64,000 nt of DNA, taken from a virus. The stretch lies in the IMG/VR virus record IMGVR_UViG_3300044825_001821, positions 1 through 64,000 of that record; one strand, 5' to 3'. The notes below the pieces were generated by a model. The model searched no databases. It had not been told where the DNA came from and was given only the letters and a program-made list of their open reading frames with translations. Below are positions 1 to 64,000 of this stretch, piece by piece. The translations under genes and the position numbers were made by a program. Numbering within the stretch: the stretch's first letter is position 1; each line of letters opens with the position of its first letter.

Positions 1-861
1 AAAAATGTAGATGAAATTGTCACCTTTTTTGAAAAACAGGGAGTTCTTCGTCGTGAAAAGATTATCGCCATTGGTGGTGGTGTTCTCCTTGACATTGTTG
101 GGTTTGCTTGCAGCATATATCGTCGTGGAATTCCATATATCAAAATCCCCACAACACTTCTGGCAATTGTTGATGCCTCAGTTGGGTCAAAAGTAGCAGT
201 TAATCACTTAGGTCGTCGTAATCGTATTGGTGCGTATTATCCACCAGAAGCAACATTCATCGATAAAAAGTTTATTGCAACACAAAGTGAGCGTGAGATT
301 GTCAATGGTATTGCAGAGATATTCAAACTAGCAGTGATCAAATCACCAGAACTTTTCAAGTTGCTTGAAGAGAATGCTGAGATGTTGATTGAAGAAAAGT
401 TTCAACATGGTGCAGTGCCAGTTCGTGTAATCAATCTTGCCATCACAGATATGATAGAAGAACTTGGTCCTAATCTGTGGGAGAAACGATTGGATCGTTG
501 TGTAGATTTCGGTCACACATTCAGCCCAGTGATTGAGATGGCAAACATACCAAATCTGTTGCATGGTGAAGCAGTAGCACTTGATTGCTTGCTCAGTTCG
601 TGTATCTCTTTTAGTAGAACATATATTGGCTCTGATGAATTGAAACGTATATTTGATGTAGCAAAGAGATTAAAACTCAAAACATTTCATCCAGACTTTA
701 CGAATATAAAGATGTTGAAGGAAAGTTTGAGTGATGCAACAAAACATCGTAACGGTAATCAGTTTGCACCATTGCCAATTCACATTGGTAATTACAAGAT
801 CGTAAATGATATCACAGATGAAGATATAAAGTATGGTATTGCTATTTTTGAGGAGATGTGA
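1..861 (+). CDS. Sedoheptulose 7-phosphate cyclase (DHQS superfamily, 2-epi-5-epi-valiolone synthase-like); 5'-truncated by window edge
   Basis: Frame 1 is open from base 1: IAIGGGVLLDIVGF, PTTLLAIVDASVG, NGIAEIFK, MIEELGPNLWE-RCVDFGHTFSP, LLHGEAV. Confidence 0.85.
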   Translation, partial: KNVDEIVTFFEKQGVLRREKIIAIGGGVLLDIVGFACSIYRRGIPYIKIPTTLLAIVDASVGSKVAVNHLGRRNRIGAYYPPEATFIDKKFIATQSEREIVNGIAEIFKLAVIKSPELFKLLEENAEMLIEEKFQHGAVPVRVINLAITDMIEELGPNLWEKRLDRCVDFGHTFSPVIEMANIPNLLHGEAVALDCLLSSCISFSRTYIGSDELKRIFDVAKRLKLKTFHPDFTNIKMLKESLSDATKHRNGNQFAPLPIHIGNYKIVNDITDEDIKYGIAIFEEM

Positions 862-1526
862 TGCGTAAAGTGGCTGTGGTGACAGGTTGTAGTTATGGTC
901 TTGGTCAAGAGATTGCAGACAGACTAATTAACGAAGGGTATTTCGTGTATGGTCTTTCACGTACTAAACCATCAATCAAATTGTTTGCCGCTCCAGACAC
1001 GTTTCAATGGGTAGAATGTGACATATCGAATGCAGAAGAAGTGAGGTTGGCATTTGAAAAGATGGGCGTGTTCATTGATGTGTTAGTCAATAATGCCGGT
1101 GTGTTTGAGTATGGTGAGTTTTCTTCTCAGTCAATGAAAACAATTGATAAAATTATTGATTTGAATGTCAAGGGTACGATGTATGTGACCAAAGCAGCGC
1201 AGAAATATTTGTCACGTGGTTCAAATGTTTTCTTTATCAACTCTGTTGCTGGTTTGTATGAGATAAAAAATGAATCAATCTATGCAGCATCAAAACATGC
1301 ACTTACGGCGTTTGCAGGCATTCTTGGTGAAGAACTTCGTAATGATGGGATCAAAGTAACAAGCATCCATCCTGGTGGTATTGATACGCCAATGCAGAGA
1401 ACAAATCCAAACAAAGATAGATTGTTGGATACAAAAGAAATTACCAACACAATAGTTCATGTATTAAATTCTAAAGCAACATATAAAACAATTAAATTAT
1501 TTTCGGAGTTTGAATGGCATCAATAG
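858..1526 (+). CDS. Short-chain dehydrogenase/reductase
   Basis: VTGCSYGLG, NNAG, YAASK, IHPGGIDT motifs. Confidence 0.92.
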   Translation: MMRKVAVVTGCSYGLGQEIADRLINEGYFVYGLSRTKPSIKLFAAPDTFQWVECDISNAEEVRLAFEKMGVFIDVLVNNAGVFEYGEFSSQSMKTIDKIIDLNVKGTMYVTKAAQKYLSRGSNVFFINSVAGLYEIKNESIYAASKHALTAFAGILGEELRNDGIKVTSIHPGGIDTPMQRTNPNKDRLLDTKEITNTIVHVLNSKATYKTIKLFSEFEWHQ

Positions 1527-2239
1527 AACATAACTCAATTATTCCCAACAAACCTTTATTCATTGTGAGTTCCGCTTTGAATTCACAAATGGGGGTTATT
1601 AATCAAGATGATAGACTAGATCAAACACTTGATGGATTAAAAACTTTAAGAAAATACGTACCAGAAGCAATTATTTTACTTGTTGATGGCTCACCTGTAC
1701 CTGTTCAGGATTTTAAAATTAAAGAAATATCAGAACATGTTGATTTTATCGTTGATTTGTCTGGAGATGAGCAGATTGTAAAATTTGCTATCAATCATCG
1801 CAAAAGTGAGGCTGAAAATGTATTGATGATAAAGACAATGATGCTATTAAAAAAAGAACCCGCAATGATGAAGCTGATGCATTCAGTGAATCGCATCTTT
1901 AAATTATCAGCAAGAACAGACATTCATTCTTCCTTTAAAGTTGATGATCATCTTCATTTTGGTAAATATGTCTTTAAAAAAAGAATGCCAACATGGATTC
2001 AGGACAATAGAAAGTCATTTGCAACAGATTTATTAATTACCAGATTTTTCTCTATGTGCCCATCACTTATTGATGAGTATATCGCTTTAGCCACAGATAA
2101 TATTAATCTGATGATTCAAACCAGAATTGACACTGAACATGCACATTTTGTAAACATTAAGAAAGACCGACTTGTTGAACTTGACGAAATTCACTGTCAG
2201 GGTGTCATGGCAGGCACAGGAGATGTAGAAGTTTACTAA
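1514..2239 (+). CDS. Hypothetical protein, possibly glycosyltransferase-like
   Basis: 241-aa ORF in the cyclase/SDR cluster; ILLVDGS and FKLSAR segments resemble phage GT-like proteins. Confidence 0.4.
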   Translation: MASIEHNSIIPNKPLFIVSSALNSQMGVINQDDRLDQTLDGLKTLRKYVPEAIILLVDGSPVPVQDFKIKEISEHVDFIVDLSGDEQIVKFAINHRKSEAENVLMIKTMMLLKKEPAMMKLMHSVNRIFKLSARTDIHSSFKVDDHLHFGKYVFKKRMPTWIQDNRKSFATDLLITRFFSMCPSLIDEYIALATDNINLMIQTRIDTEHAHFVNIKKDRLVELDEIHCQGVMAGTGDVEVY

Positions 2240-2281
2240 ATACTAAATATCGTAAACAACTGCCGCAGAGGTAGGGGGATT

Positions 2282-5023
2282 ATGAAATTTAGAGATTTTC
2301 TACGTGAACAAAAGGAAAAACATGCCGTCCTGGCTTTTGGGCGCATGAATCCGATCACGAATGGTCACGAAAAATTAGTCAATAAAGTCAAAGAAATTGC
2401 CGATAAGGTCGGTGGTTCTCATCACATCGTCCTGTCACACTCACAGGACGCAAAGAAAAATCCCCTTACAGCAGACCAAAAAGTCAAACACGCCAAACGT
2501 GCCTTTCCTGGCACAAACTTCACAGCAGCATCCAAAGAGAAACCAACATTCTTTGATCACGCAGAGGCATTACACAAGAAAGGTGTAACGCATCTGCACA
2601 TGGTCGGTGGTTCTGATCGCACAGAAGAATATCACAGATTGCTGCACAAATACAATGGCGCACATGAAGGTGCTCGTTTCAACTTCAAAGAAATTAAAGT
2701 ACACTCGGCTGGTGAACGTGATCCAGATGCAGAAGGTGTGACTGGCATCTCAGCATCAAAGATGCGTGAACATGCAAAGAGTGGTGATCTTGATTCATTC
2801 AAGAAAGGTGCACCATCGTCAATGTCACATGCACATGTCAAACAAATGTTCAATGATGTACGCAAGGGTATGAAACTACATGAAGAAATCATTCGTGAAG
2901 GTGTACATGACAAAGGCATTTTCAAAGCAGTGTTTCTTGGTGGTGGTCCTGGCTCAGGCAAAGACTATGTGTTGAGTAAGACACTTGATGGTCATGGTCT
3001 AACAGAAATTAATTCTGATAAAGCACTTGAGTATCTGATGGACAAAGAGGGTCTTGACAAAAAGATGCCTGACAATGAAGAAGCACAGCGTAATGCAGTT
3101 CGCAAACGTGCAAAGAATGTTACAGAATTGCGTCAGCGTTTGGCTCTTCATGGCCGTAATGGATTGATTATCAATGGCACTGGTGATGATCCAGAAAAGT
3201 ATGCCAAGATTAAAGAAATGCTTGAAAAGATGGGTTATGAAACATCAATGATCATGGTCAATACAGATGATGAAGTATCAAAAGCAAGAAACGTTGAGCG
3301 TGGACAACGTGGTGGCCGCACCGTGCCAGAAAATATTCGTAAAGAAAAATGGGATTCTGTGCAAGCAGCACGCCCAATGTTTGGTAAAATATTTCGTGAT
3401 AGTTATACTGAATTTGATAACTCAGAAGATTTGCGTACAGCACCACCAGAAGTTGTTGAGTCAAAAACAAAAGAGTTGGATGGCATCTTCAAAAATATGC
3501 AGAAGTTTGTAAACAAACCACCGAAGAATGATTCAGCAAAAGGTTGGATTGCTACAGAGTTAGGTAAAAAAGATACTGCACCAATTCGTACCGACATGAA
3601 ACCACATGCTGCTGCCGGCACACATGATGAAATGAACACGATGGGTCTTGAGTATTATGGTTTTGGCCGTTATGGAAAAAATGGTAAAGTCACACATCGT
3701 TCGGTACATGGCAGTCTTGTACCAGTAGAGAAGATTGCAAAAACTGTTGAGACTCATCAAAAGAAAATGGCTAAGATAGATGAAGCCGTTACAGTTTCAG
3801 TTACAGGTGATACAGTAGAAGAAGTTACACGTACACTCCGTTTGCTCAAATCTGATGAAGAGGAAATGACAGAAGAAGATATCAATACAATGTCTGATCC
3901 CGGTGCGTTTAATTTATTAACTCTTGGTCAAAGTATGATCAAAGAAGATTTGCGTAATTGGTTTAATCCAAAACATCCAGAAGGTGGATGGAAACGAATC
4001 AATAGTAAAGGTGAAGCAATAGGTCCTTGTGCAAGAGAACCTGGCGAACCAAAACCCAAATGTATGTCAAATGCAAAACGTGCAAGTCTTTCAAAGAAAG
4101 AACGTGCATCAGCAGTCGCAGCAAAACGCCGTCATGATCCAGTAGCAGATCGTTCAGGCAAGGGTGGAAAACCCGTAAATGTTTCTAGTTATGGCAAAGG
4201 TAAAATAAGTGAAGCTGCTTATCCTGGTAACATTGGTATGATGGAAGTTATGAAGTTTCATCAAAAAGCAACTGACGAGCAGAAGAAACAATTTAAGAAA
4301 CACATGGCTGATAAAAATCACAAAGAAGCGTGGAAATTAGTTCAACATGTATCTGGTACAAAGCTCATTGGTAAACAATTTGAGGAAATAGAAAAGAAAC
4401 AAAAATTATTAACAGATAAAAATGGTAAAGTTCGTTTGTTCTTCATTCGTGGCTCAGCAGCGAAAGAAGCACATCAAAAGGGCGGTACTGTAGCAAAAGT
4501 TGGTAAGAGATATGTTGTCAAACTTAGAGAGGACTTAGATGAAATTTATACACCTAGTGATTCTACGATTGAAATCCATTATGGACAGAATAGTTCCACC
4601 CCTTCCGCAGCAGAATTACAAAAGGGTAGAACCAGTGTTAGAAGAAAAGAAAGACCCAGCGCCGACAAACCCGTTGCCGAAGCAAGAAGAACCATCACCC
4701 TTGCCACAATCAAAGAAAACTGGCAAAAGAAAATCGAAGAGTCAATCGACAAAGGCATAGAACCCGGCACTTCTATGGCTGGCACTGGTGAATCACCTGC
4801 ACGTGATATGGGTGAGAAATTAGATAAGAATGGTAAAGCTACACAAGTAACATGTAATGGTACAGGAGCGGGCATAGATTGTCCAAAGCATGGTGCGAAA
4901 AACTGTAGACTTACTGAACTTACCGGTGATACGACAACAGCAAGCATTGGTGATCAGAAAGAAGATGAATTAAAGAAAAAAGGTATCTCACTAACAACAT
5001 TTAAAAAGAGAAATTACATATGA
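2282..5023 (+). CDS. Multidomain putative internal head protein: cytidyltransferase-like domain + zeta-toxin-like P-loop kinase + small modules
   Basis: FGRMNPITNGHEKL (HIGH-like), ISASKMR, VFLGGGPGSGKD; N-terminus MKFRDFLRE; (L/I)xE linkers. Confidence 0.75.
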   Translation: MKFRDFLREQKEKHAVLAFGRMNPITNGHEKLVNKVKEIADKVGGSHHIVLSHSQDAKKNPLTADQKVKHAKRAFPGTNFTAASKEKPTFFDHAEALHKKGVTHLHMVGGSDRTEEYHRLLHKYNGAHEGARFNFKEIKVHSAGERDPDAEGVTGISASKMREHAKSGDLDSFKKGAPSSMSHAHVKQMFNDVRKGMKLHEEIIREGVHDKGIFKAVFLGGGPGSGKDYVLSKTLDGHGLTEINSDKALEYLMDKEGLDKKMPDNEEAQRNAVRKRAKNVTELRQRLALHGRNGLIINGTGDDPEKYAKIKEMLEKMGYETSMIMVNTDDEVSKARNVERGQRGGRTVPENIRKEKWDSVQAARPMFGKIFRDSYTEFDNSEDLRTAPPEVVESKTKELDGIFKNMQKFVNKPPKNDSAKGWIATELGKKDTAPIRTDMKPHAAAGTHDEMNTMGLEYYGFGRYGKNGKVTHRSVHGSLVPVEKIAKTVETHQKKMAKIDEAVTVSVTGDTVEEVTRTLRLLKSDEEEMTEEDINTMSDPGAFNLLTLGQSMIKEDLRNWFNPKHPEGGWKRINSKGEAIGPCAREPGEPKPKCMSNAKRASLSKKERASAVAAKRRHDPVADRSGKGGKPVNVSSYGKGKISEAAYPGNIGMMEVMKFHQKATDEQKKQFKKHMADKNHKEAWKLVQHVSGTKLIGKQFEEIEKKQKLLTDKNGKVRLFFIRGSAAKEAHQKGGTVAKVGKRYVVKLREDLDEIYTPSDSTIEIHYGQNSSTPSAAELQKGRTSVRRKERPSADKPVAEARRTITLATIKENWQKKIEESIDKGIEPGTSMAGTGESPARDMGEKLDKNGKATQVTCNGTGAGIDCPKHGAKNCRLTELTGDTTTASIGDQKEDELKKKGISLTTFKKRNYI

Positions 5024-5667
5024 AATCATTCAAAGATTACATGACAGAGAGATGTTGGCCTGGATATAAACCAGCGCCAGGTAAAAAAGCATATGCAAAA
5101 GGTTCATGTGTAAAAGAAGAAATTGAACAGATTGATGAAATCTCTAAAGAAACTGCTGGTAAATATTTGACAGCGCCACAGGGTAAAGGAGCAAACAAGT
5201 ATAAAGTTAGTTCCGATAAATCAGTCTATCCTGATATAGCAACAATGTCAAAGCATAGCACAAATGTTCGTAGAGCATTGAAAAGAAGTGAAGGTAGTTC
5301 ACTGTACAAAAAACCAGATTATTACAAAGAAGAGGAAGATTACGAAGCAGATGATGGTTCACTCACAGAAGACCAATTAGAACAGATTCAAGAAGTCGCA
5401 GCATGGCAGCGTAAAGAGGGTAAATCTGAATCTGGTGGTTTAAATCGTAAAGGTATCGAATCATATCGTCGTGAGAATCCTGGTTCAAAACTATCGATGG
5501 CTGTAACAACAAAGCCAAGCAAATTGAAGCCGGGTTCTAAAGCAGCAAATCGTCGTAAGTCATTCTGTGCAAGAATGGGTGGTATGAAGCGCAGACTAAC
5601 ATCTACAAAAACTGCACGTGATCCAGATTCACGTATCAACAAAGCATTGAGAAAGTGGAACTGCTAA
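5020..5667 (+). CDS. Putative internal head protein, modular
   Basis: N-terminus MKSFKDYMTE, EEIEQIDE linker, C-terminal AAWQRKEGK...SFCARM...LRKWNC module recognisable from T4-like phages. Confidence 0.65.
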   Translation: MKSFKDYMTERCWPGYKPAPGKKAYAKGSCVKEEIEQIDEISKETAGKYLTAPQGKGANKYKVSSDKSVYPDIATMSKHSTNVRRALKRSEGSSLYKKPDYYKEEEDYEADDGSLTEDQLEQIQEVAAWQRKEGKSESGGLNRKGIESYRRENPGSKLSMAVTTKPSKLKPGSKAANRRKSFCARMGGMKRRLTSTKTARDPDSRINKALRKWNC

Positions 5668-6978
5668 GTGGCACAGTTTAGAACGGACTTACATAAGATA
5701 GATTCAGGACAAGTATTCACTCGTTATGAAGTGAATATGATGTCTGATCGTCTTTCACCATCTGGCACTTTGACAGATGCGTTTGGCCGTTTGCGTATCG
5801 TAAATCCTTTTACTTTGTTTGAAAGCACACATCGTTTTTCTGATAATGGTCTGTGGGTAACATCAAACACAGCAAGTAATAGTTCATACACTTTTGTTGA
5901 AAATCAAAGCATGATTGCGATGACTGTTGGCACAACTGCAAATGCTGAAGTTGCCAGAGAAACGACAAAAGTTATGTCTTATCAACCAGGTAAATCTTTG
6001 TTGATTATGTCAACATTTGCTATGGAAACACCAAAAGCAAATGTTCGTCAAAGAGTAGGATATTTTGGTCAAAGTAATGGCATTTATTTGGAAAATGATG
6101 GCACAACAACTTATTTTGTATTAAGAAGTAACACATCAAGCACAGTTACAGAAACAAGAGTTGCACAATCAGATTGGAATGTAGATAAGTTTGATGGTAC
6201 AGGCTACTCAGCACAAAGTGGTGGCGCAGAACACACTGATGGTGTTGATGTGAGTAAAACAAACATTCTTTGGATGGACATTGAATGGTTAGGTGTTGGT
6301 GATGTTCGTTGTGGTTTTGTAGTTGATGGAAAAATGATTCCAGCACATATATTCCATAACGATAATAAAAATTTACAACCATACATGACTACGGCTTCTT
6401 TGCCATTGAGATATGAAATAAAGAACACAGGAATTACAACAAGTAACTCAACATTAAAACAAATATGTTCAACAGTCATTTCAGAAGGTGGTTATGAATT
6501 ATACGGCTCACAACAAGCCATTCAAACACCAATTGGTTCACCTATTGATTTACCAACGTCTGGAACATATTATCCAGTTATTTCACTAAGATTAAAAGCA
6601 AATCGTTTAGATGCAATCGTAATTCTTACTGCACTATCAATATTGGGTATTACGAATAACTCAGTTTATAATTGGCAAGTACGAGCAGGTGCGAATACCA
6701 CTGGAGGTGGAACTTGGGTGAGTGCGGGAGATAATTCTTCTGTTGAATACAAAATTGATGGCGGCACAATGACTGGCGGCAGAATATTAGCATCAGGCTT
6801 TACTGGCGCAACAATTAGTGCAATACCAGTTGATATTCTTAAAGAAGCACTATTCAAATTTCAATTAGAAAGAGACAGTTTCACTAACACTCCATACGAA
6901 CTAACATTATGTGCTTCTGCTACCATAAACGGTTCAGACATATATGCATCGATGGATTGGGAAGAGATTACAAGATAA
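5668..6978 (+). CDS. Putative virion structural protein
   Basis: 436-aa beta-rich protein (DAFGRLR, WLGVGDVRCGF) resembling structural proteins of T4-like aquatic phages. Confidence 0.55.
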   Translation: MAQFRTDLHKIDSGQVFTRYEVNMMSDRLSPSGTLTDAFGRLRIVNPFTLFESTHRFSDNGLWVTSNTASNSSYTFVENQSMIAMTVGTTANAEVARETTKVMSYQPGKSLLIMSTFAMETPKANVRQRVGYFGQSNGIYLENDGTTTYFVLRSNTSSTVTETRVAQSDWNVDKFDGTGYSAQSGGAEHTDGVDVSKTNILWMDIEWLGVGDVRCGFVVDGKMIPAHIFHNDNKNLQPYMTTASLPLRYEIKNTGITTSNSTLKQICSTVISEGGYELYGSQQAIQTPIGSPIDLPTSGTYYPVISLRLKANRLDAIVILTALSILGITNNSVYNWQVRAGANTTGGGTWVSAGDNSSVEYKIDGGTMTGGRILASGFTGATISAIPVDILKEALFKFQLERDSFTNTPYELTLCASATINGSDIYASMDWEEITR

Positions 6979-7001
6979 TAAAACTAAATCAGGAGAACAA
7001 C

Positions 7002-8312
7002 ATGTCAATTTTCAATGACAAAGCACTGAAAGGTGTAGCAGAAGCAGCAGCAAAAATCATGGCAGAAACAAGCCATGGTACACATCCAAAGACACCTAAA
7101 GAAAAATCTTTAGCAGCACTTGCACATCCAAAAGATAAGATTACACACAAAGATGTGTTGGTAGGTCGTGGTGTTCTGAAGAAAGAAGAGAAAGAACAAC
7201 TTGATGAAGTTGGTGATACACCAGCAGGTAGAAAAGCACTTGGTTCATATGTGACCAAAGCAATTGCCGACAAGACAAAAGATCACACAAAAGGTCTGCG
7301 TAAGGCAACATCACGCATGTACAAAGATGATTACTATGGTAAAAAGAATGAAGAAGTTGAACTGAATGAAGAAGCAGAACAACTTCAAGAATATGAATCA
7401 AAAGGTGGCGTATACAAACACAAGGGCACCTACGGTTCTTCATATAAGACAGATGAAGAAGGCGATGAGAAGAAAAGCAAAAAGGGTAAAACCCTTGGTG
7501 CTCGTCAAGATTTTATCCGTTCAACCCGTGAAAATGAAAAACCAGGTGAGTACAAAAAAACTGAAGGCGCATACAAAAAAGAAAGTGATAAGGCTAAAAA
7601 AACTAGAGCCAAAAATTATGAAAGCATGGCAAAATATATTTCTGCAAATGAATCATTGTCATTTACAGAGATGCTTGAATTGTACAATGAACAGGGTTTA
7701 AAAGTTCTTGCACCAATTGAAACGGAAGAAATGAATATTGATGGCACAACAATTGAAGTTATTGATGCCGACAAGGTAAATGGTGTTGTTGAAACTATCG
7801 TTGAAGAACCAACAAACGATGAGTTCACAAAAGAGTTTGAAGATCAAAAAGCAAGTTTTGAGGGTAAAAAGAAACAACCAAAAGTTGCTGCTGGTAAAAC
7901 AACTGGCGTAAAAGTTATGCCAGAAGAAGTTGAACAAATTGATGAGTTGTCAAGAGGCACTTTAGCATCATATACTAATAAAGCAGCGCATAATATGTCT
8001 ACAATGACGGGAATAGCTGCAAAACATTCAACACCAGCGGGCAATCCTAAAAAAGGCTCCGAAGAAAAGGCTAAAAAACTTTCTAAAACTATTGTTAATA
8101 GAATGCATGGTATTAATAGATCAACTTCCCGTTTGGCTAAAGAAGAAGTTGAACAAATTGATGAGCGTGAACTAACAAAAGATGAAGCCAAAAAGAAAGA
8201 AGATTATGTGATGGGTATGAAGAAAGGTCTTTCTGGTTTCAAACAGCGTTATGGTGAACGTGCTAAATCAGTAATGTACGCAACAGCAACTAAGATGGCA
8301 AAGAAAGACTAA
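7002..8312 (+). CDS. Putative internal head polyprotein
   Basis: AGGAG before ATG 7002; repeated EEVEQIDE / EEVELNEE linkers between basic modules. Confidence 0.65.
   Translation: MSIFNDKALKGVAEAAAKIMAETSHGTHPKTPKEKSLAALAHPKDKITHKDVLVGRGVLKKEEKEQLDEVGDTPAGRKALGSYVTKAIADKTKDHTKGLRKATSRMYKDDYYGKKNEEVELNEEAEQLQEYESKGGVYKHKGTYGSSYKTDEEGDEKKSKKGKTLGARQDFIRSTRENEKPGEYKKTEGAYKKESDKAKKTRAKNYESMAKYISANESLSFTEMLELYNEQGLKVLAPIETEEMNIDGTTIEVIDADKVNGVVETIVEEPTNDEFTKEFEDQKASFEGKKKQPKVAAGKTTGVKVMPEEVEQIDELSRGTLASYTNKAAHNMSTMTGIAAKHSTPAGNPKKGSEEKAKKLSKTIVNRMHGINRSTSRLAKEEVEQIDERELTKDEAKKKEDYVMGMKKGLSGFKQRYGERAKSVMYATATKMAKKD
7922..8165 (+). repeat. Identical 25-nt direct repeat AGAAGAAGTTGAACAAATTGATGAG (7922-7946, 8141-8165) encoding EEVEQIDE
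   Basis: Direct comparison; degenerate copies near 5116 and 8461. Confidence 0.85.
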
Positions 8313-8313
8313 T

Positions 8314-9627
8314 ATGAAAGTCAAACCTCTAAAAATCAAAATAAAGCAGCCGACACCAACGGCTGCTGAGAGGTTATATCAGAGACATCAGGAAATTCGA
8401 AAAAAGTCTGGACTTCCTGATCCTTCTGAATATAAGAAAAAACTTGATGCAATGAAGAATGAAGAGATAGAACAACTCGATGAGATGCCAGAGTCAAGCA
8501 TGAAAACCCGTGATGTACATGCTCATCTTAAAAAATCAGGTTGGTCACTTAAAAGAACTTCTGGTGGTCATGATGTGTATGGTCACCCAAAATCGAAGGA
8601 GAATATTTCTGTGCCAAGACATAAACAACTTAAAGCACCATTAATTCGTGGTATCATGAAAGCATCAAGAGTTTCTGAAGAGACAGAAATTGATGAACAA
8701 TTAGAAAAGAAAGGACGATTTGTGTCTGGACCACCTAAGAAAACATTTAAGGCACCCACGATTGTGTCGCCAATTAGAGAGGCGAAAGACCCACGTGAAT
8801 ATGATTATGAAGGTGATATGGCAATGTCACAACTTCGTTCACTCATATTCAATGCAGAAGATTTGATTGATCTGATGGAAGAAAATTCAAACTTACCTGA
8901 GTGGGTACAATCAAAGATTACACTTGCTGAAGATTATATTTCTACAGCAGCGAACTATCTGCGTGGTGAATTGACGGAAGCAGCAAATCCTGCACAACAA
9001 GCAGCAATTGCTATCAATATGAAGAAAAAAGGTATCAAACCTAAGAATGAAGAAGTTGAACTTTCTGAAGGTCGCCCATCACAGCGTCATCCATTAGAAG
9101 GTCATGAGTACCATAAAAAATCAGATGAGGCATTAGTTCATATTGCCAAAGATGCACATGCAGCAGCAGAAGCAATGAAAGGTCACAATACAGCAGCAGA
9201 GAACAAATATCGTGATCAAGCAAATGATTCTGCGACTGTAAGATACTATCGCAAGAAACATGGTATGCCTGATTGGTACAAAAAGAAGTATGGTCATGTT
9301 AAAGAGGAGATTGAGTATCTTGAAGAAAAGAATGCTCCAACTAATCCCGAATTGTGGTCAAGAGCAAAAGCACTTGCACGTTCCAAGTTTGATGTTTATC
9401 CATCAGCATACGCTAATGGCTGGGCAGCAAAGTGGTACAAATCTAAAGGTGGTGGTTGGAAAACTGTCAGTGAAGAAGCAGAAGAGCCAAGCATGGCAGC
9501 AAGAACTCTGTCACGTAAAGCACAGATCGTAAAAGATGCTGCAAAAAGTAAGAAAGTAGATAAAGAAGAGGCATCGGATAAGTTTCAGAAAGACCCCGAA
9601 TTGTCTAGCGATATACAGAAAACATAA
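8314..9627 (+). CDS. Putative internal head polyprotein containing a HicA-like domain
   Basis: MKTRDVHAHLKKSGWSLKRTSGGHDVYGHPKSKENISVPRHKQLKAPLIRGIMK lies between EEIEQLDE and EETEIDE; also LPEWVQSKI and YPSAYANGW modules. Confidence 0.7.
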   Translation: MKVKPLKIKIKQPTPTAAERLYQRHQEIRKKSGLPDPSEYKKKLDAMKNEEIEQLDEMPESSMKTRDVHAHLKKSGWSLKRTSGGHDVYGHPKSKENISVPRHKQLKAPLIRGIMKASRVSEETEIDEQLEKKGRFVSGPPKKTFKAPTIVSPIREAKDPREYDYEGDMAMSQLRSLIFNAEDLIDLMEENSNLPEWVQSKITLAEDYISTAANYLRGELTEAANPAQQAAIAINMKKKGIKPKNEEVELSEGRPSQRHPLEGHEYHKKSDEALVHIAKDAHAAAEAMKGHNTAAENKYRDQANDSATVRYYRKKHGMPDWYKKKYGHVKEEIEYLEEKNAPTNPELWSRAKALARSKFDVYPSAYANGWAAKWYKSKGGGWKTVSEEAEEPSMAARTLSRKAQIVKDAAKSKKVDKEEASDKFQKDPELSSDIQKT

Positions 9628-9658
9628 ATAACTAATCAAAGATTTATAGGAGAAAAAC

Positions 9659-10237
9659 ATGTCACTTTGGGGAAATTTAGACGCATCTAACAATGCTCCA
9701 AACTTTTCAGGTCTGACTGGCTACGATACATCAACTACTGGTGAAAGTCTGGCTAACTCTCAGCCCTCATCAGTATTTGGTAACACATACGCAAGCGCCA
9801 CAAGAACAAACGTAGAGTTTGGTGTATTTGGTATTGATGCTGTAGAAGAAGGGCTTATCACAGACGGTCAACCAACACATGCTGGTTGGGTAGCACGTAC
9901 AAAAGGTATGGGTCCAATCGACTCAGTTACAGCAAATACAAATGCTGTAGGTCCTGCCGCATCAGCATGTACATATACACTGGTAATTTCTGGTGGTGGC
10001 ACAAATAACACCTCCGCACAAGTTACTGTTACTACGGCTGCTACTGGTAGAATCTCAAGCATTTCAGTTACAAATGCTGGATTGTATAGTGGCACACCGA
10101 CAGCAAACACATTTGGTAACACAGCGTTCACGTTCACAATGGGTGGTCGTAATGGCCGCACAACGTTTGAAACTCTGGTTGCAATGGGTTCGATGGTTGG
10201 TGATGCTTCCGACGACGCTATTGCACCTGATTCCTAA
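9659..10237 (+). CDS. Putative virion structural protein
   Basis: T/S/G/A-rich; MSLWG, HAGW, ETLVAM motifs; late-type ATAAATA upstream and terminator downstream. Confidence 0.55.
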   Translation: MSLWGNLDASNNAPNFSGLTGYDTSTTGESLANSQPSSVFGNTYASATRTNVEFGVFGIDAVEEGLITDGQPTHAGWVARTKGMGPIDSVTANTNAVGPAASACTYTLVISGGGTNNTSAQVTVTTAATGRISSISVTNAGLYSGTPTANTFGNTAFTFTMGGRNGRTTFETLVAMGSMVGDASDDAIAPDS

Positions 10238-10246
10238 TGTATCATA

Positions 10247-10274
10247 GCGGCTGGCTTCGGTCAGCCGCATTTTT
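10247..10274 (+). terminator. Rho-independent terminator with UUCG loop
   Basis: GCGGCTGGC-TTCG-GTCAGCCGC followed by a T-run. Confidence 0.85.
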
Positions 10275-10667
10275 ATGTCGTTTGAGAATTTAACTAATGA
10301 TAATATAATGTTATATGCTGCAAAGGCGTATGATAAGCCTAACTGCATCATGAGTGAGTTCACTGAAGATATGAAACGATTGAATTATCTTAAACGATTA
10401 TTCAGACGATATTCTAAACATGGTGAAATGCGTGAGCGTCTGATACTTAATCATATTGTTGTCCTATACAACATTTTTGGTCCTGAGGTATCAACAAGAA
10501 TAATGTTCTTTCACACAAACAAAAGTGACTACAGTATTCTTAAAACATATTTGTTATTTTTGAATCTTATGCCAGAAAGAGTTCGTGGTATTAACGGCAC
10601 AGATATTATATCATCAGAAATACCAGTTGATATGAAAGTCGCAGAAGTTTTAAGAAATCTAAAATAA
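10275..10667 (+). CDS. Conserved T4-like hypothetical protein
   Basis: ERLILNHIVVLYNIFG motif. Confidence 0.6.
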   Translation: MSFENLTNDNIMLYAAKAYDKPNCIMSEFTEDMKRLNYLKRLFRRYSKHGEMRERLILNHIVVLYNIFGPEVSTRIMFFHTNKSDYSILKTYLLFLNLMPERVRGINGTDIISSEIPVDMKVAEVLRNLK

Positions 10668-10675
10668 ATAAATTC

Positions 10676-10912
10676 ATGTCTAACGAATTCAAAAAAGAAT
10701 GTGGTCAAGGCTACTACTGGTGTACTACAGATAAAGTCTGTAAACCTCTCAAAGAAGATGCAGGAGCTATAGGTGGTGTTCCTACTAATGCTGTGGGTGG
10801 TGGTGCTATTGCTGGTCTTGGGGTAGGTTCGCAGGGTGAGCCAGGCGTAAAAAAACGCAAGACGGCCACATTCATTTCATTCATAAAGAGAAAGTCAAAT
10901 GTGGCTTCTTAG
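10676..10912 (+). CDS. Small hypothetical protein
   Basis: CGQGYYWC..C, LKE, PTNAVGGGAIAG. Confidence 0.55.
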   Translation: MSNEFKKECGQGYYWCTTDKVCKPLKEDAGAIGGVPTNAVGGGAIAGLGVGSQGEPGVKKRKTATFISFIKRKSNVAS

Positions 10913-11336
10913 TTTTTTGCCATCAGGTTTTCTTTTATTCATCATCAACACTGTTTTAATCTGCGGTGCCATCGGTGCCGTGTTGGGATTTTTAGGTAGT
11001 AGACTGCCATTTATTGGCAACTATGCGAACGTTATCAAATACGTTTCCATAGCATTACTTTGCATCGGTATATATTGGAAAGGAGGCTATAGCGTCGAGC
11101 AAGAATGGCGCCAAAGAGTGGCTGAATTAGAGGAGAAGATAAAAGATGCAGAAGCGAAATCACAGCAAACAAATGTCGTTATTGAAACGAAGATCAGAGA
11201 GAGAACAAAGAGAGTCGTTGAGACAAGAGAGAGAATTGTCGAAAAGATTAAAGAGGTGGAAAAAACAATCGATGCAAAATGCGAACTTGATCCCAACGTA
11301 GTAAGTATTTTGAACGAAGCAGCCAAGAAGCCATGA
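10899..11336 (+). CDS. i-spanin (Rz-like)
   Basis: N-terminal TM segments plus periplasmic coiled coil, followed by a lipoprotein and endolysin. Confidence 0.65.
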   Translation: MWLLSFLPSGFLLFIINTVLICGAIGAVLGFLGSRLPFIGNYANVIKYVSIALLCIGIYWKGGYSVEQEWRQRVAELEEKIKDAEAKSQQTNVVIETKIRERTKRVVETRERIVEKIKEVEKTIDAKCELDPNVVSILNEAAKKP

Positions 11337-11593
11337 AAAAATTACTTATAGTTTTATTGCTGACGGGCTGTAGCACTACAGTGCCAGTGGCCCGCAAGTT
11401 TCCCGAAATGCCAGAATCATTAGGTAAACCTTGCCTGCCACTGACACAAGTAAAAGAAGGCACGACCAAACTGAGTGAGGTGATTACGGTCGTATCTGAT
11501 AACTACATGGAATATCATAAGTGTAGTGACAAGGTTGATATGTGGATAGAATGGTATAGATTACAAAAGGAGATTTTTGATTCCGTAAAATAA
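11333..11593 (+). CDS. o-spanin (Rz1-like lipoprotein)
   Basis: Lipobox LLTGC, Pro-rich with internal Cys. Confidence 0.7.
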   Translation: MKKLLIVLLLTGCSTTVPVARKFPEMPESLGKPCLPLTQVKEGTTKLSEVITVVSDNYMEYHKCSDKVDMWIEWYRLQKEIFDSVK

Positions 11594-11608
11594 TACCTGA
11601 GGATACAC

Positions 11609-12226
11609 ATGGAACTGACAAAAGAACAATTAAAACAATTACTACCAAAAAATCCATATATTGATCAGTGGCACAAAGCATTAAGCCAATTACTTCCAGA
11701 TTATGAAATCAATACACCACAGCGTATTGCATCGTTTATTGCACAATGCGCTCATGAGTCTGGTGGTTTTGTTTTTCTCACAGAGAATTTGAACTACAAA
11801 GCAGAAAGTCTGATGAAAATATTTTCAAAGTATTTTCCAGACATCAACACTGCAAAAGCATACGAAAAGAAGCCAGAGAAAATTGCAAATCGTATCTATG
11901 CTGATCGAATGGGTAACGGTAACGAAGCGTCTGGTGATGGCTACAAATATCGTGGCCGTGGACTAATTCAATTGACTGGCAAAACAAACTACACATGGTT
12001 TGCTGCATCACTTGAAATATCTCCTGAAGAAGCCGCAGAATATACACAAACATTCGAAGGCGCTGCACAATCTGCATGTTGGTTTTGGGAAACAAACAAG
12101 CTGAATCAGTGGGCAGATAAAGGTGATATTCTTACAATGACCAAAAGAATCAATGGTGGCACCATTGGGTTGGAAGATCGTAAGAAGCACTATGAACACG
12201 CTCTTCATGTTTTAGGAGTGCATTGA
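11609..12226 (+). CDS. GH19 endolysin
   Basis: FIAQCAHESGGF, YRGRGLIQLTGKTNY, TKRINGGTIGLEDR. Confidence 0.92.
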   Translation: MELTKEQLKQLLPKNPYIDQWHKALSQLLPDYEINTPQRIASFIAQCAHESGGFVFLTENLNYKAESLMKIFSKYFPDINTAKAYEKKPEKIANRIYADRMGNGNEASGDGYKYRGRGLIQLTGKTNYTWFAASLEISPEEAAEYTQTFEGAAQSACWFWETNKLNQWADKGDILTMTKRINGGTIGLEDRKKHYEHALHVLGVH

Positions 12227-12459
12227 TGAAATATTTGTCACTCTTTTTATTACCACTTCTTGTTGCATGTGGAGAACATTATCGTTATCCCTGCCAAGAC
12301 CCAGAAAATTGGGATCAAAAACAATGTAAGAAACCATACTGTAGCGCAAACGGAACTTGTCCCGAAGATTTGACACATTACGAAAAAAATAAAGTCGGTC
12401 AACCGGTACAAACAATACAACAACTACCACAGGTTCCAGTTAAAGGAGAATGCAAATGA
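12223..12459 (+). CDS. Cys-rich lipoprotein
   Basis: Lipobox LLVAC; YRYPCQDPENW...C...C....CPE. Confidence 0.7.
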   Translation: MMKYLSLFLLPLLVACGEHYRYPCQDPENWDQKQCKKPYCSANGTCPEDLTHYEKNKVGQPVQTIQQLPQVPVKGECK

Positions 12460-12923
12460 TTAAGGATTTATGGTCTGGACCAAGATACACAACTGAAGAA
12501 TTGAATGCACGACTAAAGTTTTTTATCGGTATCGTATTAGGTCTTACACTTTTTGGTATTGTGTTTGTTGTGCTATACAGTTTAATTTTTGTAACTCAGC
12601 CAATGAATGGTATGAGTCCGGTTGACAACAAGTTTTTTGAACTCATCATACCAATTGCAACATTCTTGACAGGTACACTGTCTGGTATCATGATTGCTGG
12701 TGACGATAAAGATTTGAAAGCAAAAGCACTTGATGCTGCAAACAAACCTTACACACCACCACCAGCACCACCATCGTTACCATCAAGTGGTGGTTTTAGT
12801 GCAACATTTTCATCTACTGTTGCAGAAGCACCAGTTGCAGCGGCCGCAGCATTTGCACCAGCAGTTGCAACGGGTTTTGGTGGTAAAGAAGCACCAAAAC
12901 AACCAGATCATCCTGAACTATGA
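12450..12923 (+). CDS. Two-TM membrane protein (holin-like) with Pro/Ala-rich tail
   Basis: Two hydrophobic helices; lies in the lysis cluster. Confidence 0.5.
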   Translation: MQMIKDLWSGPRYTTEELNARLKFFIGIVLGLTLFGIVFVVLYSLIFVTQPMNGMSPVDNKFFELIIPIATFLTGTLSGIMIAGDDKDLKAKALDAANKPYTPPPAPPSLPSSGGFSATFSSTVAEAPVAAAAAFAPAVATGFGGKEAPKQPDHPEL

Positions 12924-13147
12924 TAAACTTTTTTATCAAGGCACTTTCTGGTGAAGGTGAGCAGAATCCTAGTAGCAAGAGATTGATTACCTTTTTGGCA
13001 TTCATTCTACTTGCTACGGGGTTTATCGCCGAATTGTTTTTTGAAAGAAAGTTGAATCCACAGACATTTGATGCTATAATGTATATTGTGTTAGGTGGAT
13101 TGGGATTTACGGCATCAGAAAAATTCATATCAAAGGAAAAGAAATGA
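12920..13147 (+). CDS. Small two-TM holin-like protein
   Basis: SSKR motif, two TM helices, basic C-terminus. Confidence 0.55.
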   Translation: MINFFIKALSGEGEQNPSSKRLITFLAFILLATGFIAELFFERKLNPQTFDAIMYIVLGGLGFTASEKFISKEKK

Positions 13148-13341
13148 GAAAAGAACTTACCGTATTGAGTCTATTATTGTTTTTACTTTTGGCACCACTG
13201 ACTAAAGCTGCTTTTGCTGCCGAAGAAAAAAAAGTCTGTGTCAAAGAGTTTGACAACAAAACTAAAAAAGAAAAAGAAGTTTGTAAAACAATTAAAGTGC
13301 ATAAGAAATTAGAAGGCACAAAGATTCCAGATAAAAAATGA
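13144..13341 (+). CDS. Small secreted basic protein
   Basis: Signal peptide (AFA), paired Cys. Confidence 0.5.
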   Translation: MRKELTVLSLLLFLLLAPLTKAAFAAEEKKVCVKEFDNKTKKEKEVCKTIKVHKKLEGTKIPDKK

Positions 13342-13769
13342 TAGACGGAGAAGTAGCACTAAAAGTAGAGGTTGGCGTCCTCAGAGAGAAAGTCTACACA
13401 CTTGTAGACCTCTGTGAGAAGATGGACCGTGTCATTGAGAAACTTGCAGACAATAATAACTCCGTAGTCAATCAAATTTATAACGACATGGATAAAAGAA
13501 GAGAAGAAACTGCAAGTGATATCAAAGAACTTCATTCACGTATTACTACTACAGATAGAAATCTTTCGGACAAGATTGAATTGACCGAACGTAGAATAAT
13601 GGATGAATTTAAAGCATTGCGTGATCACATTACCGAACACAACAAAAAAGAAGATGAAGAACTGGCAGCATTATCTAGATGGAAGTGGATGGTTGCCGGT
13701 GGTGTAGTTGTAGCAGCATGGATTATCTCAAACGTTAAATTAGAATACCTAGTAAAACTGTTTAATTAA
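13338..13769 (+). CDS. Coiled-coil protein with C-terminal TM helix
   Basis: Heptad-rich; ends WKWMVAGGVVVAAWII; precedes primase. Confidence 0.55.
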   Translation: MIDGEVALKVEVGVLREKVYTLVDLCEKMDRVIEKLADNNNSVVNQIYNDMDKRREETASDIKELHSRITTTDRNLSDKIELTERRIMDEFKALRDHITEHNKKEDEELAALSRWKWMVAGGVVVAAWIISNVKLEYLVKLFN

Positions 13770-13798
13770 TTGACAACCGTGAGCAACACTGATATAAT
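13770..13798 (+). promoter_or_regulatory. Sigma70-type promoter
   Basis: TTGACA-17-TATAAT. Confidence 0.8.
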
Positions 13799-13804
13799 GG
13801 ACAC

Positions 13805-14845
13805 ATGGCACTTTCAACTGACTCAAAATATGTGAAGTTGGTATCTTCACGCTTGCGTAATTTCAAGCAGAAGAATACCAATCTTTGGAATTTTTCATGC
13901 CCTTATTGTGGAGATTCCAAAACAAACAAAATCAAAGCCCGAGGCTATATGTATGCCAAAGGCAATGATTTATTCTATCGATGTCATAACTGCGGAGTAG
14001 GAACAAATGTCGCCAATTTCCTCAAACATGTTGACCCATCCATACATGGAGAGTATGTACTCGAAAAGTACAAATCAAATACATCCAATACATATCACAG
14101 AAAAAGTAACACATCACCAAGAGTCATCACCAACCCACCCAAATTTGGTCACATCGAAAAGCGCCGTATATTTGAACATGGGGAATGGCTCAGTAATCTA
14201 CCAAGTGGACATTTTTGTCTAAACTACGTAGAGAATCGATTACTTCCTAAAGAACATTATGATAAGTTGTTGTTCACTTCGAACTATAAAGCATTTTGTG
14301 ATGCACTAATTCCTGATCACGGCAAAGAACTAGCAGAAGATGCACGATTAGTTATACCATTCTATAACTATCAAAATGAATTGGTTGCATTATCGGGTCG
14401 AGCATTAGAGAATAGTAGTTACAAACTTCGGTATGTGACTATGAGAACAAACGATTCTGATAATAAACTTATCTATGGAATGGATCGTGTGAATTTAAAA
14501 GAACGTGTGTATCTTGTTGAGGGTCCACTTGACAGTCTGTTTTTGAATAACTGTGTGGCATCAGGTGACGCCAATCTTGCACTAACAGTGAAAAATATTC
14601 AAGCAGAAAAAATTACACTTGTATTTGACAATGAACCACGAAATAAAGAAGTATGTAAGTTGATTGAAAATGCAATCAAATCAAATCACGATGTCGTCAT
14701 TTGGCCTGATAACATGGATGGAAAAGATATAAATGAGATGATATTGAATGGTTTCTCTTCTAGTGAGATTCTAGAAATCATAGATAGTAATACATTTCAT
14801 GGTTTGGAAGCAATAGCTAAATTTACATTTTGGAAGAAATTATGA
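13805..14845 (+). CDS. DNA primase (T4 gp61-like)
   Basis: CPYCGDS...CHNCG zinc finger; VEGPLDSLFL, FDNEPRN, KDINEM TOPRIM motifs. Confidence 0.95.
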   Translation: MALSTDSKYVKLVSSRLRNFKQKNTNLWNFSCPYCGDSKTNKIKARGYMYAKGNDLFYRCHNCGVGTNVANFLKHVDPSIHGEYVLEKYKSNTSNTYHRKSNTSPRVITNPPKFGHIEKRRIFEHGEWLSNLPSGHFCLNYVENRLLPKEHYDKLLFTSNYKAFCDALIPDHGKELAEDARLVIPFYNYQNELVALSGRALENSSYKLRYVTMRTNDSDNKLIYGMDRVNLKERVYLVEGPLDSLFLNNCVASGDANLALTVKNIQAEKITLVFDNEPRNKEVCKLIENAIKSNHDVVIWPDNMDGKDINEMILNGFSSSEILEIIDSNTFHGLEAIAKFTFWKKL

Positions 14846-15495
14846 ACGTGAAATTAATAGGTGTTACGGCACCATACTCAGGGCACAACTCTGCTGAAGA
14901 TATGATTGTACACATGGCACGTGTGTCGAATCCAAGCAATCAGGGAATGAACAGTGATCCCGCCAGATTAATTCGTTATCTCATCAAAAATCAACATTGG
15001 TCGCCATTTGAAATGGTCAACATTGTTATGGAAATAAAGACAACAAGAGATATCGCAAGGCAAATCTTGCGACATCGTAGTTTTTCCTTTCAGGAATTCA
15101 GTCAACGATATGCTGATCCAACGAAAGATTTAGGCTATGAACTACGTGAAGCACGGCTACAAGACACAAAGAACAGACAGAACTCTATTGAGACTGACGA
15201 TAAAGAATTGCAGGCTGAATGGAAAATCAAACAAATCAATCTAATTGCAGAATCAAAAGCAGCATATGATTGGGCAATTGAAAATGGTATTGCAAAAGAA
15301 CAAGCACGTGTAGTATTACCGGAAGGCAACACACAATCACGCATGTACATGAATGGAACATTGCGTAGTTGGATTCATTATTGTCAGTTGCGTACAGCAA
15401 ACGGCACACAAAAAGAACATATGGAAGTAGCAGAAGATTGTTGGAAACTTATTAAAGAACAGTTTTCAAACGTAGTAGCAGCAATAGAACAATAA
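14842..15495 (+). CDS. thyX: Flavin-dependent thymidylate synthase
   Basis: HWSPFE, RHRSFSFQEFSQRY, TQKEH. Confidence 0.95.
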   Translation: MNVKLIGVTAPYSGHNSAEDMIVHMARVSNPSNQGMNSDPARLIRYLIKNQHWSPFEMVNIVMEIKTTRDIARQILRHRSFSFQEFSQRYADPTKDLGYELREARLQDTKNRQNSIETDDKELQAEWKIKQINLIAESKAAYDWAIENGIAKEQARVVLPEGNTQSRMYMNGTLRSWIHYCQLRTANGTQKEHMEVAEDCWKLIKEQFSNVVAAIEQ

Positions 15496-15508
15496 TATTG
15501 GAGAAGAA

Positions 15509-17302
15509 ATGGTAGATGTCAGCAGTATTAAAATAGACCTAGAGAGAGATAAACTATTCGATGAACTCGGAATTAAAAGACTTAAAGAATCATATATGCG
15601 TGAGGACGAAACAAGCCCTCAAGAAAGATTTGCATTTGTATCCGCCGCTTTTGCATCCAATGCTGATCATGCTCAGAGGTTGTATGATTATAGTTCTAAG
15701 CATTGGCTTTCTTATTCTACTCCTATCCTTAGTTTTGGTCGTAGCAAGCGTGGGCTTCCTATTAGCTGTTTTCTCCCTTATCTGGATGATAGTGCAGAAG
15801 GCCTGGTCAATACTCTATCAGAAGTCAACTGGCTCTCAATGTTAGGTGGAGGTGTAGGAATTGGATTGGGTATTCGTTCTGCTGATGATAAATCTGTTGG
15901 CATTATGCCTCATCTTCGTACCTATGATGCTTCATCCTTGGCGTATAGACAAGGTCGTACCCGCCGTGGTTCTTACGCTGCCTATTTGGATATTAGTCAT
16001 CCTGATATTATTTCTTTCTTAGAGATGAGAAAACCAACTGGTGATCCCAATATGCGAACATTGAATCTGCATCATGGTATCAACATCACAGATGACTTCA
16101 TGCACATCATTGAACAAGCAATGCTTGATCCACATTTCGATGACACATGGGAACTCAAAGACCCACATTCAGGTGAAATTAAAGACAAAGTATCAGCACG
16201 TGAATTATGGCAGCGCATACTTGAAACACGTATGCTAACTGGTGAGCCATACATTCATTTTATTGACACATCAAATCGTTTGATGCCAGAATTCCAGAAA
16301 GAAAAAGGTCTGAGCATTAAACAATCAAACCTATGCAGTGAAATTATTTTACCTACAGATAAAGAACGTACCGCTGTATGTTGTCTTTCATCTGTAAACT
16401 TGGAGTATTATGATGATTGGAAAAACGATAAACTTTTTCTACGGGACATGGCTGAAATGCTTGATAATGTACTTCAGTATTTTATTGACAATGCTCCTAA
16501 TGCTATTCACCGAGCCAGGTTCTCTGCTGAACAAGAGCGCAGCATTGGTGTGGGGGCTCTTGGCTATCATGCTCTTCTACAGAAAAAGAATGTTGCGTTT
16601 GAGTCAGCGGTTGCAAAATCGTTGAACAATCAAGTATTCAAACACATTCGTGAAAGATTAGACAATGCAAATTACGAACTCGGAAAAGAAAGAGGTGAGG
16701 CTCCTGATGCTGTTGGTACAGGTAAAAGGTTTAGCCATATGCTTGCTATTGCTCCTAACGCTTCATCTTCCATTATTATGGGCAATACTAGCCCCTCCGT
16801 TGAACCTTATCGTGCTAATGCTTATAGACAAGACACTCTTTCGGGAGCTTTTTTAAACAAGAATAAATTTTTAGATAAAATTATTCAGGAGAAATGTAAT
16901 GCAGATGACAAATTGGATTATCAAGAAATCTGGTCAAGTATCATTGCAAACGACGGTTCCGTCCAACACTTGGATTTCCTGGATGAATACACCAAAGATG
17001 TCTACAAAACTGGTATGGAGATTGACCAAAGATGGGTTGTGGACCACGCCGCTGACAGACAAAATTACATTGACCAGGCGCAATCCATTAACCTCTTTTT
17101 TAGACCTGATGTGAATGTTAAATACTTACATGCAGTACACTTTCAGGCATGGAAGCAGGGCTTGAAAACGTTGTATTACTGCCGTTCAGAGAAACTTGCA
17201 AAGGCTGACAAAGTATCCAAGAAGATTGAACGTGAGATTATACAAGAAATCGATTTGAAGCAACTGGCTACCGAGGAGGTCTGTCTAGCGTGTGAGGGAT
17301 AA
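15509..17302 (+). CDS. nrdA: Class I ribonucleotide reductase alpha subunit (short; no obvious ATP cone)
   Basis: PISCF, SNLCSEI, AIAPNASSS, KTLYY, C-terminal CLACEG. Confidence 0.95.
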   Translation: MVDVSSIKIDLERDKLFDELGIKRLKESYMREDETSPQERFAFVSAAFASNADHAQRLYDYSSKHWLSYSTPILSFGRSKRGLPISCFLPYLDDSAEGLVNTLSEVNWLSMLGGGVGIGLGIRSADDKSVGIMPHLRTYDASSLAYRQGRTRRGSYAAYLDISHPDIISFLEMRKPTGDPNMRTLNLHHGINITDDFMHIIEQAMLDPHFDDTWELKDPHSGEIKDKVSARELWQRILETRMLTGEPYIHFIDTSNRLMPEFQKEKGLSIKQSNLCSEIILPTDKERTAVCCLSSVNLEYYDDWKNDKLFLRDMAEMLDNVLQYFIDNAPNAIHRARFSAEQERSIGVGALGYHALLQKKNVAFESAVAKSLNNQVFKHIRERLDNANYELGKERGEAPDAVGTGKRFSHMLAIAPNASSSIIMGNTSPSVEPYRANAYRQDTLSGAFLNKNKFLDKIIQEKCNADDKLDYQEIWSSIIANDGSVQHLDFLDEYTKDVYKTGMEIDQRWVVDHAADRQNYIDQAQSINLFFRPDVNVKYLHAVHFQAWKQGLKTLYYCRSEKLAKADKVSKKIEREIIQEIDLKQLATEEVCLACEG

Positions 17303-17425
17303 ATGCCTTTCGAACTAAATCCGAAAAAACCAAAGCCGCATCCAAAAAGACCGCATTACAAAGAAAAAACACCTGTTCAACCAACACCAAAAAAGAAGGA
17401 GCAGGAAGATAAAAAGGAAAAATGA
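17303..17425 (+). CDS. Small basic peptide (40 aa)
   Basis: MPFELNPKKPKPHPKRPHYKE...; fills the gap between nrdA and the next gene. Confidence 0.4.
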   Translation: MPFELNPKKPKPHPKRPHYKEKTPVQPTPKKKEQEDKKEK

Positions 17426-18063
17426 GTCGTACCATAGCGTTGTTCGTGCAGCATCCACGTTGTTCAGTGCAGTCAGTAAATGGTGTAATCAAGGCACTAG
17501 GGCCGAACTATAACTACAAGGTGTTCACAAAACATGAAGTTGAGGACGATTATTTTGATGCAGTGGATTGTGTATGCTTTCCTGGCGGTGTTGGTGATTC
17601 TGATACCTACGATATTTTGTTTAAATATCATGAACATAGTATCAGACGATACGTACAAAATGGTGGCAGATTTCTCGGAATTTGTATGGGCGCTTATTGG
17701 GCTGGCAGGCATTATCTCAATCTTATGGATGGCTGCGAACCCGAACAATATATCCGCCGTCCGAACACTTGCACAAGAAGATACTACAGCAAAGCAGTGG
17801 AATGTAACTGGAACGGCACAACAGACAGATTCTTCTTTTACGATGGACCTGCATTTGTCGGAGATGAAACCAACTACGAAGTCCACGCCAGATACACCAA
17901 TGGTGACGCAGCAGCAATCATTCAAGGACGTATAGGATTAATAGGTCCTCATCTTGAAGCAGAAGAGTATTGGTATGACAAACCATATCTTCACAAATAT
18001 TGGCATGGTGGTAAGCATCACATTTTATTGAAGAAATTTTTTGGAAGATTGATGGAGAAGTGA
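17422..18063 (+). CDS. BPL_N / class I glutamine amidotransferase-like protein
   Basis: FPGG, GGRFLGICMGAY, GPHLE. Confidence 0.8.
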   Translation: MSRTIALFVQHPRCSVQSVNGVIKALGPNYNYKVFTKHEVEDDYFDAVDCVCFPGGVGDSDTYDILFKYHEHSIRRYVQNGGRFLGICMGAYWAGRHYLNLMDGCEPEQYIRRPNTCTRRYYSKAVECNWNGTTDRFFFYDGPAFVGDETNYEVHARYTNGDAAAIIQGRIGLIGPHLEAEEYWYDKPYLHKYWHGGKHHILLKKFFGRLMEK

Positions 18064-18195
18064 TATGATATTAGACATGATAGTATGGGGTTTCTTTAGT
18101 GCATGGGGCTGGATTGGTGCCAATGCAATCAAAGACAAAGTTTGGCCTGAACCACCAGCCACGGTAATAGTACAGCCAGCAGAGAAAAAAGAGTA

Positions 18196-18450
18196 ATGTG
18201 GGCATATATTTTTACATTTGTTTGTATGTTTGTTACAGACATCGTTTATACGCAGTTACTCAAATCGGTGCAAAACGATAGACCAATGGCATCAAGTATT
18301 TGGGCATCAGCAATTACATTTTTAGGTGGTGTAGCAATCATTAACTACACCAACGATAACATGATGATCATACCAGCAGTTCTTGGTGCATTTGCTGGAA
18401 CATATGTTGGTATGAAATTTCACTTACATGAGAAAAAATGGCACATCTAG
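18196..18450 (+). CDS. Small membrane protein
   Basis: Three hydrophobic helices, GAFAGTYVG. Confidence 0.55.
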   Translation: MWAYIFTFVCMFVTDIVYTQLLKSVQNDRPMASSIWASAITFLGGVAIINYTNDNMMIIPAVLGAFAGTYVGMKFHLHEKKWHI

Positions 18451-19070
18451 TTGCAAACATACCACCCGTACACTGTTACATACGCAAAGAGTTTCTGTAT
18501 GATTTTGAAAAAGGTCATGGTGAGTATGAGCCATGTATCTGGGTTTCAATCAAAAGCATCAGAGGTCAAGCATTCAGAATAGAGGCATATCTACCAAACT
18601 ATGGCGCACTTTACGATAAACTACCATTACATGCTTTTGTTAGCAGAACGGATAATCTCCCGAAGTCTTTTTTACCTTTAGACACATTGCAAATCTGGGA
18701 CTGTTTTAGTTATGATTTCACCGTAATACAAAAAGCATTTGTGCGTAATCTTACATGTAAGTTTTATGCCAAAGATAAACAGTTCTACGAAGGCAATTAC
18801 ATGTTCACTGTAGATCATTCATCACCAGATTTAAATATTATAGATACAAGTTATGCTGAGTGGCCAGAAGATCACAAGAGTTTCAACTTCATTGAATTGT
18901 ACAACGGTCAATATGCAGCACAACCAAACAATCGTTGTTTGTTTTTAGATGCAGCAAGTAATCCAAAACAATTGAAGTTTCCTGATTTTAAAGTTTGCAC
19001 CAAAAAGTATGTTGTAGAACAAAATCCCAAATGGTCTTTGGGTGACACTGAAACAGTAATGTATGAATAG
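18438..19070 (+). CDS. Conserved phage hypothetical protein
   Basis: LQIWDCFSY, AAQPNNR motifs. Confidence 0.6.
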   Translation: MAHLVANIPPVHCYIRKEFLYDFEKGHGEYEPCIWVSIKSIRGQAFRIEAYLPNYGALYDKLPLHAFVSRTDNLPKSFLPLDTLQIWDCFSYDFTVIQKAFVRNLTCKFYAKDKQFYEGNYMFTVDHSSPDLNIIDTSYAEWPEDHKSFNFIELYNGQYAAQPNNRCLFLDAASNPKQLKFPDFKVCTKKYVVEQNPKWSLGDTETVMYE

Positions 19071-19078
19071 GAGAAATT

Positions 19079-19216
19079 ATGTCAGTTAAAGCACCTAATG
19101 TGAGTAAACACAAAAAAGTACACAAACGCACCAAACAAGGTGGTCAAAAGAAAACAGCATCAATGAATAAACACGAAAAACGTTCACATAAAAAATACAG
19201 AGGTCAAGGCAAATGA
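19079..19216 (+). CDS. Small basic protein ending KKYRGQGK
   Basis: GGAG RBS; 45 aa, Lys/His-rich. Confidence 0.6.
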   Translation: MSVKAPNVSKHKKVHKRTKQGGQKKTASMNKHEKRSHKKYRGQGK

Positions 19217-19458
19217 AAAAGATAGTACGTTTCACTGCATCATGGTGTGGACCATGTAAAACATTAGCAAAGACGCTCGAAGAAGTAGATTCAAAACTAC
19301 CAATCGAAGTTGTTGATGTTGATATTCATCCTGAGATTGCAGCAGAATTTGGTATTCGTGGCGTTCCAACCTTGGTGATTGTTGAAGATAATATACCATC
19401 AAAAAGATTAGTAGGAAATAAAACAAAACAAGAACTAGAGGCATTCATCAATGATTAA
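19213..19458 (+). CDS. trxA: Thioredoxin
   Basis: WCGPC, GIRGVPT. Confidence 0.95.
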   Translation: MKKIVRFTASWCGPCKTLAKTLEEVDSKLPIEVVDVDIHPEIAAEFGIRGVPTLVIVEDNIPSKRLVGNKTKQELEAFIND

Positions 19459-20443
19459 AAAACAACAAACAAAACTAACGGATGAAAGAACATCATTCAA
19501 ACCATTTGCATATCCTTGGGCATACGAAAATTGGCTCAAGCATGAACAGAGTCACTGGCTACACACTGAAGTACCAATGCTTGAAGATGTTAAGGATTGG
19601 AAGAATAAACTTACACAGAACGAAAAGAATTTTCTCACACATATATTCAGATTCTTTACTCAGGGTGACATTGATGTTGCAGGTGGCTATGTTAATAATT
19701 ATCTACCTTATTTCCCTCAACCTGAAGTAAGAATGATGTTGTTAGGCTTTGCAGCACGTGAAGCACTACACATTGCAGCATATTCACATTTGATTGAAAC
19801 ACTTGGTATGCCAGATACCACATACACAGAGTTTATGGAATATGAAGAGATGCGTTCAAAGCATGATTATGTACTTGGTATTAGCACACAGAATGGCGAT
19901 AGGGCTTCTACTGCTGCTCATATTGCAGTATTCTCTGCTTTCACCGAAGGAATGCAACTATTCAGTTCCTTTATCATGTTACTTAACTTTGCACGACAAG
20001 GTAAGATGAGAGGCATGGGTCAGATTATCACATGGTCTATCGTTGATGAAACACAACATGCAGAGTCAATGATTAAATTATTCCGTACTTACATCGAAGA
20101 GAATAAGGAAATCTGGAATGACGACCTCAAGTCAAGAATTTATACCATTGCTGAGAAGATGGTTGAACTTGAAGATAAGTTTATTGATCTTGCTTTCAAT
20201 ATGGGTGGTATTGATGGGCTATCTGCTGATGATGTCAAGTTATACATCCGCTACATTGCTGATCGCAGGCTCATATCTCTTGGCCTTAAAGGTGTTTTTA
20301 AGGTCAAGAAGAATCCGCTTTCATGGGTTGAAGAGATGATCAATGCACCAACACATACAAACTTTTTTGAAAATCGTGCAACAGATTATTCAAAGGGCGC
20401 ATTGACAGGCAATTGGGAAACAGTGTGGGGTAAAGCAGCGTAA
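19451..20443 (+). CDS. nrdB: Ribonucleotide reductase beta subunit
   Basis: REALHIAAY, EGMQLFSSF, DETQH, NFFENRATDY. Confidence 0.95.
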   Translation: MIKKQQTKLTDERTSFKPFAYPWAYENWLKHEQSHWLHTEVPMLEDVKDWKNKLTQNEKNFLTHIFRFFTQGDIDVAGGYVNNYLPYFPQPEVRMMLLGFAAREALHIAAYSHLIETLGMPDTTYTEFMEYEEMRSKHDYVLGISTQNGDRASTAAHIAVFSAFTEGMQLFSSFIMLLNFARQGKMRGMGQIITWSIVDETQHAESMIKLFRTYIEENKEIWNDDLKSRIYTIAEKMVELEDKFIDLAFNMGGIDGLSADDVKLYIRYIADRRLISLGLKGVFKVKKNPLSWVEEMINAPTHTNFFENRATDYSKGALTGNWETVWGKAA

Positions 20444-20502
20444 AACTAAATATAAAGTCTGGTTGTCTCTGACGGTCAGACTATTAAAAAAAATTCTAAA
20501 TT

Positions 20503-20520
20503 GTGACAGTTTCGTTACTC
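20503..20520 (-). promoter_or_regulatory. Candidate Pho box upstream of pstS (reverse orientation)
   Basis: Minus strand reads GAGTAAC-GAAA-CTGTCAC: two GT(A/C)AC half sites 11 bp apart. Confidence 0.45.
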
Positions 20521-20557
20521 TAGAATAATTTTAGTAGTCCAACCTATAGGAGATAAC

Positions 20558-21580
20558 ATGAAGAAGTTTTTACTATCAATATTACTTTTCACAGGTGTCG
20601 CATCAGCAGCAGATTTAACCGGTGCTGGTGCGACATTTCCATATCCAATCTATGCAAAATGGGCTGAAGCATATAAAGCAGCAACAGGCATAGGACTCAA
20701 TTATCAATCAATTGGTTCTGGTGGTGGTATCCGTCAAATCAAAGCAAAGACAGTTGACTTTGGTGCATCTGACATGCCATTGAAGCCAGAAGAACTTGAA
20801 AAAGAAGGTCTAACACAATTTCCAGCAATTATTGGTGGTGTAGTACCAGTTGTAAATCTTGATGGTGTAACACCAGGTCAATTGAAGTTGACGAGTGATG
20901 TTGTTGCGGGTATTCATCTTGGTAAAATCACAAAGTGGAATGATAAGGCAATCACTGATTTGAATCCAGGTGTAAATCTACCAGCAATGAACATTACTGT
21001 AATTCATCGTGCAGATGGTTCTGGTACAACATTTGTTTGGACAAATTACTTGGGTAAAGCAAATGCTGAATTTGCCAAAATAGTTGGTGAAGGCACAGCA
21101 GTGAAATGGCCAGTTGGTATTGGCGGCAAAGGTAATGAAGGTGTCGCAGCAAATGTGCAAAGAGTAAAAGGTGCATTTGGTTATGTTGAATATGCATATG
21201 CAAAGAAAAATAAAATTGCATGGGCACAATTAAAGAATCGTGATGGTAACTTTGTACAACCAGATGATTCAACATTCAAAGCAGCCGCAGCAAATGCAGA
21301 TTGGGCAAACGCACCAGGTATGTACTTGTTACTCACATGGCAAACAGGTAAAGACGCATGGCCTGCAACAGGTGCAAGTTTTATTCTAATGCATAAGCAA
21401 CAAGCAGATGCACTTACTGGTCGTGCAATTCTAAAATTCTTTGATTGGAGTTACAAGAATGGCGCAAAGATGAGTGAAGATTTGGAGTATGTACACATGC
21501 CTCAATCAGTTATCAAGTTAGTTCAAGATAACTGGAAAAAGGACTACAAAGGTCCTGACAACACACCTATTTGGAAATAA
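20558..21580 (+). CDS. pstS: Phosphate ABC transporter periplasmic binding protein
   Basis: Signal peptide; GAGATFPYP, GSGGG, DFGASD, RADGSGTT. Confidence 0.96.
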   Translation: MKKFLLSILLFTGVASAADLTGAGATFPYPIYAKWAEAYKAATGIGLNYQSIGSGGGIRQIKAKTVDFGASDMPLKPEELEKEGLTQFPAIIGGVVPVVNLDGVTPGQLKLTSDVVAGIHLGKITKWNDKAITDLNPGVNLPAMNITVIHRADGSGTTFVWTNYLGKANAEFAKIVGEGTAVKWPVGIGGKGNEGVAANVQRVKGAFGYVEYAYAKKNKIAWAQLKNRDGNFVQPDDSTFKAAAANADWANAPGMYLLLTWQTGKDAWPATGASFILMHKQQADALTGRAILKFFDWSYKNGAKMSEDLEYVHMPQSVIKLVQDNWKKDYKGPDNTPIWK

Positions 21581-21589
21581 GGATAAATT

Positions 21590-22996
21590 ATGAAATTATT
21601 TAAAAAACTTGCTATCGTCATTGCACTTGCAACTGTAATGCCAGCATATGCTGATAGTCACAAAGAAACTTTAAGCATTTTAAAAGACAAAGGTATTCTT
21701 ACTCAACAAGAGTATGATACTAAAATTAAAGAGTATGAAGAAAAAGAAGAAAACAAAAAGTTCGTTGAACAAAGAATTGACAGAGATGTCAGTGAATCAA
21801 ACAAGTGGAGAATTGCAAGACAAGATGACGGCGGAGTCATGGGCAATGGTCTTGGAATCAAATCCAAAGATGGCAACACGACAGCCCAGTTTACAGGTAG
21901 AATACATATGGACTACCGAACTTATACACCAGACTACGCCACGGGTCAAAGCACAGATACGTATCAAGATGGTTTAGAGGTACGCCGTGCAAGATTTGGT
22001 GTTCGTGGTCAATTTGCAAAAGACTTCAAATATCTTCTATTAGCGAACTTTGGTAATGATACAGGTGCAGCATCATCTACTTCAACAATGGATGAAATGT
22101 GGGTTAACTATGCAGCCAATCCTGAAATGCAATTTCAGTTTGGTTTATTCAAAATGCCATTCAGTCTTGAGCAATTGACCAGTTCAAATAATCTTGATTT
22201 TATGGAGCGTAGTCTAATTGGTCAAACTGAAGGTGAGTTTATACCTGCAAAAGAAACAGGAGTGATGCTACATGGTGTACCTAAAACTGGTGTTACATAT
22301 GCCGTGGCTCTCAGTCGTGGCAGAGGAAATAAGAGTGCCACAGCAGACAGCACTGACGTAATCGGTCGTGCAACTGTAAACTTTGCCGAACTTGCGATGA
22401 TTAAAGATACAGTAATGCATCTTGGTGCTGCATACAGTGTAGGCGATATCAAAAGCGGCGTAGCACCAGCAAGTGGTCGTACAGAGAGTCGTCAACAAAG
22501 TGCATACTTTACAGGTCCTGCACTAAGTGGTGACACAAACCGCACACGCCAAGGTCTTGAAGCAGCGTTTGCATATAAGGCACTGAAACTACAAGGTGAA
22601 CAGTTTCAATTCACATATGATCCTGCGAAAGGTGCTGATCAAAAGATTGATGGTTATTACATTCAAGCAATGTACAATCTGACAGGTGAAAGCCACAGTT
22701 ATAAAGATGGTGTATTTGGTTGGATCAAGCCAAACAATCCCATTGATAAAGGTGGCAAAGGTGCATGGCAGGTAGGTGTTCGTGCAAGTGAGTTCAATGC
22801 CGATGACATAGCCGTAGTCACAGGCAAAACAAACAAAGCAACAGCACTCACATATGGCATTACGTGGTTTGCAAATGACAATCTACGTTTCATGCTAAAC
22901 TATGTTGACACAAAGTTTGATGCTCCAGTTGGTGCAGCCGGTAGTCGTGTAAACGGAGACAAGGCTGTGATGCTCAGAGGTCAATTGAGTTTCTAA
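21590..22996 (+). CDS. OprO/OprP-family phosphate-selective porin
   Basis: Signal peptide; EVRRAR, GLFKMPFSLEQLTSS, FMERS; C-terminal Phe; follows pstS. Confidence 0.85.
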   Translation: MKLFKKLAIVIALATVMPAYADSHKETLSILKDKGILTQQEYDTKIKEYEEKEENKKFVEQRIDRDVSESNKWRIARQDDGGVMGNGLGIKSKDGNTTAQFTGRIHMDYRTYTPDYATGQSTDTYQDGLEVRRARFGVRGQFAKDFKYLLLANFGNDTGAASSTSTMDEMWVNYAANPEMQFQFGLFKMPFSLEQLTSSNNLDFMERSLIGQTEGEFIPAKETGVMLHGVPKTGVTYAVALSRGRGNKSATADSTDVIGRATVNFAELAMIKDTVMHLGAAYSVGDIKSGVAPASGRTESRQQSAYFTGPALSGDTNRTRQGLEAAFAYKALKLQGEQFQFTYDPAKGADQKIDGYYIQAMYNLTGESHSYKDGVFGWIKPNNPIDKGGKGAWQVGVRASEFNADDIAVVTGKTNKATALTYGITWFANDNLRFMLNYVDTKFDAPVGAAGSRVNGDKAVMLRGQLSF

Positions 22997-23037
22997 TATA
23001 AAAGCAGTCTAAATAGGCGTTTAGAGGGAGTAATTCC

Positions 23038-23496
23038 ATGAAACGCCTATTTTTATTTGTAATGGCGGCACTCATTTCACTACCAGCATTTGCAGAATAT
23101 CGCCTACCTTTCATAGAATCACAAGACGGCTTCACTAAAATTCCTTTTGTTGAAAAAGACTGGATTCTTGGCGCAGGTCGAGATGATTGGGATTTGTATG
23201 TTGAGAAAGGGATGTTTGATAAGCACAAAGACATTCACGAATTTCATGCAGTTACCGCATACAAAACGCCATACCACAGCGATGGTTTAAAAGCCAAAGT
23301 CAGCAAGATATATACTTACGGAGTTCTAAATTGCAATCGAGGATTTCTAGATATCATGTATGAATGGTATGTTGATATAGATGAAAATATAATCTATACA
23401 TCAACACACGAATTTGGCTCATATACAATTGAAATGTTATCGCCAGACACAGCAAGAAATGAAGTTTACAACCAAATTTGTAAGGAAATGATATGA
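23038..23496 (+). CDS. Secreted hypothetical protein
   Basis: Signal peptide LPAFA. Confidence 0.55.
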   Translation: MKRLFLFVMAALISLPAFAEYRLPFIESQDGFTKIPFVEKDWILGAGRDDWDLYVEKGMFDKHKDIHEFHAVTAYKTPYHSDGLKAKVSKIYTYGVLNCNRGFLDIMYEWYVDIDENIIYTSTHEFGSYTIEMLSPDTARNEVYNQICKEMI

Positions 23497-23951
23497 AAAA
23501 ATTTATGACAAAGTTTTATATTGCAGTAGGATTTTTGTTCCTGTGTATATTTTTACCTGCACAAGCACAAAAAACACCACAAGGTGTAACATACGATGCA
23601 CAAATTGTTCGTGTAAATGATGGTGACACTGTAGTGATTGCAGCGCCATTTTTACCAGCGCCATTGAAACCTGAATTGGCAGTTCGCATCTATGGCGTAG
23701 ATACACCAGAGAAAGGCTTTCGTGCTCAATGTCCACAAGAGGATGAAAGGGGAAAGATGGCGACAAAATTTACAACCAATGCAGTTGCCAAATCATCTAA
23801 ACGTCAAGTCATTCTTTATGCGTGGGATAAGTTTGGTGGTCGTGTATTGGGAGATATCATTTTAGATGGCCAAAGTCTACGTGCTCAATTAATTCAAAAT
23901 GGTTTTGCACGTGAGTATTATGGTGAAGCAAAGCAATCATGGTGTAACTAA
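23493..23951 (+). CDS. Thermonuclease (SNase-like) with signal peptide
   Basis: DGDT, RIYGVDTPE, DKFGGRVLG. Confidence 0.9.
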   Translation: MKKFMTKFYIAVGFLFLCIFLPAQAQKTPQGVTYDAQIVRVNDGDTVVIAAPFLPAPLKPELAVRIYGVDTPEKGFRAQCPQEDERGKMATKFTTNAVAKSSKRQVILYAWDKFGGRVLGDIILDGQSLRAQLIQNGFAREYYGEAKQSWCN

Positions 23952-24130
23952 TGATTAAGCTACAGCATGAATGTTCAGCATGTGGATCAAACTTTACAAT
24001 TTCTTACAATGAAATGTACACCGAGTCTGACCCACAGCATTGTCCTTTTTGTGGTGAGTTTTTGTTATTAGATGACGAAAACTTTGATGATCAAAATCTT
24101 CATGATGATGAAGATGAAGATCCACTATGA
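23951..24130 (+). CDS. Small zinc-ribbon protein with acidic tail
   Basis: CSAC...CPFCG then D/E-rich C-terminus. Confidence 0.65.
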   Translation: MIKLQHECSACGSNFTISYNEMYTESDPQHCPFCGEFLLLDDENFDDQNLHDDEDEDPL

Positions 24131-24567
24131 CATGGTACTATGACAGTGTGCCGTTTGAATACGACGGCACACATTTTGGATTTGTCTATTTAATAGAAAA
24201 TCTAATTAACGGAAAAAAATACATTGGACGCAAATACTTTAGTAAAGCTGGCACAAAGCAGGTCAATGGTAAGAAGAGAAAAATTAGAAAAGAATCCGAT
24301 TGGACAACGTATTACGGTTCCAACGAAACACTCAAAAGAGAAATCTTAGAGTTGGGTGAGCATAACTATAGGCGCACAATTTTACACTTATGTAAAAGCA
24401 AATCAGAATGTGCTTATTGGGAAACTTATGAAATTCTTACACGCCACGCATTAATCAAAGAATCCTATTACAATGATTGGGTAACGGCAAAGATACGTCG
24501 AGATCACTTAAAAAATGTTGCAGAGCAACATAAAATGCTATATAATAGTAAGACAGTGCCTAACTAG
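24127..24567 (+). CDS. GIY-YIG family endonuclease
   Basis: GFVYLIENLINGKKYIGRK, YYGS, YYN. Confidence 0.8.
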   Translation: MTWYYDSVPFEYDGTHFGFVYLIENLINGKKYIGRKYFSKAGTKQVNGKKRKIRKESDWTTYYGSNETLKREILELGEHNYRRTILHLCKSKSECAYWETYEILTRHALIKESYYNDWVTAKIRRDHLKNVAEQHKMLYNSKTVPN

Positions 24568-24594
24568 GGCTGTCTAACTTTATAGGAGATAATT

Positions 24595-25826
24595 ATGTTT
24601 TTTACTCAAACACCTCAGTTTCCAACATTCTATTCATGGAATGATATTCAGCGCAAGGCTGAAGATGCAACGATCAAAACGATTGATTTCAACAAAGTAT
24701 TGATTGATCACACTCTTGCCTATTTTGACAGTGTTACAGATAATACTTTTACTACATATACAAAGAAAGTAGTAAATTTGAATAATAACATTGCGGAAGA
24801 TGCAAAAAAAATCATCAGGTCAGAAGTCAAAAAATCTAAGACTGGAGATTGAATCTAAATCAAAGTTTTGGCAACCAGTGGTCAGGAATGGGTGGTGGAT
24901 TAAATTCTCTGTCTATCGTGACCACTTTATTTTACTCATGATTGTTTCACGTTATACTGGTCAAACAATTATTCGTTATTACACTAATGAAGAAGAAGCA
25001 GTAGCATTCATCAATTTTATCACAACCTGTAACGCACAAGATACATTTGAATCTGCATAAAATTTCAAGTGCCATACAAATCAAAAATTTGTCCTACTTG
25101 TAACATACAACACAAAAAACGTGGACCGTATTGTTCACGTTCATGTGGTAACATTAGGCAACACACACCAGAAGTAAAAGCCACATTATCAAAAAAACTA
25201 ACAGAGTATCATCAAACGCCAGAAGGCGCAGCAACTAGAGCCAAATCTGCACGAATCACCTCTGCCATAAGAAAAGGTGAAGAGTGGGAAAAAGTTGAAG
25301 TTGACGATTACATGGTAAACATTCCCGATGTTACCGACTATGTTTCGGAATATGATGCAACATGGGAACGTGCCGAAAAATGGTAGTTGACAAATAAAAC
25401 GAATTGCTCTAAAATAGTATACATGGCTGAGATATATACATTTGTACCCAAACAAAAACCGAAGGAGTCTTTGGAGTTAGACCGTTTGAGGGCAAAATTG
25501 TTGGAGTTACACGAATGCAAAGACGTAATTAATAAAGAGATAAGATTTATCAAAGATGCAATTAAATTACTTGAAAAAGGCGAAAAATGACCGAAGATGA
25601 TAGTGACTTTGAGCACATCGATGAGGTCGGTGTGATCGATAAAATCGACATTTTGCTGACACTCATTGAAAATGGTCCTGGAAAAAATCGATACAGGGCA
25701 TTGTCTGCTGTTTTAAGTGAAGCAAAATTTGCATTACTTCATTCATGGAACGAAGCACAATATTATATGGAACTCTGTGAAGGTTATGAAAGATCAATCA
25801 AACAAATAGGCGATAGGTTGAAATAA
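24595..25826 (+). other. Run of small hypothetical ORFs (24595, 24791, 25069, 25387, 25587)
   Basis: Tightly packed + strand ORFs; 25069 has CPTC...CSRSC. Confidence 0.55.
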
Positions 25827-25940
25827 TCAATTGATCGCCTGGGAGAAGGCGATGAATCAATTGTTTAAAGAACTTATAGTTTTCATTCTACTGTTATTTG
25901 CGGCAGTATCATCACTCTCAATATTCACTTTCTTATTTAA

Positions 25941-26837
25941 ATGAATAACGATAAACCATACGTTGACCGACCATATTTACAATTTACACTTTTAGAGTGG
26001 TTTGTAGCATTCTGCCTACTGTTTTTCATGGTAGTTCAATCGTCGGAAGCAAAACCACGTACACAGAAAAAACATGCAGTTGAAACATACGGCACATTAT
26101 CTGTGATGGTGACAAATATATCCGAAGATGTAATTGTACGTAAACAGAATATTGATCAAATTCGTGCATTGGCAAGTGTGACAAAACTCATGACAGCAAT
26201 GATTGCATTAGATCATGATATGAATATGAATCGTAAGCTACAATTGAGCAACAAGGCAGGCAGTCGTATGCCCAAACGTGAATATACACGTGGAGAATTG
26301 TTTCATATGCTATTGATCAAGAGTGACAATGCAGCAGCAGAGACACTAGCGGCAGATTACCCAGGTGGTCGTGAAAAATTTATACGTGATATGAATGTTC
26401 GTGCCATGATGTTGAATATGTACAGTACAAATTTTGATGACCCATCAGGTTTGAGTTCTGGCAATGTGAGTACAGCAAGTGACGTAACTTCAATGGTAGT
26501 TGCTGCATCACATTATCCAGACATACGAGAAATTTCAGTTAAAAAAACTGCGCCTATTTTGACACAGGTCAAACGTAAAAACAGAATAGTTGTTCTACAT
26601 AATACGAACACTATTTTATTATCACAAATTAATGGTGTTCAAGTAAGTAAGACCGGGTTTACTAACCCAGCAGGATTTTGTGTAGCCATGTTGGTAGAAA
26701 AGCATAGGGGTGATATTTTACAGCATGAGGTAATCGTTGTTATGGGCGCACGAAATCCTGCACAGAGAGTTGACACTGTGAAACGAGTAGTGTATAATGG
26801 TACTGAAGGAGATAATTATGAGCCGAGCAGAATTTAA
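25941..26837 (+). CDS. Peptidase S11 D-Ala-D-Ala carboxy/endopeptidase (PBP7-like)
   Basis: SxxK (ASVTK), SDN and KTG motifs; N-terminal hydrophobic segment. Confidence 0.9.
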   Translation: MNNDKPYVDRPYLQFTLLEWFVAFCLLFFMVVQSSEAKPRTQKKHAVETYGTLSVMVTNISEDVIVRKQNIDQIRALASVTKLMTAMIALDHDMNMNRKLQLSNKAGSRMPKREYTRGELFHMLLIKSDNAAAETLAADYPGGREKFIRDMNVRAMMLNMYSTNFDDPSGLSSGNVSTASDVTSMVVAASHYPDIREISVKKTAPILTQVKRKNRIVVLHNTNTILLSQINGVQVSKTGFTNPAGFCVAMLVEKHRGDILQHEVIVVMGARNPAQRVDTVKRVVYNGTEGDNYEPSRI

Positions 26838-27134
26838 TATGGTGATGAATCGCATCAAAAATTTAGAAGAGTATGAAGTTCAGGTATTCATACCTGAAGA
26901 TTTTGTTTTTGATGGACCGGTGCCTTATGACATGAGTATATCAGGTGATACTGCGTGGGTAAAAGTGATTGCTGCATCACTAGAAGAAGCAAAGAATAAA
27001 GCGTATGACTATTTCGAGAGCAAATACAAATAAACCCTGGCTTGCGCCAGAATATGATGTGCCTGTGCTAGAGAACGAAGAGATGTGGTCGCAGCGTGTG
27101 ATCGATGAGCAAACATATTACCTATGGTTAGATA

Positions 27135-27860
27135 TTGATAAGGATGAAAATGAATCAAAAAAACAACACAATTAAGATACTGCCTGAGCCTAATATGCAT
27201 GGTCTGTTTCCGACGCCAGTATTGTTCACAAAGTTTTATCGTGACTGGACAAAAGAAGAAAAAGAATTTTTTGAAGAGACTGCAAAGAGCACGACACAAA
27301 ACACAGGTAATCTGACGAGTGCTGATCGATATGTATTAGATCATCCTATAATGAAAGAAGTTCGTGATTATTATCAATTTTATGTGAACTATTTCATGGA
27401 AAAAGTGTATGCGCCAAAAAATGATGTGCAAGCATACATTACACAATCATGGATGAATTATACTAAAACAGGACAGTTTCATCATAAACATGCACACCCA
27501 AACAGTTGGATATCAGGCTGCATTTATGTGAGCACTGATCGTGAAAAAGATCGTATTACATTTTATAATGACAAATATCATCGCATATCATTACCCACAG
27601 AGACTTACAATCCATTCAACTCTGAGTCGTGGTGGTTCTCTGTAGGCACTGGTGATATTGTTATCTTCCCATCATATTTGACACATATGGTAGAGCAAAC
27701 GACGAGTAGTGACACCAGAGTGAGTATTGCTATCAATACATTCTTAAAAGGATATATTGGTGATGAACATAGTCTGACTGGCTTGCATTTGCAAGGACAA
27801 GATACTGAAGCGCCACAGCGCACAGAAGCAAAACCTGAAAATGCACCAACTGGATACTAA
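27135..27860 (+). CDS. 2OG-Fe(II) oxygenase (TIGR02466-like)
   Basis: HAHPNSWISGCIY, IFPSYLTHMV, RVSIAIN. Confidence 0.85.
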   Translation: MIRMKMNQKNNTIKILPEPNMHGLFPTPVLFTKFYRDWTKEEKEFFEETAKSTTQNTGNLTSADRYVLDHPIMKEVRDYYQFYVNYFMEKVYAPKNDVQAYITQSWMNYTKTGQFHHKHAHPNSWISGCIYVSTDREKDRITFYNDKYHRISLPTETYNPFNSESWWFSVGTGDIVIFPSYLTHMVEQTTSSDTRVSIAINTFLKGYIGDEHSLTGLHLQGQDTEAPQRTEAKPENAPTGY

Positions 27861-27945
27861 GCGGGTATGGTGAAATAGGTAGACACAGCAGACTTAAAAT
27901 CTGCCGACTTCGGTCATGCTGGTTCGATTCCGGCTATCCGCACCA
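27861..27945 (+). tRNA. tRNA-Leu(TAA)
   Basis: Cloverleaf, GCAGA-CTTAAAA-TCTGC, long variable arm, CCA. Confidence 0.93.
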
Positions 27946-27949
27946 AACA

Positions 27950-28024
27950 CTGGCGTTAGTTCAATGGATAGAACAGTAGCCTTCTAAGCTATAAATGTAG
28001 GTTCGATTCCTACACGCCGGACCA
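27950..28024 (+). tRNA. tRNA-Arg(TCT)
   Basis: GTAGC-CTTCTAA-GCTAT, T-loop TTCGATT, CCA. Confidence 0.93.
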
Positions 28025-28537
28025 ACTACATTATGGAGATAATGATGGCAATAAACAAACTACCGACGACACCGAAACATCTAATGATTGATCCGGCACA
28101 TCCATTGCCACCAAATTCTCTTACATACCCCGGCTCTGGTGTATTTTCTGCACCTGGTGGATCAATAACCACACATGTAACGACGCCTAACATCAATACA
28201 AAAGATTATGCTATTCAAGGTCAAATGCTGACAGTTGAAAAAGTATTGAACAGTTATGAATTGGAACGAACTGGATTATCAGCCAATATCAAAAACTTTG
28301 AAGATGAAATAAAAAAAGAATTGATACAGAAATTGCTGCATGAAATAGTAAGGCAAAGATGTATAGAATTCACCTCACAAAAAGACATGCTGACCAATAG
28401 TGTTGTCTATCGTGCAAGAATCTATGTAACACCAGATGAACAAACCAGAATCATTAGACAGATACAAAAATGACAACAAAAGTTATCAAAAAGAAATCAC
28501 TTTGGCGTAAAAGACAGGCACCAAACCGATAAAATAC

Positions 28538-28566
28538 TTGACAAGTAAACCTCATTCTTGTATACT
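28538..28566 (+). promoter_or_regulatory. Sigma70-type early promoter
   Basis: cTTGACAagtaaacc, 17-bp spacer, TATACTgg. Confidence 0.85.
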
Positions 28567-29608
28567 GGAACTGTGATGAGAAAGTGAGTTAAGAAATGAG
28601 TAAGATTGTCAAAATTGATATAACAGAAGCATGTGGCTGGATCGGTATGGTGTTGATTCATGCTGCTACATTACCAACAAGTCTGGGTGTGATTCTTGGA
28701 TACACTGATAGGCTTCCACCACTAAGCATGGTGTTGATGGTGTGGAGTGGATTGTTTCTGTTTCTGGTTCGTGCGTTAGGTAGAAACGACAAATTATACA
28801 TAATTAGCAACGCTGTCGGTTTCTTCTTTAACAGTGTATTGTTGGCATTGATTGTTTTTAAATAATGGAGAATGTGATGAGTTATTATGGTATGTTCACA
28901 GAAAATGGTAATCGTGTAATTGATGCAATTGTGTCTGTCGCAAAAGATTACAATTATTCTTGGGAGTGTGTAAGTGAGATACTTACCAAAATCTCAGAGA
29001 TAGAGGGTTTCGGTGAAGCGACTGATACTGCGGTTCGTGAATATGTTTATGAAGCAATGGAGGGTGTGTGATGAGTAATTTAACATGGGAAATGCAAGCC
29101 TACGGTGCGCCTAAGGCTGAGATTCTTGAATCGATTGAAGATTCACTTACGTTTAAAATGTCTGGCATTGGTATGGTGATTGCATCATATTTGTCCGATG
29201 CACAAGAACTGATTGAGTTTAACGACAAAAATCGTGCCCGTCAATATATTAATATTGCAAAGATGTTGATTTTCGAACAAATGGAGGCTGAAGTAGAATG
29301 ATGCAATACATTTTCTCATTCATTGGAGTGGTCGTCATTGCGGCGGCCATTTATTGTTTGGAACGCATAAAAAATGATGTATGATGAACCATTTTACATT
29401 GTAGCGGGCACAAGAAAAGAATTTGAAGATTTTGTAATGCGTAAAAATATGATGGGTATCTACTACAATTGGAAATATGTGTGGAACGCTGATACGCTAC
29501 GTGGGCTTCAGCGCCTCCGTGGCTTTTATATCGGCAGTTACGAAGAACATGAAGATTGGAGTGCCATACAAGATGTTATCAAAATAATAAAATCCAAAGG
29601 TGGATGAC

Positions 29609-29637
29609 TTGACAAGTTATTTGTTTTCTGTTATGAT
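29609..29637 (+). promoter_or_regulatory. Sigma70-type early promoter
   Basis: TTGACA-17-TATGAT. Confidence 0.75.
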
Positions 29638-31802
29638 GGTTATTGTTTTCTTGATAGGAGTGTAAAATGAGTGCCCCAGGTCTTACTGAAGAAGAAATTA
29701 ACATTTTAGCAAAAGAAATTGCTGATGCTACCTTGACCGATTATGTCGATGATGAGTGTGAGGCAATGTTTGATGCATTGTATGCTGAACACGAGGCAAT
29801 GATGTATGCTGCCAATTCATATGACCTTGATGCAATTGCATATGGTGAGATGTAATGAAGTTATGTAAGGACTGCAAATACTTTACCGAAGCCTCTAATA
29901 AAGAGGCTTTTTGTTTACACTCAGAATCGGTAATGTATGATGATCCAATATATGGTGAACATTCACGAAGAACTTGTCGTGATATGCGATTGGGCGGACC
30001 TGACCGCACTGCACCGTGTGGTAGATACGGCAAGCTATTTGTTGCCGTTGCTGGATTCGTACCTCAAATTATAAGTGAGGAAATGAAATGAGACAATTTT
30101 TTACAAGCAAAGAAGAATATTTGGCAGTATTGAATGCCGAACGTGAGATACTACTACGATTTTATTATAAACCAGATGAGTCGGCTACAGGATATTACAA
30201 TACAGCCGCATCGGTTTTAGCAGAGCGCATCAAAGAATTAGAAGAACAAAAATGAGATATTGGACCATCTGTTATCCTGCGCCTCATCCTACACAAGATT
30301 TTGATATCTGTGTGTGGGAAACACTATCCGATCAAGAAATAATAGATTATTATTGGGACTGGTGGTCGGGTAAAATGTTGGCTGAAGGTCCCAATGATTC
30401 ATGCACATTTGAGAATTGTATCATTGATTGGTGCATTGTACATTGGGCGGAGCGTAATCATTGGCGTGAGATGAAGGAATATTATGAGTGATATTGAGAA
30501 TGATATTGCCGAACGTAAACGTGCAATATTTGATTTGATTGAACACAATGAAATGTTAGATGATGACGGCTATCCGACCGATGCTGCATTAGATGTCATT
30601 CGACTATGGCATTGGGATAATGCAAAAGGCTGGTTCAAGTTTATCGAAGGTCTTTGGCATTTTCATAGTTGGGGTTGGAGAGAAGATGACGAGGCACATG
30701 AATATCTAAAAGATGAAATTGTGCGGAGATATTACGTTTCGACCTGTGGTTGGTCTGGTAATGAATCAATCATTCGTGCTATGCAAGAAAATAAAAGTAT
30801 GATGTGGACACTGACCTGGGTACAATCACGCCGTGGTGGTCATTATATTTTTGAACTGAGGGAGATTCATCAATGAATGAAGATGATTTAGTGTACCGCC
30901 TACGCAAACGTGCTGAGATACGCCGTCAGATACCAGGACGCAAATCTGTGGAAGAGGGCAAGCCCGACCGTATTGCCGACTTGTTGGAAGAGGCGGCAAT
31001 TGAAATTGAACGGCTGCGTGAGCCAAAGAATAAATAATGATATGATTCGGCGATAAACCAATCCATATCAATCATGTCAGACCCAAAAGAAGAACTCAAA
31101 AAACACAGACCCAAAAAGAAAAAACTTGCAGTACCAGCCGAATTTCTACAAGAAGCAAAATCATATGATGACAAATTAGTTTTGGTGAAAACACTGACCG
31201 AAATGGAAAAAGGTCGTGTGCTGTTGATCATTCGTGGTATGCTGGCTGATGCTGTAAAAGCCAGAGACAAAAAATGAAACAACTGCTGGAGATATTACCG
31301 AAACTGTTGGGCATGATGCCCGAACTGGTCAAGTATATCAAATATATTCCCATTCTAATGATATTGGCAGGTGTAGGATATGGTGCATACTATGTGACAC
31401 AAAACTACAAAGACCCATACAAGTGTTATAATAATCAGTTATTCAAACAAAAATCTATCGATTCAAATGTTTATATTTTCGTTGGTGAGGTGTGCATAGA
31501 TGGCAATGAGAAACCTATTCCTGAAACTGAAAACTAGAACGGATTCCGTCATAGTTTTCATAGCATATATTTCCCTGTTCGTCGCATCGGCTACTGCCTA
31601 CACAATTATACGTGATAAGCGCCTGGCTGCCGAGGAATATTGTGAAAATCATCGTGGCATTCTATTCACCGACCGTGCTGGTGAGTATATTTGCATCAAA
31701 GAAAAATCCATAGTAAAATGACAATTGTTGCGATTGCACAATGTGCTATCATTTTGCTATGTATTGTCATTTTAGTAAGCTTCCCAGATATTTAAAAAAA
31801 CC

Positions 31803-31831
31803 TTGACAAGTAAACCGAAATGCCTCATAAT
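31803..31831 (+). promoter_or_regulatory. Sigma70-type early promoter
   Basis: TTGACAagtaaacc, 17-bp spacer, CATAATgg. Confidence 0.8.
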
Positions 31832-32643
31832 GGTTGCATAGTGATTGAGAAGGAGATTATATGAAAATTCAATGTCAAAATGTAGCAGGAGGCTGGCAAA
31901 CCAGCGTAGTCGAAACTGGTTATCTGTTCGGTCCGGTGTTCAATAAAATCACCGACTTGTGGGATTGGCAGCGTGAAAATCTGTTTGGTGTTGTTGATGG
32001 TTATGTTATGCGGGAGGTAGCATGAGAGTAGCACATAATTATGGTAAAGTTCGTATTGTGCATGATGGTAGCCCATTTGATGTAGCATACGATATTCGAG
32101 TCGAATGGCTCAAAAATGATGAGTGGGTGACGTATCGTGGTTTCAATAGTCTGAGCGACGATTATGCAAATACCAATGCATCCGAGGCAGCCGGTCGTGC
32201 AATAGCAATTCTTGCTGCTGAGGCTGCCGCTAACTTGCCAGGAGTGTAAAATGGACAAAGTATTCATTGTAGTCGAACCTGTACCCTATGAGGGCGACAC
32301 CGTTCTCCGTGTATTCACCAAATACGATGATGCAATAGCATATGGGCATGAATTGTATGCCGAAGGTGCTATTGAGGAATTCGATGTATATGAGCGTGAA
32401 TTGTACTAAAAAACAGTAAAAAATCCATAAAAACGCAAAAAATAAGCACAAAATCAATATGGAGATGAATCATGAGTGATGGAGTTACCATTGTATTTTT
32501 CGTACTTTTTACATTTATTGGTGCCCTTTTTGGACACAATATTGGTGCAAGTACAGCAAACAAGGCCATAGCCGAATGTGAAAAAACCCTGCCACGTAAC
32601 GTACAATGTACAATCATTGCTGTACCGGTAGACAAGAACTAAT

Positions 32644-32967
32644 ATGAACTACCACGCCCACGTATACTGGAAAAACAATGCTGAACGGGAGATAGCCATA
32701 TCCATGCGTCCATCGTTCCTATCAATGGGTGCGAGCCTGGGTGCAATCCATGACCGTCCCATAGGTCCGCATCCACTGCCCATGTATCAGATAATGTATG
32801 ACACTCCAATCCAGACTGAAGTTGAAACACTGCTGAGAATTCAGCCGATGTCAATTCTACTTCATGAGGACATAGGCATTGATCATGTAAAAGACCACAC
32901 TGACGGTGCCAGATGGATCAATACACCACTAGAATTAGACTTACAATTTCTGGAGAATTTTGAATGA
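32644..32967 (+). CDS. DOPA 4,5-dioxygenase family protein
   Basis: YHAHVY, IGPHP, ILLH, DHT..ARW. Confidence 0.8.
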   Translation: MNYHAHVYWKNNAEREIAISMRPSFLSMGASLGAIHDRPIGPHPLPMYQIMYDTPIQTEVETLLRIQPMSILLHEDIGIDHVKDHTDGARWINTPLELDLQFLENFE

Positions 32968-33660
32968 GCCTTCTACCCTGTCCACAGTGTAATTCCGAGG
33001 CTGAGATATTCTCCACGGGTACACTAGAATGCTACGGCTGGGCATGGCAGACTTATGGAGTAAGATGTAAAGATACCAATGGCAAACACTGTGGTATGGA
33101 AATAAGCATGAATGCCGACTTTTTCTATGTAGAACTACATGATGGACATTGGGAAGAGATATGGAATAATCTACCAGTAAGGGCAAAGATATGAATGAGC
33201 GAATTCGAGAACTGTATTATCAATGTCAAGATGAAAGTCTAAGTACAGAGGAGTGCTATCATAACTTTGCCGAGTTGATTGTCCGAGAATGTGTAAAAGT
33301 GATGTATGATAATGCTATAGAACGAAAAGTTCCACCCGATATCAACCAAACACCTACACATTATGCTATTGCTGTATTAGAACATTTCGGAGTTGACCAA
33401 TGAACGAGCGAATAAAAGAACTAGCCACGCAAATCGGCATTGATGTAAACTACCTCACTAACACCAAACAAATCGTGCTAATCGAAAAGTTTGCCGAATC
33501 AATAATTCTAGAGTGTGTAGCCTGCTGTGGCTCACAAGCCGACAAGAAAAACATACGCTATCGATTCGGTCTACCCATAGAATCGGATGTACAATACGAA
33601 GCACCACCAGTGTATAATTCAATCACTAGTCAATACACAAGAAAATACAATCTACCTGGC

Positions 33661-33722
33661 AGCGACAATTGAGCGACAGATTGAGCGACAGAGAGCGACA
33701 GAGAGAGCGACAGAGAGCGACA
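33661..33722 (+). repeat. Six tandem AGCGACA repeats
   Basis: (g)agcgaca x6 with short spacers. Confidence 0.85.
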
Positions 33723-33728
33723 AATAAT

Positions 33729-33977
33729 ATGAAACCAATAGCCGAAATTCTCACAATCTTACAGGAAGAGTGTGCCGAAGTAATTCAGATTGCCTCAAAA
33801 ATACACCGCTTTGGTCATCATCCCGACAATATGAAAAGACTAGCAGAAGAACTGGGCGACCTACAGTGTATGATAGAATTATGCATAGAACACCAACTGG
33901 TCGATGAAACAAAACTGCAAATATACAGTAAAGACAAAAGAGAAAAACTGAGAACGTGGAGCACAATACCACTGTAA
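33729..33977 (+). CDS. MazG-like nucleotide pyrophosphohydrolase
   Basis: LQEECAEVIQ...LAEELGDL. Confidence 0.7.
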   Translation: MKPIAEILTILQEECAEVIQIASKIHRFGHHPDNMKRLAEELGDLQCMIELCIEHQLVDETKLQIYSKDKREKLRTWSTIPL

Positions 33978-34155
33978 TGTGTGGGGAAGTGTGGGGGAAA
34001 GTGGGGAACGGTGTAGTTTCACATTGTGAAAAATGCGAAAATCCACTGTAACGGCGCTGGTGCAAAATACCACAACGCCGGGCTGCACTGCCCCGCCCCC
34101 AGGCTGCTGCACCGCTGCCCAGGCTGTTGCGCTGACCCAACGCTGCAAATAATGC

Positions 34156-34184
34156 TTGACAAGTTAACCGATATCACCTATACT
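34156..34184 (+). promoter_or_regulatory. Sigma70-type early promoter
   Basis: TTGACA-17-TATACTgg. Confidence 0.8.
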
Positions 34185-34563
34185 GGCACTGTACTGAGAT
34201 GATATTGGAGATTGAGATGATTGCGATTTTGATACTGTTTGCTGCTTTGATAACGTGGGGCGCCCTGGCTGCTGCTCCTGGTGCTGTTATTACTTTGGGC
34301 TAAGCAAATGGAACTAATTGATTGGATTTTCGTTATAGCAACACCAATTGCCTGTGTGTATATTCTGTGGGACGCTATTGTTGACAGGAGTAGAAAATGA
34401 TACCAAAATCAACTTATTACAGTATTGTCTGTAAAGCAACTGGCCTGGTGACGGAAAAAGGTAGCAAAAAAGCAATGTTGAAAGTCATGAAAGCAAAACC
34501 AGGTGTTTACTTTTTAGCACTGACCGGCCGCCCAATTGGTAGCATTTTTGCCGAATAAAACAC

Positions 34564-34592
34564 TTGACAAGTTTTTGGCTTGTCCCTATAAT
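34564..34592 (+). promoter_or_regulatory. Sigma70-type early promoter
   Basis: TTGACA-17-TATAATgg. Confidence 0.85.
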
Positions 34593-36328
34593 GGTTCTGT
34601 GCTGAATGATGTGGAGGAAAAGATGTATACCTGTGATGGCAGAAAATTCAAGCGTCTGAAAACCGCTGTGGCCTATGCTGCAAAAGCTTTTGCAAAGACC
34701 GGCGTAGTGTTGGGCATTGAGCCTGTGGTGGTGTTGAACAAGAACCCTGGTTATGTTGCTTATCTTGCGAAAGGTATGAAATTATGATAGTCCGCCGTGA
34801 AACTCTGAATGAAATTGCTACTCTGAAGTACCTTGGCTACCCTGTGTGGCGTATATCGCAATTGCTGCGTATTGCTTCCGCTGACATTGACGCCGCAATT
34901 AAAACCTGGAAACTGTAAGGAAAAATATGTCTGATGCGAAATTTACTAAACATGAGTCCGCCTTTGAAGTAACGAAGGCTGTACTGTGGGGCACAGTGCC
35001 GATCACAGTGATCCCTGCACGTAAGCGTAAAGTAAAGTCTGTTGCACGTGTGAAGTCCAGCAAGGGCTTTGTCAAGGGTACTAGTGGTATCGCAACTGGC
35101 TATCCCCGAAAGACCTTTGTATGACCAAAGCACGATTCGACCAGGCAGAGGTGCAGTCTGCCATTGCTGCCTTTGTGTCCAATACTGCGCCCCGCACTGC
35201 ACCTGCACTAGGAAAAAATAGTGAGGTGACAGTGTACGGTGTAAATACAAATAAGTACAAGCCCATTCTACCTAAACTGGAGGACGACGATGGCAAAGTT
35301 CAAGGACTTATTGATTAGCATCCTAGAACTAGATGAACGGGGAGTTAGTGTTGCTGATATTGCAACGAGACTGCAAGTGGGGCGCTCTGTTGTCGAATAT
35401 GCACTAGCCATGTACGGCACTGTGGCAAACAACTAAGGCAGTGTTATTTAAAAGCTATTAGGGGGGTTACAAGGGTTTCTATAGCAAAAAGAGTCTCATC
35501 AAAGGAACATGCTATTCCGAAGCAACCTTATCGCAAACGAAATCCGCTGCCCTATACTGAGTCATGCTAAAATTTTTTTTGGAGTGTGAAATGAGCAAAA
35601 AAGCCAAGCCTAAGTATGCACTGCAATTCACTGAGAAGCAATTGAGTCATCTGCACAATTCGCTGCGTGTCTATGAGCAACTTTCTCTCATGATAAATGA
35701 TGGTGATGATGAAGATCCGGAGACAAGTATTCGACGGCTGAACAAGTGGGATGACCTGGGTAAGATGATTAAGTCTGTTGAAAAAGTCCTCGATTCAATT
35801 GATTAAGGAGTGAGTCATGTATCGTACACGTGAAGCAACCGAGCGTATTCTGGAACTCGTTGAAGAGGGTCTGCTGGACAAGGACACCGTGATTATGGCT
35901 TGTCTGAAGTATATGTCCGAAGATGATGTGGCAGATATGGCACGTATCAATGAATTTTTTTTATATGAGGATGAAGAGTGATCACCACCTTTCTGATGGT
36001 GATCGGTGCATACATTGTTATCAATCTGACAATTGTGCTTTGGTTGCGTAGTCAAGGTGCCAATGCTGGCTGGTCGGAAGCACTGTTGCGACAATGCAAC
36101 AAAGAGCATGTAAAGAATGAATCCGCTTGACTTCATTGAAAAACTGTACTATATTGGTCATGTTGTCAATGGGTTTATAGGAGATATCTTTGTGACAATT
36201 CTTGCAATAGTTTTCATTACAGCAATACTTTTGCTTTTCTTTAGAATTGTCTGGAGTATTATCAAGTTTATATGCAAGCCTTTGATTCTTGTCATTCTTG
36301 CAATTGCTGCGGTCTTTACTTTTGGTGC

Positions 36329-36357
36329 TTGACAAGTAAACCTATATCGTGCATAAT
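36329..36357 (+). promoter_or_regulatory. Sigma70-type early promoter
   Basis: TTGACAagtaaacc, 17-bp spacer, CATAATgg. Confidence 0.8.
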
Positions 36358-38463
36358 GGTCACATGTTGAACGAACGTGGAGTTGCAAAATGATTACATA
36401 TGAGCGTACCACTGGCTATGACAAAGAAGGTAATGCAAATAAAGTAACGTACACCGAGGGTGTCGGTACAACTTTGTATATTACTAACGAATCCGAGCAA
36501 GTGATGTCCGATATCTGGGAATGGGTCACCAAAGCATATTACTGGGATCGTGCCTCGAAAACGCTGAAGGCCGCATGGGTCGACGGCGGTGTGGTCGTAG
36601 TCGATGCAAATTTTGCTGCACTCGAATCCGAGATGTATGATGCATTCTTTGCAAAAGAGTATGCTGCCGGTCTATCTGCTGCCGAGAATGATTCGCTGAT
36701 GCCTGATGTACGTGGGCGTGAAGTGAAGGTCATCGGCGGGCGTGATAAGTCACTGAAAGGTAAGATCGGTAAGGTCGTTGTGGTGATGGAAAAAATGTAC
36801 GGTATGGGCTATCGTGGAGTGTTGCGAAATAAATTGGGTATCGCACTCGATGATGAAAAAGTGTCGGTCGAACGTAACGGTCGTGTTTATGAAAATTACA
36901 AAAACATGATCTGGGTCTGGGCACATAACTGTGAAGTCGTGGCACCCGCTATATCTGAGACTGAGTTAGCAAATGTGAAACGTGTGGCCGAGAGTCGTGC
37001 AAAGTATCGTCTTGAAAATGTTCGTGCCTCTTGTGAACGAACAATCAAAACCTTAAACTATAAGGAGGCAGCGTGAGCATGGAATTTTTAAAACGTGCAG
37101 AGGATTATACCTCAAAACGTGGTGATTACGACATATTTGTTGCAATGTTCAAAAAATTTCGGCAGCGGTGCAGTGTTTCCGATTCTATATTCTGTGCATT
37201 GTCGTGGCTTTATGATGAAGATACTGCAAATTTGCTGCAATACAAATACTGTGAGGTGATATTATGATGACCGAATTAACTCGAAAAGAACAAATACAAT
37301 TACTTTCCGATCAATGGGTAGCAAGTCAAAAAGCAAAAATGGCTGACTTGGCAGTCGCACTGATTGGTTACAAAGATGCCATTCTGGCGGACTATGCCAA
37401 GTTTCGCAAAGATATGGATCACACTTGGGATGAAGATAAGTTCGGTGTCGAATTTGATGTTGGTTCAAAGTATGTAAAAGTGATTACCATTTCTGGTGGT
37501 GGCAGTCGCTCGGTGCATTCGTTTGTCGAAAAATCCAATGGCGATATTTGGAAGGCGGCATCGTGGAAAGCACCCGCAAAAAACTTTACACGTGGCAATG
37601 TGTATCAAACGCCCTCATATCAAAAGAATTTGCGCTGGACAGGCATTTGCTAATTTTCCGGCAACTGTTTGCATGATTTCTTTCTTTCCTTGTATCGGGA
37701 CTTTATTTGCTGTATAATTGTATTATGTTTCTTTTTGAGGAGTGTAAATGAGTCCCGAACTCGACCAAAAACTTTGTGAAGAGTTTCCGCTGATCATGGC
37801 AGAACGCCGACTTGGTGCCATGCAGACTGCCATGTGTTGGGGTTTTGAGCATGGTGATGGCTGGTATCATTTGCTGTATTCTGCCATGCGCCTTGTGCAA
37901 TCACATATTGATATGATGGAACGGCGTGGTCTTGAAATACCGCAAGTGGTATTTGAACAGGTCAAAGAAAAGTTTGGCTTGCTGACAATCTATCATCGTG
38001 GCGGTGATGCATACACCGATGGTGTATTACGCATGGCAGAAGAGATGAGCCGCCATGTTTGTGAAGAGTGTGGTGATGTAGGCTATTCAAATGATAAAGG
38101 CTGGATTCGTACACTCTGTGAAAAGCATCATGCTACGCTATGATATTCCTTAATTTTATTTTGATCGTAATCTTTTGGCACATGGCCGATCAAGCGTATG
38201 ATGATGATCGCTCTGGTTGGGCATTTACATATTTGTTTATTTCTGCAATGAACGGTGCTGCCGTTCTTTCTGCATTTTTTTAGGAGTGTGAAATGGATTT
38301 AAAAGAAACTTTGGTATTGGTGTGTGGTATTCTTTTATTTTTTGGTATGTTGCTTTTTACAAGCGTATATGAAGCAACAATGAAAGAAGAATGCCGGCTT
38401 GCTGCTATTGAACAAAACTACGCTGCCGTAGAAATTCTTGCCGTATGTAAATAAGGAAAAATA

Positions 38464-39153
38464 ATGTCAGAACTTAGAGATATATTTTATAACAAGATCA
38501 CACTGAATGCCGATAAGTGGGATCCATACTTTGATGTATATGAGGCACACTTTGCAAAATATGTGGGCAAGTCTCCGCATGTTGTCGAAGTTGGCGTCTG
38601 GAAAGGCGGCAGCATACAAATGTGGGAACACTACTTTGGTGAAGGCTCACGCATTCATGGTATTGATATCAATCCAAATATCAAAACCTTTTTACCTCAT
38701 ATGCGTGAAAATACAAAGTTGACCGTTGGTGATCAAGAGTCACGTGAGTTCTGGCAAAAGTTTTTATCAGAAGTGACGGATATCGATATCTTCATTGAAG
38801 ATGGCGGTCATTCAATGCGACAACAAATTGTTACCTTTGAAGAAGTATTTCCTAAGTTAAAGGTCGGTGGTGTATATCTTTGTGAAGATACACATACCTC
38901 GTATGAAGAAGTGGGTGGTGATCAAGGCTATGGTAATCCTCTGTCATTCATGGAGTATGCAAAGAGCATGGCTGACTTTGTAAACAATGGTCACATTCGT
39001 TCTGGTCTAGGTCGTTCACAAATGATGAAGTTTGATGAATTGTGTAAAGACTTGACCTCGATACATTTCTATGACAGCCAGGTTGTGTTTATTAAAAACG
39101 GTAAACCTGATTTTAAACGTGTGTTCTCAAAAGGAGAAAAAGATCATGCCTAA
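38464..39153 (+). CDS. Class I SAM-dependent methyltransferase
   Basis: VEVGVWKGGS, GIDIN, EDGGH, GGVYLCED. Confidence 0.85.
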   Translation: MSELRDIFYNKITLNADKWDPYFDVYEAHFAKYVGKSPHVVEVGVWKGGSIQMWEHYFGEGSRIHGIDINPNIKTFLPHMRENTKLTVGDQESREFWQKFLSEVTDIDIFIEDGGHSMRQQIVTFEEVFPKLKVGGVYLCEDTHTSYEEVGGDQGYGNPLSFMEYAKSMADFVNNGHIRSGLGRSQMMKFDELCKDLTSIHFYDSQVVFIKNGKPDFKRVFSKGEKDHA

Positions 39154-39670
39154 TTGGTGCGACAATCAACTAACACTTGGTAATTCCGATAAGTCAAAAC
39201 TTGATGCTGTTGAAGCGGTTCTGGCCGATAAAGAAAACCAAGAACTATTCAAACACCTGCGACCATTTGATGGTGACTGGGATTATGGTTGGTGTGTAGA
39301 AAATTGGGGTACCAAGTGGGAATCACGTATCGTTGATTGGGAACGATTAGATGATAATGAATTGATTGTATATTTTGAAACTGCGTGGGGACCACCCATT
39401 GCATTATATGAATATCTGTATGAATTAGATGAAGGCTGGAATGTAGAAGCGTATTACCATGAGCCTGGTATGTGTTTCGCTGGCATGTTCTATGAAGGTG
39501 ATGATTCATATTATGAATACTCTGAATTGTCTGCCGATGAGATTGAAGAGTATTTGCCAGAAGTATTAAATGAGATGTATGGTATTGCCGATTACAAACG
39601 TGATTGGGATGAAGAAAACGAAGAAGAGGAAGAAGAACTTGAATGGCCTGAGCCAAAAGGAAAAGAATGA
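39146..39670 (+). CDS. MPNWC-type (DUF1281/Api92-like) ferredoxin-fold protein
   Basis: MPNWC, NWGTKW, FETAWGPP, YHEPG. Confidence 0.7.
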   Translation: MPNWCDNQLTLGNSDKSKLDAVEAVLADKENQELFKHLRPFDGDWDYGWCVENWGTKWESRIVDWERLDDNELIVYFETAWGPPIALYEYLYELDEGWNVEAYYHEPGMCFAGMFYEGDDSYYEYSELSADEIEEYLPEVLNEMYGIADYKRDWDEENEEEEEELEWPEPKGKE

Positions 39671-40050
39671 GTAATTATGGTGTTCACTCAAATAGTTTTC
39701 AAGGTGACTACAAACGTGTTTTGACAGTTTGTTCTGCAAACATGTTGCGGTCGCCTACGATGGCGCACGTACTTTCTGCTGAACCATATAACTTCAATAC
39801 ACGGTCTGCTGGCACCGCTGGCTACGCACTGATTCCTGTAACCGAAGATTTGTTATTGTGGGCTGATGAGGTTGTATGTGCTGATACTGAACATGCAATG
39901 TGGGTACGCAACAAGATGATGGAGTGGATGCTTGACAAGCCTATCATCGATTTGAAGATACCTGATATCTACGAATATCGTAATCCAAAATTGATTGAAC
40001 TAATTAAGGAGCGTTATGAACAACGAACTGCTGGATCAACTGGCACTTAA
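39667..40050 (+). CDS. Low-molecular-weight tyrosine phosphatase-like protein
   Basis: CX5R motif CSANMLRS, SAGT, IPD. Confidence 0.8.
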   Translation: MSNYGVHSNSFQGDYKRVLTVCSANMLRSPTMAHVLSAEPYNFNTRSAGTAGYALIPVTEDLLLWADEVVCADTEHAMWVRNKMMEWMLDKPIIDLKIPDIYEYRNPKLIELIKERYEQRTAGSTGT

Positions 40051-40248
40051 AACCGGAGGCAGCCACTTCCCGGCTGTCTTTGGACATTATCAAAGAGACT
40101 ACATTCTTCATGTGTTGTCAGAAATACATGATGTGTTTCAAAAACAACAATTTGATGGATATGCAATCGATTTCTGGGACGATATCATAAAACATTTCAA
40201 ACTTGATGATTACGAAATTGACAAGATATTAAAAGACCCAAATAATAC

Positions 40249-40277
40249 TTGACAAGTAAACCGATACTCTGTAGAAT
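40249..40277 (+). promoter_or_regulatory. Sigma70-type early promoter
   Basis: TTGACAagtaaacc, 17-bp spacer, TAGAATgg. Confidence 0.8.
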
Positions 40278-41477
40278 GGCAGTGTTGATTGATTTTATGG
40301 AGGTTTGTTATGGCTATAGTTGATGGACAAATTGTGAAAGTTGGTGATGCTGTTGGTTTCAAGTGTGATATTGAGCAGTGGGGCTATATCACTAAAATCA
40401 ATGGTGATATGTTGACACTAAAGGCACCGTATAATTCGGGTTTTGAAGGTGATTATATTGGTGGTAATGAGTATCATGTGGTCGATGCTTATTCCTGCTG
40501 GATTGACTAAAGGAGATTTGTTATGGCTTATGTATCTCAAGAACTGAAGTCTAAATTGGCGCCTACTATCAAAGCAATTTGCAAAAAGTATGGTGTAAAA
40601 GCCAGCCTTGCTGTACGCAATCATTCCACACTGGTGCTAAATGTAAAGTCTGGTAAAGTAGACTTTATCGGCGATTATGGTAGCACTCCTGAAACACGTG
40701 CTGATGCTGAAAAGTTCGGTATTCAAGTGAATCCTTATCACTACAAAAGCCACTTCAATGGTGATGCATATTTCTTTTTGTCGGAAGTGATTCCTGCAAT
40801 GAATGCTGGTAATTGGGATGAATCTGATGCACAAGTTGATTATTTCAATGTCGGCTGGTATATCGATGTAAATATTGGTAAGTGGAATAAACCCTACACT
40901 CTGGAGGCTTAATATGGATCAGATAGATAAAATTATGGCGTATGAATCTGGTGAACTAGATTTTGATGAAACTGTGGAATTTTTTCAAAAGTTGATTGAT
41001 TCGGGTCTTGTGTGGCAACTGCAAGGTTCGTATGGTCGTATGGCAAACTCATTAATTGAGAATGGTTATTGTAATGTACACTGAAGATAAAATTGTTGCA
41101 AATCGAATTCGTACCCCCGATGGTACGATTCTTGAATCTATGCACCGCCACGATTATGTAACCTATGTCGATAAGAATGGCAAAGAATACATGGTCGATG
41201 GCGGCCTTGATTACCTGCGCCGCAATGTACATGATGATGCACCGTATGAAGAACTCTCGGTGTATGCTGATGATCTTCATGTTGAAATTCGTGAGGTATT
41301 CAAGTGGGGTACACGTGGTAAAGATGGTAAGCAACCACTGAAATTTGTACCACTAAAAGACTTGACAACTGAACACATTGAGGCTATACTGGATACTCAA
41401 ACACATATTTCCGATCACATTCGAAAAATATTTTTGAATGAATTGGCAATTCGTGGATAAGTTGGATATATACTGAT

Positions 41478-41573
41478 ATGAACAATCTAATACACATTAC
41501 AAAGCAAGCGCCCGAATATCGCACATTTAGCGATAATGGCTCATGGGCACCTGTGTCGGAGGTTTGTGTATAG
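41478..41573 (+). CDS. Putative attenuator leader peptide MNNLIHITKQAPEYRTFSDNGSWAPVSEVCV
   Basis: 31 codons containing all 20 amino acids; its 3' end is complementary to the 5' arm of the downstream terminator. Confidence 0.6.
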   Translation: MNNLIHITKQAPEYRTFSDNGSWAPVSEVCV

Positions 41574-41599
41574 ATTGTAATCGTTAGCAGATATACAAC

Positions 41600-41639
41600 A
41601 AACCCCGAAGCCCAAAAAGTTTCGGGGTTTTGTTTTTTT
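41600..41639 (+). terminator. Intrinsic terminator of the putative attenuator
   Basis: AAACCCCGAAGC / GTTTCGGGGTTT followed by TGTTTTTTT. Confidence 0.85.
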
Positions 41640-41665
41640 GATAACGAAAAAAGTTTAAAAAAACC

Positions 41666-41694
41666 TTGACAAGTAAATGGCTGTTCTATACAAT
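41666..41694 (+). promoter_or_regulatory. Sigma70-type promoter upstream of the tRNA array
   Basis: TTGACA-17-TACAATgg. Confidence 0.8.
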
Positions 41695-41827
41695 GGTCGA
41701 TGTTGAGTGAGTGAGAAAGAAAAAACGGAAGTGAGCGATCCGACTCTGAGAAGAGTTTAGCAAGGGTTGATGCGGTAGGGCAGCTTCGGCATCTGTAATA
41801 GCGATTCCTTGTTAGTTCTTGAATTAT

Positions 41828-41903
41828 GCACCCATCGTCTAGAGGCCTAGGACCCTGCCCTTTCACGGCAGTAACACCGGTTCAAATCCGGTTGGGTGTA
41901 CCA
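41828..41903 (+). tRNA. tRNA-Glu(TTC)
   Basis: CTGCC-CTTTCAC-GGCAG, CCA. Confidence 0.93.
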
Positions 41904-41954
41904 AGTTCTTAATAGGAGACCTGTCATGGATAGTGACAAGAGTGGTAAGATGAA

Positions 41955-42030
41955 GGGAGTATAGTCAAACGGTTAAGACAGCGGACTTTTAATCCGTCAG
42001 GTCAGGGTTCGAATCCCTGTGCTCCCACCA
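41955..42030 (+). tRNA. tRNA-Lys(TTT)
   Basis: GCGGA-CTTTTAA-TCCGT, CCA. Confidence 0.93.
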
Positions 42031-42064
42031 TATAAAAGTATTTTGATTCAGAGTATTTTTATAT

Positions 42065-42142
42065 GGCACTTTAGCATAGTTGGCCTAATGCGCTGCCCTG
42101 TCACGGCAGAGATCACGGGTTCGAATCCCGTAAGTGTCGCCA
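42065..42142 (+). tRNA. tRNA-Asp(GTC)
   Basis: CTGCC-CTGTCAC-GGCAG, CCA. Confidence 0.93.
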
Positions 42143-42149
42143 GAATTAT

Positions 42150-42224
42150 TGCCAAGTAGCACAGTGGTAGTGCAGTTGACTGTTAATCAATTGGTCGTTG
42201 GTTCGATCCCAACCTTGGCAGCCA
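42150..42224 (+). tRNA. tRNA-Asn(GTT)
   Basis: GTTGA-CTGTTAA-TCAAT, CCA. Confidence 0.93.
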
Positions 42225-42225
42225 G

Positions 42226-42463
42226 TATCCCGCTTACCGTTAAGTGTCAAGTAACGGCGATCCTAATGTCGAAAATGATTAGGCGTATTGTGAGCGTCAA
42301 TCACACGGCAGAACAGAAAATCATATGATAATGCCGCAGAGTCCCGCTTACATGGGAGCCTTATGAAAATACTGTTCCGGTAGCAAGCCAGGCCACCGAT
42401 ATAATAAATTGGACGGACAGAGTAACTGCTCAGTCTAGGGCTTATGGGAGTAAGTAGCTAGAC
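42226..42463 (+). ncRNA. Candidate structured ncRNA within the tRNA array
   Basis: Non-coding; multiple hairpins (CCGTTA/TAACGG, CCTAAT/ATTAGG, TGTGA/TCACA, CGGCA/TGCCG, GTCTAG/CTAGAC). Confidence 0.55.
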
Positions 42464-42587
42464 ACCTTAATTGTGTTATCTGTAAGCCATGGGCTTGATC
42501 ATGCCTGAGTAACTATGTACACAGACGGTAAATCCGGCCGGCTATTCCGTTGAGCATAGCAAATAGTGCAGATAACACAATTAAGGT
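42464..42587 (+). ncRNA. Candidate small RNA closed by a perfect 19-bp terminal stem
   Basis: ACCTTAATTGTGTTATCTG / CAGATAACACAATTAAGGT. Confidence 0.6.
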
Positions 42588-42593
42588 AACTGT

Positions 42594-42667
42594 TGGGGAT
42601 TAGTGAAATGGTATCACACCGGATTTTGATTCCGAGGTCGTAAGTTCGATTCTTACATCCCCTGCCA
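42594..42667 (+). tRNA. tRNA-Gln(TTG)
   Basis: Anticodon loop TTTTGAT, CCA. Confidence 0.9.
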
Positions 42668-42674
42668 AATTATT

Positions 42675-42758
42675 GGGTGACGAGCAGCACTGGTGACTGC
42701 ACCTGACTGTAAATCAGACGCTTCGGCATACTTGGTTCGACTCCGAGGTCACCCACCA
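42675..42758 (+). tRNA. tRNA-Tyr(GTA)
   Basis: CTGTAAA loop, variable arm, CCA. Confidence 0.92.
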
Positions 42759-42761
42759 GTA

Positions 42762-42930
42762 AACTTGAGTTGTGGCAAGTATAGTCCACAAACAGGAGTG
42801 TAACCTGATTCATACAAAGATAAGTATGAAACGTGAATGAGCCATCTTTTGACCGTGTTCTTTAGGCAGGAAACACATAAGAAAACGGCAGGCGTTAAAC
42901 GTGATTACAATCGCCTAGGTAATCAAAGTA
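42762..42930 (+). ncRNA. Candidate multi-stem ncRNA
   Basis: Hairpins TGTGG/CCACA, CAGG/CCTG, TTCATAC/GTATGAA, CCGTGTTCTT/AAGAAAACGG, AGGCG/CGCCT. Confidence 0.5.
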
Positions 42931-42932
42931 TT

Positions 42933-43007
42933 CGGTCTTTAGTAAAATGGATATTACGGCGGGCTACGGACCCGCAGGTGGGAGTTCGATTCTCTCAGGA
43001 CCGGCCA
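42933..43007 (+). tRNA. tRNA-Arg(ACG)
   Basis: GCGGG-CTACGGA-CCCGC, CCA. Confidence 0.92.
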
Positions 43008-43101
43008 TATTGAAACACATTGAATCCCAAGGGTACGAGGGGTGGCTGTAGGCCTATATTCCGGTCGATGGGTTCGATTCCCGCAGTGTGTTTCAATATG
43101 G
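43005..43101 (+). ncRNA. Long-stem RNA containing a tRNA-like T arm
   Basis: CCATATTGAAACACATT / AGTGTGTTTCAATATGG enclosing GGG-TTCGATT-CCC. Confidence 0.55.
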
Positions 43102-43175
43102 GGGATTGGTGCTAATTGGGAACACATGTGCTTTGCAAGCATGAGTAAGCAGTTCGAATCTGCTATCCTCCACCA
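43100..43175 (+). tRNA. tRNA-Ala(TGC)
   Basis: G3:U70 pair, TTTGCAA loop, CCA. Confidence 0.92.
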
Positions 43176-43185
43176 AAGTTTTATT

Positions 43186-43261
43186 GCCGGTTTAGCTCAT
43201 CTGGTAGAGCAGGCGCCTTGTAAGCGTCAGGTGGTGGGTTCGAGTCCTGCAACCGGCACCA
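43186..43261 (+). tRNA. tRNA-Thr(TGT)
   Basis: CTTGTAA loop, CCA. Confidence 0.94.
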
Positions 43262-43269
43262 AGTTTTAT

Positions 43270-43347
43270 CTGAGTGTAATGTCAGCCCGGTAGACGGCCT
43301 GGTTTGGAACTAGGAGGCCGTAGGTTCAAATCCTACCACTCAGACCA
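43270..43347 (+). tRNA. tRNA-Pro(TGG)
   Basis: TTTGGAA loop, CCA. Confidence 0.92.
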
Positions 43348-43349
43348 AT

Positions 43350-43425
43350 TGCGGGTTAGGGAAGAGGTCATCCCGTCAGGTTCATATTCTGAAGATCGTT
43401 GGTTCGAATCCAGCACCCGCTACCA
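43350..43425 (+). tRNA. tRNA-Met(CAT), probably initiator
   Basis: TTCATAT loop; 1:72 mismatch. Confidence 0.85.
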
Positions 43426-43439
43426 ATTATAGGTGACTT

Positions 43440-43910
43440 ATGTTTAAAAAAGAAATTGACTTAAATGAAGTGGCTGCGTTTCTTGATAAATGTGGTCCCG
43501 ATACGAAAGTTTATATTGGTGCGGACAGTGAACGTTTTCAAATCAATGGCGACTGGTTTGCTGATTACATTCTAGCAGTTGTAATTCACATTGATGGTCG
43601 TCACGGCTGTAAGATATTCGGTGCCGTACAACGTGAACGTGATTTTGAACAAAAGAAAAATCGTCCACGTTTTCGTTTGATGAATGAGGTATATAAAGTT
43701 TCAGAATTGTATTTGAAATTGTATGAAGTTATACCACATGACATACAAATTCATCTGGATATCAATCCAAGTGAAATGCATGGCAGTTCATGTGTAGTAA
43801 ACGAAGCGATTGGTTATATCAAAGGTACATGTAATGTTGTACCACTGATCAAACCAAAAGCATTTGCAGCATCATATGCGGCTGATCGTTTCAAAAGTTT
43901 AGCAGCATAA
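43440..43910 (+). CDS. RNase H-like YkuK/DUF458 family protein inside the tRNA array
   Basis: YIGADS, RLMNEV, IHLDIN, AASYAAD. Confidence 0.8.
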   Translation: MFKKEIDLNEVAAFLDKCGPDTKVYIGADSERFQINGDWFADYILAVVIHIDGRHGCKIFGAVQRERDFEQKKNRPRFRLMNEVYKVSELYLKLYEVIPHDIQIHLDINPSEMHGSSCVVNEAIGYIKGTCNVVPLIKPKAFAASYAADRFKSLAA

Positions 43911-43919
43911 AAAAGTAAT

Positions 43920-43994
43920 GCGGGTATAGCACAGTGGTAGTGCGACACGTTGCCAACGTGTAGGTCATCAGTTCGAATCTGATTATCCGCTCCA
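43920..43994 (+). tRNA. tRNA-Gly(GCC)
   Basis: TTGCCAA loop, U73, CCA. Confidence 0.92.
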
Positions 43995-43999
43995 GGTAT

Positions 44000-44073
44000 T
44001 TCGGTGTGGCGTAATGGCAGCGCAGGAGTCTCCAAAACTCTTAGTGGGGGTTCGATTCCCTCCACCGAAGCCA
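44000..44073 (+). tRNA. tRNA-Trp(CCA)
   Basis: CTCCAAA loop, CCA. Confidence 0.92.
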
Positions 44074-44076
44074 AAT

Positions 44077-44171
44077 GGTAGACAGCACTGGTGTGCGGCG
44101 GAGACTTATAAACTCTGGAGAGTGGCTAGATGGGCTGCAACGGCTAGGTTCGAATCCTAGGTCTACTACCA
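44077..44171 (+). tRNA. Non-canonical tRNA-Ile(TAT) with long variable arm
   Basis: GGTAGAC/GTCTACT acceptor, GCAC-TGGT-GTGC D arm, CTTATAA loop, canonical T arm, CCA. Confidence 0.7.
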
Positions 44172-44183
44172 GTGTTTTTTGGT

Positions 44184-44257
44184 GTGGCCATAGTGTAACG
44201 GTAGCACTAGACATTGTGACTGTCTCAGTTCGGATTCAAATTCCGATGGTCACCCCA
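44184..44257 (+). tRNA. tRNA-His(GTG)
   Basis: AGACA-TTGTGAC-TGTCT, C73, CCA. Confidence 0.9.
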
Positions 44258-44266
44258 AAAAATATT

Positions 44267-44342
44267 GGTGCTTTAGCTGATGTGGTCATAGCAGTGGCCT
44301 GAAGAGCCTCGGAAGTTAGTTCGATTCTAACAGGCACCACCA
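44267..44342 (+). tRNA. tRNA-Phe(GAA)
   Basis: CTGAAGA loop, CCA. Confidence 0.9.
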
Positions 44343-44343
44343 T

Positions 44344-44417
44344 TGTCCTGTAGTTAAATGGTATAACTGTCGATTGATAATCGACCATTACAAGTTCAAT
44401 TCTTGTCGGGACAACCA
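44344..44417 (+). tRNA. tRNA-Ile(GAT)
   Basis: GTCGA-TTGATAA-TCGAC, CCA. Confidence 0.92.
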
Positions 44418-44422
44418 GAATT

Positions 44423-44497
44423 GGTAGTGTAGCATAATGGTAGTGCGCCACCTTCATACGGTGTTAGGTGTAAGTTCGAATCTTACCACTACTACCA
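44423..44497 (+). tRNA. tRNA-Met(CAT), elongator (or Ile2)
   Basis: TTCATAC loop, CCA. Confidence 0.85.
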
Positions 44498-44498
44498 A

Positions 44499-44574
44499 GC
44501 GCCGGTGACGGAACGGTATACGTGTTGGTCTTAGAAACCAAATTCTGAGAGTTCGAATCTCTCCTGGCGCACCA
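44499..44574 (+). tRNA. tRNA-Leu(TAG), short variable arm
   Basis: TTGGT-CTTAGAA-ACCAA, CCA. Confidence 0.9.
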
Positions 44575-44580
44575 GTATTT

Positions 44581-44654
44581 GCCTTGTTAGTTTAATGGTA
44601 GAACTCTGTCTTTACACGGCAGTTACGGTGGTTCGATTCCATCACAAGGCACCA
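44581..44654 (+). tRNA. tRNA-Val(TAC)
   Basis: TTTACAC loop, CCA. Confidence 0.92.
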
Positions 44655-44661
44655 GTATCAT

Positions 44662-44739
44662 GCAACGGTGGCAGAGTGGTCCAATGCAAGAGTCTGCAAA
44701 ACTCTAAAGCCGTCGGTTCAAATCCGACCCGTTGCTCCA
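44662..44739 (+). tRNA. tRNA-Cys(GCA)
   Basis: AGAGT-CTGCAAA-ACTCT, U73, CCA. Confidence 0.92.
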
Positions 44740-44744
44740 AATAT

Positions 44745-44834
44745 GGAAGTGTGGCAGAGTCCGGTTTATTGCACCTGTCTTGAAAACAGACGTATCGAAA
44801 GGTACCGTGAGTTCGAATCTCACCGCTTCCGCCA
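44745..44834 (+). tRNA. tRNA-Ser(TGA)
   Basis: CTTGAAA loop, long variable arm, G73, CCA. Confidence 0.92.
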
Positions 44835-44952
44835 AATAGGAGAAAAAATGTTGATACTTACAACAATGCTGACGATGATATTTTATTGGGTATTGTTTGG
44901 TTTATCTGTAACGGCATTTTTATTCGTGATGTATGGTATCGCAATAGTATCT

Positions 44953-45044
44953 GGAGTGTTGGCCGAGTTGGTCGAAGGCACTTTCCTGCTAAGAAAGCAT
45001 ACCCCATAAGGGTATCATTGGTTCGAATCCAATACACTCCGCCA
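44953..45044 (+). tRNA. tRNA-Ser(GCT)
   Basis: CTGCTAA loop, long variable arm, CCA. Confidence 0.92.
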
Positions 45045-45045
45045 C

Positions 45046-45074
45046 TTGACAACGTTTTTTCATTGATATATAAT
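45046..45074 (+). promoter_or_regulatory. Sigma70-type promoter immediately after the array
   Basis: TTGACA-17-TATAAT. Confidence 0.8.
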
Positions 45075-45680
45075 GTTTACTGTCGCATGGAGAAAGAAAT
45101 GAAAGGTAAAACTTTGAAAAAACTGTCCAAACCACGGAATTTTGTGGCAAAAGACTTATTCACACCGAAATATCGAATAAGAGTTGAGCACTCATCTGTA
45201 AATTTTTACAATCGTGCTTCCGAAAAACAAAATTTCCGAAAACAAAATGTCTATTTTTAGAAAAAAAGTTGAAGAACCCGTCGATCCACCCGTTTCAGGT
45301 AATGAAATGGATGATTTTGACGGTTTTTATTTTGTTCCTGATGATGATGACTTTGAAAATAACTATAAAATGATATTTTTCAACATGAAAGATGAATATT
45401 CCAACTCAAAACCAGTTGAGAGTTCACACATGGGGCTAAAATATCACTTGTGTTTTTTCAAAACCGATGAAAATGGCGCTCCTGTGTTTGATGATGCGTT
45501 TGAAGCCATACTTGTTGACCCTTTAACGTATGTGAAGAGCATGACAGGCTCAGGAATTGGTGGTTGTGTCTTGAAAAAGACAGAAAAATCGGATGGATGG
45601 TGGACTGATTACTTGAATTTCATCACCGGTGGCGAATTTAAGCAAAAAGTAAGAGAGGCATTCGGTTCTATCGCAAACAA

Positions 45681-46004
45681 TTGATCATGAAAGTGAGGAT
45701 TGATAAATTTATGGAAAAAATATTCGACCCAAGTTACAAAGATTACAAAACAAGCCGTAAATGGCTGATTGGTTTGCTCGAAAGTGAGATTGTAGAAATT
45801 ACTTTCTTAAAAAAAGACGGAACTGAACGTATAATGAATTGTACGTTACAAGAAGATTACTTACCAGAAACAGTTGGCTCTGATAAAGATAAAAATAGTG
45901 ATGCACTTGCGGTTTTTGATGTAGACAAAGAAGATTGGCGCTCATTTCGTTGGGATTCAGTAAAACGAATTTCATTTTCTATTGGTGGAGAACATAATGC
46001 CTAA
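45681..46004 (+). CDS. WYL-like/SH3-fold phage protein
   Basis: ITFLKKDGTERIMNCT...VFDVDKEDWRSFR. Confidence 0.65.
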   Translation: MIMKVRIDKFMEKIFDPSYKDYKTSRKWLIGLLESEIVEITFLKKDGTERIMNCTLQEDYLPETVGSDKDKNSDALAVFDVDKEDWRSFRWDSVKRISFSIGGEHNA

Positions 46005-46293
46005 GTATATCGTAGAACAAATTTCTGTACACCGCAGTGTATTTGTGGTCGAAGCGGATAACCAAGAAGATGCTAAAAAAGTTGCGGCAGTTGCCGATGA
46101 CAATTGGCAACAATGGCTTGGTCAACTTGATGTTGATGTGAATGAGTATTCTGAAGAAAGAATTGCTTATTTCAAACACAAAGATTATTTCTGGGATGGT
46201 GTTTCATACAAAGACAGTGATGGATACCTTGCATATCATCACCCATCAGGTGAAGATATAGAACGTAAGGAAATTGTCATTCGTTAATCAAAT

Positions 46294-46371
46294 GCGGACG
46301 TAGTGTTCAACGGTTAGCACGTGAGCCTTCCAAGCTTGAAGTGAGGAGTTCGAATCTCCCCGTCCGCTCCA
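46294..46371 (+). tRNA. tRNA-Gly(TCC)
   Basis: CTTCCAA loop, U73, CCA. Confidence 0.92.
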
Positions 46372-46614
46372 AAGGATTATTATGAAATCTTGGACTTTAG
46401 AAGTTAAACAACACGAAGATGGTGATTACATACTAGAATTCAATGATGAAATTCTGGCCGAAACTGGTTGGAAAGAGGGTGACACATTAAAGTGGCTTGA
46501 TAACGGCGATGGTACATGGTCGCTGAAAAAATTAGATGAGAATCATGAAAATACTGATCAATCTAAGACGTAGTTTTTTTTAAATATAACTGTTGTTATT
46601 CTATAGGAGATGTT

Positions 46615-47058
46615 ATGAACTTGAAAGGATCAAGAACCGCCGAAAGCCTTAAAGAAGCTTTTGCAGGTGAATCAATGGCAAACCGCCGCTATCTGTATTT
46701 CGCAAATCAATGTGATATTGCAGGTGAAAACGATCTTGCTGCATTGTTCCGTTCCACAGCAGAAGGTGAAACAGGACACGCACATGGTCACATGGAGTAT
46801 TTGATCAACTTAGGCGCAGGAGACCCAGGAACAGATCAACCAGCAAGAACAGTTAAAGAAATGTTGGAATCTGCAATTCATGGTGAAACTCATGAGTACA
46901 CTGACATGTATCCTGGTATGGCTAGAATAGCACGTGATGAGGGTTTTGAAGAAATTGCTGATTGGTTTGAAACTCTAGCCAAAGCAGAACGTTCTCATGC
47001 TAACCGCTACAAAAAAGCCCTTGATACCTTTTACCCCGAAATTTTAGATAAAATTTAA
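46615..47058 (+). CDS. Rubrerythrin (ferritin-like; no rubredoxin domain)
   Basis: [37 protein letters not shown]. Confidence 0.92.
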
Positions 47059-47071
47059 TAAGGAGAGTAGT

Positions 47072-47146
47072 ATGAAGTGGAGTACACCTACAGCACAAGA
47101 TATGCGTTTTGGTTTTGAAATCACAATGTATATTGCAAATCGTTAA
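47072..47146 (+). CDS. pqqA: PQQ precursor peptide MKWSTPTAQDMRFGFEITMYIANR
   Basis: AAGGAG RBS; W..P...D.RFGFEITMY with the ExxxY motif. Confidence 0.92.
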   Translation: MKWSTPTAQDMRFGFEITMYIANR

Positions 47147-47149
47147 AAC

Positions 47150-47178
47150 GAAAGCGGCTACCAAGCCGCTTTTCTTTT
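47150..47178. terminator. Bidirectional terminator between convergent genes
   Basis: AAAGCGGCT-ACCA-AGCCGCTTTT. Confidence 0.8.
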
Positions 47179-47367
47179 ATCACGCACTGCCTTTACTCTA
47201 AACGTAGAATCATTGCTCATATTTTTTAAAGCGGCGTTTACTTGAACTGCTAACTTACAATCTTTGGTGACAAGAATTAAATTATTGCCTTTGTTGGTGT
47301 AAATGTAGTAAACTTCTTCACCGTCAACAAATTCAACGTGCATCATTTTTATATCCTGGCACCTCAC
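47158..47367 (-). CDS. Small hypothetical protein
   Basis: Downstream partner of the minus-strand gene 47333-48124. Confidence 0.45.
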   Translation of the reverse strand: MRCQDIKMMHVEFVDGEEVYYIYTNKGNNLILVTKDCKLAVQVNAALKNMSNDSTFRVKAVRDKRKAAW

Positions 47368-48124
47368 AATCTATCCATATTAAATTGTTATAGTGTTCGT
47401 AAGGCCACTGACCTTTTGGTAAAAGACAACGACCTAATTCAGGATAAACATCAATTCTTACTTGAACAATTGCCCAAACTAACCAAATGAAATAAATTAA
47501 GAAAATAGAAGAAAGTCCATACTTCCATGCGTTGCAACGAATGTGAGCAATTCTTCTTTGTCTTTTGATTGCAGCAATTCTATCCGCTTCTCTTTTTTTG
47601 ACCCATGCTACCGCTTGTTGCTTTTTCATTTTCTCCATCATTTTCTCTACACGTGTGTAAAGATCACCTAATTCTGGAGGACAATTATAAACCATGAGTT
47701 CACGTAACTCAGCCTGCATGGCAGTTAGTCTGCTTTGCATTAGAACACGTTGCAATGCTCTTTTACCTAGACTTGTTTCGCCTGTGTATACTTCATTGTC
47801 ATGTTTTTCTTCATCTTCAAAGATGGCAGAACATTTCGCATAGTTTTCAAAGTAAACACCTAACTCTTCACCTATTTGTGTGTAGATATCGTTAGGCTGT
47901 TTCTTGCTTAACTCAATTATGCGATTTTTTTCTTCAATGTACTGATTGCGTTCGGCAACCGTAGGCGGCTTGTCTTTATGACGAGAATTGAATTGCGACT
48001 CTAAATCTGATAGAACACCTTTTACATCACCAGCAACACCGGCAATTTCTTTGTATAACTCACAACCTTTTTTTACCGCTTGCACTGCACCATTTGCCAA
48101 AGCAAAAAGTGTAAACGGATCCAT
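47333..48124 (-). CDS. Coiled-coil protein with C-terminal TM helix
   Basis: MDPFTLFALA start; the only long minus-strand gene; late-type CATAAATAA upstream on the minus strand. Confidence 0.65.
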   Translation of the reverse strand: MDPFTLFALANGAVQAVKKGCELYKEIAGVAGDVKGVLSDLESQFNSRHKDKPPTVAERNQYIEEKNRIIELSKKQPNDIYTQIGEELGVYFENYAKCSAIFEDEEKHDNEVYTGETSLGKRALQRVLMQSRLTAMQAELRELMVYNCPPELGDLYTRVEKMMEKMKKQQAVAWVKKREADRIAAIKRQRRIAHIRCNAWKYGLSSIFLIYFIWLVWAIVQVRIDVYPELGRCLLPKGQWPYEHYNNLIWIDCEVPGYKNDAR

Positions 48125-48181
48125 TTATCTTTTTCGTAACCTTTCCTATGAGAAACATAAAATGATTCAAAAAAGACAATC

Positions 48182-48211
48182 TTGACAACCACTCCTTATT
48201 TATGCTATACT
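48182..48211 (+). promoter_or_regulatory. Sigma70-type promoter overlapping a divergent late-type promoter
   Basis: TTGACA-18-TATACT; spacer contains TTATTTATG (minus strand CATAAATAA). Confidence 0.7.
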
Positions 48212-48245
48212 GGAAGTTGGTGAATAAATACATCATGGAGATGTT

Positions 48246-49319
48246 ATGAGTAGATCAATTGACATTAAGGCAATCTTATCAAATAACAAAGAACCCAAGT
48301 TTTCGGGTGAATTGTCACAATCGCAACTAACGCAAGCCCTGAACTGGTACGCTCAGAACCGTGATAACAAAGATGCAATAAAGTACGCATCTGACTTTCT
48401 AAAAAAGAAATACAAAATAACGGCTTCTGACGGCTTAAAATCGACCCCTAGTACATTCGGCTTCCTGTGCCGCATCGTGAGCCTAGGAGGCGTTCTGAAC
48501 GATTCTAACGCTAAATTTTTCGATGAAACAATCAGCAAACTCAAGCAATCAACTTCAGTTGTCAAACCAACAACCCCGACCGCAAGTGTCGTATCAATTC
48601 AAGATCACATTAAACGAAAAGCGGGTGACTGTATCGGAGAACTGGAAGGTCAAATTGATGAATTGATAACATCCGAGTTCAAAGCAAATGTTTCACCTTA
48701 TGCAACAATGACGGGTATGGAAGCCAAAGGCGCACATACAAAATTTATAATTGATCATTTTAAAACACGCCGTGCAGAATATGATAATGTTTTGTCAACA
48801 TCTGATGTTGATATCAAAGAAGCATATTCCAACTTTACAAAAACACAACTTAAAAAGTTGATAGCATACTGTGACCAGGTAATTGTTGACGGTATGAAAC
48901 TGGCTGGTGAAGCAATCAAAACACGTAAGCCACGCAAACGCAAAGCAAAGTCGGCTGATCAAGTGGTAGCCAAAATGAATTACGCAAAAGACTTTGCCGA
49001 ATTAAAACTTGTATCGATTGATCCTAAGACAATCATTGGTGCATCATCATTGTGGGTATACAATACCAAAACACGAAAACTTGGCGTATATCAGGCTGCT
49101 GATGCTGCTGGCTTGAATATCAAAGGCTCTACAATACAAAACTTTGCCGAAAGTAAATCGGTGCAAAAAACTCTGCGTAAGCCTGCTGAAACTTTACCAG
49201 AAATAATGAAAGCAGGTAAAGTTGCATTGAGACATATATTGGTTCAAGTTCGTGCCGCTGAAAAAGCATTGACAGGTCGAATCAATACTGATACAATATT
49301 ATTGAGAACTGTAAAATGA
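48246..49319 (+). CDS. Conserved T4-like hypothetical protein
   Basis: LWVYNTKTRKLG, KTLRKP, GRIN motifs. Confidence 0.6.
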   Translation: MSRSIDIKAILSNNKEPKFSGELSQSQLTQALNWYAQNRDNKDAIKYASDFLKKKYKITASDGLKSTPSTFGFLCRIVSLGGVLNDSNAKFFDETISKLKQSTSVVKPTTPTASVVSIQDHIKRKAGDCIGELEGQIDELITSEFKANVSPYATMTGMEAKGAHTKFIIDHFKTRRAEYDNVLSTSDVDIKEAYSNFTKTQLKKLIAYCDQVIVDGMKLAGEAIKTRKPRKRKAKSADQVVAKMNYAKDFAELKLVSIDPKTIIGASSLWVYNTKTRKLGVYQAADAAGLNIKGSTIQNFAESKSVQKTLRKPAETLPEIMKAGKVALRHILVQVRAAEKALTGRINTDTILLRTVK

Positions 49320-49413
49320 CAATTCGTGGTTACTACTATCGTAAGTTTAAATTTCACTTACGGGTTGCCTTTTTGTTTTTATTCAAAGGGGCAATTCTAG
49401 GACAACATGTAAA

Positions 49414-50262
49414 ATGATAATCTTTGATTACAACCAAGTTGCCATCTCTTCATTGATGGAACAAATCGGCTCATCTAAGAAACCGGTTGAAGAGGCATTG
49501 GTGCGACACATGATATTGAATGTGATACGCACCTATGTCAAAAAATTTAAATCTACTCACGGTCCCGAAGTTGTCATTGCATGTGACAATCGTAACTATT
49601 GGCGCCGTGAGTTTTTTCCTCAATACAAAGGATCACGTAAGAAAACACGTGATGCATCTGGTCACGACTGGAATTCTATCTTTGAATGTCTACACAAGAT
49701 CAAAGAAGAATTGAAGGATCATTCGCCATATAAAGTTGTTGATGTTGACACCGCTGAGGCTGATGACATCATTGCCACATTGGCCATTCGACAATCTTTA
49801 CATGAAAAGGTGATGATTCTTTCATCAGATAAAGACTTTGCACAGTTGCAGCGTTTCGACAATATCGAACAATATTCACCCATACTGAAAAAGTTCATCA
49901 AAGAACCTTTGCCGACGGTGCAACTAAAGCAGATGATTATTCGTGGTGACAAGGGTGATGGTATACCAAACATTCTAACGCAAGATAATGTATTCATTGA
50001 AGGCGGTCGTCAAAAGCCTATCACTGAAGCTAAGATTATAAATTGGCTGAATCAAAAGCCAGAAGATTTTTGTAATGACGATATGCTGCGTAACTACAAG
50101 CGCAACGAACTTTTGATTGACTTGACAAAAGTTCCAGAAACATTACAGAAAACTATTATAGATACATATGATGCTGCTACTGGTCACACTAAACAGCATT
50201 TTATGAATTACATGATTGCAAACAAACTAAAAAATTTGATTGAGGTAATTGATGAGTTCTGA
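49414..50262 (+). CDS. rnh: T4-type RNase H (5'-3' exonuclease)
   Basis: YWRR..FPQYK, EADDII, SSDKDF, GDKGDGIPN. Confidence 0.92.
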   Translation: MIIFDYNQVAISSLMEQIGSSKKPVEEALVRHMILNVIRTYVKKFKSTHGPEVVIACDNRNYWRREFFPQYKGSRKKTRDASGHDWNSIFECLHKIKEELKDHSPYKVVDVDTAEADDIIATLAIRQSLHEKVMILSSDKDFAQLQRFDNIEQYSPILKKFIKEPLPTVQLKQMIIRGDKGDGIPNILTQDNVFIEGGRQKPITEAKIINWLNQKPEDFCNDDMLRNYKRNELLIDLTKVPETLQKTIIDTYDAATGHTKQHFMNYMIANKLKNLIEVIDEF

Positions 50263-50683
50263 GAAACTATACTCCGAAATATTTGAGGAGTTTGAAAAAG
50301 CAACAACCAAACAAGAACGAATAAACATTCTACGCCGTGAAGGCGATGAACGTTTTCGTTTCTTTCTTCAATTAGTATTCAATCCTGCCATAGAATTTGA
50401 CATCTCATTGCCCGATAAGTATCGGCCAGCAAAAGAACCTGCTGGTTTGAACTATGCCTATCTTGACACACAGATGCCAAAGATGTATCGATTCATAAAG
50501 AACCATCCTATGCGCCCCGAAGGTTTCACCGCAGAAAAAACTACACAACAACTTTTAGTAATGATTGAATCATTGCACCGTGATGAAGCAGCAATCATAC
50601 TCAAAGTTTTACAAAAAGATTTTAAAGTAAAACACCTAACACCCAATTTAGTAAAAGAAGCATTTCCTGATTTGATCATATAA
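50249..50683 (+). CDS. Conserved T4-like hypothetical protein
   Basis: ESLHRDEA, VKEAFPDL; follows rnh. Confidence 0.6.
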   Translation: MMSSEKLYSEIFEEFEKATTKQERINILRREGDERFRFFLQLVFNPAIEFDISLPDKYRPAKEPAGLNYAYLDTQMPKMYRFIKNHPMRPEGFTAEKTTQQLLVMIESLHRDEAAIILKVLQKDFKVKHLTPNLVKEAFPDLII

Positions 50684-50696
50684 TGAAAGGTAAAAA

Positions 50697-51455
50697 ATGA
50701 AAGTAGCGGTCGTAACACCAACAATTGGAGCGTCAACACTTGCACAATGTGTTGATAGTGTACAGAAACAAACTTATGACAATCTAACACATTATATTTT
50801 TGTTGATGGTGACGAATATACAGACAAAGTTTTAGAGGTCATGAATAATGCTTCTGATAAGGGAATAAAAGGAGTATTTCTTGAAGAAAATGTTGGCAAA
50901 GGTTGGTATGGTCATCGTGTATATGCTGCATGTCCTTATCTTGTTAATGCTGATGCTGTATGTTACCTCGATGAAGATAATTGGTTTGAGCCTAATCACA
51001 TTGAGAAACTGGTGGAGAGAATTCAAAAAGGCGCCGACTGGGCGTTCTCTTTGAGAAAAATTTTTAATAAAGATGGTGAATATGTTTGTGATGATAACTG
51101 TGAATCATTAGGCCAGTGGCCAATTTATTTTAACCCCGATGCATTTCATATTGATACATCGGCATTCATGGTGAAGATGCAACCAGCACGTTCGTTGTCA
51201 TCAATGTGGTATGGTCAATGGGGTGCAGATAGACAGTTCTTCAATGCACTGAAACAATACTTTCCTAATTTTTCTTGTTCGAAACAATATTCACTGTGCT
51301 ATCGACTAGATGGTAATCCAAATTCTGTGACCGCAGAATTCTTTGAAAAGGGCAACGCCGAAAATGCTAAAAAATATTCAAATGGCTTTCCTTGGCAAAA
51401 GCAATACTCGGAAGAATATGTTGTCGGTCCCGGCATTACCATAGTGAGTGGCTAA
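50697..51455 (+). CDS. Family 2 glycosyltransferase
   Basis: VVTPT, SVQKQTY, FVDG, YLDEDNW, GAD. Confidence 0.85.
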   Translation: MKVAVVTPTIGASTLAQCVDSVQKQTYDNLTHYIFVDGDEYTDKVLEVMNNASDKGIKGVFLEENVGKGWYGHRVYAACPYLVNADAVCYLDEDNWFEPNHIEKLVERIQKGADWAFSLRKIFNKDGEYVCDDNCESLGQWPIYFNPDAFHIDTSAFMVKMQPARSLSSMWYGQWGADRQFFNALKQYFPNFSCSKQYSLCYRLDGNPNSVTAEFFEKGNAENAKKYSNGFPWQKQYSEEYVVGPGITIVSG

Positions 51456-51634
51456 TGACTGAAACACACAAGAGAACAATTGTAAGAGCAATCAGTTGGC
51501 GTATCGTAGCAACTTTAGTTACGGCAGCATTTACTGGTTTGTCTGGCGCAATCGTAATTAATATTTTTATGACGGTGGCTCACTATATTCATGAAAGAGC
51601 ATGGTTAAAATTTAATTGGGGTAAAACCGAATGA
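51455..51634 (+). CDS. DUF2061-like small membrane protein
   Basis: ETHKRTIVRAISWR, YIHERAW. Confidence 0.7.
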   Translation: MTETHKRTIVRAISWRIVATLVTAAFTGLSGAIVINIFMTVAHYIHERAWLKFNWGKTE

Positions 51635-52623
51635 GATCAGCATTGGTAACTGGTGGTGCAGGTTATCTTGGTTCACATTTAGCAAAAGCACTCAAACAAG
51701 CAGGGTATTATACCTTCTGTTTTGATTTGATGCTTCCGGAAAATAAAAAGTATTGGGACAATCACACAACCGGTGATGTCAGAAATTTGAACGACCTGTA
51801 TGAAACATTTGAATATTTTCAAAGGGTCAATCAAAAAAAATTTGATGTAGTGTTTCACCTTGCTGGCTTGATTGAAGTCGGTGAATCTGTTCACAAGCCA
51901 GAAAAGTATTGGCAAGTGAACGTAGGTGGCACTTGCAACCTACTTAACATAATGAGAGAATTTGATGTTAGGAATATTGTTTATTCTTCTACTGCCGGCG
52001 TTTATCGTTCTCAGTTTACTAGCCTCTCAGAGAAAGCGGAAATAGAAGATAATAATCCATATGCCAGTAGTAAGTATGCTGCCGAATGTGCGATTCGTAA
52101 TTCTACGATGAATTATCTAATTTTTAGATTCTTCAATCTAGCCGGTGCTGATCCTGATGGTGAGATGGGTGAATGTCATGAGCCAGAAACACATTTGATT
52201 CCGTTGATGTTCAAAAGTCTAAATAATGAAGAGTTCATCATATATGGAAACGATTATCAAACGGTAGATGGTACATGTGTTCGTGATTATGTGCATGTGT
52301 CTGACGTTGCACAAGCACATGTGTTGGCTGACGAATATCTACAAAGAAAAGGAAACAATCAGCCTAGATTATTAAATCTAGGCACCGGTAAAGGTTATAC
52401 TGTATTACAAGTGATAGAGGCTGCTAAACAGGAACTAAACGTTCCAATTCAATACAAAATCGGTAAACGGAGAGAAGGCGACCCACGACGATTGGTTGCC
52501 AACTCCGATGCCGCCAAAGAACATCTTAATTTCAAACCTAAGCATGATTTAAAATCTATTTTGAGAACGGCATATAATTGGTATGAGCGACAAAGAGAAC
52601 GAAGTACAGGAAGTTCAGTTTGA
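51631..52623 (+). CDS. galE: UDP-glucose 4-epimerase
   Basis: TGGAGYLGSH, YASSK, HEPETHLIP, DGTCVRDYVHV. Confidence 0.9.
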   Translation: MRSALVTGGAGYLGSHLAKALKQAGYYTFCFDLMLPENKKYWDNHTTGDVRNLNDLYETFEYFQRVNQKKFDVVFHLAGLIEVGESVHKPEKYWQVNVGGTCNLLNIMREFDVRNIVYSSTAGVYRSQFTSLSEKAEIEDNNPYASSKYAAECAIRNSTMNYLIFRFFNLAGADPDGEMGECHEPETHLIPLMFKSLNNEEFIIYGNDYQTVDGTCVRDYVHVSDVAQAHVLADEYLQRKGNNQPRLLNLGTGKGYTVLQVIEAAKQELNVPIQYKIGKRREGDPRRLVANSDAAKEHLNFKPKHDLKSILRTAYNWYERQRERSTGSSV

Positions 52624-53125
52624 ACATTATGCACACTTTTTGTCGGGCACTATCGATCCCACAAACATTGAGGCTGCATCACGCTGGCTGCTTTATGCAA
52701 AGTTCAACAAGATTGAAAAACCACTGACACTTCACATTAACTCAGAGGGTGGCAATCTAGGTGATGCCATAGGTCTTGCAGACTTAATGCGTGGTCTTAA
52801 TGTAACTGTTCGCACACTTGCGTACGGCAATCTAATGAGTGCAGCATTTGTAGTGTTTGCTGCTGGTGAAAAAGGTTATCGTGCAGTAGGTAAAAATACA
52901 ACCGTGATGATTCACCAATTCAATGATGAGATGGGTGGCAAGTACCATGACATGCGGGCGTATGCCAAAGAGTGTGACAGATATCATCACAAGATGGCAA
53001 AGATTCTTTCCGACTGTTCAAAACTGTCGGTCAAAGATGTGAAATCCAAGTTTCTGCGGCCAACTGATGTTTGGTTGACGGCAGAAGAGTTGGTAGAGTA
53101 TGGTATTGCAGATATTATCTTTTAG
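52583..53125 (+). CDS. clpP: ClpP-like protease subunit
   Basis: INSEGG, MSAA, MIHQ, DVWLTAEELVEYGIAD. Confidence 0.85.
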   Translation: MSDKENEVQEVQFEHYAHFLSGTIDPTNIEAASRWLLYAKFNKIEKPLTLHINSEGGNLGDAIGLADLMRGLNVTVRTLAYGNLMSAAFVVFAAGEKGYRAVGKNTTVMIHQFNDEMGGKYHDMRAYAKECDRYHHKMAKILSDCSKLSVKDVKSKFLRPTDVWLTAEELVEYGIADIIF

Positions 53126-53457
53126 GAGCAATAAATATGTTGTCTGGCGGTAAGAAATACCAAAAACCGAAGAAAACTAAATTTCATAAAAATCGTGAGC
53201 AGTATGAGAATCAACAATTGAAGAATCAAAAGCATCATGACAAGTCTCTGTACCGCTTGCTCAAGCAGGAAAAAGATTATGTCATATAAAGAACAAATCA
53301 GAAAACGTATACGTGAACTTGAAGCAAAAATTGCTGAAACTAACGTTGATAAGGTTCAACTAGAAAGTCTGCGTTCTGAACTAGCCAGATTGAATATGCA
53401 AGACTTTGAAGAAGATTTGCGTACCGAAGGACAGCAACTTCTTAAAGGCTAATATTA

Positions 53458-53493
53458 AGTCTCCTGTTCGTATAAATAAGCGAATAGGAGACT
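53458..53493 (+). promoter_or_regulatory. RBS-sequestering hairpin with T4 late promoter TATAAATA in its loop
   Basis: AGTCTCCTGTTCG-TATAAATAAG-CGAATAGGAGACT. Confidence 0.8.
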
Positions 53494-53496
53494 GTT

Positions 53497-54186
53497 ATGC
53501 CATTAAATAGAATTTACACCGATGCTATTTACGATCTCAATGTAAGAGGAAGTAAAATAGCCACAAATGCCATTCGTGGCAATAATATCGTAGCCGGCCA
53601 AATCACCGGCAATTTAATTGGTACTGGCGCCATCAGCGCAAATCATTATGCTGGTGGTGGAGTAACCTCAGATGTCCTAGCGGCAAATCTCTCTCTTTCG
53701 ATAGCACGTGTTACCGAAAGAATCGAAATAAATAGCACCGTAGTTGGTTCTAACAGTCAAAGTGGAACTAATGTCTATATCGACGTTGCTAATTCCTCTG
53801 TATACTATTTCACTTCAAACACCACAGGAAACGTAACTCTTGCTTTCCGAGGTTCTGGTGCTTCTCCTAATCCAACACGATTTGATGCTGCTGTCAATGT
53901 AGGCAACACCGTATCGGCGGTTGTTATGCTCAGAAGTAATACTGTTGCTGGTCGTGCTGGAGTCAATGTTAGTATCGATGGTGGTTACATATCAACCACA
54001 AGATCAGACTTAACTACGGGTAACGTAGTTTTCTATGCTGGTAACACTGTTCCCGTTTTTGATCCTTTAGTCGGAACAGTACCAACTACTGCACTTGAGA
54101 CTAACATATTAGGCATCAATATAATTAAACGTGCAGCCAATTCTTATTTCGTTTTCGTTTCTAATACTGTTTTTGGTTTGGGATAA
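53497..54186 (+). CDS. Putative tail fibre/adhesin-associated protein
   Basis: Late promoter; N/T/S/V-rich beta protein. Confidence 0.5.
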   Translation: MPLNRIYTDAIYDLNVRGSKIATNAIRGNNIVAGQITGNLIGTGAISANHYAGGGVTSDVLAANLSLSIARVTERIEINSTVVGSNSQSGTNVYIDVANSSVYYFTSNTTGNVTLAFRGSGASPNPTRFDAAVNVGNTVSAVVMLRSNTVAGRAGVNVSIDGGYISTTRSDLTTGNVVFYAGNTVPVFDPLVGTVPTTALETNILGINIIKRAANSYFVFVSNTVFGLG

Positions 54187-54189
54187 TAA

Positions 54190-56736
54190 ATGCCTCCTAT
54201 TTTATCTTCTTTTGGTTCTAGTTCTCTTTTTTCTTGGGGTTTTGGTAGAAGAGGTGGAACGCTTTTCAATGTAATTCGTCAATTTAATTCTTCTGGACTA
54301 TTAACTCTACCCACAGACGTTACGTCAATTGACTATCTTGTGGTTGCTGGTGGCGGTGGTGGCGGCGGTGGTCGGGGTGGACAACACAACGGTGGTGGTG
54401 GTGGTGCCGGTGGCCTTTTAACTGGATCAGGACTTACAGTAACGGGTGGCACAACTTGGTCAATTATTGTTGGTGCGGGTGGTCCCGGAACGATGCCTGG
54501 TTTGGGTGGTCAATCTGGTTCCAATTCTGGTCTATGGCAAGGCACGACTTCTTTCTGGTGTTATGGTGGCGGTGCAGGCGGTGGCGCAGAGGGGGCTGGC
54601 GGTGGTAGTGGCGGTGCTGATGGTGGCTCTGGCGGTGGTGGTAGTGGACCAAACCCATCAGGAGCGGGCCGAGGTGTTTATCCAGGAAGTGGTTATGTAA
54701 ACGCACCAAGACAGCAAGGATTTGACGGAGTGCAACCAACTGGTGGTGGCGGTGGTGCCGGAAGTGCTGCTGGTCCAAATACTGGTATCTTAGACAATCG
54801 AACTGGTGGTAGGGGTGTGTTCTCATCAATCACTGGTTCAAATACTGGTTATGCAGGCGGTGGTGGAGCATCTGAATGGTATGGTGGTGGTGGCACTACA
54901 GGATTTACTCTTTATGGTGCGGCTAATGGTTCAGCATATCCAGCACCTGGTATAGCACCACCTAATGCAAGAGCCGGTAGTGGCTCTGGTGGTGGGGGTG
55001 GAAGTGCTGGAAATCCAAATCATGGTTCTGCTGGTGGTTCGGGTGTTGTTGTTGTAAAGTATAGCACTGCTGCTACACCATTTGGAACATTGTCACAATC
55101 ATTCACTACATCAGGTTCATGGGTTGTTCCAACAGGCATCAGTTATATGAATTATATGTTGGTTGCTGGTGGTGGCGGAGGAGGTGGCGCAGGTCCTGGC
55201 TCACACAATGCTGGCGGTGGTGGCGCTGGCGGTGTTGTATTGGCGTATGGTGTTCCAGTGACTCCAGGACAAACATATACTGTAACAGTTGGTGGTGGCG
55301 GAAATGGTCCAACTCCAGGAACTCAAGGGTCACAAGGTTCTAATACATCAATTTCAGGACCCGCTATTGGAGTTGCACCATCATTTTCTGCAAATGCTGT
55401 TGGCGGTGGATTTGGTGCTGGTTACATGAATGGAAATGGTCCATCTGGTGCGGGCGGTAATGGTGGTTCTGGAGGTGGTGCACCAAATGGTTGGAACGCT
55501 GTTTGGGCTGGAGGGGTGAGTGTTTATCCTAGCAGTCCTTATATAAATTTTCCAACAAGACAAGGACATGATGGTGGTGGCAGTGATGGTTCTATGGGTG
55601 GTGGTGGCGGCGCTGGTGGACCTGGTAGAACAGGTAATAACTTATGGGATCGTAATTTTTCTGGTGGCCAAGGAATTTGGTCAACAATAACAGGATCGAA
55701 TACAGGATACGCCGGTGGCGGAGGCTATGGTGCTGGTGCCGGGGCGTTTCAATGGGGCGGTGCTAATGGTGCATCTTGGCCAGTCGGTTCATTTGTTGCT
55801 GGTACTCCTAATACTGGCGGTGGGGGTGGTGGTGGATATAATGCTGGTCCAACGGGAGGATCACAAGGTGGTTCTGGAATTGGTGTAATTAGTTGGCAAG
55901 TCTCTTTTGGAAATCCAAACACAGGTTCACAATCATTTACATCAACGGGTTCTGGAACTTGGGTTGTACCAACAGGAATTCAAGTAATTGATTATCTTGT
56001 TATTGGCGGTGGTGGCGGTGGTGGTGGTGCCAGAAATGGACAACACAATGGTGGTGGCGGTGGTGCTGGCGGTTATGTTTTTGGCAGCTCATTCCCCGTA
56101 AATTCAGGCGCATCTTATACGGTCGTTGTTGGAGCCGGCGGACCGGGTTCAACACCAGGTGGTGGCGGTTCTGCGGGTTCAAACTCAGGATTTTATGATG
56201 CATCTACGTCTGTGTGGGCTTATGGTGGTGGACAAGGCGGCGGCGCTCAAGACAGTGGTGGGGGCGGCGGCGGCGGTGCAGGTGGTTCTGGAGGTGGCGG
56301 TTCTGGACCAAATCCTTCTGGAGGCGGTGCGGGAGTTTATCCAGGCAGTTCGTATGTTAGTGCGCCAAGACAAGGCTATAATGGTGCTGGTGGAGGAGGT
56401 GGAACTGGTGCTGGCGGTGGTGCAGGGGGTGCCGGCGCTCAACCAACCGGAGGCATAGGAATTTTTTCTACGATTACAGGTTCCAATGTGGGCTACGCCG
56501 GTGGCGGAGGAGCCGTATCTTCAAACGGCACTGGATTGGGAACAAGTTCGTGGGGTGGAGGACATGGTGGCCAAGGTCCAGCATCACCAGCTACCGCAGG
56601 GGCAACAAATCGTGGCGGTGGTGGCGGTGGTGGTGCTGCACCAACTGGTCCAACTCAAAGTGCTGCTGGTGGTTCCGGTGTGGTTATTTTCGGTTGGAGA
56701 GCACCAACTCCAGGAGTTAATCCACAACCAAGCTAA
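54190..56736 (+). CDS. Glycine-rich fibre-like protein with three tandem domains
   Basis: Three repeats of P.G/D...YL/ML.VAGGGGGG...GGGGAGG...YAGGGG...GGSGVV. Confidence 0.75.
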   Translation: MPPILSSFGSSSLFSWGFGRRGGTLFNVIRQFNSSGLLTLPTDVTSIDYLVVAGGGGGGGGRGGQHNGGGGGAGGLLTGSGLTVTGGTTWSIIVGAGGPGTMPGLGGQSGSNSGLWQGTTSFWCYGGGAGGGAEGAGGGSGGADGGSGGGGSGPNPSGAGRGVYPGSGYVNAPRQQGFDGVQPTGGGGGAGSAAGPNTGILDNRTGGRGVFSSITGSNTGYAGGGGASEWYGGGGTTGFTLYGAANGSAYPAPGIAPPNARAGSGSGGGGGSAGNPNHGSAGGSGVVVVKYSTAATPFGTLSQSFTTSGSWVVPTGISYMNYMLVAGGGGGGGAGPGSHNAGGGGAGGVVLAYGVPVTPGQTYTVTVGGGGNGPTPGTQGSQGSNTSISGPAIGVAPSFSANAVGGGFGAGYMNGNGPSGAGGNGGSGGGAPNGWNAVWAGGVSVYPSSPYINFPTRQGHDGGGSDGSMGGGGGAGGPGRTGNNLWDRNFSGGQGIWSTITGSNTGYAGGGGYGAGAGAFQWGGANGASWPVGSFVAGTPNTGGGGGGGYNAGPTGGSQGGSGIGVISWQVSFGNPNTGSQSFTSTGSGTWVVPTGIQVIDYLVIGGGGGGGGARNGQHNGGGGGAGGYVFGSSFPVNSGASYTVVVGAGGPGSTPGGGGSAGSNSGFYDASTSVWAYGGGQGGGAQDSGGGGGGGAGGSGGGGSGPNPSGGGAGVYPGSSYVSAPRQGYNGAGGGGGTGAGGGAGGAGAQPTGGIGIFSTITGSNVGYAGGGGAVSSNGTGLGTSSWGGGHGGQGPASPATAGATNRGGGGGGGAAPTGPTQSAAGGSGVVIFGWRAPTPGVNPQPS

Positions 56737-56757
56737 TGTTGTAAAAAAACAACACAC

Positions 56758-56786
56758 TTGACAAGGGTAGGTTAACGTAGTACAAT
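56758..56786 (+). promoter_or_regulatory. Sigma70-type promoter
   Basis: TTGACA-17-TACAATgg. Confidence 0.8.
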
Positions 56787-56795
56787 GGTTGTACT

Positions 56796-57152
56796 ATGAA
56801 AACCTTGCCCTCTATTGGTTCGACAGTTACCGTAAATTGTCAATATATTACCAAATCTTCTACGTTTACAGGCGTAGTTGTCAATCCGTATCGTTGGCTC
56901 GGTGCCGACGAATTTTGTTTACAAACTAGCAATCCAGACTTTCCAATATCTGTTATCAATCTTGTAAATGTTGTCGATTTGAAAATACTTAAAGGTTCGA
57001 CAACAAATATTCGAAAGTTTAAAGTTGCCGGCTCAAAAGGTGAATATTTTGTAACATTGTCAGGAGAGCATTATTCTTGTACCTGTATAGGTTTCAAATA
57101 TCACAGCAAATGCAAACACATAACAAAAGTGAAACAAAAGCTTGCCAAATAA
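56796..57152 (+). CDS. SWIM zinc-finger protein
   Basis: YSCTCIGFKYHSKCKH. Confidence 0.8.
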   Translation: MKTLPSIGSTVTVNCQYITKSSTFTGVVVNPYRWLGADEFCLQTSNPDFPISVINLVNVVDLKILKGSTTNIRKFKVAGSKGEYFVTLSGEHYSCTCIGFKYHSKCKHITKVKQKLAK

Positions 57153-57156
57153 ATTC

Positions 57157-57185
57157 TTGACAAGTAGCCCACCTACTGATACAAT
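57157..57185 (+). promoter_or_regulatory. Sigma70-type promoter
   Basis: TTGACA-17-TACAATgg. Confidence 0.8.
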
Positions 57186-57194
57186 GGTTATATT

Positions 57195-57587
57195 ATGATG
57201 ATTCGTATATACTCCAGTTCGAAGAAAAAGAAGTTGACGAAAAAACAATTGCAAGAACAGCAAGATTTTATTTCGTCAATCAACAAGATACCGTTGCCAT
57301 CTGGCGGTCGGTTTCCTGCTGCTGCACCTAAGAAAGTAAAAGCAAAGCCCGTATTTTCGTATACACCTCCACGTGAGACTGTACGTGCGCCGTCTTTGCC
57401 TGATACTCACAAGGGTGCGTTGACTAAAACTGGTATTATGAAAGATTACCACAAACTCTCATCTTCTGACCGTGAGATTGTGGCAGATGTTGCTTCTTGC
57501 ACGGCGCCATTACACAAAGGTAATTATGTTTATGTTACCGAAGGTATGAACCCTGCAAGCCTTGGTCGGAAAAACGAGGTATTGTAA
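57195..57587 (+). CDS. Basic hypothetical protein
   Basis: APLHKGNYVYV motif. Confidence 0.55.
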   Translation: MMIRIYSSSKKKKLTKKQLQEQQDFISSINKIPLPSGGRFPAAAPKKVKAKPVFSYTPPRETVRAPSLPDTHKGALTKTGIMKDYHKLSSSDREIVADVASCTAPLHKGNYVYVTEGMNPASLGRKNEVL

Positions 57588-57590
57588 TGC

Positions 57591-57619
57591 TTGACAAGTT
57601 GGTCATTCAATGCTATACT
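57591..57619 (+). promoter_or_regulatory. Sigma70-type promoter
   Basis: TTGACA-17-TATACTgg. Confidence 0.8.
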
Positions 57620-57653
57620 GGTATTTCTTATTTTGTTAATGGAGATTGTTATT

Positions 57654-58091
57654 ATGGCACGTACTAAATCTGGTGAACTTGCACCATATGTGAAACTTCT
57701 TGCGCTGTTGCAAGATGGCAATGTTGTTACGAAAGACGATATCGATGCCAAACTTGGCAAAGATATTCATGTGTATCGACTTTCGACTTATGTTTGGGAG
57801 ATTAAGTCTAAGACTCCTGGCGTAGTGAAAGTTATCAAAGACGGTAAGGCCGTATCTGGTTATCAGATTACGAACCCTGCTGAAGTAAAAACGTTTCTTG
57901 CTTCACAAACAGGTATCAGTAACTTTGTACCTGGCACAGGCAATGTTACACCTTCTAACAGCAAATTTGCAAACAAACCAGTGAAATCTCTTTCTTCACT
58001 GAAAGCAAAGCCTGCTAAAACTAAAGTAACAAAACCTACTAAGGTCGAAGCACCCGTGGTTGAGGATGAAGTAACTGAAATCACTGAATAA
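57654..58091 (+). CDS. Putative winged-helix DNA-binding protein
   Basis: GGAG RBS; helix-turn-helix-like N-half followed by a Lys/Pro-rich tail. Confidence 0.45.
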   Translation: MARTKSGELAPYVKLLALLQDGNVVTKDDIDAKLGKDIHVYRLSTYVWEIKSKTPGVVKVIKDGKAVSGYQITNPAEVKTFLASQTGISNFVPGTGNVTPSNSKFANKPVKSLSSLKAKPAKTKVTKPTKVEAPVVEDEVTEITE

Positions 58092-58684
58092 TCGGTTTCG
58101 GGGTGATAGCCGTCAGCAAGGCAATAGGCTCATCATTAAACGACAATGAATGTCGGGAGACATCCATGCGCCCCACTTTTATAAGGTGAACTATGTCTAA
58201 ACTTAAAGAATGGTTTGTTGCCAAATATCTTGAGATTGAGGCACAAGCCATTAAATCTATTGATACTGCAAATTTCTATGGTAATCTATTTACTGAACGA
58301 CAGAAGCTTTACATAATCGCTACGTTCATGGCTCTTATGGCTATGGCGGGCGCACATGGCGCTGTACAGTTTATAGGTCTAATTTATATTATGAACAAAT
58401 TGACTCCCGAGGATAAAGATGAAAGCTAAGTTTCTTTTTCTTGTGCCTTTGCTTGCACTGACTGCTTGTGCTTCTACTACACGTGATCCTGTTCACAATC
58501 CGCAAGGTCTTACAAATGAAGATTTGATTAAAACTCAAATTGCAAAAATGGAAGCCATGCAGCGTGATATGGAACGCCGTGAACAGGAATTGAAGATGCA
58601 ACATATTAAAGAATTGCATCAAACACAAATGCAAAGCAAAGCACCACACACGATCAACACAAACTGTAAGTTTTTCTGTTTCTG

Positions 58685-59227
58685 ATGAATATCTTTTATC
58701 TAGATCACAATCCGAAAACGTGCGCCGAATACCACTGTGACAAACACGTGGTAAAAATGATTATTGAGTATGCACAACTCATGTCAACGGCGCATCGTAT
58801 TCTTGATGGTAAAGATTATTACGATTTGACTGCAAATGGTCGTAAAATCAAACGCTGGCTGTTGCCAGATGAACGTGAAGATGCATTGATGAAAGCATCA
58901 CATGTTAGTCACCCATCAAATGTTTGGGCACGACAGAATGATAGTAACTACATATGGCTGTATCAAATGTGGCTTGCATTGTGTAAAGAATATACACACC
59001 GTTACGGCAAAATACATTCTGTAGAAACACGATTGGTGTATGCATTACTTAGACTGCCGAACAATATAAGTGAAGGTGCCTTTACTGAACCTACACCAGC
59101 AATGCCAGATGAATGTAAAATAGTGAATGATTCGTTAGCATCATATCATAAATATTACAATGAAAAGAAAACACGGTTTGCACGATGGACAAAACGTCCT
59201 ATGCCAAACTGGTATTTACCTGCATAA
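58685..59227 (+). CDS. Pyrimidine-dimer DNA glycosylase-like protein
   Basis: MNIFYLD...A..HCDKHVVKM, HP..W, EYTHRYGK.H. Confidence 0.8.
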   Translation: MNIFYLDHNPKTCAEYHCDKHVVKMIIEYAQLMSTAHRILDGKDYYDLTANGRKIKRWLLPDEREDALMKASHVSHPSNVWARQNDSNYIWLYQMWLALCKEYTHRYGKIHSVETRLVYALLRLPNNISEGAFTEPTPAMPDECKIVNDSLASYHKYYNEKKTRFARWTKRPMPNWYLPA

Positions 59228-59532
59228 TGCCAACATACGATTTTATAAACACTGAAACGGGTGAGATATTCTCCAGACTGATGAAGATATCAGAGTATGG
59301 AGAATATCTCAAAGAAAATCCACACATCGAACTCATTCATTTGGGTGCTGCCGCCACCGTAGGCGGCGTATCTATCAAAGACAAAGTACCAGACGGTTTC
59401 AAAGAAGTTCTGGCAAAAGTTTCCGAGAATCACAAACAATCTTCTGTGGCTAATCGTCACGGCAAAAAGGGCATTAAAGAATCACAAACACAAAGAATTG
59501 TTGACAAGCATTTAGGAAAATTTGGGCAGTAA
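59228..59532 (+). CDS. Conserved T4-like small protein (MPTYDF start)
   Basis: MPTYDF.N..TGE, GFKEVL. Confidence 0.55.
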
Positions 59533-59744
59533 ATATATTATGCGAACCTTTACTCAGGAGCGTATATGACTAAAAAATCTTTGCAGAAAAGAGTAGCACT
59601 ACTGAATGAATACATCACAAGAGAAATAGAAAAAGAAATGTCAAATGAAATCACACAGATGGAAAGAGACAACACTGCAAAGATAGAAAAGAAGTATCCA
59701 AGACAAAATTATCCATATCATAGTCGAAGTCACTACATTACATA

Positions 59745-60410
59745 ATGCGAATATTTGAACATGTAAAGTTACCGCAACTACAATTTGATCTGAATGCTGA
59801 AACTACCGATAGTGGTAGACTTTATACTACGCCAGAAGGCAACAAGTATAAGTCTATCACTACGGTGCTTTCTAATTACAACAAGCAATACATTATGGAA
59901 TGGCGTAAGGCTGTTGGTGAAGAGCAAGCAAATAAAATATCAAGCAAGGCAGCAAATCGTGGTACAAAAGTACACAAAATATGTGAAGATTATCTGAACA
60001 ATGAAATACCAGAACTGAAGATGCAGATGATGATGCCTGATCTGAAGGAATTATTCTTCAAGATCAAGCCTTACATTGATGAGAATGTCGGCAAGATTTA
60101 CTCACAAGAGCAAGCACTTTACTCCGACAAATATCGTATTGCTGGCCGGGTAGACTTAATTGCCGAGTGGAATGGTAAGTTGTCGGTTATTGACTTCAAA
60201 ACTTCCACGAAGCAAAAAGACGAAGAGGATATTCAGAATTACTTTATGCAGTGTACAGCATATGCACTGATGTTTGCTGAACGAACTGGTATGTGGATTG
60301 ATGATATTGTGGTGCTGATTGCTACTGAAGAAGGTCCGGCGCAGGTCTTTGAGCGCCAGATTCATGATTATCGTGTGCCTCTATTAGAGTATATTGATAA
60401 ATATGCCTGA
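59745..60410 (+). CDS. PD-(D/E)xK (Cas4-like) exonuclease
   Basis: SITTVL, RGTKVH, AGRVD, IDFKTS, Q..AYA. Confidence 0.85.
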   Translation: MRIFEHVKLPQLQFDLNAETTDSGRLYTTPEGNKYKSITTVLSNYNKQYIMEWRKAVGEEQANKISSKAANRGTKVHKICEDYLNNEIPELKMQMMMPDLKELFFKIKPYIDENVGKIYSQEQALYSDKYRIAGRVDLIAEWNGKLSVIDFKTSTKQKDEEDIQNYFMQCTAYALMFAERTGMWIDDIVVLIATEEGPAQVFERQIHDYRVPLLEYIDKYA

Positions 60411-60425
60411 CACATTGGAGGTACT

Positions 60426-60956
60426 ATGCTATCATTCAAACAACACGTACAATTAGATGAGGGCAATCCACTTGCAAGGCTGGCTAAACATGCTGAAGAA
60501 GGTAGGCACTATGCTGTTATTTCCTCACAACGACCACATGATGAAGTATCGGCAGAAGATAATAAGAAGCATCATGAAGAACTTAAAAAGAAACTGACTG
60601 CACAGGGATATACTCATAAAGAAGTAGAAGGACATTGGGAAGGTGGAAAAGAAAAATCAATACTCGTACATGCGAAAGGCAAAGGCGAAGAGCACGGCAA
60701 ACAGTTGCTCCATGATATTAAAAAACATGGAGAACATTATAATCAAGACTCAATCTTACATCATGATGGAAAAACAGCGACATTGCATGGAACAAACAAA
60801 ACTGGATTCCCAGGACACGGCAAGACTGAAAACGTAGGTAAGATGGCTTATAACAAAGCACATGCACCATTTCAAACAGAGATGAAACCGAAGTCAGACA
60901 AGCCGTTAAAGCCTGGTAGAACAAGCAAGAGTTCTGCAAGATTTACAACGGAGTGA
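60426..60956 (+). CDS. Putative internal head protein
   Basis: N-terminus MLSFKQHVQLDE; YNQDSIL. Confidence 0.55.
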   Translation: MLSFKQHVQLDEGNPLARLAKHAEEGRHYAVISSQRPHDEVSAEDNKKHHEELKKKLTAQGYTHKEVEGHWEGGKEKSILVHAKGKGEEHGKQLLHDIKKHGEHYNQDSILHHDGKTATLHGTNKTGFPGHGKTENVGKMAYNKAHAPFQTEMKPKSDKPLKPGRTSKSSARFTTE

Positions 60957-61115
60957 TGATGCAAATTAGTGAAACAGAATATGATCAAAAACTTGAACAG
61001 TATTTGAAAGAGCAAGGACCAAATCCCGGTACCACATTTTTTGGTGCTTGGGGTTGGTATGCATCAAAGAAGAATCAGTTTGAGAAACAAATGCAGCAGG
61101 AAGGAATTGTTGTAA

Positions 61116-61413
61116 TCCCTTCAAAGTGAAGGCATTCTGGACGGCGGTTCGATTCCGCCCATCTCCACCAAAAGCATCTTGATGGCTATAAGGTTGTAGA
61201 TTTGATCACCTACAATACGCTGTGTGATGGGTGCTTTTGATGGGGATGATCTGGTTTCGACAGGGTGAGATAGTGGAGAAGGCAACACGAAAGGCGACGG
61301 ACGTAATCCGAGCAAAATAAGTAATCGCAAATGACGACTACTACGCTCTAGCAGCCTAAAAATTGTTAGATGGGGTTTAAGTGGGTTGTACCTTATTACC
61401 AAAACAGCCCACA
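61116..61413 (+). ncRNA. ssrA: Circularly permuted (two-piece) tmRNA, tag ANDDYYALAA; outer ends approximate
   Basis: T arm + CATCTCC-ACCA ends at 61170; GGGGATG starts at 61242 (G3:U70); tag frame 61327-61359. Confidence 0.9.
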
Positions 61414-61432
61414 TCAAATTCAGAGATATATC

Positions 61433-62143
61433 ATGCGTGTACATATTGGTCCTTATACAAACTGGTTTGGTCCTTATCAATTAGCAGAACTGCTTTGCTT
61501 TTGGGTAAAAAAAGTTCCTGATGAGCATGGCTTCAAACGACATCCAGATTGGGTTCATGATTTTGGTACTTGGCTGTCTGAAGATAAAAATGGCAAATCA
61601 TCTTGGCTAACTAAGTTTTGTTGGTGGGTTGATGGTCACAAGAAACGCAAAATCAAAGTACACATTGACAAGTACGATACATGGTCAATGGATCACACAT
61701 TGGCTCACATTATTTTGCCGATGTTGAAACAACTGCGTGATACCAAACATGGTTCACCACTAGTCGAACTTGAAGATTTGCCAGAAGAACTATGCATGAC
61801 GGGATATGATGACGGTTCATCACAATTCAGATTGAAGTTTGAAGATGATGAACAATATGAAAAAGAATCTTGGGATATTACACATCGTCGTTGGGAATGG
61901 GTATTGAATGAAATGATTTTTGCGTTCGAACATCTGCTTGATGATTCGTGGGAAGAAGCATATCGTTCTGGTCACATTGATATGCAGTTTGTGCCATGTG
62001 AAGATAACCCGAAACTATCACACATGGTAGATGGACCCAATCACACATACCAATGTGATTATGATGGTATGAATAAAGTATATGATCGCATGGATAACGG
62101 TTTTCGTTTGTTTGGAAAATATTACAGAGGACTTTGGGACTAA
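61433..62143 (+). CDS. Conserved phage hypothetical protein
   Basis: DTWSMDHTLA.IILPMLKQL, GFRLFGKYY..LWD. Confidence 0.65.
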   Translation: MRVHIGPYTNWFGPYQLAELLCFWVKKVPDEHGFKRHPDWVHDFGTWLSEDKNGKSSWLTKFCWWVDGHKKRKIKVHIDKYDTWSMDHTLAHIILPMLKQLRDTKHGSPLVELEDLPEELCMTGYDDGSSQFRLKFEDDEQYEKESWDITHRRWEWVLNEMIFAFEHLLDDSWEEAYRSGHIDMQFVPCEDNPKLSHMVDGPNHTYQCDYDGMNKVYDRMDNGFRLFGKYYRGLWD

Positions 62144-62371
62144 CATGAAGTCGGAAGATAAACAATCATTTGAAGATTGGTTTGATAAATTACCTAAAGA
62201 TATCTTTCTTGCACACAAAGAAAAGATGGAGTATGCTTGGCAAGAAGCGATAAGATATGAACAAAGTAAACCGGTGCGAACTTATCGTTGGGATGGAGTT
62301 CTCAGATAACTAAATAAGTATACTGGCATCACACACACAATCGCCAGTATAACACACACAGGAGTAAACAC

Positions 62372-62644
62372 ATGAGTAACTTAACACCGTTCGAGATTCG
62401 TCTTGAACTTCTTAAAATGGCCAAAGAACTTTTATTGGAAGATTTTGTTGCCAATAAAGAACGGCTAATCAATGAATGGCAAGTAAAGGTAGAGTCCGCT
62501 AAACTAAACGGACAAGCAATACCTGATCATCCAGCCTTTCCAACTTATCCCTCAGAAACAGAAATCATCAACAAGGCACAAGCTTTGAATGGATTCGTTT
62601 CAAATATTTCAGCAGAAAAGACACAGAGCAAAAAGTCTGCCTGA
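62372..62644 (+). CDS. Conserved hypothetical protein (FEIRLELLKMA)
   Basis: Strong RBS; late-type CTAAATA upstream. Confidence 0.6.
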   Translation: MSNLTPFEIRLELLKMAKELLLEDFVANKERLINEWQVKVESAKLNGQAIPDHPAFPTYPSETEIINKAQALNGFVSNISAEKTQSKKSA

Positions 62645-62690
62645 CGGGAACGAGGATGCTTGAGCATCCTCCTAACTTATAGGAGAAATA

Positions 62691-63242
62691 ATGCGTTACA
62701 TTACACTATTCATTTGTAGTATCTTTGCAGTATTTGTATTATACGTAGGTCATGCGGCAGCAAATATTCGTATACCAATTACACCACAAGTCGAATTACA
62801 AGACTTAACGCCATATGCACGTGCAGAGGTCGAGTGCCTTGCACAAAACATGTATTTTGAAGCAGGTTTGGAACCAAAATTAGGTCAACTTGCTGTAGCA
62901 TTTGTTACACACAACAGGGTGCAGTCGGGTGTTTTTCCAGATACCTATTGTGGCGTAGTCAAACAAAAAGTCGGTACTGTTTGTCAATTCTCATGGGTAT
63001 GTGAGAATCGTCCTAAAGATATGATGCGAAAAGGCCTCTTGACAATAGAGAGCAATTCGTTGTATAATAATATTACTGAGTTAGCGTTGGCGTTTTATCT
63101 TTATACTGAAAAGTTTAAAGACCCCACAAAAGGTGCTTTGTTCTTTCATGCTGACTACGTAAAACCGGGTTGGAATAATATGAGGTACACTGCACAAATC
63201 GGCAGACATTTATTCTACAATAAGGCAAAAAAGAGTTCATGA
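62691..63242 (+). CDS. SleB-like cell wall hydrolase (Hydrolase_2)
   Basis: CLAQNMYFEA, CQFSW, GALFFHADYV.P.W, IGRHLFY. Confidence 0.9.
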   Translation: MRYITLFICSIFAVFVLYVGHAAANIRIPITPQVELQDLTPYARAEVECLAQNMYFEAGLEPKLGQLAVAFVTHNRVQSGVFPDTYCGVVKQKVGTVCQFSWVCENRPKDMMRKGLLTIESNSLYNNITELALAFYLYTEKFKDPTKGALFFHADYVKPGWNNMRYTAQIGRHLFYNKAKKSS

Positions 63243-63506
63243 GTATTTTATCAAACAAAAAGGAGAAGGTGATTATGGAAAAGGGATTGAGTAGTACAAC
63301 CACAATATCAATCACTGTGGTTTTACTTTCAATCGTTGTTGCGATATGTTGGTATGGTCTGAATGATCGAAGGCTTATGGCAGCAAATATTGAAAACGCT
63401 ATCGCAAAGGGAATCGATCCTCTAACGGTAAGATGTTCATATGCCAAGAGTGATGATATAGTTTGTATTGCACACGCTGCAAATCGTAAATAAAGGAGAT
63501 TATATA

Positions 63507-64000
63507 ATGAGTCATTATGACGATTACAATGAGAAACACAGTTTTACATTTCGATTTGATTCGAATGATGGAGAAGTTCATTTGGAAATGAGCGTCAATG
63601 AACTATACATTCAAGATGTTCTTGATCGATTTAGAGAATTTTTATTGGGGTGTGGTTATCAAGTTAATGGAGAAATTGATATTGTCGAATACAATTCTGA
63701 ACAAGATCATGATAGTGGTTATACTTTAACTGAGCCACCAAAACATGAGCCTAAGTTTGACTTCAGTAATGTACCAAACAACAATTGGCCATTTGGTTCA
63801 CTAAAACCTGAACCGATTCCTGCATTGACTACTGCTGACTTATCAGGAATCACTGTAACTGATTTGTCTACGTTGACAACTCATTCTTATGGTGATTGGT
63901 CTGGTGTCAACAAATATGCAACTATGGCACCTTTGACATCTGAGCAAATCTATTCTTGGTCAACTGAAATGCCAGGCACAATTGGTGGTGCTAAAGTTTC
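63507..64000 (+). CDS. Hypothetical protein, 3'-truncated by window edge
   Basis: AAGGAG RBS; FLLGCGY motif. Confidence 0.55.
   Translation, partial: MSHYDDYNEKHSFTFRFDSNDGEVHLEMSVNELYIQDVLDRFREFLLGCGYQVNGEIDIVEYNSEQDHDSGYTLTEPPKHEPKFDFSNVPNNNWPFGSLKPEPIPALTTADLSGITVTDLSTLTTHSYGDWSGVNKYATMAPLTSEQIYSWSTEMPGTIGGAKV

Follow-up and report, generated by a model that had tools for sequence, protein, structure and literature searches.

Internal proteins of phage T4 start with a ten-residue tag in which positions 4 and 7 are aromatic and positions 8–10 read I/L-x-E. Within this capsid-targeting sequence (CTS), targeting is set by residues 4 and 7 and processing by residues 8 and 10, and the gp21 protease cleaves on the C-terminal side of L/I-x-E, also cutting accessible sites in core proteins (PMC9026906). 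In the T4 record, ipII and ipIII both start with MKTYQEFIAE, and the tag and (I/L)xE specificity that a first-pass annotation of the present DNA took as established agree with this record and with PMC9026906. The tag is removed by gp21, and the small basic products, among which IPI is an anti-restriction protein, undergo DNA-coupled ejection; for the proteins described below, cleavage and ejection would take the same course. However, the T4 internal proteins are single small proteins encoded by separate genes, whereas here one tag may stand before as many as eight chained modules, enzymes included, the cut motif is present at each internal joint, and two chains (proteins D and E) are tagless.

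The T4 Alt ADP-ribosyltransferase is a head-packed enzyme of about 40 copies that is trimmed by gp21 at both ends, injected and active on the host; it consists of one enzyme with two terminal propeptides, while the present chains are strings of unrelated modules. The acidic T4 proteins gp22, gp67 and gp68 receive many gp21 cuts at L/I-x-E, and the expulsion of most of the fragments frees space for DNA; unlike the chains found here, they are scaffold, non-modular and unshuffled. The protease motif of the phiKZ type is S/A/G-x-E. In phiKZ, 201phi2-1 and SPN3US, many head proteins, inner-body and ejection proteins among them, are cut past the Glu of a short motif by a diverged gp21-like protease at redundant sites, and some of the products are injected (PMC9026906, PMC5694885), but these phages form another lineage without a T4-type tag, and their cleavages remove propeptides rather than separating swappable mini-modules. 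Such "non-structural" enzymes as cytidylyltransferase, kinases and SAM hydrolase, families that are also encoded here, recur in the virion proteomes of T4-like cyanophages (S-SM1, S-CRM01 and S-CREM2). The corresponding papers offer no targeting or processing mechanism; a T4-type tag combined with protease joints would provide one and would account for the route into the head.

Leader-like N termini and head genes

The window, the whole stretch of 64,000 nucleotides that was analysed (IMGVR_UViG_3300044825_001821:1-64000), originates from a freshwater T4-like phage with a 172-kb genome and a circular map; the genes, leaders, modules and linkers located in it below all lie on the + strand. Leader-like strings were found exactly at the three ORF starts where they had been noted earlier, at 2282, 5020 and 60426. 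The leader of protein B (MKSFKDYMTE, 5020..5049, ending in MTE) is in register with T4 MKTYQEFIAE. That of protein A (MKFRDFLRE, 2282..2308) is one residue shorter, with F3, F6, L7 and E9 and the end LRE, while that of the SAM lyase protein (MLSFKQHVQLDE, 60426..60461, ending in LDE) has 12 residues, two more than the T4 tag. Outside the window, MKFMDFITE opens a DUF6267 gene at genome position 166595, and MKTFKEHISE is found at 168404. The leaders match the key positions of the ipII/ipIII CTS, namely the aromatic residues 4 and 7, I/L/M at 8 and E at 10. On inspection of the ORF starts of proteins D (7002) and E (8314), an N-terminal T4-type leader was absent from both.

Conservation of these leaders was evident among homologues. 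F3, F6, L7 and E9 were invariant when protein A was aligned with 15 homologues (16 of 16 sequences), and the site at the leader end was kept in these 15 homologues as well as in 111 of 120 DUF6321 proteins, the family to which the last module of protein B belongs. Sixty distinct leaders of DUF6321 proteins gave the profile M, K, S/T, F, K, x, F/Y/H, I/L/V/M, x, E; Met at P3 of the leader site, as in protein B, occurred in 4 of these 60. When back-translated, the leader patterns matched only true ORF starts and one stray site, and the reversed control yielded 0 matches. The pattern derived from protein A matched only the start of A itself and that of the DUF6267 ORF in the entire genome.

Genes A, B, C, D and E are tightly packed or overlapping and lie downstream of a tandem, late-promoter-like CTAAATACTAAATA (2236..2249, + strand) located about 35–45 nt upstream of gene A. 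NTAAATA is likewise found shortly upstream of the gp18, gp19, gp22, gp23 and SAM lyase genes, in the last case as GATAAATA at 60396-60403, 23–30 nt upstream of the ATG. On the + strand there are 73 instances of the shorter TAAATA, and no enrichment of the full TATAAATA was found; the assignment of the CTAAATACTAAATA motif as a putative late promoter is a weak one. A gp21-family protease (PF03420, Peptidase_S77) is encoded at genome positions 127625-128095 (118.8 bits, E 2e-35) and is adjoined by genes for a gp22-type scaffold and gp23; the head module is of the T4 type. The gp23 protein has IKE and LQE sites at the place of T4 gp23 LTE65/A66.

Modules and the joints between them

Protein A (913 aa, 2282..5023) consists of the 9-residue leader followed by seven modules. 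It matches cytidyltransferase families in PHROG (E 9e-64 and 1e-45) and Zeta_toxin/AAA_33 in Pfam (E 3e-13), and its homologues of 733–919 aa conserve the junction (I/L/M)-x-E. The first module, A2 (2309..2899, ending in EEIIRE), is a cytidylyltransferase-like nucleotidyltransferase that fits PF01467 (23.4 bits, cut-off 21), with the (H/T)-x-G-H motif present as TNGH at residues 26-29; its match to the NMNAT profile lay far under the cut-off. The P-loop kinase module A3 (Zeta_toxin/AAA_33; 2900..3784) carries GGPGSGK at residues 221-227 and ends in KMAKIDE. In relatives it follows internal joints that resemble the CTS, for instance DVNEDFQELLIE, and it is a standalone gene in HTVC008M, starting with MIPFILKE / GLYDPGIF. 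Modules A4–A8 (3785..5020) span residues 502-555, 556-644, 645-754, 755-820 and 821-913, bounded by IDE, IKE, ISE, LDE and IEE, and A5 also occurs in other polyproteins immediately after [IL]-x-E.

The ATG of protein B (215 aa, 5020..5667) overlaps the stop codon of A, and its leader is followed by a Cys-rich mini-module, a middle module and DUF6321 (5395..5664; PF19846, E 1.7e-16; pI 11.4). Among 120 DUF6321 proteins from a wider database, a leader was present at the start in 111 and [ILMV]-x-E stood right before the domain in 115, while the middle regions took 95 distinct forms. Protein D (436 aa, 7002..8312) comprises five or six modules with acidic linkers between them, and protein E (437 aa, 8314..9627) five modules and four linkers. 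In an AF2 model of protein E, all four linkers fall at pLDDT below 50 between folded blocks, and because they occupy these low-confidence inter-domain stretches they look accessible in the model. One block, at 8485..8697 and ending in EETEIDE, adopts a predicted alpha-beta-beta-beta-alpha fold of the HicA type (PF07927, 37.8 bits, cut-off 27, E 2e-9; Foldseek match 6g26_F with TM 0.83 and rmsd 1.2 Å; also 4c26 and 5yrz, TM up to 0.84). The sole match to HicB (PF15919) across the genome reached 15 bits, under the cut-off, and contained three internal stops; the module was therefore classed as HicA-fold and not as a toxin-antitoxin system.

All quoted linker strings were present where they had been reported. 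These are EEIEQIDE in protein B (5116..5139); EEVEQIDE at 7923..7946 and 8142..8165 and the tandem sites EEVELNE / EAEQLQE (7350..7391, EEVELNE being 7350-7370) in protein D; and EEIEQLDE (8461..8484), EEVELSE (9049..9069) and EEIEYLEE (9304..9327) in protein E. A further linker in protein D, KKEEKEQLDE (7179..7208), corresponds to six of six distinct homologous flanks that end in [IL]DE before VGDTPAGR, just as eight of eight distinct flanks at the EEIEYLEE position end in L[ED]E or IDE before KN[AV]PT. The acidic linkers of B, D and E terminate in (I/L)-x-E, and across loci [ILM] at P3 and Glu at P1 are kept while P2 and the remainder vary. Proteins B, D and E together hold five copies of the strict motif EE[IVL]Ex[ILM]xE, and the approximately 1000 other six-frame ORFs of the 172-kb genome hold one, at the portal C terminus; its restriction to B, D and E plus the portal tail is beyond chance. 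The description of the proteins as short basic modules separated by acidic linkers, given in the first-pass annotation, thus applies to B, D and E with respect to the linkers, whereas protein A has plain (I/L)-x-E junctions. Moreover, not all modules are short, A2 and A3 being large enzymes of 197 and 295 aa, and not all are basic, A4, B3, D3 and E3 having pI values of 4.1–5.5.

Linkers stayed at the boundaries while modules shuffled when module order was compared between related phages. Among 155 distinct module starts from 80 related loci, 117 lay directly after [ILM]-x-E, against 2.7 ± 1.6 at random positions; since the module boundaries of the proteins in the window had themselves been placed at such sites, part of this statistic represents common descent. 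With an unrelated upstream flank, 41 of 73 module starts lay directly after the motif. In more distant cyanophage polyproteins, some modules start without [ILM]-x-E and follow V-x-E or other joints instead. Leaders and linkers are exchanged between phages before one and the same module, as seen for E4, DUF6321, B2 and the kinase; the GRPSQRHP... module, which follows EEVELSE here, comes after MKTFKSFIVE in other phages or, at an ORF start, after MRKEEVELSE. Whole modules are also gained or lost at linkers among relatives. A 22-nt GAAGAAGTTGAACAAATTGATG is identical at 7923 and 8142, where it brackets the D4 cassette, and most close relatives lack D4 and retain a single linker in its position.

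As to the frequency of the motif itself, (I/L)-x-E is short, and protein A contains 13 copies against about 8 expected. Depletion of (I/L)-x-E from module interiors was not significant overall (9 observed, 12.7 expected, P 0.17), and module E3 has five interior sites.

Virion proteomes of relatives and rival readings

S-CREM2 and S-SM1 are relatives that have been cultured, and in the 2023 study of S-CREM2, 52 of 221 ORFs were detected in CsCl-purified virions. Five S-CREM2 ORFs show the leader pattern (6, 13, 136, 154 and 175), in addition to the GTG-started ORF14, and the virion-detected ORFs in this comparison are 6, 13, 14, 136, 154 and 160. Five of the six leader-bearing ORFs are thus in the virion set, against a base rate of 23.5% (binomial P about 0.0035), or four of five by the pattern alone (P 0.012). 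The virion ORFs 154, 160, 14 and 6 match the modules A2, A5 and B2, a portion of A3, and the SAM lyase. Specifically, ORF154 and T4-GC190 of S-SM1, homologues of A2, were both virion-detected (S-SM1: PMC3037559); the A5 homologue lies within ORF160, which is itself a module chain with the joints EENLEE and EETEISE; and ORF6 (MKDFDSFLEE...) is the homologue of the SAM lyase.

The S-CREM2 authors allowed for co-purification or carry-over of detected proteins, and this would suit a reading in which the proteins are ordinary cytoplasmic enzymes and hypotheticals whose leaders and linkers are unrelated to the capsid, for example recombination joints, as the DNA-level conservation of linkers around a cassette might suggest. 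We consider this very improbable: the leader-bearing ORFs of S-CREM2 are in the virion set far above the base rate, the cytidylyltransferase was found in S-SM1 virions too, the leader agrees at each position with the tag that experiments on T4 have defined, and a recombination joint needs no conserved final Glu. It is also improbable, if less so, that the proteins are packed but lose at most their leader, the acidic stretches acting as flexible spacers or scaffold-binding repeats within intact multi-domain cargo. Like ordinary spacers, the linkers are indeed acidic, and disorder or helix is predicted for them; moreover, the proteomes of relatives, S-CREM2 included, list whole ORFs only. However, a spacer has no need of a register in which [ILM] at P3 and Glu at P1 are kept while the rest varies, or in which the linker ends on the very residue that ends a leader in other phages; furthermore, accessible L/I-x-E sites in core proteins are established targets of T4 gp21 (PMC9026906).

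Somewhat less easily dismissed, although still unlikely, is the view that the pieces are cut and retained mainly for architectural purposes, the basic ones neutralising DNA charge or aiding packaging and the acidic ones serving as scaffold, rather than acting as effectors. The majority of modules are small and basic (pI 9–11.4), like T4 IPII and IPIII, and four are acidic, with E3 being as dense in sites as a scaffold protein. Against this, part of the cargo is recognisably enzymatic (nucleotidyltransferase, P-loop kinase, HicA RNase fold, SAM lyase) and would have no evident task within a capsid, and the fast module turnover seen in the middle regions of DUF6321 proteins resembles an arms race. 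The favoured reading is delivered cargo: A, B, D, E, the SAM lyase protein and the products of two leader genes upstream of the window start on the circular map are probably head cargo that is separated by the protease and delivered with the DNA.

Proposed route of the cargo

For these particular proteins, we infer targeting, cleavage, ejection and host roles of the pieces along the following lines. The cargo genes A, B, D, E and SAM lyase would be expressed late, and the N-terminal tag of about 10 residues (M-K-x-F-x-x-[FY]-[ILM]-x-E) would pull the products into the assembling scaffold core. In tagless chains, the acidic linkers, which have the same length and ending, may replace the tag; as D and E lack a T4-type tag, their targeting hinges on this proposed role. 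Packing into the prohead, as put forward in the first-pass annotation, draws on the leaders, the gp21-family protease and the virion proteomes of relatives for the tagged proteins, and fits D and E less well. Once activated, the protease would cut past the Glu of (I/L/M)-x-E wherever the leader ends or two modules meet. It would thereby release the cytidylyltransferase-like enzyme, the P-loop kinase, the RNase of HicA fold and DUF6321, together with a dozen modules that are small and for the most part basic. These pieces would remain in the DNA-filled head and, by analogy with T4 IPI-III and Alt, exit into the host with the DNA on infection.

The protein of the S-adenosylmethionine (SAM) lyase family (PF23780, 47.8 bits over residues 40-145, cut-off 28; 60426..60956) and the HicA-fold domain make host-directed or anti-defence roles plausible as judged by sequence and fold, which agrees with part of the earlier proposal of host-takeover or anti-defence cargo; several acidic modules may be scaffold-like instead of effectors. 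Protein C (436 aa, 5668..6978, between B and D) stands apart. Its lectin/GH16-like double beta-sandwich (phrog_1645, E 1e-130) matched the receptor-binding domain of TM4 gp23 and lichenases when the AF2 model was searched with Foldseek, and on this predicted fold it is a virion structural protein within the operon; since it has neither leader nor linkers, it is not counted as cargo.

Each module has its own cut joint, and the resemblance among joints extends to their DNA, so that modules could be added, lost or swapped by recombination, and the modular layout suggests a route by which phages exchange early-acting cargo. More tentatively, T4 and aquatic T4-like phages may have in common a portable peptide grammar, in which a ten-residue tag or an acidic joint, closed by (I/L)-x-E, serves as both head address and cut site for a plug-in first-strike kit against host defences. 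The aquatic phages meant are the very abundant T4-like ones (Kyanoviridae and kin). If this were true, any domain gaining a joint would become injected cargo, and the SAM lyase, a HicA RNase inactive until release, nucleotide enzymes and many mini-proteins would constitute fast-evolving anti-defence arrays. The injected proteome of any such phage could then be listed by prediction, and the kit would be readable from sequence alone in thousands of uncultured phages. The DUF6321 family numbers at least 8000 proteins (90% clustering) in one length band alone.

Gene layout and leader sequences

The stretch at 2282–9627 is occupied by five closely packed plus-strand genes, here termed A to E. Gene A (2282–5023) encodes 913 residues, gene B (5020–5667; 215 residues) starts with an ATG overlapping the stop codon of A, and gene C (5668–6978; 436 residues) has a GTG start immediately after the stop codon of B, followed by D (7002–8312; 436 residues) and E (8314–9627; 437 residues). 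The window covers the opening 64 kb of a virus record that is complete, carries terminal repeats and measures 172,439 bp. This genome is T4-like, with the terminase, sheath, tube, portal, protease, scaffold and gp23 genes within 120–131 kb, and it includes a gene, at 127586–128236 of the genome, for a Peptidase_S77 protease of the family of the T4 prohead protease gp21 (118.8 bits). By protein similarity, its closest cultured relatives are Kyanoviridae and T4-like phages of Pelagibacter and Methylophilales. According to the best reading of our data, A, B, D and E are probably cargo that is addressed to the head and cleaved by the prohead protease at N-terminal leaders and internal joints. The T4 internal-protein/Alt system would here be extended to multi-module chains that include enzymes. 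In the open-access literature, we found no description of capsid-targeting sequences or protease-cut polyproteins in cyanophages and their kin, or of such a tag or layout outside the T-even phages.

As a yardstick we used T4, in which both ipII and ipIII start with MKTYQEFIAE. The N-terminal ten residues of IPIII are enough to direct a protein to the head; within the capsid-targeting sequence, residues 4 and 7 serve targeting and residues 8 and 10 serve processing, and gp21 cleaves after L/I-x-E (Black review, PMC9026906). The leaders in the window fit the T4 pattern at positions 4, 7, 8 and 10. In addition, the T4 gp23 cut site LTE65/A66 aligns with a stretch of the window phage gp23 that contains IKE46 and LQE52, which is consistent with a protease specificity unchanged relative to T4. 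Three ORF starts (2282, 5020 and 166595) and a single stray site were all that back-translated leader patterns matched in the genome; a reversed pattern used as a control gave no matches. The ORF at 166595–167818, outside the window, starts with MKFMDFITE and encodes a DUF6267 protein (E 3.5e-115), and a further leader-bearing protein of 131 residues is encoded at 168404 (MKTFKEHISE), also outside the window. The DUF6267 protein carries a K-W-D-G motif resembling the nucleotidyl-transferase (ligase) motif I.

A late-promoter-like CTAAATACTAAATA precedes gene A, and the looser NTAAATA precedes several head and tail genes. The window contains 1 match to the full TATAAATA, with 3.7 expected, so this form shows no enrichment. 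We gave this promoter evidence little weight because the motif is short, its full T4 form shows no excess and only the looser form is found before late genes. Two further ORFs are recorded here as side observations. A 222-residue ORF between the portal and protease genes (genome 126124–126792), for which no family match was found, starts with MKSLLEFKSIVEE; its location corresponds to that of the core proteins gp67 and gp68 in T4. In T4 itself, the 54-residue hypothetical protein gp61.1 (NC_000866, 18966–19130) starts with MKTFKEFIKE, a nearly perfect capsid-targeting sequence, and to our knowledge it is not listed as a head protein.

Predicted cleavage sites at module boundaries

The first-pass annotation had proposed that the proteins consist of short basic modules separated by acidic linkers, and the leader and linker strings on which it relied were all found where it had placed them. 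B, D and E together hold five copies of the strict linker EE[IVL]Ex[ILM]xE, against a single copy among the remaining six-frame ORFs of the genome. The general description did not hold throughout: A lacks acidic linkers and opens with two full-size enzymes, four of the modules are acidic, and D and E do not start with a T4-type leader. For the entry of D and E into the head, the sole hint is an acidic joint at the ORF start in one relative.

To examine the joints, we gathered 80 related loci via the conserved gene C, split the window proteins at candidate sites and located the resulting modules in the other loci. The triplet [ILM]-x-E ended exactly at the residue adjoining the module start in 117 of 155 distinct start flanks, as compared to 2.7 ± 1.6 for random positions in the same proteins, a figure inflated by shared descent since the boundaries had been chosen at sites in the window proteins. 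The fairer figure is that the triplet was kept in 41 of the 73 flanks whose nine upstream residues are unrelated to those of the window. Exceptions were mostly distant cyanophage polyproteins, with V-x-E or other joints instead. Blind boundary finding by clustering the edges of BLAST HSPs was abandoned, as its resolution was too coarse.

Linker accessibility was judged from the AlphaFold model of E, which showed folded blocks at residues 12–46, 60–120, 160–214 and 258–327; all four linkers lay between these blocks, in segments with pLDDT values below 50. With a mean pLDDT of 56, this model is usable for its domain pattern alone. Interior (I/L)-x-E sites are absent from 16 of the 20 modules, and their depletion was not significant (9 observed versus 12.7 expected). 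Module E3 (window 8698–9069; E residues 129–252) is acidic (pI 5.0) and helical, with five interior (I/L)-x-E sites, and it may be broken down in a scaffold-like manner instead of being delivered.

Exchange of leaders, linkers and modules

Phages differ in what precedes a given module in the same register: in one it is an internal linker, in another an N-terminal leader. Module E4 follows the internal ...KEEVELSE or, at the N-terminus, MKTFKSFIVE or an ORF-initial MRKEEVELSE, each ending at the predicted cut. Likewise, the DUF6321 domain follows internal ...EEVELDE or N-terminal MKRLKEFMTE and MKNFKEFLFE, and the kinase follows internal EEIIRE or, as a separate gene in HTVC008M, the N-terminal MIPFILKE. 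Some internal joints in relatives of A read VNEAFEEFINE, matching the T4 Y-Q-E-F-I-A-E class by class. Furthermore, across the 80 related loci many acidic internal joints have a Met 10–11 residues ahead of the Glu of the predicted cut (MPEEVEQIDE, MKNEEIEQLDE, MRKEEVELSE; in the window at 7917–7946 and 8455–8484). Judged from these sequences, the T4-like internal joints and the retained Met resemble traces of earlier gene fusions, the Met being a possible fossil start codon; that translation starts internally at the joint Met is also conceivable.

In homologue alignments of D and E, entire modules are gained or missing precisely at linkers. Module D4, which lies between two EEVEQIDE linkers, is absent from most close relatives, and its flanks in the window hold an identical, linker-coding 22-nt direct repeat, GAAGAAGTTGAACAAATTGATG (7923–7944 and 8142–8163). 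The linker DNA of B, D and E is 71–91% alike, a similarity that would permit recombination between joints. Combinations are also seen in PHROG profiles, which fuse the tail of A with B and the last D module with SAM lyase, and in phrog_455, which has DUF6267 and cytidylyltransferase in a single protein. For DUF6321, the C-terminal domain of B, a single length band of a 5.8-billion-protein collection yields at least 8000 relatives. The best 120 of these proteins have a domain 94–100% identical to the query (one at 83%) and range from 128 to 341 residues with 95 distinct middle regions; a leader start was present in 111 of the 120, and [ILMV]-x-E directly ahead of the domain in 115.

Putative cargo domains and virion proteomes of relatives

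The first module of protein A is a cytidylyltransferase-like nucleotidyltransferase with a TNGH motif (PHROG E 9e-64), the second is a P-loop kinase of the Zeta-toxin/AAA_33 type, and five small modules come after them. A NadR-like role of this enzyme pair in NAD salvage was considered and dropped, because a PDB sequence search returned only weak adenylate-kinase matches and NCBIfam only a generic nucleotidyltransferase domain. For A residues 556–913, the ESM Atlas gave only unnamed viral clusters, every score being below 0.85. The model of the HicA module of E superimposed on solved HicA toxins with a TM score of 0.83 and an rmsd of 1.2 Å; no HicB was found above the cut-off in the genome. 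The third leader-bearing gene of the window, at 60426, encodes a protein of the S-adenosylmethionine lyase family. By analogy with T4, and from the SAM lyase and the HicA fold, the chances appear about evenly balanced that the cargo is ejected and helps to take over the host or to counter its defences.

Published proteomes of cultured relatives bear on packaging. In CsCl-purified virions of S-CREM2, 52 of 221 ORFs were detected (PMC10665884). The leader pattern picked ORF6 (SAM hydrolase), ORF13, ORF136, ORF154 (cytidylyltransferase) and ORF175 in the S-CREM2 genome, and ORF14 (kinase) has the same leader after a GTG start. In ORF154, the predicted cut follows FLTE. Five of these six leader-bearing ORFs belong to the virion set (binomial P ~0.0035; four of five, P 0.012, for those found by the pattern only). 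Local tblastn moreover located homologues of A2, A5 and B2, of the SAM lyase and of part of A3 within the virion-detected S-CREM2 ORFs 154, 160, 14 and 6. ORF160, published as a 'hypothetical protein', chains A5-like, CWPGY and DVWPSAYA mini-modules at joints ending EENLEE and EETEISE. The S-CREM2 authors themselves name carry-over as an alternative. Virions of S-SM1 contain the core cytidylyltransferase (Sullivan et al. 2010, PMC3037559).

Protein C has neither a leader nor linkers. Its model comprises two concanavalin/GH16-like beta sandwiches and a disordered N-terminus of 59 residues. A PDB sequence search gave no match for C, and fold searches gave lectin/GH16-like matches, the best in Foldseek being the receptor-binding domain of mycobacteriophage TM4 gp23. 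On the basis of this model, we treat C as a putative glycan-binding structural protein that would lie in the operon by chance. In cyanophages, the homologue of C is located between gp16 and gp17, beside a polyprotein and a protein of ~105 residues that starts with MKSYNEFISE or MKSFKQFISE.

Follow-up and report, generated by a model that had tools for sequence, protein, structure and literature searches.

The window considered here is the whole analysed stretch of 64,000 nucleotides, i.e., positions 1 to 64,000 of the IMG/VR virus record IMGVR_UViG_3300044825_001821, and stems from a phage whose source is lake water. It features a short leader open reading frame (ORF), which closes an operon of small genes and is followed by an intrinsic terminator and an array of tRNA genes (Table 1). 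In accordance with the original prediction, this leader comprises 20 of 20 amino acids and 29 different codons among its 31, with 18 amino acid types being present in residues 1–23 as read from the sequence. Control codons form neither a run nor an enrichment in it, and there is about one codon per amino acid. The occurrence of all 20 residues within 31 codons is rare by chance: reading the 172-kb genome in six frames revealed 8 such cases, at three places, among 95,813 stop-free 31-residue windows, and the leader is the sole all-20 case among the 1,133 ORFs of 25–40 amino acids in the same genome.

Table 1. Features of the leader, the predicted RNA switch and the tRNA genes in the window
Feature	Position	Strand	Remarks
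Near-consensus promoter	41362–41390	+	TTGACA-17-TATACT; within the upstream gene, ca. 116 nt ahead of the leader ATG; promoter scan
Candidate leader promoter	41443–41472	+	TTGGCA (41443–41448), 18 nt, TATATA (41467–41472), 5 nt, ATG; read from the sequence
Leader ORF	41478–41573	+	31 codons, ATG to TAG, all 20 amino acids; stop TAG at 41571–41573
Region 1	41482–41496	+	Codons 2–7; partner of region 2 in the MFE fold of the full-length RNA
Central hairpin	41517–41535	+	6 bp, TATCGC-ACATTTA-GCGATA; codons 14–20; folds
Region 2 (antiterminator 5' arm)	41556–41573	+	Last five codons plus stop codon
Region 3 (antiterminator 3' arm = terminator 5' arm)	41592–41611	+	2:3 duplex
Intrinsic terminator	41600–41639	+	12-bp stem (41600–41630), 7-nt loop, T-run to 41639
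Second promoter	41666–41694	+	TTGACA-17-TACAAT; between terminator and tRNA array; promoter scan
tRNA array, putatively gated by the element	41828–45044	+	22 tRNAs (ARAGORN), all 20 amino acids covered
tRNA-Gly(tcc)	46294–46371		Downstream of the array

The codons of the leader had further been proposed to match the anticodons of the array. The match is real and lies at the background level of the genome, with exact cognates of phage anticodons making up 14 of 30 leader codons versus 47.6% in all phage genes, and codons decodable by phage tRNAs 27 of 30 versus 84.8%. Codon-to-anticodon matching was thus rejected as a special property of the window leader. Likewise, the described lack of TTA, AGA and GGA codons is a peculiarity of this leader and is not kept: of the leaders of 31 close relatives, 5 contain TTA, 2 contain AGA and 10 contain GGA.

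No Shine-Dalgarno motif precedes the ATG of the window leader, as had been pointed out initially, compared with about half of the phage's genes that have one. Transcription from the candidate promoter directly ahead of the ATG would yield a leaderless mRNA. With its TTGGCA-18-TATATA arrangement, this putative promoter is imperfect. The near-consensus promoter farther upstream features both hexamers at an equivalent position in 22 of 33 relatives. A separate promoter between terminator and array had been recognized before and is indeed present; it occurs in the WIN clade, L087, L090, L092, L099 and L109, and it is missing in at least nine lineages, in which the first tRNA lies 8–51 nt past the T-run. 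Since this strong promoter also feeds the array in the window, read-through may add little in the window phage. Regarding the array, ARAGORN calls one tRNA fewer than the 23 that had been counted, and a tRNA-Ile(TAT), formerly listed among the array anticodons, is not called between 41828 and 45044. The supposed 23rd tRNA corresponds to a non-canonical tRNA-like stretch at about 44076–44168 with a weak Rfam match, and the Rfam scan gave only tRNAs above threshold.

Conserved anatomy and selected completeness of the leaders

Related elements were found as 41 distinct leaders in phage contigs, which represent about 16 very divergent lineages. In every lineage with downstream sequence to inspect, tRNA genes are located 8–260 nt downstream of the leader, the contig of L086 stopping 44 nt past the leader stop codon, and the ORF, the terminator and the antiterminator are all conserved ahead of them. 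A survey of bacterial and archaeal genomes returned 61 pattern matches, comprising 60 by chance and one member on a 4.4-kb contig, which probably belongs to a phage. Among 50,697 phage records, no cultured relative matched the window region by megablast and blastn, and blastn of three divergent members against the same records gave no match either. The 134-amino-acid upstream gene has homologues in cultured phages, which are not situated beside tRNA genes, and the tRNA region of phage T5, with its many small ORFs, contains no short full-alphabet leader of such architecture.

Start and stop of the leader are conserved, and its indels are solely of 3 nt and 6 nt and thus in frame, the two other frames containing 1–6 stops in nearly every lineage. 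Synonymous variants are found at codon 8 (ACA/ACG/ACC/ACT) and codon 21 (GGC/GGT/GGA), and a CTA to TTA change is coupled with a TAG to TAA change, both being silent and keeping Leu and the stop. The variable parts of the leaders feature a median identity of 0.38 between the 16 lineages, versus 0.31 for shuffles. At the 3' end, the GGGGTTTGTG of region 2 is translated in a different frame in L100/L104/L107 and L111, where the peptide ends in ...GFV versus ...GVC; since some lineages read this stretch in another frame, its conservation acts at the RNA level.

Despite this turnover of the peptide, the amino acid alphabet is largely retained. Leaders with 20 amino acid types are found in eight of the 16 lineages and leaders with 19 in six, the remaining two having 18 and 13, and the number of complete leaders expected among 16 is 0.03 from the phage proteome, 0.29 from uniform and 0.12 from the family's own composition (summed log10 P of -34, -21 and -26, respectively). 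The segment ahead of region 2 alone includes 18–20 types in 14 of 16 lineages. Moreover, Cys accounts for 5.1% of leader residues versus 0.8% in the proteome, and 13 of 16 lineages place an extra Cys ahead of region 2. Judged by these comparisons, amino-acid completeness is under selection across lineages with near-random peptide similarity. Completeness is not obligatory: leaders of the close family also occur with 17–19 types, Leu was lost repeatedly, and single lineages of the close family lack K, E, A, P or G. Of the proposed all-20 sensor, the maintained completeness therefore stands and the strict need for all 20 does not, the family ranging from 17 to 20.

The only small array among the members belongs to L097: it consists of 7 tRNAs (T, P, E, L, R, M, C), and the 42-kb record contains no others. 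Here, leader content tracks array content, with 16 of 20 residues before region 2 belonging to these seven amino acids (binomial 1e-5) and with CCA (three times), TTA (three times), AGA, GAA and ACA (twice) as exact-cognate codons. A rule that an amino acid missing from the leader is accompanied by a missing tRNA in the array seemed significant on incomplete loci and mostly collapsed with full arrays; it survives in L067 (Leu), L084 (Gly-gcc) and L097 only and is contradicted by L004, L006, L042 and L045. For the most part, amino acids that a leader lacks are nevertheless served by a tRNA of the full array. In L107 and L108, His is missing from the leader yet tRNA-His is in the array, and tRNA-Phe is missing from many arrays whose leaders retain Phe.

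Covarying helices of the predicted RNA switch

The complementarity described for 41556–41572 and 41592–41608 was reproduced as a 16-bp duplex interrupted by two bulges (RNAduplex, -19.9 kcal/mol), a value reached by 1 of 1000 shuffles. As the antiterminator 3' arm shares bases with the terminator 5' arm, only one of the two helices can form, which bears out the mutual exclusion that had been claimed. The 2:3 duplex amounts to -15.5 to -24.7 kcal/mol in 31 of 31 close relatives, and 30 of 31 close copies give it a probability of at least 0.97 when the RNA is truncated before region 4. Among the divergent lineages, 2:3 is the MFE structure of such nascent RNA in 15 of 15 foldable ones unless the ORF end is covered. 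The stop codon is located inside region 2 or at most 15 nt beyond, all lineages have the terminator stem ending 48–57 nt past the stop codon, and an intrinsic terminator is found in every lineage with sequence reaching that far. In the full RNA, the terminator state is more stable by just 0.3–16 kcal/mol in 30 of 31 copies.

The consensus structure is 92.6% paired in the relatives, compared with 28–48% in slid controls. Six pairs have both sides changed, and the covariation score is 0.099 versus 0.055 (0/500 shuffles). Three pairs of the terminator stem are altered on both sides in relatives. In the 2:3 helix, both sides change at alignment columns 98/127 (U-A to U.G to C-G) and 102/123. In addition, cognate helix partners outpair permuted ones (12/5000, for the 1:2 helix, and 15/5000). 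The synonymous sites of the central hairpin are near-invariant in codons 14–20, although the search pattern admitted any synonymous codon; this hairpin is a possible RNA polymerase pause hairpin.

With support from comparative evidence at each structural step, the attenuator interpretation of the original prediction appears well founded, and we assign a probability of about 70% to the reading that the element is a ribosome-mediated transcription attenuator heading phage tRNA genes and gauging overall decoding speed. In this model, a short mRNA with the 31-codon ORF, leaderless from its AUG in many relatives, would be translated while it is transcribed. A fast ribosome residing on region 2 during the synthesis of regions 3 and 4 would allow the terminator to form and transcription to stop; a late or absent ribosome would permit 2:3 pairing, so that no terminator arises and the polymerase enters the tRNA genes. 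As the ORF samples each amino acid with roughly one codon, the ribosome would fall behind whenever almost any of these codons is decoded slowly, and the element would thereby report general charged-tRNA supply and render tRNA transcription demand-driven, i.e., a negative feedback. We infer from sequence features that the ORF is translated and that the ribosome races the polymerase, as well as the direction and size of the effect.

A further-reaching version considers a modular and evolvable closed-loop controller, in which leader codons co-evolve with the gated tRNA set, complete arrays being preceded by full-alphabet leaders and the seven-tRNA array by a leader of seven amino acids, and tRNAs are made only when their own codons decode slowly, including after host tRNA depletion by anticodon nucleases or infection-induced decay. 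The element would then act as an inducible tRNA-replacement counter-defence. This version is tentative, with the odds somewhat against it, and the counter-defence purpose of the switch is speculation.

Competing readings of the element

The window family also features a 1:2 helix with three pairs changed on both sides (alignment columns 15/103, 16/102 and 21/98), whose register was taken as the one backed by these changes, RNAalifold having picked another. Together with the advantage of this helix over permuted partners, this is what a strict trp-type attenuator would display, in which region 1 serves as anti-antiterminator and read-through results solely from a stall on the first 7–10 codons, so that untranslated RNA terminates and later codons and the full alphabet are irrelevant to sensing. 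Likewise, at equilibrium the window terminator is abolished by a ribosome-footprint mask at codons 1–7 and unaffected from codon 8 on, and a trp-like role of the 1:2 helix in the window family would confine sensing to roughly codons 1–7. However, the 1:2 helix is not above shuffles in 9 of 15 lineages tested, 2:3 outcompetes 1:2 before region 4 at the probabilities mentioned above, and 2:3 pairing can nucleate at a part of region 2 that is left free. Since the strict trp-type reading moreover leaves the selected completeness unexplained, including the extra Cys ahead of region 2, it is regarded as unlikely. Given that the 1:2 helix does not extend to the whole family, RNA without translation would probably be read through by default. 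In most relatives, the terminator prevails at equilibrium at any masked ribosome position, for which reason the equilibrium ribosome-mask model, being non-kinetic, was judged wrong; the folding calculations suggest that the proposed attenuator would depend on kinetics.

A ribosome-free default of antitermination would make the output sensitive to whether any ribosome loads, and the element might hence sense how readily ribosomes are available or initiate on a leaderless mRNA (free 70S, initiation factors, phage takeover of translation), amino acid diversity being a by-product. The leaderless promoter geometry of at least six lineages fits with such a sensor: L081, L092, L103, L160, L111 and L107 have a consensus TTGACA-17-TATAAT/TATAGT/TAGAAT, from which the ATG is separated by 6 nt. 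Against it, L099, L108 and L109 feature an ordinary 5' UTR of 18–30 nt with a ribosome-binding site (AGGAAA), the ATG elsewhere lying 5–6 nt past the -10 box. Besides, neither the completeness through near-total sequence turnover nor the L097 leader written in its own seven amino acids is explained by initiation sensing, which is thus considered quite improbable.

The strong nucleotide conservation, including the synonymous sites of codons 14–20 and 22, and the missing Shine-Dalgarno motif in the window would also agree with an untranslated cis-acting RNA, such as an attenuator that binds a protein or ligand, or a small RNA ending in a terminator of its own, in which the ORF is incidental. The same applies to a weak, sub-threshold Rfam match to the Pseudomonas rnk leader (RF01772) at 41554–41639 (29.5 bits versus a gathering threshold of 55, E-value 0.059), which is probably caused by the terminator-like hairpin. 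Such an RNA is very doubtful, as the ORF is open in 41 of 41 copies with the other frames closed in nearly every lineage, all indels are in frame, the coupled CTA to TTA and TAG to TAA changes preserve Leu and the stop, lineages with a 5' UTR also have a ribosome-binding site, and completeness is limited to the ORF frame. It is hardly conceivable that an ordinary small phage protein gene merely adjoins the terminator of its upstream operon, with complementarity and all-20 content being coincidental: the position at the end of an operon of small genes, the separate promoter of the array in the window and the fact that one all-20 ORF in about 1,100 small ORFs is not impossible would allow this, but the peptide is not conserved across lineages and its C-terminus differs in frame in some, RNA arms, spacing and position before tRNA genes are all conserved, completeness recurs lineage after lineage, and at least nine lineages have no other promoter for the first tRNA.

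Relation to known attenuators and implications for phage tRNA arrays

Leader-peptide attenuation is a textbook mechanism for operons making or charging one or few amino acids, as represented by trpL, hisL, pheL and leuL and the multivalent thrL and ilvL of enterobacterial amino-acid operons. The phage element shares with these a short leader ORF, whose translation is predicted here, an intrinsic terminator and an excluding antiterminator, and the proposed logic is likewise that a ribosome at the ORF end causes termination and a lagging ribosome read-through. Furthermore, the mid-leader hairpin could be a pause site as in enterobacterial attenuators, and the window family has a 1:2 helix. In contrast to them, the phage leader lacks tandem or enriched control codons and offers about one codon per amino acid, its stop codon sits inside region 2, its mRNA is often leaderless, its 1:2 helix is not family-wide, and the putatively gated genes are phage tRNA genes instead of biosynthetic enzymes.

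The pheST attenuator of Escherichia coli has a Phe-rich leader (pheM), which senses one amino acid and controls a synthetase. Similarly, the phage element would use leader attenuation for matching a component of the decoding machinery to demand, whereas it would gate tRNAs and not a synthetase, and its leader is not devoted to one amino acid as pheM is. T-box riboswitches bind one specific uncharged tRNA directly, without an ORF and by conserved specifier and T-box motifs. Coupling of tRNA charging to terminator read-through via an antiterminator would be common to both systems; a T-box riboswitch gave no Rfam match up to an E-value of 1 in 40500–47000. Attenuators of the ermK, vmlR and bmrCD types resemble the proposed mechanism in that terminator and antiterminator are remodelled once a ribosome slows down on a short leader ORF, in response to a general translation defect and not to one amino acid. 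They differ in that a drug arrests the ribosome in specific peptide or codon contexts and that resistance genes are controlled, while the phage leaders are without a conserved arrest motif and conserve completeness instead.

No published case of all-amino-acid leader attenuation controlling tRNA genes was found in the literature. By in-silico standards, the comparative signal is unusually clear, with completeness being kept despite turnover, an arm read in a shifted frame and a small alphabet matched to a small array. The same attenuation logic that serves amino-acid operons appears to govern tRNA genes themselves. If this is true, a whole-alphabet leader would be a one-piece sensor of global decoding capacity, the loss of any one amino acid or tRNA would be predicted to raise read-through, and the element would be a compact, naturally occurring module that reports translation capacity. 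The question of how tRNA arrays are regulated has been reopened by recent work on phage tRNAs and on tRNA-targeting host defences, and the attenuator proposed here, if confirmed, would account for this regulation in large phages.

Leader ORF and switch anatomy

The source record of the window is a complete virus of 172,439 bp with terminal repeats from freshwater metagenomes. The leader ORF originally predicted at 41478-41573 was confirmed, with 31 codons, 29 of them different, and all 20 amino acids. Such a complete set within 31 residues is rare, as it occurs in 8 of 95,813 stop-free 31-residue windows (six frames, whole genome) and, among the 1,133 ORFs of 25-40 aa in the genome, in the leader alone. 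The predicted pairing of 41556-41572 with 41592-41608 likewise held, comprising 16 bp with two bulges at -19.9 kcal/mol, a value reached by 1 of 1000 shuffles, and 41592-41608 indeed shares sequence with the 5' arm of the terminator. In the following, 2:3 denotes the antiterminator helix and 1:2 a further helix between regions 1 and 2.

Features of the switch and its surroundings in the window
Feature	Position	Remark
Region 1	41482-41496	codons 2-7
Central hairpin	41517-41535	
Region 2	41556-41573	last five codons and stop; antiterminator 5' arm
Region 3	41592-41611	antiterminator 3' arm and terminator 5' arm
Terminator	41600-41630	12-bp stem, then T-run; region 4 is the rest of the stem
Promoter TTGACA-17-TACAAT	41666	downstream of terminator
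tRNA genes (n=22)	from 41828	

Conservation in close relatives

Close relatives were sought via the upstream 134-aa gene and a degenerate pattern for leader residues 14-23, and 31 of the 33 distinct close copies from viral and metagenome contigs were aligned (alignment A1). The positions of ATG and stop are kept in all close copies, where indels measure only 3 nt and 6 nt within the ORF and 1-2 nt in the post-stop spacer. In A1, variation is highest at third codon positions, with all four ACN codons at codon 8 and three GGN codons at codon 21. Codons 14-20 and 22 are nearly invariant at synonymous sites, though the search pattern permitted any synonymous codon, which argues for an additional RNA-level constraint on the central hairpin. 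At window positions 41505 and 41514 (A1 columns 34 and 43), where codons 10 and 13 begin, 27 of 27 copies have either C..G or G..C, which amounts to a Gln/Glu swap. All but one leader of the 31-codon family contain Gln, whose position shifts among 10, 12 and 13; Pro likewise trades places with Gln. These swaps would fit selection for the amino-acid set, with an RNA contact as the alternative.

The 2:3 duplex reaches -15.5 to -24.7 kcal/mol across all 31 close copies; column pair 98/127 changes from U-A via U.G to C-G, and 102/123 is also altered on both sides. In the 1:2 helix of the close family, three pairs show both-sided changes, one of them passing from CTA/TAG via TTA/TAG to TTA/TAA without altering either Leu or the stop. 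Covariation was scored on a structure that combines the terminator with the 1:2 helix and the central hairpin; 92.6% of its cells are paired (28-48% in slid controls) and six pairs have both-sided changes. Its covariation score of 0.099 (0.055 in shuffles) was reached by 0 of 500 shuffles, and cognate partners were stabler than permuted ones (12/5000 for 1:2, 15/5000 for 2:3); these figures are support rather than proof, as they are inflated by the relatedness of the sequences.

When RNA ending just before region 4 was folded, the antiterminator formed with a probability of 0.97 or higher in all but one of the 31 copies, the 1:2 helix being absent. In folds of the full RNA, the terminator state was 0.3-16 kcal/mol stabler in 30 of 31 copies, a modelled gap that would represent the near-balance expected for a switch. 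Thus, read-through is predicted by default when no ribosome covers region 2.

Distant lineages and amino-acid completeness

Distant members were sought in viral contigs by patterns from regions 2, 3 and 4 alone, avoiding peptide bias. One such pattern was run on genomes too, and many very different members were gained after unrelated matches had been discarded. In total, about 16 lineages were obtained, close family included, with a median identity of 0.38 in their variable parts versus 0.31 for shuffled sequences. tRNA genes follow 8-260 nt downstream in every lineage with downstream sequence available (the contig of locus L086 stops 44 nt past the leader stop codon). The leaders of these lineages have 25-42 codons and terminate within region 2 or shortly past it. 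Nascent RNA takes the 2:3 helix in all 15 foldable lineages, with 48-57 nt from stop codon to terminator stem end, and the 1:2 helix beats shuffles in only 6 of these 15. In L100/L104/L107 and L111, the frame of the conserved stretch GGGGTTTGTG gives ...GFV, not ...GVC; the arm is therefore kept as RNA and not as peptide.

Of the 16 leaders, eight contain all 20 amino-acid types and six fall one type short, with 19; the remaining two have 18 and 13. Expected numbers of complete leaders were 0.03, 0.29 and 0.12 for phage proteome, uniform and the family's own composition, with summed log10 P of -34, -21 and -26, respectively. In nearly every lineage, the two alternative reading frames are interrupted by 1-6 stops; they offer 12-19 amino-acid types. 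The segment preceding region 2 by itself covers 18-20 types in 14 of 16 lineages, and 13 of 16 have a Cys codon there, Cys making up 0.8% of the phage proteome. Alternative start-codon choices hardly altered these counts. For the window's own family, a strict trp-like variant is possible, in which the first codons alone would be sensed, but it leaves the family-wide amino-acid completeness unexplained.

Promoters, tRNA arrays and proposed mechanism

In six lineages, a TTGACA-17-TATAAT/TATAGT/TAGAAT promoter has its -10 box 6 nt before the ATG, a spacing that points to leaderless-mRNA geometry; the window leader shows TTGGCA-18-TATATA, then 5 nt to ATG. Three lineages have a 5' UTR of 18-30 nt with a properly spaced AGGAAA, and in the window's family a TTGACA-17-TATACT promoter is also conserved, 116 nt upstream and within the preceding gene. 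In most close relatives, tRNA-Pro(tgg) begins 8-12 nt past the attenuator T-run with no promoter between, the promoter following tRNA-Pro. Compared with L003-L009, L026 and others, the window carries tRNA-Pro inside the array (43270-43347) and a promoter directly after the terminator instead. This putative promoter would feed the array in addition to read-through of the terminator, so that the switch may carry little weight in this phage. A 24-nt stretch covering its start (41654-41677) is identical to 31791-31814, 10 kb upstream, presumably a second copy of this promoter type. Between promoter and tRNA-Glu, a block of about 125 nt (41700-41825), conserved in L003, L009 and L010 and missing in L004, L005 and L026, may give rise to a small structured RNA on the same transcript as the array.

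A boxA-like motif lies 60-360 nt past the leader stop, between attenuator or second promoter and first tRNA, in L107, L111, L081, L092, L094, L102, L103, L108, L099 and the close relatives L010, L041, L047, L048 and L084. Compared with the E. coli rrn boxA (TGCTCTTTAACAA), it matches at 13/13 positions in L107 and 12/13 in L111, and at least nine further loci score 11/13, values rarely reached by shuffles; none was found in the window or in L097. The motif suggests Nus-factor antitermination of the untranslated tRNA transcript.

The tRNAs in the L097 record are limited to seven (Thr, Pro, Glu, Leu, Arg, Met, Cys), and the L097 leader of 25 codons has 13 amino-acid types. Before region 2, 16 of 20 residues belong to these seven amino acids (P about 1e-5), with the exact-cognate codons CCA x3, TTA x3, AGA, GAA and ACA x2, so that L097 is an exception that fits a rule linking leader and array content. 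As a wider rule, 'missing in leader = missing in array' failed after complete arrays had been retrieved. The proposed codon-anticodon match proved to be at background level, the window leader codons matching phage anticodons no better than phage genes do. In L084 (record G001), Asn takes the place of the only Gly encoded in the leader (SDNNSW), and the array lacks tRNA-Gly(gcc), with the order ATM-WH, not ATMGWH. tRNA-Phe is absent from several otherwise near-complete arrays (L081, L103, L067; records of L084 and L107), and a Phe codon occurs in every family leader but those of L086 and L097. A supposed tRNA-Ile(TAT) corresponds to a stretch (44076-44168) in an array gap without ARAGORN call, where Rfam gives a weak, sub-threshold tRNA-Sec-like match (28.7 bits); the same applies to 43014-43092 (22.1 bits). 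ARAGORN also called a phage-encoded tmRNA gene (61078-61450, tag peptide ANDDYYALAA).

The element matches no T-box or other Rfam family, and full-text literature searches yielded no description of tRNA genes under leader-peptide control. By the proposed mechanism, it would work in the same way as the trp/his/ilv attenuators, whereas their defining control codons and biosynthetic targets are both absent and the 1:2 helix is found in only part of the family. A race between ribosome and polymerase is the best-supported reading; that it serves counter-defence, as also proposed, is speculation. A ribosome completing the ORF in time would cover region 2, allowing the terminator to form; with a late or absent ribosome, 2:3 would form and the polymerase would continue into the tRNA genes. 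With one codon per amino acid in the leader, the outcome of this race would depend on how well almost any charged tRNA is supplied, as originally proposed and as the comparative sequence evidence supports.
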